Notes under the pieces: generated by a model
Databases searched by the model: none
Told to the model about the DNA's origin: nothing
Seen by the model: the letters and a program-made list of their open reading frames with translations, nothing else
Assembly: GCA_001179505.1 (NCBI GenBank)
Contig: CDMY01000703.1
Location: 1 to 28,924, forward strand
Direction of reading: 5' to 3'
Length of the DNA stretch: 28,924 nt
DNA from: Vitrella brassicaformis CCMP3155
Lineage: Eukaryota; Protista; Chromerida
Position numbers and translations under genes: made by a program
Shown here: positions 1-28,924 of the stretch, piece after piece
How the letters are laid out: the number at the start of each line of letters is the position of its first letter
How positions within the stretch are numbered: position 1 is the first letter of the stretch

Positions 1-84
1 CACTCTCGCGGAAAGCTCCGTCCTCATCGGCGGGGATGGAAGTGAGGTGGGGCTTACGCTTGGCCAGCATCTTGAGGAAAGTGT
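1..84 (-). mobile_element. Diverged 3'-terminal fragment of a sibling CRE-like element (also seen at 1420-1490)
   Basis: Minus strand reads TFLKMLAKRKPHLTSIPADEDGAFRES, homologous to DFLKMLAKRKPRPPSIPADEDAAFRES in the C-terminus of the large element. Homology stops near position 84. Confidence 0.75.
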
Positions 85-1119
85 GGTTAAACCCTGAACA
101 CATAGAACGGGCGACGAAGTTCGTCCAAGCCTCAGTTCATACCAAGCAAGCAAAAGGGAACACAAACATGCAAAGCCAATGAACAACGCTCATTGACTGC
201 AAACAAATGCATGTCGCACACTGCAAATAGGCGTGAGACATGCACCACGATACACATACACACAGCATCCAGCCAGCCACCTCACAGCCCCGGAGCGGGG
301 CTGGTATGTGGCCTATACGGCCCGCGGCTAACGAAGTCCTCAGAAAACGCGCTGGCCCTCCGTGGCCCTCTGGCGGCCGTCGCACGCTGTGCACGACTCG
401 CCACTTGAAACGCGTTGTGCTTCATCAGCTCGACGAACAGAAGCTGGCTCCAATGGTTGACGATGCTCTCTCGAAAAGCTGCGTCCTCGTCGGCGGGGAT
501 GGAGGGAGGGCGAGGCTTCCGCTTGGCGAGCATCTTGAGAAAATCCACCGGCTTCTCTCTGCATCTGCCGAAAGTCTCCGCAGCGAGAGGGACAAAGCGA
601 AAGCCAGCTGCTTGAGCGGTTGGGCCATACTTGTCGATCTTGTCTTTCTCCACAAGCTGCGCCGTCATGCCACCTGGAAGTTGTGCGCTACGCCGTTGAC
701 TGTCCGGTGGAAGGGGATGGGAGAGTCGTTAGGCCGGCAGGGGTGGGCAATGGTGACATCGAGCAGATAGTCATGGTCGTCGATCACGCAGTAGATGTCC
801 GTGCGCTGGCTGTTGGGGTTGTCGTCAAGCGGGGTGACACCGAGGCTGTGCAGAGGCACCTCCACATTGGAAGGAACGTCTGTCCCACCAAGGATGCGAA
901 CAAACAAGTTGCGCATATTCTTGGGTCTCGTCACCCGCTCACAGCCGGTGTGACACAGGTAGTAGTGATCGCCAAACTTGTCAACCTCCCCACTGCAGGT
1001 GCATCGCTGCGATACGGTTGCATGCGAGAGGCTAACACTGAGACACTCGGCGACGGCGTGGCGATACTGGAAGTTGTTCAGTGCCTTGTTGTTACTGGAA
1101 GGGATCGCGGACAGCCAAC
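14..1119. repeat. Apparently identical copy of 1420-2525 (offset 1406) across a 300-N gap; probable assembly overlap
   Basis: All ORF translations repeat exactly at +1406. The copy ends at the gap. Confidence 0.85.
137..1119 (-). mobile_element. 3' part (Zn finger remnant, RLE endonuclease, 3' UTR) of the CRE element, duplicate copy
   Basis: Same translations as 1543-2525 (RTDI...LLDVTIAHP, EKDKIDKY). Confidence 0.8.
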
Positions 1120-1419
1120 NNNNNNNNNNNNNNNNNNNNNNNNNNNNNNNNNNNNNNNNNNNNNNNNNNNNNNNNNNNNNNNNNNNNNNNNNNNNNNNNN
1201 NNNNNNNNNNNNNNNNNNNNNNNNNNNNNNNNNNNNNNNNNNNNNNNNNNNNNNNNNNNNNNNNNNNNNNNNNNNNNNNNNNNNNNNNNNNNNNNNNNNN
1301 NNNNNNNNNNNNNNNNNNNNNNNNNNNNNNNNNNNNNNNNNNNNNNNNNNNNNNNNNNNNNNNNNNNNNNNNNNNNNNNNNNNNNNNNNNNNNNNNNNNN
1401 NNNNNNNNNNNNNNNNNNN
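1120..1419. other. Assembly gap, 300 N
   Basis: Run of N. Confidence 1.
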
Positions 1420-1687
1420 AGCTCCGTCCTCATCGGCGGGGATGGAAGTGAGGTGGGGCTTACGCTTGGCCAGCATCTTGAGGAAAGTGTGGTTAAACCC
1501 TGAACACATAGAACGGGCGACGAAGTTCGTCCAAGCCTCAGTTCATACCAAGCAAGCAAAAGGGAACACAAACATGCAAAGCCAATGAACAACGCTCATT
1601 GACTGCAAACAAATGCATGTCGCACACTGCAAATAGGCGTGAGACATGCACCACGATACACATACACACAGCATCCAGCCAGCCACC

Positions 1688-2420
1688 TCACAGCCCCGGA
1701 GCGGGGCTGGTATGTGGCCTATACGGCCCGCGGCTAACGAAGTCCTCAGAAAACGCGCTGGCCCTCCGTGGCCCTCTGGCGGCCGTCGCACGCTGTGCAC
1801 GACTCGCCACTTGAAACGCGTTGTGCTTCATCAGCTCGACGAACAGAAGCTGGCTCCAATGGTTGACGATGCTCTCTCGAAAAGCTGCGTCCTCGTCGGC
1901 GGGGATGGAGGGAGGGCGAGGCTTCCGCTTGGCGAGCATCTTGAGAAAATCCACCGGCTTCTCTCTGCATCTGCCGAAAGTCTCCGCAGCGAGAGGGACA
2001 AAGCGAAAGCCAGCTGCTTGAGCGGTTGGGCCATACTTGTCGATCTTGTCTTTCTCCACAAGCTGCGCCGTCATGCCACCTGGAAGTTGTGCGCTACGCC
2101 GTTGACTGTCCGGTGGAAGGGGATGGGAGAGTCGTTAGGCCGGCAGGGGTGGGCAATGGTGACATCGAGCAGATAGTCATGGTCGTCGATCACGCAGTAG
2201 ATGTCCGTGCGCTGGCTGTTGGGGTTGTCGTCAAGCGGGGTGACACCGAGGCTGTGCAGAGGCACCTCCACATTGGAAGGAACGTCTGTCCCACCAAGGA
2301 TGCGAACAAACAAGTTGCGCATATTCTTGGGTCTCGTCACCCGCTCACAGCCGGTGTGACACAGGTAGTAGTGATCGCCAAACTTGTCAACCTCCCCACT
2401 GCAGGTGCATCGCTGCGATA
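1688..2420 (-). pseudogene. CCHC zinc finger and restriction-like (PD-(D/E)xK) endonuclease of the CRE element
   Basis: RCTCSGEVDKFGDHYYLC; RTDIYC...LLDVTIAHP; frame change near 2085; EKDKIDKY...FVPLAAETFG. Stop at 1688-1690. Confidence 0.85.
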
Positions 2421-3199
2421 CGGTTGCATGCGAGAGGCTAACACTGAGACACTCGGCGACGGCGTGGCGATACTGGAAGTTGTTCAGTGCCTTGTTGTTA
2501 CTGGAAGGGATCGCGGACAGCCAACCAGACGAGAGAGGCCCTCGACAACTCAAGAGAGCGGCGCGGGCTTTGCCGTCGGGCGGGAGTGAGTTGAAGAGCT
2601 CATTGAAGTGGAACTTGTACAGTTGATTGGTCAGGCGCTGCTGCAGCTGGAGCTACGGCCTCGAGACCAGATCTTAGAGGGAGGGGAGGGAGAAGGAGGG
2701 GCCGACCACCTCAGAGACGGCAACGAAGGCAGGAGCCGCTGTTTGAAGCCAGGGCAGGTCCAGTAGAGCTGCGCCGACCCTGAGGCATCCATATGGTCCG
2801 TGGAACCGGCTAGAGACATCAGATGCTGTCAGTCCGACCGAGCCGAGAAAGGCCGTGCGGACAATCGTGGTTGCAGAGATAAAGCCAAACCCTCCCAGCC
2901 GAATGGGTAGCTGAACTTGTGCGGAAACCGAGTCAGGGAAGTCGCCAGGAAAGTAGAACATGCGCCTGAATGCCGTGATAATGGCGGCGTCATATCGCTC
3001 GGCGGCTGCCAGGGAGACATCAGAGTTCGAAGGAAGGAGGCGCAGCCAATAGTTCAGCCGGGGGGATACACAATAGCGGAGGAGAAGGTCAGAGCCCTGC
3101 AAACCCATCTGAGCAAAAGTCACGATTGCCTCGAGCAGCGGCTGGTGGCCGATGGTGATCTTCTTGAGGCTGCGCTGGATGAAAGAGGTAGCACCGATC

Positions 3200-3974
3200 G
3201 GGCAGCCGAGGACAGTGATGCCTTCAGTGGAGCACTTGACGTCGGAAGTCGCGATGTCCGCCGGGATGTCAGAGTCTTGTTGCCGGCGGGGGCTCCATCT
3301 AGTACTCTTGTCTCTTTGCAGTCTCAGTTTCTTCTCGGCCAGAAGCTGCTCAGCCCTGTCCACATACCGCATCACACATGTCTCGTCCACTTCACCATCG
3401 ATGTCGTCCATGAATGCACCAATAAAGTCGTCGAGGAACTCCTCTTGCAGTTTGACGAGAGCGGGGTGAAGGCCCAGGCAGAAGAGGAAAGGGCCCGCCG
3501 CGTCGCCTTGTTGGGTGCCTGCCTGACTGAGGACGTCGCCGTGCGTCCATCCTCCATGCGATACCAAAGTTCAGCCGGGGTGGCGTAGAACTGCCAGAAA
3601 AAGTCGACAAGGGACGGCCACTTTGTGCCGAGCTCGTCGAGGATTGCCTGGCGGTCGAAGCTGTTGAAGGCGTTCTTGTTATCCAGAGTCACCAAAACAC
3701 GCTTATCAGAGTCGTCGCGACGTGTCTCAGTGAAGGTCTGACAGGCCCGAAAAAGCCTTTCTCCGCCTGCCGACGTACCGACCGCGAACTGCAGCGGTGA
3801 GAAGTCTTCCTCGAAGGCAAGTTTGTTTTCCATATAAACCGCCTTCATCACCCATCTCCAAAGCACATTATCCACAGCAATCGGCCGGACCCCTCCGTTG
3901 TCTGTCATCAGAGCAAAAAGGCGGGTGACCGAAAGACTTCTAGTGCAGCTCTCCGGCATACCTCCAGCGAGCAT
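3200..3974 (-). pseudogene. Reverse transcriptase core of the CRE element
   Basis: VRPIAV, PLQFAVG, LDNKNAFNSFDR, frameshift near 3540, GTQQGD, FMDD, LRLQRDKS, GITVLGCPIG. Confidence 0.9.
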
Positions 3975-5329
3975 CCGATTGACAAGGGAGGGCAGGGGAC
4001 GATCTGGTCTTACGCCGTCACATCACCCTCCCGCATGCAAGCACGAAGATGCTCGTACCGCCAGCCTGTAGAGCCAGCTGCGGATCCTCGCAGCTGTGGA
4101 TCCTCGTGGCGCTGTCTTGAGAACAGCCAACAAAACCCTGGGCGGGACCGTGAGAGGTGTCAGCGGTCCGTCCGGGCTGTGCTGGGGCTGCGGTTTGGTA
4201 GGCGATGGGGCAGCAAGGTGTAGGTCCTTGAGCTGCTGGAGTGTCGCAGCCGTCGCTGGAGCGACCTTACCGGCAGTCAGCCGCCTTGCCGCATGTGACA
4301 GCTCCCTCTGCTCCACAAGTCGCTCTGCCGCTCGCAGCTTGATCCTCCGGGGATGGTTCAAGTACGTCTTCCACTGGTCCATCGCCATGTGGAGCGAATA
4401 CATGGCGACCCTGATGAGGAAAGTTCTTGGACTCGTCGAGCAGTGCTTGCCACTCTCCAGCCCAGAACCGCTTGAAGCGGGCACCCCACTTGCGGTAGCC
4501 CCCCCTCCCGCCGCGATTCATCGGGAAGAGGAGCATGGTCGGCAAGAAGATAGCAGTCAGGCAGCCGGCATCTGAGTCCTCCTCGCTCTTCACGTACTTC
4601 TCGGTGGTATCGACCACCATCTTGAGTGCATCCCGGACACACCCGGGCATACGGGATATAGTGCGGACGCTCAGCTTGAAGTGGTCATCCCGCTGCTCGG
4701 CGCTGAGGCCGCGAAGGTAGTCGAGCCCACGCTGCCGGAAAATTCCTCTTGAGCGAAACCAGTGGGCATCGTGGGGCGGGTCAGGTGGCGGATCTGGGGG
4801 AGGGGGAGGTCCTCCTGCGTTTGGAGGCGGGGCATTGCCGCCCGAGTCTCCATCTCCTGCCCTGCCATCTCCCGGGTTACCGGGTGGTGGGGCGGGCGGC
4901 GGCGGGGGTAGGATGCCACCCCTGCCTCGGGCGCTTCGGGCGCCCCGTGAAGCTCCGTTCGCTCCCCTACACCCCTCCCGCGAGTGCGACGCATAGGGGG
5001 TGCAGGCTGTGAGGCGCCACCCTCGCCGTTACCATGCCGTCTAGTCGTCTCTTGGGCATCCGAGGGCGGATCGACTGTGTCTCGGGCGGTCGAAGGCGGT
5101 GGCGGTGGAGGCGGGGGAGGTGGAGAGGGTGGTGGGGGCGGTGGAGGGGGCGCATCCGAAGGAAGCGGTTGAGAGCCTCTCCCAGGGCTAGAAGAGGGGT
5201 GCGGCGGGAGAAGGTTGGGCCCCGACCGCTGCCGTCGCAACTCACGAGCCCGACGGCCTCTCCCTCTAACCACACCCTGCTGGCGGAAGCATCGGCCGCC
5301 ACAGAAGGTCGTACATATCATGAGAAGAA

Positions 5330-7544
5330 ATGGGCATAAAGGTGCGTGTACAGCTCTTTGTGCTTTCTGCAGGTGGGACAGAGCAGGAGCAGGGAGTGCG
5401 AGCGAGAAGAGGGAGAGGAGAGTGAGGCACAGCTGCTAGAGAAGATGCGAAGCGCGCTGATGGCGAACGACATGGAGGCAGTGAGTCTCTGAGGGGTGTC
5501 TTGCTGAGATTGTCGAGTCGATGAGTTGACACGTGACGAGCACATAATGCACGAGCACATAATACGCGAGTACACATGGATGTCTCTGTGTGTGTGTGTA
5601 AAGGCCGCCGATCTCGGGGAGAAGATGTGCGAGGGGTGCCTGCGCAAGGTTTTGGAGTGCATGTTTGGGACGTGCAATCCTGAGAGCCGGATGCGGGCAG
5701 TGGAGTGTCTGTTTGCTTCGGATGGGGGTGCGGCCGAGGGTATTGGCGAGGTGAGAGACACGACGGGAGACACTTAGATGTGCATGATGCATTGGTTTTT
5801 TGTATTGCGTTGTGTTATGACAGGCCGAGCAGGCTGAGCGCAAGAATGACGACGAAGAGGAGCCGCCGGTAGGGAGACGCAAGCGCAGGCGCCACAGGGT
5901 GAGGCATGCACACGTTTGTAATAGGTGAGGAGTGCAGTGATAGTGGTCTACGGGCATTTTTTCATGTCGCAGTTCGTCGAAAGTGCGGCGTCTTCGGAGA
6001 AGGAAGAGGAGGAGGAGAATGAAGACGAAGGCATGGAATCAGAGGTGAGGCGGAAGGAGTTGCCATTTCGACCGATGCCTCCTGTTGCCCTTGATGTGTG
6101 TCTTTGTTGCAGGCGGGAAGCGATGTGTTCAGTGGAGTGAGTCTTAGTGGGCGCAAGCGGAGGGGGGCGAGACGGAAGGCGCGCAGGACGCAGCATACCT
6201 CGACACGGGAGCAGGGGCAGGTGTGCGGACGGCAAGAGGTCGTACCGACACGCAAGTGGTCACGGCGTTGATGCGTGTCGTGTCCATTTGCGTATGCAGC
6301 GATCGGCTAGTTTGGGAGAGCGCAGCGAGGAGGAGGTAGTGGAGTGCGAGGTGATTTGTCGGTTGAGAGGAAGCGCAACACGTGTCGTTGGGAGAAAGGA
6401 CACACGCGTGGTTTGCATGAGGATGGATGTGGTGTAGAATGAGGTACGGCGCGAGATGGGCATCGAGTTCGAGGATGACGACGAAGGCAGCAGTGAGAAG
6501 GCGCGAGAGGAGAATGCCATGTTCAAGTGCGACCGGGTGATTCAGCGCACCAAGGAACGCTATGAGCGTAGGCAGGTATGGAAGGATGAGAGAGCATGGT
6601 ACATGGCATGGCTATCTCGCATGCATCCATGTTGCTGTCGCAGATCATCTTCGCGCCACCGCCAGAGATCAGCACCAACTACGCGGCTGCCGAGTGTGGG
6701 TCCTGTCTGGCGGGCGAGTTGAGCCAGCCGGCGCACTCGGATGGTCGATGTCCTGTTAAGAACTATGAGAGCCAGCTCAACTTCGAGCCCCAGCTGGACC
6801 GGCCATCCAAGAAGAAGGACTCCGACGGCCTTCGGGCTCGGCGAGCTCTCATCCAGGTCCGTCTGTGAGCGTGAAAGGATCGCCAAATGTGGAGATTGGC
6901 CATCTGTGAGTGTGGTGTGGTGTTGCAGAGCCCCAGCGTGCGTTTCTGGCAGCTCGACATGCTCAAGTGTGTCAAGCTCAATCCGTTGGTGCAAGCCGCG
7001 GGCTTGACCTGCAGCATGTCTGGAACTACCATCATCGTCAAGCAGGGGCTCAAGAAGGTGGTCACGAAGATCGACCTCACTGCGCTGCTCAACTTTCTTC
7101 GCCAGCGCAAGTTCTTGCGCAAGAAGATAGGCGAATCAAAGCCTTAGTCGACGATGAGGTCATGTAGCTGCATGGGTATGTGTGTTGTTGCAGGTCTTCG
7201 GGTCGATCGACACGGTTGAGCTGCTGCGTTTGCATCCGCCGCGATGCTTCAAGTGCGGTTGCTGGGTGAAAGGCTTCCCTCCGAGGGTGAGTGACTGGAT
7301 CAAAGCAGGGACATGTCTATCTCTCACTTACTCGATATCCATGTCTCTCTCGATGTGTGTTTAGTTCGATCGGAGCGTCTCTGGTCATGCTGGCTACGCT
7401 GGGATTCAGTGTGGCAACATGAGCTCTCAGGACGGCGGCATCTGCGAAAACCGCCGCGAGAAGCCGGAGAGCAACCTCACCGCCATCTGGACGGACGCCT
7501 ATGTCCTGGGCGTGTTGGCGTTCCACGGCATCGTTCCTTTCTAG
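5330..7544 (+). CDS. Predicted 12-exon gene (~475 aa) of unknown function with acidic/basic N-terminal half and Cys clusters; one apparent frameshift, so possibly a pseudogene
   Basis: Manual exons: 5330-5341, 5373-5480, 5604-5750, 5824-5898, 5973-6044, 6113-6220, 6300-6350, 6438-6575, 6644-6856, 6929-7158, 7194-7286, 7365-7544. All introns are GT..AG. Exon lengths are multiples of 3 except 6929-7158 (230 nt). Codons are GC3-rich. Motifs CGSC-x9-H-x4-C and CFKCGC...C...C. Confidence 0.6.
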
Positions 7545-7807
7545 GTGGGTGCCATGGTTCCTGTCTCTGCCCGCGATTCATCGTGTGCTTGCGGTTGTGG
7601 TTGTGGTTCGTCAGGAACGGTGAGGTGTTGGTGGTTTTTCGTTTATGGATTGGGTAAAGGGAGACCCCTTCATGAATTGTAGTGTAGAATGGCTGGCTAT
7701 TTCTCTCTGTTGGTGGTCCGTGCATGCATGCATGTGTCTGTGCTGTAGCCGACTTGTGTGTCCATCACTCATCTACCTGTGGCAAGCTGTTTGGCTGCGC
7801 CGTCGGT

Positions 7808-10800
7808 CATACACACTCCAAGTCGACGCGTGCAGGCGCAGGTGTGCGCACAAAGGCATTCATCATATACACCCACTCCAAGTCGACGCGTATATGCGCA
7901 GGCATGCGCAGGTGTGCGCACAAAGACATTCATCATATACACACACTCCAAGTCCAAACGTGCATGCGCACGTGTGCGCACAGAGACAAGTCCAAACGTG
8001 CATGCGCAGGTGTGTGCACAGAGACATTCATCATATACACCCACTCCAAAGAGACATTCATCATATATACACACTCCAAGCCGACGCGTACATGCGCAGG
8101 CATGCGCAGGTGTGCGCACACAGACATTCATCATATATACACACTCCAAGTCCAAACGTCCATGCGCAGGTGTGCGCACAAAGACATTCATCATATCCAC
8201 ACGCTCCAAGTCCAAACGTGCATACGCAGGGGTGCGCACAGAGACATTCATCATATATACACACTCCAAGTCCAAACGTGCATGAACAGAAATGCGCAGG
8301 TGTGCGCACAAAGGCACTCATCATATACGCGCACAAAGACATTCATCATATACGCACACTCCAAGTCGACGCGTGCAGGCGCAGATGTACGCACAGAGAC
8401 ATTCATCATGTGCGCACACTGACATTCATCATATACACGCACTCCAAGTCCACACGTGCATGCGCAGGGGTGCGCACACTGACATTCATCATATACACAC
8501 ACTCCAAGTCCACACGTGCATGCGCAGGTGTGCGCAGGTGTGCGCATACAGACATTCATCATATACACACACTCCAAGTCCACACGTGCATGCGCAGGGG
8601 TGCGCACACTGACATTCATCATATACACGCACTCCAAGTCCACACGTGCATGCGCAGGTGTGCGCACGCAGACATTGGTCATATACACATACTCCAAGTC
8701 GACACGTGCATGCGCAGGTGTGCGCACACAGACATTCATCATATACACACTCCAAATCGACACGTGCATGCCCAGGGGTGCGCACGCAGACATTGGTCAT
8801 ATACACACACTCCAAGTCGACACGTGCATGCGCAGCTGTGCGCACGCAGACATTGGTCATATACACACACTCGAAGTCGACACGTGCATGCGCAGGGGTG
8901 CGCACACTGACATTCATCATATACACACACTCCAAGTGCACACGTGCATGCGCAGGTCGCACATAGACATTCCGGATACACGCATTCCAAGTCCACACGT
9001 GCATGCGCACGTGTGCGCACACAGACATTGGTCATATACACACACTCCAAGTCGACACGTGCATGCGCAGGTGTGCACATACAGACATTCATGATATACA
9101 CGCACTCCAAGTCGACACGTGCATGCGCAGGTGTGCGCACGCAGACATTCATCCGACACGCACACTTGAAGTCGACACGCACATAGACACATTCATCATA
9201 TCCATACACTCCAAGTCCAAATGTGCTATGCGCACATAGAGACATTCATTATATCCACACATTCCAAGTCCAAACGTGCATGCGCAAGTGTGCGCACAGA
9301 GACACATTTATAGTTGTGCGCACATAGACACAGTCATCATATTCACACACTCCAGGTCGACGCGTGCATACGCAGGTCTGCGCATATAGACACATTCATC
9401 ATATTCATACACTCCAGGTCGACGCATGCTATGCGCACAGAGACATTCATCATATACACACACTCCAAGTCCAAAAGTGCTATACGCACACAGACATTCA
9501 TCAGATACACACTCTCCAAGTCGACGCGTGCCTGCGCATGTGTGCGCACAGACATTGAATTGACGCGTGCATATGCAGGTATGCGAACAGAGACATTGGT
9601 CATATACACGCCCTCCAAGTCCACACGTGCATGCGCAGGTGTGCGCACAGAGACATTCATCCGACACGCACACTTGAAGTCGACACGTTCATGCGCAGGT
9701 GTGCGCACATAGACATTCATCATAAACGCACACTTGAAGTCGACACGTGGATGCACAGGGGTGCGCACACAGACATTCATGATATACGCGCACTCCAAGT
9801 CGACACGTGCATGCGCAGGTGTGCGCACACAGACATTCATCAATGCATGCACTCCAAGTCGCAGGTGTGCGCAGACAGACGTTCATCATATGCATACACT
9901 CCAAGTCGACACGTGCATGCGCAGGTGTGCGCACAGAGACATTCATCATATACCTACACTTGAAGTCGACACGTGCATGCGCAGGTGTGCGCACACAGAG
10001 ATATTCATCATAAACGCATACTTGAAGTCCAAACGTTCATGCGCAGGTGTGCACATTCCACGTCCAAACGTGCATGCGCAGGTGTGTGTGCAGAGACATT
10101 CATCACATACACACTACAAGTCCAAACGTGCATGCGCAGGTGTGCACATACAGACATTCAAACGTGCATGCGGAGATGTGCATACTGTGAAACGTGCATG
10201 CGGAGGTGTGCGCACACAGACATTCATCACATAAACACACTACAAGTCCAAACGTGCATACGCAGGTGTGCACACACAGACATTCAAACGTTCATGCGGA
10301 GGTGTGCACACACAGACATTCAAACGTGCACGCGGAGGTGTGCGCATATAGACATTCATCACATACACACACTACAAGTCCAAACGTGCATGCGCAGTCG
10401 TGCACACATAAACATTCAAACGTGCATGCGCAGGTGTGCGCACAGAGACATTCACCATATACACACACTCCACGTCCAGACGGGCCTGTGTGACATACGT
10501 TAACTCATAGCGCAACGGCAGGCAGAGTCTGTCGGTCTCTCATGAAATGAACTGCGTCAACATCGACCAACCCTCAATCATCCGACAAACATGCCAGCAC
10601 CATCCTCAGCGCCCGCCTGGCGTATCTTCCAGCGGCGCCGCCAAAAGGGCTGGAGGCCCTGCGAGCTCAGAAAGAGATGGTGCCACGTCCAGACGTGCAT
10701 GCGCAGGTGTGCACACTCCACGTCCAAACGTGTATGCGCAGAGCTGCGCACACAGACATTCATGATATACACCTACTCCAAGTCGACACGTGCATGCGCA

Positions 10801-11506
10801 GGGGTGCACACACAGACATTCAAACGTGCATGCGCAGGTGTGCGCACACAGACATTCATCATATACACACACTCCACATCCAAACGTGCATACGCAGGTG
10901 TGCACATTCCACGTCCAAACGTGCATGCGCAGGTGTGCACACACAGACATTCAAACGTGCATGCGCACACAGACATCCATCATATACACACACTCCACAT
11001 CCAAACGTGCATACGCAAGTGTGCACACTCCACGTCCAAACGTGTATACGCAGGTGTCCACGCATAGACATTCAAACGTGCATGCGCAGGTGTGTGCGTA
11101 GAGACATTCATCACATACACACTACAAGTCCAAACGTGCACACGCAGGTGTGCACACACAGACATTCAAACGTTCATGCGGAGGTGTGGGCACACAGACA
11201 TTGAAACATGTATGCGGAGGTGCACGCATACGACATTCATCATATACACACACTCCACGTCCAAACGTGCATGCGCAGGTGTGTGCGCAGAGACATTCAT
11301 CACAGAGACATTCATCACATACACACTACAAGTCCAAACGTGCATGCGCAGGTGTGCACACACAGACATTCAAACGTGCATGCGCAGCTGTGTGCGCAGA
11401 GACATTCATCACATACACACTACAAGTCCAAACGTGCATGCGCAGGTGTGTGCGCACAGACATTCAAACGTGCATGCGGAGGTGTGCGCACAGAGACATT
11501 CATATA
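7808..11506 (+). repeat. Tandem satellite array 1, ~60-bp unit
   Basis: Consensus GTGTGCGCACACAGACATTCATCATATACACACACTCCAAGTCGACACGTGCATGCGCAG, with variant and shortened (~35-bp) units. Confidence 0.95.
10483..10682. mobile_element. 200-bp non-satellite insertion flanked by a 13-bp direct repeat (TSD-like)
   Basis: CCACGTCCAGACG at 10470-10482 and 10683-10695; neighbouring units read CCACGTCCAAACG. Confidence 0.6.
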
Positions 11507-11951
11507 CATACACATGCATATACATTGTTTAAATGCGTATCTTCATTTGATGCCCCTCCCCTCTCCCTTCCTACCTATTTACACATCCATTCATACACAA
11601 ATCTGTACACATACACAGGCAGACAGAGCCAAATATACCAATACGTACACACAAAGAGTACCAACCTGTATGTACGACCATATATTGACTTTCGTGACCC
11701 ACTTGGCCCTACAGACACCTATAATCCCTCACTTAACACCAACAGCCTCATCAACCAACTCGAATGCTCTACGGGGGGAAACATTATAAGAACCGCACAG
11801 TGATGCAATACAGCCAGTCATCTGAGGAGGAGAAGGACAAATGGTGGAGGTCAATGAACGCAGGAGAGAGCGAAAGAGGATCCTAACCAGTTGCCCAACG
11901 CGAGGGGCTTTAATGACGTCCACATTTTTCAAACATGTGAAGCAACAGTAG

Positions 11952-12205
11952 GCCCATCGACTACAAGTGTATGCATTGCTTACATCTATCCATTGTGTAC
12001 CAGACTAGATTGCTATGTTAAGTGCGACATGGCTCCATTTGTAAGATATAATGACAACATTTCCCTTTCATCCTCATCTGACAAGACGACTCATCGCATC
12101 CTCATGCTGATGACATTATCGTTTACTGCATCAATTAGCTCTTCGATGGTGGGCAAACCATCTCTGCACATTGACTATTCGCTGAGACATGGACGTGCTA
12201 AGATG
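11952..12205. repeat. Diverged duplicate, copy 1 (pairs with 12917-13169)
   Basis: Shared blocks GCCCATCGACTACAA, ACAAGACGACTCATCGCATCCTCATGCTGATGACAT and CTCTTCGATGGTGGGCAAACCAT. Confidence 0.85.
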
Positions 12206-12256
12206 AGACCTATGGATTCTCCATGTGGGTGTGTAATCTCATCCAGGTGCAACGAG

Positions 12257-12556
12257 NNNNNNNNNNNNNNNNNNNNNNNNNNNNNNNNNNNNNNNNNNNN
12301 NNNNNNNNNNNNNNNNNNNNNNNNNNNNNNNNNNNNNNNNNNNNNNNNNNNNNNNNNNNNNNNNNNNNNNNNNNNNNNNNNNNNNNNNNNNNNNNNNNNN
12401 NNNNNNNNNNNNNNNNNNNNNNNNNNNNNNNNNNNNNNNNNNNNNNNNNNNNNNNNNNNNNNNNNNNNNNNNNNNNNNNNNNNNNNNNNNNNNNNNNNNN
12501 NNNNNNNNNNNNNNNNNNNNNNNNNNNNNNNNNNNNNNNNNNNNNNNNNNNNNNNN
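12257..12556. other. Assembly gap, 300 N
   Basis: Run of N. Confidence 1.
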
Positions 12557-12667
12557 GCGCATGGACCAGTCGACTTGGAGGGTATGTTCATGATGAATGC
12601 CTCTATGCGCACATTTACGTATGCATGCGTGGACTTGGAGAGTGTGTATGTGATGAATGTCTCTCTG
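12557..12667 (-). repeat. About two degenerate satellite units in reverse orientation
   Basis: GTCGACTTGGAG...ATGATGAATG and GTGGACTTGGAGAGTGTGTATGTGATGAATGTC match the reverse complement of the unit. Confidence 0.85.
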
Positions 12668-12916
12668 GAGAAGGATACGGCAGCCTGGGCAGGCGACGAG
12701 GGCGGCGGGTGTGCTGAGTCGGCGGCTGATCGGTGAAGGCTGCAGCGTGGGGGTTACCGCAGGTCCCCCGGCTCCCCAAATGTAGGAGGGAACGTGCGAT
12801 CGGTAGCCTGAGCGAGACGCACAACGCAATGCCGGCAACATTGGAGAGTGGCAAAGGCTTCCGGGGGTGGCCTCGCGACAGGGATGGCCACGCCGTCGTG
12901 TCATGGCCAACAGCAT

Positions 12917-13169
12917 GCCCATCGACTACAAACCTATATGTTGCTTACATCTATTCATTATATCCCTCATAGGCTGTTATATTCAGTGCGACACGGCTCC
13001 ATTTGTGAGATATACTAGCAACATTTCCCCTTCATCCTCATTTAACAAGACGACTCATCGCATCCTCATGCTGATGACATCATCGTGTACTTCTTCGATT
13101 ACCTCTTCGATGGTGGGCAAACCATTTCTGTACGTTGACTATTCGCTGAGCTATGGACATGCTAATATG
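12917..13169. repeat. Diverged duplicate, copy 2 (pairs with 11952-12205)
   Basis: Same shared blocks as copy 1; offset about 965. Confidence 0.85.
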
Positions 13170-13483
13170 TATTACCTATGTGTACGGGTGTGTTACGTCA
13201 TTTAGGTGCTACGAGAGAAGAATTGGAAGTGTTTTGATGTGATTGGATGAGACGCTGAGAGAATTCGTCAAATGGCTGATGGATTGGTTGAAGAAGAATA
13301 ATCTGTATGCTTCCACATGTCCATCCAAGTATTTCTTGTCTACACGTACATCCATGTAATCTCTGACTCACATCCGCTCCCTCATTATAACGGCTTAAGG
13401 GCCCCCTGATGGCGTGTATGTGTATGTATGGAAATGCGAAGAACGCACATACATCCTAACAGAAAACATCGCCAACCGATTCG

Positions 13484-13783
13484 NNNNNNNNNNNNNNNNN
13501 NNNNNNNNNNNNNNNNNNNNNNNNNNNNNNNNNNNNNNNNNNNNNNNNNNNNNNNNNNNNNNNNNNNNNNNNNNNNNNNNNNNNNNNNNNNNNNNNNNNN
13601 NNNNNNNNNNNNNNNNNNNNNNNNNNNNNNNNNNNNNNNNNNNNNNNNNNNNNNNNNNNNNNNNNNNNNNNNNNNNNNNNNNNNNNNNNNNNNNNNNNNN
13701 NNNNNNNNNNNNNNNNNNNNNNNNNNNNNNNNNNNNNNNNNNNNNNNNNNNNNNNNNNNNNNNNNNNNNNNNNNNNNNNNNNN
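13484..13783. other. Assembly gap, 300 N, with overlapping flanks
   Basis: ACAGAAAACATCGCCAACCGATTCG occurs on both sides (13459-13483 and 13785-13809). Confidence 0.95.
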
Positions 13784-14604
13784 TACAGAAAACATCGCCA
13801 ACCGATTCGACGAATGCAGCAAAAATACGCTGCGATGCTCGAATGCTTTTTTCTACACACCGTCCTCCACTTGCTATCCCCAGGCTCCCATCCGTCGACG
13901 AGAGGCAGTCGCTAACATCCGACGATGAAGTCTACGTCTTAAAACATGATACACTGTATGTATACAGGAATTCGTGCATAAATATGTCTAAGTCACCTTC
14001 CCTCCTTTCCTTCCCATCTCTCAGTCGATTCGAGTAACTGCCTTAATGTCCTATGCACCTAAAAAGGCCAGGTGCGTACGTACATCCTGCTGTAATTTAC
14101 ACACAGCGCCTTCTCCTCCCTCCTCCATCTTACCTACCATGATGCCATACATACACATCTCTAGCATCTACGATGTCTAACAAATGCTGAAGACGATCTC
14201 CAGCAGCCGACTCCCCATCTAAGATTGACACATATATCCAAAATTGACATAATGTGTATCTAAAGTGAAGGGCCCTCACTAACAAACCGTTGCCAGAAAA
14301 CTCCACGTACCAAGGCAAGAGTAAAAGAGAGCACAGTACAGTCCTTACACCTATAAATAAATCTGACTCTCCCCTCCCCTCCCCTCCCTTCTTCAATGAA
14401 ACACAAATAATACGTGAATTTAGGAAATGAACGCCAAAAGTCACAGTAAATCAACATACGTGCTATGGTGCTTAAACTCGAAAACTCACTTAAATCACAG
14501 TGACCGCTGCTCGCTCCACCGTTGCCCTTAGGTGAGGTACATTTGCACTTCACCATCAACGGCACACAGTCACTCACTTGTCTCTGAGTTCCTTCTCTGT
14601 CTTT

Positions 14605-14715
14605 CTCCGTGTGTCGTGTCATTTTTTGCGTGTGTCATTTTCTGTGTGTGTGTGTGCTCGGTGTGTGTGTGTGCCGTGTCATTTTTAGGGTTTTGTGTCG
14701 TTTTCGGTGTGCGTC
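14605..14715. repeat. GT-rich low-complexity tract with repeated GTGTCATTTT motif
   Basis: (GT)n runs and three GTGTCATTTT motifs. Confidence 0.7.
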
Positions 14716-15699
14716 TCATTGTCGGTACGTGCGATTGCAGCAGTCGATGTTTTCGTCCGTTGTATGCATCGGTGGATCTGTGGTTAGCTGAGGGGTGTTT
14801 TGTGTGGCCTGTGTGTTCGCCTAGCAACGTCGTTTCGCTCCCGACACTGGGGAGCGGAGAGGTGTCTATGAGCGACCATCCTGGACACACACATCTCGCT
14901 CATCTTTGAAGTGGGGCTGCTCCTGGCTGGCCAAACGTTTGCACCGACTGGATGCGTGAAGTTCTATATGTGTGGGTGCACCACCAGCATGACACGGACG
15001 TCACCAGGGGTGCTAGATGCTAACCCCAGATAGACTCCCGCCTTGGTGGCTTCCGTGTCGTGCTCGTGACTTCCACATGTACCGCCGTCTTCCGTCTCGC
15101 CTTTGCAGATCTGCCTGGCTGCGCGGGGCAGTCCCCCTTGCGTGCTTGTTTCATGTTTGCTCCTTTGTTTCTTGCGTGTTGAATGGACATTGGGACTCGG
15201 CCAGAGGCCACCCACCGCACCACCTAGGGCCTCGCGTGAAACCGCTGCTTCCGGTGAAACCGCAGTTCGGCGAGCTTTCCAAGAGGCAGATCTGGTGAGA
15301 AGCTGTCTTCCCTGAGCAGTCCGCGCCACTCAGTCGATATTATACCGCCTTTCACCTCAACAGCACCCATGCCACGCGTCACTCACCTCCAGGCTCCTGT
15401 TCAGCATCGAAGGCAGCCTGAGGCTGTTTACTCGAGGGGCTTGGGGTTCAGAGAGGCAGATGAGCTAGGAGAGGCCGTCAACCTCCTCATCAGTCGAGCA
15501 GCGAGGGCCGTCACATGCTTGGTCGACTCGCTTACCGCGCTGCTGGTCATCGTGCTTCATCTCGGTGGCGCAATGGTCGACAGCGACAACTCAATCACAT
15601 TAGGCGACCTCATCTTCCTCCCTGTGGACCTGCTGTATGCTGTGCTTGGCATTATTGGTGAGCCTGAGTGAAGGAGGGCCGGGAGACTGACTGGGCTAG

Positions 15700-16839
15700 C
15701 ATCTGTACTCCTGTGAGATCTGCATCCAGGCAAAAAGCACACAGCTGCCTCCTGCTGCTGACTGTGAGGAGTCGCCTGAGTGCACGCGACCTTTCGAATT
15801 GGTGCGCACAGACATCTGTGGCCCGATGCCGAACTCGTCGCCAGGCGGCTTTCAGTACTTCATCACGCACACGGATGAATACACCAAGATGGTGGCGGTG
15901 TACATGCTCAGAACCCGAAATGAGTCGGCAGCTGCGCTGAGGCGGCTGTGCGGCGAATGGGGCAAGACACCTGAAACAATCAGATCAGATTGGGCTCAAG
16001 AGCTCTCTGCTGGTTCGTTTGAGCAAGAGTGTATAGATAGGGGCATCAAACGTCAGTTTAGTGCGCCCTACACACCTCGTGAGAATGGTGTCGCCGAGCC
16101 AATGAACCGCACACTCTTGGAGAAAGGGACGGCCATACTCCTTCGTCATGGCATCACCACGGCCTTCTGGCCGTTTGCCATCGACACAGCGGCATATCTG
16201 AGGAACAGAATGCCAACGGAGAGCCTCTCAGAGGACAAAACGCCATATGAGATGTGGCATGGCCGCCGGCCTTACCTGGGCCATGTGCGTGTGTGGGGCT
16301 GTCTTGGCTATGTCCATGTGCGGAAGCCCTTCAGAGCACACAAGTTTGCGGCCAGGGCAGTTCCCATGCTGCTGATAGGCTACGATGGTCGAACCAAGGA
16401 TGCCTATCGCATGTGGAACCCCAAAACAAGACGCGTCATCATCTCGCGTGATGTTCGTTTCCTCGAGAAGCGCACCTGGCATCGACGGCTCGTGCCGGCC
16501 AGCTGGAAGGCCACCCATCGACTCGGTGAACCTCTCCAGGCCCGCCCTGAGCTTGTCGACGACCACGCGCAAAGAGGGGATGGACTGGCCGACTTAGCGC
16601 ACCAATCGGCTCGAAGAGGGGATGTGATAGTCAACCCTGAGAGCGACCCGATTGTTGCTGAGAAGCCAGAGATAAGAGATGTTGAGCCCGATGAGGTGGA
16701 GGAGATGGGTGACCTCGATCAGCAAGGCCATGTGCAGGCAGGCGGGGATGAGTCGTTCGATGGGCCGAGTGGGGCAGGCGACGTCCAAATGGACGGGCAG
16801 TCGAGAGCCAGCAACTCAGAGCACGACCACATGATGTAG
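15700..16839 (+). pseudogene. Copia integrase
   Basis: CEIC (CxxC of the HHCC finger), PFELVRTDICGP, IRSDWAQE, PYTPRENGVAE, FWPFAIDTAAYLRNR, TPYEMWHG, LIGYD...YRMW, ISRDVRF. Confidence 0.92.
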
Positions 16840-17339
16840 ATGGGATGGATGCCAACCCGGCATCAGGCCCAGCAGCCCCCCAGCCGAGCGATGCAGAGAT
16901 GGAACTCATGCCGATCGATGAGGGCGAGATGGCTCTCGACCGACGAGCACCACCAGCCCCTCCGCCATGGCGCTCTGGACGCGAAAAGCTGATACCACGA
17001 CGCTTGTACGAGGACCATCTATTCGATGTCCGTGCTGTGCAGGTCGGTGTGGTGAGTGGACCGGTTGTCGTACGTCTGTGTGGGGATAAGGAGACAGGAA
17101 GGGGCCGGGTGGATGCGAAGAGGGGAGGCGAGGGCTGCCATTGCCTGGCAGTGAAGGCCTCACGATGCATGTGCAATGCTGGAAGGACCTCTGACGCACC
17201 ACCAGACTGGTCACACCTGGTCACACAGCAGTCGAGACAGAGAAGTGCTGGCAAGAGACGCTCCCGTGGCCGTGCGGGTGGTCTACCTGACCTGTTTGTG
17301 AATGCATTCAGCGTCAAGGCAGGACCAATGGCCGACACC

Positions 17340-18586
17340 GTCTATCAGCCTAAAACATGTTAGGAAGCCCGCGAAGGGCCTGAGTGTGAGGGCTGGATAG
17401 AGGCAATGGACAAGGAGCATCAAGCCATGCACGATTTGGGTGTGTTTGAGTACGTCTTACGTGAGGAGGCGGATGGACGAGTGATCCAGGCCAAATGGGT
17501 CTTCAAACAGAAGCCCGACAGGAAGAAAGCGCGATTGGTCGCCAAAGGCTTCCAACAGCGGCTAAGACCTGACGAAGAGACGTATGCACCTACGATGTCT
17601 GGACAGGCTGTCCGTACCTTTCTGGCGGCTGTGTTGAAGAAAGGGTGGTCGATGCGTCAGCGGGACGTGAACACCGCTTTCCTCAACGCGCCACTGGACA
17701 CTCCTGTGTACATGGAGTGCCCAGAAGGATACGAGAAGCCTGGTCATGTCATTCGACTGCGGAAGGCCCTGTATGGGCTGAGGGCGGCGCCGAGAGCATG
17801 GAATCAGCTGCTGATACAGTCGCTGAGGGCCATGGGCTTCGAGCCACTCGACGCTGATCCCTGCATCTTCACACACAAGACACGACAGCTATGGTTGGGT
17901 GTGGTTGTCGATGACATTGTCTATGCTGGGTGCGATGCTGACCTCGATTGGTTCTTGGGAGGAAATCGGCCAACGATTTGCCATCAAGGATCTCGGCGAA
18001 GTCGACACCTTCGTAGGCATTAAGATCAAATACGACAAAGAGAAGGGAGAGATGACACTCTCGCAAGAGAAGTACATCTCTAGCCTGCTCACCAAGTTCC
18101 GAATGGAGCGAGCCAACCCAGCCATGACGCCGTTGCCACCAGNNNNNNNNNNNNNNNNNNNNNNNNNNNNNNNNNNNNNNNNNNNNNNNNNNNNNNNNNN
18201 NNNNNNNNNNNNNNNNNNNNNNNNNNNNNNNNNNNNNNNNNNNNNNNNNNNNNNNNNNNNNNNNNNNNNNNNNNNNNNNNNNNNNNNNNNNNNNNNNNNN
18301 NNNNNNNNNNNNNNNNNNNNNNNNNNNNNNNNNNNNNNNNNNNNNNNNNNNNNNNNNNNNNNNNNNNNNNNNNNNNNNNNNNNNNNNNNNNNNNNNNNNN
18401 NNNNNNNNNNNNNNNNNNNNNNNNNNNNNNNNNNNNNNNNNNGCAATCACAGTGAGACCAGACATTGCCTATGCATGCAAGGAACTGACCAAGTTCTTTT
18501 CGTGCTGGGGCAAGACTCACTTCAAGTATGCGTGCCATGTGCTTCGGTATCTGAAAGGGACCGCTGGGCGAGGATTGGTCTTCAAG
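17340..18586 (+). pseudogene. Copia reverse transcriptase (RVT_2-like), spans a gap
   Basis: W..AMDKE, KWVFKQK, KARLVAKGFQQ, ETYAP, QRDVNTAFLNA, LRKALYGLRAAPRAWN, VVDD, IKDLG, LSQEKY, RPDIAYA, VLRYLKGT. Confidence 0.92.
18143..18442. other. Assembly gap, 300 N, inside RT
   Basis: Run of N between TPLPP and AITVRPDI. Confidence 1.
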
Positions 18587-18805
18587 CGAAAGGCCACTGA
18601 CGATGTGTTGCATTGCCCCCATTGTGGTGTGCGCCATGAGGAGCCACCAGAAGGCAAGCACATCATCATGGCTGGCACGAGAAGAATCGATCTGCACAAA
18701 CCACACCGCATACACATATGCCATGAGTGCGGCAACCATTGGGATGAAGGCCGACCTACTCTTGGGCGCATACCTGGCCACGAAGATGACGAGAATACCG
18801 CGGCG

Positions 18806-19368
18806 CTCGTCGCCTATGCGGATGCGTCATGGGCCGACCAGGAGAACGCCAGGAGCACCGGTGGCTTCGTCATCCAGATGGATGGATGCCCGATCGCGTG
18901 GTCGAGCAGAACGCAGTCGATTGTGGCCCTGAGTAGCACAGAATCAGAGTACATCGCTGCAAGTGACTGCACTCGTGAGCTGCTGTACCTGATGCAAGTG
19001 ATGGAGGGGCTGGGCTTCAGGGTGCCACCCACAGTCCTGTATGGCGACAACGATGGTTGCATACAGAACATCAAGAACCATCAGGCCTCAAAGAAGACGA
19101 GGCATGTTGCTATCAAGTACCATCATGTGCGCACACTTACCAGGACGGGAAGATAAGGCCCGAGTACGTGCCGTCGAAGGAGAATGTTGCTGATCTCCTG
19201 ACGAAGTCGCTCCCTGCCTCACAGCACGCGAAGTTCACGTGCATGGTGACGAGAGGAGCCGACGCCATCACTCTCAGCAACGATGGGCTGACGACAGAAC
19301 CTGAAAGGCAGAAGAGAAAGCGTCAGACATCAAAGAGTGATAGCACAAAGAGGCGCAAGGTGGACTAG
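18806..19368 (+). pseudogene. Copia RNase H plus basic C-terminal extension
   Basis: YADASWA, RSTGG, IAWSSRTQSIVALSSTESEY, YGDN, KHVAIKYHHVR-like, 1-nt frameshift near 19138, ENVADLLTK. Stop at 19366-19368. Confidence 0.92.
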
Positions 19369-19606
19369 GGAAGCAGAGAGTCCCACAGTGCTGTGTAGTG
19401 TGTGTGACTGACCCATCGAGTGGGAGATAGACACACGAGGCACCGCTCCTGCTTCCAGATGGAACCGTTCATTGGTGGGTTGGCTCGGTTGCCGTCCTCC
19501 GACTGTCCAACAGCCGCACACGAATGGAAGAGCGAGCCAGAATCCAACCCCTGGGTTTGGGGTCCAGGGTTTGGCCTAGGGCTCCGAGATTCCTAGCGCT
19601 GTGTGC

Positions 19607-19615
19607 GAAGAGGGG
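19607..19615 (+). other. Polypurine tract (PPT)
   Basis: GAAGAGGGG immediately before TGTTGCGGAA; identical in the second copy. Confidence 0.8.
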
Positions 19616-19826
19616 TGTTGCGGAATGTGTACGCCCACAGCTGGACAGAGGCGTCTGTACACGGAGCGCATGTAGGCCCGTGGCCTAAGTAGATCCATAG
19701 ATCTGCCCAATCAGAGTCAGGGCGATCACTGCTTCACGTGCAAAAGACTCTTGCGTGTTCCGTGAAGGCTCCTTGTGCTTGGTGTGCGTTAGCCGATATC
19801 TCGCTTGACCACTGCGTTACGCAACT
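19616..19826 (+). repeat. 3' LTR, 211 bp, TGTTGCGGAA...TTACGCAACT
   Basis: Starts right after the PPT and has an imperfect terminal inverted repeat (8/10). The end is defined by loss of homology with the copy at 28338-28547. Confidence 0.85.
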
Positions 19827-20270
19827 ACATCGTCACTTCTAGTTTGGTGCGAGCTTGAAGGGTGCGATATTGGGTATCTCTCAGAGCGATCGCGGTGAAA
19901 TCCGAGTTGTGGGTCTGCTCTCGGAGAGGGCGGTCTCCGTCAGTCCTATCAGATTTGCGATCAGAGATACCATCCGGCTTCTGCATCTCTCTTGCAAACC
20001 AACATAATCCAGCGAAGAGCACGTCGGGTTGATCCTTCAGAGCGAACCAGCGTTTCGACTGCATCAAGTGGTCAAGCGACGAGATCCAGCAGGTATGATA
20101 TGAGCAGTAGCGCATCTTGGACACTGCAGGGAGGACCAAAACGGAGCGCCAGGCATCTCGTAAGTTGTTGAGATGTCATGCTTTCGTACTTTCTGCAGAT
20201 TCTTCTCCCTCCTGAACACCTCACCCCAGCCTTGCAGAGCCCAGCCGCCTACCGCGCGCCAGTCGCGAGG

Positions 20271-20492
20271 ATGACCCGAGGTTCATCGTCAGGTCGGCCG
20301 AGACTGAATTTCTTTCTTTTCGTTGTCGTTGCTTTGATGGCCGTGGCGGTACCTCATCATGCGGCCAACTATTGTGGAACCTCCTGGTCTAATGCCCAAT
20401 TCTTGTGCGACCGACAGTGCCCTTCCGGCAAGGATGCCCAGTGCGACATGGAGGCTGGTCAGAAATGCTACGCGGATATTCAATGCCCGTAG
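20271..20492 (+). CDS. Small putative secreted 6-cysteine peptide (73 aa)
   Basis: MTRGSSSGRPRLN-FFLFVVVALMAVAV (signal-peptide-like), then NYCGTSWSNAQFLCDRQCPSGKDAQCDMEAGQKCYADIQCP*. The start could lie upstream because there is an acceptor-like TTCTGCAG at about 20191-20198. Confidence 0.55.
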   Translation: MTRGSSSGRPRLNFFLFVVVALMAVAVPHHAANYCGTSWSNAQFLCDRQCPSGKDAQCDMEAGQKCYADIQCP

Positions 20493-21003
20493 CTGGGATG
20501 CGGTTTGTGGTTGAGGTGCATAGGTGGATGGCTCCATGGTTTTAGTTCTTCTGTGGGGGGCTTTTTTTTTGGGCAAATACCACCGACAGGACAGTGCGAC
20601 GTTTTACTGATGATCGAAGAAGAGGGGCCCAAACAGATAAGGGATGATGAGCGTGGTCAGTCAGCAGTGTACACAGCTTCTCACCAAAAACACTGTCTCT
20701 GACCCTATCGGTGGGGTACAAGACAAAACATCAAGCGAAATAATGACTTCGAGAGGTACAGGATGGTCAGTCACTTGGGGAGGAAGGGGGACCTCGCAGT
20801 GTGTGCCTTGGGTATAAGAATGAAGGAGGTGCATTCACACTTTAGAAGTACGGACCGAACAGACCAAAGCAAACGACGAGTACGACAGACTATATCATCT
20901 TTCCCCAAGCAAGGCAGACGCTAAAGTCAGAAGGCTAAGCAGGCTGGCGGTTTGGAGGAGGCGCAGCGCAAAGAGGAGCGCGAGGACTATCCCTGAAGCT
21001 CAC

Positions 21004-21393
21004 TTCCGCCTCCGCCGACCACCCAGCGAAGTGGATGGCAATGAAGGCGATGATCGCCAGAGAACTCAGAAAATCGATCACGTTCCCAAATGTTGGTGCC
21101 CACACATACCGACAGCACACAAATGGAGCCCCCAGCACGCAGCTTGACGCACCATGAGTCTTCCCAGTACGCTGCCTTCAGTCTGATGCCCTGCACACAT
21201 AGAGACGATGACACATGTTGTTGATCAGTGAGGTATGTCTTCTCTGATCTGTCGCACTTGGACGATCTCCATCAAGATGAAGCCACCTCCCGTCAGCACT
21301 GCGCCCCAGAGCCACACCGACGGCCACACCCACGCCATAATCATGCCGCTGTCTCCCTTGCTGGACTCGATGTGCAGCAGCACAAAGGCCACC
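21004..21393 (-). pseudogene. Three-exon fragment of a TRP-like / ion-transport channel (S2-S3 region)
   Basis: Exons 21393-21258, 21190-21153 and 21085-21004 splice to ...LWGAVLTGGGFILMEIVQ-GIRLKAAYWEDSW-NVIDFLSSLAIIAFIAIHFAGW. This matches the E..Q....YW.D.WN.ID pattern of TRP-type channels. One acceptor reads GG rather than AG. Confidence 0.55.
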
Positions 21394-21457
21394 CTGCGAC
21401 ACACAGACATGCCATGTGTCTCGCTGTCTTGATCGTTGTGATGGCTGCAGCCTCATT

Positions 21458-24110
21458 CAGAGACATTAATCATATAGACACGCTCCAGTCCATACGTGCA
21501 TGCGCAGGTGTGCGCACACAGACATTCATCATATCCATACGTGGATGCGCAGGTGTGCGCATGCAGACATTCATATACACACACTCCAAGTCCAAACGTG
21601 GATGCGCAGGTGTGCGCACATAGACATTCACTATATACACGCACTTCAAGTCGAAACGTGTATGTGCAGGGGTGCGCACAGAGACATTCATGAGATACCC
21701 ACACTACAAGTCGACACGTGCATGCGCAGGTGTGCGCACACAGACATTCATGATGATATACCCGCACTCCAAGTCCAAACGTGCATGCGCAGGTGTGCGC
21801 ACACAGACATTCATTATATACACGCACTTCAAGTCGACACGTGCATGCGCAGAGGTGCGCACACAGACATTCATCATATACACACACTTTTATTCTATAC
21901 ACACACTCCAAGTCCGCAGGGGTGCGCACACAGACATTCATCATATACACACACTCCCATATACACACACTCCAAGTCGACACGTGTATGCGCAGGGGTG
22001 CGCACACAGAGGTTCATTATGTATGCGCAGGGGTGCGCACACACACATTCATTATATACACACACACCAAGTCCGCAGAGGTGCGCACACAGACATTCCT
22101 CATATACACGCACTTCAAGTCGACACGTGCATGCGCAGAGGTGCGCACACAGAGGTTCATCATGTACACACACTCCAAGTCGACACGTGCATGCGCAGGG
22201 GTGCGCACACAGACGTTCATTATATACACACTCCAACTCCGCAGGGGTGCGCACACAGACATTAATTATATACACGCACTTCAAGTCGACACGTGCATGC
22301 GCAGGTGTGCGCACACAGAGGTTCATTATATATACACACACCAAGTCCACACGTGCATGCGCAGGGGTGCGTAAATAGACGTTCATCATATACACACACT
22401 CCAAGTCGACACGTGCATGCGCAGGGGTGCGCACACAGAGGTTCATGATGATATACACGCACTCCAAATCCAAACGTGCATGCGCACGTGCATGCGCAGG
22501 TGTGCGCACACAGACATTCATGATATAGACACACTCCAAGTTCAAACGTGCATGCGCAGCTGTGCGCATACAGACATTCATGACATAAACACACTTCAAG
22601 TCAATATAGACACACTTCAAGTCGACACGTGCATGCGCAGGTGTGCGCACACAGACATTCATTATATACACGCACTTCAAGTCGACACGTGCATGCGCAG
22701 AGGTGCGCACACAGACATTCATTACATACACCCCCTCCAACTCCAAGCGTGCATGCGCAGGTGTGCGCACAGTGACATTCATTACCGAAGGCTTCGGTTG
22801 CAATGGATCCCTTCCCAAGACGCAAACAAAGAGATGTGAGTCAAATACGAGTGTGTTTGAGGCACGTCTGACCTTCCCTGGTTTTAGTGTGGAGCAAATA
22901 CACACCAAGTCCACACATGCATGCCCAGGGGTGCGCACACAGACATTCATTATATACACACACACCAAGTCCAAACGTGCATGTGCAGGAATGCGCACAC
23001 ACCCTTCAAGTCGACACGTGCATGCGCAGGGGTGCGCACACACACGTTCATCATATACACACACTCCAAGTCGACAGGGCTGCGCACACACATATTCATT
23101 ACATACACACACACCAAGTCCACACATGCATGCCCAGGGGTGCGCACATAGACATTCATTATACACACACACACCAAGTCGACACGAGCATGCGCAGGCG
23201 TGCGCGCACACAGACATTCATTATATACATACACTCCAAGTCGACACGTGCATGCGCAGGGGTGCGCACACAGACATTCATTATATACACACACTCCAAG
23301 TCGACACGTGCATGCGCCGGGATGCGCAGGGGTGCGCATACATACATTCGTCATATACAAAAACACCCAGTCGACACGTGCATGCGCAGGGCTGTGCACA
23401 CACGCACCAACTCGACATGTGCATGCGCATTGATGCCTATACAAACATTCATTGTATACACACACTCCAGGTCGACACGTGCATGCGCAGGGGTGCGCAC
23501 ACAGACATTCCTTATACACACACACTGAGTCCAAACCTGCATGCGCAGGGGTGCGCACACACACGTTCATTATATACAAACACACCATTATATACAAATA
23601 CACACCAAGTCGACACGTGCATGCGCAGGGGTTCGCAGACAGACGTTCATTATATATACACAAACTCAGTCCAAACGTGCATGCGCAGGGGTGCGCACAC
23701 AGGCATTCATTATACACACACACTGAGTCCAAATTTGCATGCGCAGGGGTGCGCACACACACGTTCATTATATACAACACACCATTATATACAAATACAC
23801 ACCAAGTCGACACGTGCATGCGCAGGGGTGCGCAGACAGACATTCATCATATACATACACACACTCGCATGTGCAGGGGTGCGCAGGCACACGTTCATTA
23901 TATACATACACACCAAGTCGACACGTGCATGCGCAGGGGGGCTACAGACATTCATTATATACACACACTCCAAGTCGACACGTGCATGAGCATGGATGCG
24001 CACAAACACATTCATCATCTACACACACTCCAAGTCGACACGTGCATGCGCATGGGTGCGCACAGAGACATTTATTATATACACACACTCCAAGTCGACA
24101 CGTGCATGAG
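21458..24110 (+). repeat. Satellite array 2, block A (same 60-bp family)
   Basis: Same consensus as array 1, with CATTCATTAT and GCAGGGGTGC variants. Confidence 0.95.
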
Positions 24111-25671
24111 CTTGGATTCTGTGCATATAATGAACGTGTCTGTGGGCACCCCTGCGCATGCACGTGTCGACTTGGAGGGTGTGTATATCATGAATGTCTG
24201 TGTGCGCACCCCTGCGCATTCACGTCTCGACTTGGTGTGTACGTATATAATGAATGTCTATGTGCGCACCCCTGCGCATGCACGCGTCGACTTGGATTCT
24301 GTATGTATAATGAACGTATGTGTGGGCACCCCTGCGCCTGCACGTGTCGACTTGGTGTGTATGTGATGAATGTCTGTGTGCGTGTGCGCACCCCTGCGCA
24401 TTCACGTGTCGATTTGGAGTGTTTGTATATCATAAATGTCTGCGTGCGCACCCCTGCGCATGCACGTGTCGCATGCACGTGTCGACTTGGTGTGTATGTA
24501 TATGATGAATGTCTGTGTGCGGCACCCATGCGCATGCACGTGTCGACTTGGATTCTGTGTATATAATGAATGTGTATGTGCGCACCCCTGCGCATGCACG
24601 TGTCGACTTGGAGTGTGTATGTATATAATGAACGTGTGTCCGCACCCCTGCGCACGTACGCGTACTTGGAGTGTATGTATATGATGCATGTCTGTGTGCG
24701 CACCCTTGCGCATGCAAGCGTCGTCTTGGATTCTGTGCATATAATGAACGTGTCTGTGGTCACGCCTGCGCATGCACGTGTCGACTTGGAGTGTTCGTAT
24801 ATGATGAATGTCTGCGTGCGCACCCCTGCGCATGCACGTGTCGACTTGCTGTGTATGTTTATAATGAATGAATGTCGATGTGCGCACCCCTAAGCAAACA
24901 CGTGTCGACTTGCTGTGTATGTTTAAAATGAATGAATGTCTGTGTGCGGCACCCCTGCGCATGCACGTGTCGACTTGGATTCTGTGTATATAATGAACGT
25001 GTCTGTGGGCACGCTTGCGCATGCACGTGTCGACTTGGAGTGTTTGTATATCGTAAATGTCTGTGTGCGCACCCCTGCGCATGCACGCGTCGACTTGGAG
25101 TGTGTATGTATATAATGAACGTGTGTGTGCGCACCCCTGCACATGCACGCGTCGACTTGGTGTGTATATATATAATGCATGTCTGTGTGCGCACCCTTGC
25201 GCATGCAAGCGTCGACTTGGAGTGTATGTATATAATGAACGTGTCTGTGGGCACCCCTGCGCATGCACGTGTCGACTTGGAGGGTGTGTATATGATGAAT
25301 GTCTGTGTGCGCACACCTGCGCATTCACGTGTGGACTTGGAGTGTTTGCATATGATGAATGTCTGTGTGCGCGCCCCTGCGTATTCACGTGTCGACTTGG
25401 TGTGTATGTATATAATCATTCTCTCTCACGTGTCGACTTGGTGTGTATGTATATGATGAATGTCTATGTGCGCACCCCTGCGCATGCACGCGTCGACTTG
25501 GAGTGTGTGTATATGATGAACGTCTGTATGCGTGTGCGCACCCCTGCGCATTCGCGTGTCGATTTGGAGTGTTTGTATATCATAAATGTCTGTGCGCGCA
25601 CCCCTGCGCATGCACGTGTCGACTTGGTGTGTATGTATATAATGAATGTCTGTGTGCGGCACCCCTGCGCA
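24111..25671 (-). repeat. Satellite array 2, block B (inverted)
   Basis: Units read GTCGACTTGG...ATGAATGTC...GTGCGCACCCCTGCGCATGCACGT, the reverse complement of the consensus. Confidence 0.95.
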
Positions 25672-26032
25672 TGCGTAGGTGTGCACACAGGGATATTTAT
25701 AATGTACACCTACTCCAGGTCCATACGTGCATGCACAGGTGTGCGCACAGAGAATTTCATCATGTACACCTATTCCAGGTCCAAACGTGTATGCGCAGGT
25801 GGGCGCACAGAGACATTCATCACATACATACACTCTAGTCAACGCGTGTATGCGTAGGTGTGCTCACAGGGATATTCATGATGCACACCTACTCCAAGTC
25901 CATACGTGTATGCACAGGTGTGCGCACAGAGAAGTTCATCATGTACACCTACTCTAACTCCAATCGTGTATGCGCAGGTGGGCGCACAGAGCCATTCAAA
26001 ATATTCACACACTCCTAGTCGACACGTGTATG
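25672..26032 (+). repeat. Satellite array 2, block C (forward, diverged variant)
   Basis: About six units with TACACCTACTCCAGGTCCATACGTG-type variants. Confidence 0.9.
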
Positions 26033-26387
26033 TATATATATATATGCTCCCTTAGGGAGGGAGTTATATATGCTCTATTGAGCCTTCACGATGCGGTTAT
26101 TTCTGGACGAATCCGAAATGTCTTTTCGAATTACTGATGGAACACCAAGAGCTTTGCTTATATGCCGGTTTCTATAAAGCGCCTGTACAGCGGACCATTG
26201 CATACTCTGCAATACTCCATAAGCTTCGTTACAGGTTTTCTGACTAAACTCCATTGAATCTGCAAAAGACAATACTGTTGGAAGAATACGAGATGCGATG
26301 CGAATTGAATAGTTGTTGAGCAAATGAATTGTGACGTGATCAGACATTGAACTCCCATGTGTATGAAAAAAGAAAGTATATCACATC

Positions 26388-27616
26388 TCAACCCATACGC
26401 ATACCACACCGGCCCCCCTGCGTCGCCCTACTGTGTGCCCTCAGCGTTTTTGATGATGCGGACCAGCCCGTCTTCGTGTGCGAACCACAGGTCGGGAAGC
26501 TCCCCGTACCATTGCAGGAGGAACTCGGTCAGCTCGGGGAAGAGGCTGTTGACCCTCTCTAAGGTGGCTTGGCAGCTGATGATCTTGAGGCCGTTCTTGG
26601 CGTTCAGGGAGATTACGACGCGCTTCTCATCGGCGGCACCTGAGGCCAAGAAGGTGCGAATGGCGGCCAGCAGCTTGTCTTGCCCGGAGGCGATGCCGAC
26701 TGCGTACTGGTAAGGGCTGAGCTTCTCCATGGACTGCTCCCGGAGTTGGAAGCAGAGCGCACGGGTTATCCAGCGCCGCAGGATCTCCCCGATGGCGATC
26801 GGCTGTACCTCGCCTGTCAGATTGCCGTCCTCGTCCGTCTTCTCGAGGCCAATCAGCCGGGATATGCCCAGGAGAGGCCTGATGTGGTATGAGACGTTGG
26901 CCTGCACGACGTCTTCTACCAGGTTCGTCAGCGGCAAATAGTCGAAGGCCTCATGGATGCCCCTCAGGTGCTCGTATCGCCAGCCTGTCGGCCCCTGCGC
27001 CGACCCCTCCTATGCCGTCTTGAGTGCGGTCAGTAGGGGAGTAGGGTGCAGCTCCAGCGGAGGGCGGAGCTCGCCTGTCGGGGGGGGGGTGCGCGTGTGG
27101 TGTCCAGCGGTTGGCCGGGCGGGTGGAGGCCTTGGAGGATGTTGAGGGTGTTGTCGTTGTCGGGCGCCACCGGGGGGGAGGTCAGTGCCTCGACAGCACG
27201 CTTGCACTCTCCGGCGCGAGACGGCGGGCTCGCTTGGCCGCGGGGGCAGCTGCGGGGCGGTCTACGGAGTGTGCTCGTCGCTGTCACTCGAGAGCCTCAT
27301 CCCACAGCGTCTCCCAATCGCCCTCGTCAAAGAGCTGATACCGCCGACGCCAGACCCGCCCGACACCGCTATGCCGGCCTCCTCGCTTGAGCGAGAACAA
27401 GAGCAAGGTAGGGAGAATGCACAGCAGCGTGTAGGCAGGCACCAATAGCTCCTCGTCAGCGCATCTCACCGCGTTGGCGCGGGCGGCGCGAATAGCGAAC
27501 TCCCGACGGGCGACCCATTTGTTGATCGTGGGGATCTGCCCTTGCATGAATGGGCTGATGTCTCAAGTCGCGAGCTGGTGGAGGGCGGCCACAGGCAGGG
27601 GGTACCGGCTGCCGTT
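26388..27616 (-). mobile_element. Internal fragment of a second, distinct CRE-clade family (pre-RT region and N-terminal part of RT)
   Basis: LPTLLLFSLKRGGR...W..LW, GSAQGPTGWRYEHL, VQPIAIGEILRRW, PYQYAVG, LNAKN, GTQ*GDAGGP. It breaks before the YxDD-equivalent motif and carries stops at 27010-27012 and 26428-26430. Confidence 0.88.
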
Positions 27617-27916
27617 NNNNNNNNNNNNNNNNNNNNNNNNNNNNNNNNNNNNNNNNNNNNNNNNNNNNNNNNNNNNNNNNNNNNNNNNNNNNNNNNNNNN
27701 NNNNNNNNNNNNNNNNNNNNNNNNNNNNNNNNNNNNNNNNNNNNNNNNNNNNNNNNNNNNNNNNNNNNNNNNNNNNNNNNNNNNNNNNNNNNNNNNNNNN
27801 NNNNNNNNNNNNNNNNNNNNNNNNNNNNNNNNNNNNNNNNNNNNNNNNNNNNNNNNNNNNNNNNNNNNNNNNNNNNNNNNNNNNNNNNNNNNNNNNNNNN
27901 NNNNNNNNNNNNNNNN
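27617..27916. other. Assembly gap, 300 N
   Basis: Run of N. Confidence 1.
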
Positions 27917-28337
27917 CTGCGCCGACCCCTCCTATGCCGTCTTGAGTGCGGTCAGTAGGGGAGTAGGGTGCAGCTCCAGCGGAGGGCGGAGCTCGCCTGT
28001 CGGGGGGGGGGTTCGCGTGTGGTGTCCAGCGGTTGGCCGGGCGGGTGGAGGCCTTGGAGGATGCTGAGGGTGTTGTCGTTGTCGGGCGCCACCGGGGGGG
28101 AGGTCAGTGCCTCGACAGCACGCTTGCACTCTCCGGCGCGAGACGGCGGGCTCGCTTGGCCGCGGGGGCAGCTGCGGGGCGGTCTACCGAGTGTGCTCGT
28201 CGCTGTCACTCGACAGCCTCATCCCGCAGCGTCTCCCAATCGCCCTCGTCAAAGAGCTGATACCGCCGACGCCAGACCCGCCCGACACCGCTATGCCGGC
28301 CTCCTCGCTTGAGCGAGAACAAGAGCAAGGTAGGGAG
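27917..28337 (-). mobile_element. Second copy of CRE family-2 segment 26995-27415 (offset 922), interrupted by Copia
   Basis: Aligns with about 5 substitutions by manual count and shares the same premature stop. Confidence 0.88.
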
Positions 28338-28547
28338 AGTTGCGTAACGCAGTGGTCAAGCGAGATATCGGCTAACGCACACCAAGCACAGGAGCCTTCA
28401 CGGAACACGCAAGAGTCTTTTGCACGTGAAGCAGTGATCGCCCTAACGCTGATTGGGCGGATCTATGGACCATCGTAGGCCACGGGCCTACATGTGCTCC
28501 CTGTACAGGCGCCTCTGTCCAGCTGTGAGCGTATACATTCCGCAACA
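28338..28547 (-). repeat. 3' LTR of Copia copy 2 (210 bp); PPT complement at 28548-28556
   Basis: About 12 substitutions and 1 indel versus 19616-19826 by manual count; substitutions fall in the 5' half. Confidence 0.88.
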
Positions 28548-28924
28548 CCCCTCTTCGCACACAGCTCTAGGAATCACGGAGCTCTAGCTAAACCCTGACC
28601 CCCAAACCCAAAGTTTGGTTATGGGTGTGCGTTTCCCTGTTTTCCGATGTGTGCGTGTGCTGGTCAGGCGGAGGACGGCAACCGAGCCAACCCACCAATG
28701 AACGGTTCCATCTGGAAGCAGGAGCGGTGCCTCACGTGTACTCTCCCAACCGATGGGTCAGTCACACTACACAACACTGTGGGACTCTCTGCATCCCTAG
28801 TCCACCTTGCGCCTCTTTGTCCCATCACTCTTTGATGTCTGACGCTTTCTCTTCTGCCTCTCAGGCTCTGTCGTCAGCCCATCGCTGCTGAGAGTGATGG
28901 CGTCGGCTCCTCTCGTCACCATGC
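28338..28924 (-). mobile_element. 3' end (pol C-terminus, 3' UTR, PPT, LTR) of a second copy of the same Copia family; continues beyond the window
   Basis: Reverse complement of about 19240-19826. Encodes MVTRGADAITLSSDGLTTEPERQKRKRQTSKSDGTKRRKVD*, stop at 28797-28799. Confidence 0.93.

What the first reader, a model, noticed from the sequence alone, without database searches (positions are those of the whole stretch)
18587..18805. Extra ~73-aa Cys/His (zinc-binding-like) domain inserted between Copia RT and RNase H
Seen: between RYLKGTAGRGLVFK and LVAYADASWA lies RKATDDVLHCPHCGVRHEEPPEGKHIIMAGTRRIDLHKPHRIHICHECGNHWDEGRPTLGRIPGHEDDENTAA, in frame and free of stops. It has CxxC-x3-H...H-x2-H-x-CxxC-x3-W. 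Known: in Ty1/Copia Pol this tether is only about 10 residues and has no metal-binding domain. From memory, and unverified, a similar LxCPxCGxxH...PHRxHxCxxCGxxW spacing occurs in uncharacterised bacterial or phage proteins. Inference: a Copia lineage that captured a Zn-ribbon module within RT-RNase H, possibly for nucleic-acid or host-protein binding. This is the most novel-looking element in the window.
Basis: partly seen in the sequence, partly recalled or inferred. Interest (0 to 1): 0.78.

Follow-up and report, generated by a model that had tools for sequence, protein, structure and literature searches.

The report
Movable zinc-ribbon module in Copia Pol
A jumping gene (Copia type) of a chromerid alga carries an extra, conserved, small zinc-binding-type domain that related copies hold at three different places in the same protein and that is kin to an unnamed module of bacterial virus proteins; what it does is not yet known.

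Summary
Window 18587-18805 (+) encodes 73 stop-free residues between the RT tail and RNase H of a decayed Ty1/Copia element. Other Copia families of this genome have only 8-25 residues there.

It is a real domain, not an intron or junk.
- The 58-aa core (18602-18775) occurs in about 17 Copia copies of this 72.7-Mb genome at 33-99% identity.
- C5, C8, C40, C43, H38, E14, P34, G55 and P58 are invariant.
- dN/dS is 0.19-0.26, like RNase H (0.17).
- AlphaFold2 gives a confident all-beta zinc ribbon (pLDDT 81.5).

The main new result is that the module changes place. It lies between protease and integrase in two families, between integrase and RT in three, and between RT and RNase H in two. In other eukaryotic contigs it follows RNase H. 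On an RT tree all module-bearing families form one clade (95/94). That fits one gain followed by moves inside Pol.

It has no Pfam or NCBIfam family.

Function is inferred only: a self-contained binding module, most likely for nucleic acid.

The parts
18587..18805 (+).
   Evidence: Translation. An alignment with module-less Copia families shows about 63 extra residues.
18602..18775 (+). 58-aa conserved core of the zinc-ribbon module (DVLHCPHC...PTLGRIP). Putative Zn ligands are C5, C8, C40 and C43. H38, E14, P34, G55 and P58 are also invariant.
   Evidence: Alignment A1; profile match at E 1.2e-26; AF2 core pLDDT about 90 with four beta strands; dN/dS 0.26 against the C359 copy.
17400..18142 (+). 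Reverse transcriptase (RVT_2), broken by a frameshift near 17990 and cut off by the N gap
   Evidence: Pfam RVT_2 E 1.8e-33 on 17400-18020; six-frame view.
18143..18442 (.). 300-N gap inside RT (assembly gap or withheld stretch)
18443..18586 (+). C-terminal tail of RT (ITVRPDIAYACKEL...RYLKGTAGRGLVFK) leading into the tether
   Evidence: aligns with the RT tails of other Copia families.
18806..19150 (+). Copia RNase H (LVAYADASW...), followed by a frameshift near 19150; the Pol C-terminus continues in another frame to about 19260
   Evidence: dN/dS 0.17 against C359.
15700..16836 (+). Integrase core (rve) plus SH3-like domain of the same element, upstream of RT (Copia order)
   Evidence: Pfam rve E 2.2e-9 and SH3_retrovirus E 3.4e-25.

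Best explanation
The insert is a genuine, selected, self-folding Cys4 zinc-ribbon domain with a core of about 58 aa. It is carried inside the Pol polyprotein of one clade of Ty1/Copia retrotransposons of a chromerid alga. Earlier notes call the genome Vitrella type.

The domain belongs to an unnamed family with the signature CPxC-x3-H-x-[ED] ... PH-x2-H-x-C-x2-C-x3-[WF] ... P-x-[LV]-G. The family is also found in mosaic early proteins of proteobacterial prophages and phages, and as small stand-alone proteins.

Within the Copia clade the module always sits in a flexible, non-conserved linker, but the linker differs by family: PR|IN, IN|RT or RT|RH (this window). In other eukaryotic contigs it follows RH. 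The likeliest history is one gain followed by moves inside Pol, for example by template switching between co-packaged RNAs.

The module works whatever its neighbours are. Its key residues are the same in bacteria and in an alveolate. I therefore infer that it is an autonomous binding (tethering) module. It would hold Pol, or a processed Pol product, on a ligand common to both worlds, most likely nucleic acid (template RNA, cDNA or target DNA). I do not think it is an enzyme.

Shown here: presence, conservation, purifying selection, predicted fold, homology to the phage module, variable position, one RT clade.
Inferred: zinc binding, binding function, nature of the ligand, mechanism of relocation.
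For: - Sequence and frame.
- About 17 full copies and 3 fragments in the genome; every copy whose flanks could be mapped lies in a Copia Pol frame.
- Invariant C5, C8, C40, C43, H38, E14, P34, G55 and P58 at 33-71% identity.
- dN/dS 0.19-0.26 between diverged lineages, against 0.17 for RNase H and 0.14 for the RT tail.
- AF2 mean pLDDT 81.5, core about 90, four strands, no helix.
- Positions mapped by Pfam and tblastn. PR|ZnR|preIN: C6, C659, C778, C806, C508, C475, and C846/C284. IN-SH3|ZnR|RT: C791, C275, C511/C1018. RT|ZnR|RH: C703, C902, C736, C359.
- N-free loci or frames show each arrangement: C275 (one uninterrupted 1055-aa frame), C659, C736.
- The module follows RNase H in P0006 and related proteins.
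- RT tree: module-bearing families are one clade, UFboot 95 / SH-aLRT 94.
- Homology to the bacterial and phage module: 75 hits in 1.84 billion proteins; hhalign 98.3%, E 1.9e-14 over 54 of 58 columns; phrog_14118. The two best BFVD fold matches are Burkholderia phages BcepF1 and Maja, probability about 1.0; tblastn on phage records agrees.
- In bacteria it is fused to many unrelated domains, as an adaptor would be.
- Gag keeps its own CCHC knuckle, so the module does not replace nucleocapsid.
Against: - No experiment or solved relative shows what any member binds. The phage relatives are all 'hypothetical'.
- The module is not markedly basic (my count on the sequences). This is weak evidence against nucleic-acid binding.
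- The conserved H12, E/D14, H35 and H38 could form a second metal site or an active site. I could not inspect coordinates.
- The tree inside the clade is unresolved, so several gains within the clade are not excluded.
- Transcription and retention in mRNA were not tested.
- The window copy itself is dead.
Confidence: 0.6

Rival explanations
1. It is a host-protein docking or integration-targeting domain. The ribbon would bind a chromatin or nuclear host factor and steer Pol/IN, as chromodomains do in chromoviruses and CoDi-I Copia elements.
For: In about 13 of 17 copies the module directly flanks integrase, at PR|IN or IN|RT. Extra targeting domains are the best-known kind of Pol add-on (PMC5348765). 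The net charge is near neutral, from the sequences.
Against: In the window family the module is separated from IN by RT, and elsewhere it follows RNase H. The same key residues are kept in bacterial and phage proteins, where no eukaryotic host factor exists.
Confidence: 0.2
2. It is a counter-defence module. Like early phage accessory proteins, it would neutralise a host silencing or restriction factor.
For: The bacterial relatives sit in early-gene blocks of phages and in mosaic prophage proteins. Two of 28 are fused to the Lar restriction-alleviation domain.
Against: This is guilt by association only. No member has a known anti-defence activity, and there is no PADLOC or anti-defence evidence. 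Bacterial and algal defence systems share few targets.
Confidence: 0.08
3. It is a small metal-dependent enzyme or nuclease (His-Me/HNH-like) that uses the conserved H-x-E and PH-x2-H residues.
For: H12, E/D14, H35 and H38 are conserved from bacteria to the alga, beyond the four Cys.
Against: AF2 shows four strands and no helix, so it is not a beta-beta-alpha-metal fold. Foldseek and VIA-align find only generic zinc ribbons and no nuclease. The His after the second CxxC is not conserved.
Confidence: 0.04
4. It is not a protein domain: an unspliced intron, a nested small mobile element, or neutral linker filler.
For: It lies in a linker that tolerates length change. The window copy is a dead element.
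Against: It is in frame and stop-free in all the full copies. dN/dS is 0.19-0.26 with dS up to about 2. There are no flanking target-site duplications or terminal repeats. The only GT...AG pair I read near the edges spans 188 nt, which is not a multiple of three. The automatic gene models P0002 and P0036 keep it as coding sequence. It is homologous to bacterial proteins.
Confidence: 0.03

Closest known systems
Unnamed zinc-ribbon module of prophage/phage early proteins (N-terminal ~60 aa of phrog_14118; Burkholderia phage BcepF1 gp044 C-terminus; phage Maja gp081; prophage proteins of Burkholderiales, Sphingomonadales, Acidobacteriota, Planctomycetota)
   Same: Same signature: CPxC-x3-H-x-[DE], then PH-x2-H-x-CxxC-x3-W, then P-T-x-G. 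hhalign gives 98.3%, E 1.9e-14. These are the best predicted-structure matches. In both settings it is a portable module joined to unrelated partners.
   Different: The bacterial type has an NPPHRSH insert and a WRPADVPTNGV tail, and forms a tight separate clade. It sits in phage accessory proteins, not in a retroelement polyprotein. hmmscan of the window module alone against PHROGs finds nothing. Function is unknown in both.
Accessory domains captured by LTR-retrotransposon or retroviral Pol (chromodomain of chromoviruses and Copia CoDi-I; archaeal-type RNase H of Tat/Chronos/Archon; dUTPase of retroviruses)
   Same: It is an extra, non-core domain added to Pol and kept by selection. As with retroviral dUTPase (my knowledge), its place in Pol differs between lineages.
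   Different: Fold and family differ. The known cases are explained as independent captures by distant lineages (PMC5348765). Here closely related families of one clade hold the same module in different linkers.
Generic zinc ribbons (TFIIS/Rpb9 C-ribbon, ribosomal eL43/L37ae, LysW, ZifS)
   Same: Two CxxC knuckles on beta hairpins in an all-beta domain of about 50 aa. These are the top, though non-significant, PDB fold matches.
   Different: No significant sequence or fold match: best Foldseek E 0.41, best VIA Z 2.0. The extra conserved His, Glu and Trp residues and the PxLGxIP tail are particular to this family.
Retroelement zinc motifs: Gag CCHC knuckle and integrase N-terminal HHCC domain
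   Same: They are Cys/His metal-binding motifs inside LTR-retrotransposon proteins.
   Different: These elements have both canonical motifs elsewhere: CCHC at CDICGMSNHSTGEC, and HHCC in the pre-integrase region. The spacing of the new module fits neither.

Membership tests
Ty1/Copia LTR retrotransposon (host element) | RVT_2-type reverse transcriptase | tested here: met
   PF07727 E 1.8e-33 on window 17400-18020; E 4.5e-46 on the sister copy C902.
Ty1/Copia LTR retrotransposon (host element) | Domain order PR - IN - RT - RNase H (integrase upstream of RT) | tested here: met
   rve and SH3 lie at 15784-16479, RT at 17466 onward, RNase H at 18806-19150. Full order is seen in sister families.
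Ty1/Copia LTR retrotransposon (host element) | Flanking long terminal repeats | tested here: inconclusive
   No LTR pair was found in 10000-24000. Only a 200-nt pair at 12006/12970 (87%) appeared, and N gaps and satellite arrays obscure the ends.
Zinc ribbon fold | Two CxxC knuckles carried by beta hairpins, all-beta small domain | tested here: met
   C5, C8, C40 and C43 are invariant. The AF2 model has four strands and core pLDDT about 90. Only sub-threshold Pfam zinc-ribbon hits.
Zinc ribbon fold | Binds one Zn(II) through the four Cys | not testable with these tools
   Needs metal analysis of the purified domain.
Phage/prophage module of phrog_14118 type | Significant profile similarity over the whole module | tested here: met
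   hhalign of A1 against A3: 98.3%, E 1.9e-14, 54 of 58 columns. hmmsearch of the Vitrella profile finds bacterial members at E 1e-6 to 1e-3 in a library of 1.84e9 proteins. BFVD fold matches have probability about 1.0.
Phage/prophage module of phrog_14118 type | Direct match of the window sequence to the PHROG model | tested here: not met
   hmmscan of the 73 aa against PHROGs returns no family at E <= 0.01. The link is at superfamily level only.
HNH / His-Me finger nuclease | Beta-beta-alpha-metal fold with a catalytic His and a metal-binding Asn/His on a helix | tested here: not met
   No helix in the model. No nuclease among the fold matches. No Pfam HNH hit.
Integrase N-terminal HHCC zinc domain (duplicate) | H-x3-7-H-x23-32-C-x2-C spacing | tested here: not met
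   The module has H-x2-H-x-C-x2-C. The true HHCC motif is present separately in gag_pre-integrs.
Spliceosomal intron | No codon-level constraint; removed from mRNA | tested here: not met
   dN/dS is 0.19-0.26 and the frame is kept in all the full copies. Splicing itself was not tested, as no RNA data were at hand.

The most novel reading that the evidence does not exclude
A portable zinc-ribbon shared with phage early proteins was transferred between phage or bacterial genomes and alveolate Copia retrotransposons (direction open). It has since hopped between the linkers of Pol within one clade. It would serve as a plug-in adaptor that gives the element a new ability, such as target choice, evasion of host silencing, or template holding. 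That would be a new class of Pol accessory domain and a rare case of intragenic domain relocation in a retroelement.
Probability: 0.2. Interest if true: 0.8.

Novelty: new variant of a known kind. Interest (0 to 1): 0.6.

Why it matters
Pol add-ons such as chromodomains, extra RNase H and dUTPase have each shown how retroelements choose targets or cope with the host. This is an add-on of an undescribed family.

It is kept under selection as strong as that on RNase H. It is shared with phage early proteins. It sits in three or four different linkers among close relatives. That gives a natural experiment on how position-independent modules work in a polyprotein.

It also gives a first handle on a widespread bacterial and phage zinc-ribbon with no known function. 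That module was found in 48 genomes of several phyla.

It is a useful marker for classifying chromerid and other alveolate Copia lineages.

Tried and rejected
- Pfam, NCBIfam and PHROGs on the module gave only sub-threshold generic zinc-ribbon hits.
- A PDB sequence profile search found nothing below E 0.27.
- Foldseek against the PDB gave a best E of 0.41, all generic ribbons.
- VIA-align wide gave a best Z of 2.0.
- The ESM Atlas gave only unnamed small proteins, which was uninformative.
- The intron reading was rejected on dN/dS and frame.
- The nested mobile insertion was rejected because there are no TSDs or TIRs.
- The HNH reading and the IN-HHCC duplicate reading were rejected on fold and spacing.
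- Replacement of the Gag knuckle was rejected because CCHC is present.
- A module tree (66 columns) could not resolve the order of moves or the direction of transfer. The bacterial type is one tight clade and the eukaryotic modules are an unresolved grade.
- The source organisms of the non-Vitrella eukaryotic hits could not be named.
- No LTRs were found for the window copy.

Full report
**Observation.** The host is a decayed Ty1/Copia element.
- rve and the SH3-like domain lie at 15784-16479.
- RVT_2 starts at 17466.
- An RNase H-like stretch lies at 18806-19150.
- This copy is broken. A 300-N gap (18143-18442) lies inside RT, and there are frameshifts near 17990 and 19150.
- In module-less or differently built Copia families of the same genome, the RT-RNase H tether is 8-25 residues. 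About 63 residues are therefore extra here.

**The genome.** The window is contig C703 of a 72.7-Mb, 1064-contig assembly. Earlier notes of this scan call it a chromerid alga of the Vitrella type. I did not test that. One earlier first-reader note (s1-235870) reports the same kind of insert on another piece of this genome, presumably one of the sister copies below.

**It is a conserved domain.**
- A search of the whole genome with the 73 aa, and then with a profile, found about 17 full copies and 3 fragments. Every full copy whose flanks could be mapped lies in a Copia Pol frame.
- The common core is 58 aa (window 18602-18775).
- C5, C8, E14, L31, P34, H38, C40, C43, G55 and P58 are invariant at 33-71% pairwise identity. 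The flanks do not align between families.
- Between diverged lineages dN/dS of the module is 0.19-0.26 (dS 0.9-2.1). RNase H gives 0.17 and the RT tail 0.14 for the same pair.
- No target-site duplication or terminal repeat flanks it.
- The only GT...AG pair I read near the edges spans 188 nt, which is not a multiple of three.
- I therefore reject the intron, nested-element and filler readings.

**Fold.** AlphaFold2 was run on a 21-row alignment.
- Mean pLDDT is 81.5, with the core near 90. The model has four beta strands and no helix.
- Foldseek against the PDB gave only generic zinc ribbons, none significant.
- VIA-align against 48,161 chains gave nothing above Z 2.
- A PDB sequence profile search was empty.
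- Pfam and NCBIfam gave only sub-threshold zinc-ribbon hits.

**The module changes place.** Pfam and tblastn mapping of each copy gave three arrangements.

| Arrangement | Contigs |
|---|---|
| PR, module, pre-integrase | C6, C659, C778, C806, C508, C475 (one family); C846, C284 (a second family) |
| IN-SH3, module, RT | C791; C275; C511/C1018 (three families) |
| RT, module, RNase H | C703 (window), C902, C736 (92-98% DNA identity); C359 (about 70% aa) |

- The fragment at C592 has the module next to pre-integrase, as in the first arrangement.
- N-free loci or frames show each arrangement: C659, C275 (one uninterrupted 1055-aa frame) and C736. Misassembly therefore does not explain it.
- About 45 RVT_2-bearing copies exist in the genome, and roughly a third carry the module.
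- On an RT tree, all module-bearing families form one clade (UFboot 95, SH-aLRT 94) apart from the module-less families. Positions are mixed and unresolved inside that clade.
- The simplest history is one gain and at least two moves within Pol. Several gains inside the clade are not excluded.

**Relatives elsewhere.** A profile search of 1.84 billion representative proteins gave 75 hits at E <= 0.001. They fall into four groups.
1. Gene models of this alga.
2. Copia-like fragments from other GC-rich eukaryotic contigs. The module lies after PR (P0008), upstream of RT (P0011, P0041), or after RNase H at the Pol C-terminus (P0006, P0007, P0010, P0013, P0015). This is a fourth position.
3. Stand-alone proteins of about 69 aa, and a fusion to DHFR.
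4. Many bacterial proteins with the near-invariant string PIDMVLHCPxCGxQHIDAPE...WxNPPHRSHLCHGCGHIWRPADVPTNGV.

The bacterial proteins of group 4 were characterised further.
- They match phrog_14118, which has no known function.
- They occur in Burkholderia phages BcepF1, Maja, vB_E192a and Karil-Mokiny-1, inside blocks of small early genes.
- They occur in 48 genomes of Burkholderiales, Sphingomonadales, Acidobacteriota, Planctomycetota and others.
- In those genomes the module is joined to unrelated partners, including Lar restriction-alleviation and DUF551 domains.
- Profile-profile comparison of the algal and bacterial sets gives 98.3%, E 1.9e-14 over 54 of 58 columns.
- The two best predicted viral structures are the BcepF1 and Maja proteins.
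- A module tree cannot give the direction of transfer.

**How it most likely works.**
- Shown: a folded, selected, position-independent module in disordered linkers.
- Inferred: it binds zinc through the four Cys and acts as an autonomous tether.
- Its key residues are shared by bacteria and an alveolate, so a universal ligand such as nucleic acid is my first choice. A lineage-specific host protein is less likely.
- The near-neutral charge, and the frequent position next to integrase, keep a host-factor or targeting role alive.
- A counter-defence role rests only on the phage context.
- A catalytic role is unlikely on fold.
- Gag keeps its CCHC knuckle, so the module does not substitute for nucleocapsid.

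**Novelty.** Full-text searches found no description of such a domain in Copia or in chromerid or dinoflagellate elements. Known Pol add-ons are chromodomains and archaeal-type RNase H, explained as independent captures (PMC5348765). I rate this a new variant of a known kind: a Copia clade with an undescribed, relocating accessory domain from an unnamed family.

**Limits.**
- Flanks of only 1.5 kb were available for most copies.
- No RNA data were available.
- The source organisms of the outside eukaryotic hits are unknown.

Noticed in passing
window 8000-12000 and 21400-24000: Arrays of a satellite of about 60 nt (30 or more copies at 60-93% identity) flank the Copia remnant on both sides. 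Their base skew is opposite to that of the element, so the element appears to lie inside a satellite block.
   Followed up: partly
window 1120-1419, 12257-12556, 13484-13783, 18143-18442, 27617-27916: There are five runs of exactly 300 N. One cuts the RT of the element studied. An AT-rich stretch (GC 0.31-0.37) lies at 12000-14000.
   Followed up: no
proteins P0014, P0021, P0032, P0033 (metagenomic, bacterial-looking): These proteins carry two or three short-loop variants of the same ribbon, alternating with a repeated beta-rich domain. They give sub-threshold NCBIfam hits to ECs_2282_CxxC and to IS1/IS1595 N-terminal zinc-binding domains.
   Followed up: partly
L049 (Logan SRR22824304), protein P0041: This 1405-aa frame has the module upstream of a very divergent RVT_2 and RNase H. 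Its first 400 residues are unexplained. An SPPCTAYS stretch recalls DNA-methyltransferase motif IV (from memory), but Pfam did not confirm it.
   Followed up: partly
L099 (Burkholderia phage BcepF1, gp044) and P0039: In phages and bacteria the module is fused to enzymes. It forms the C-terminus of a 388-aa protein annotated as sulfatase-modifying factor enzyme, and the N-terminus of a dihydrofolate reductase.
   Followed up: partly
G000 contigs C520:230156-230266, C77:34656-34718, C592:48891-49015: These are isolated or frameshifted fragments of the module (one with an internal TGA). They are probably remnants of decayed Copia copies.
   Followed up: partly
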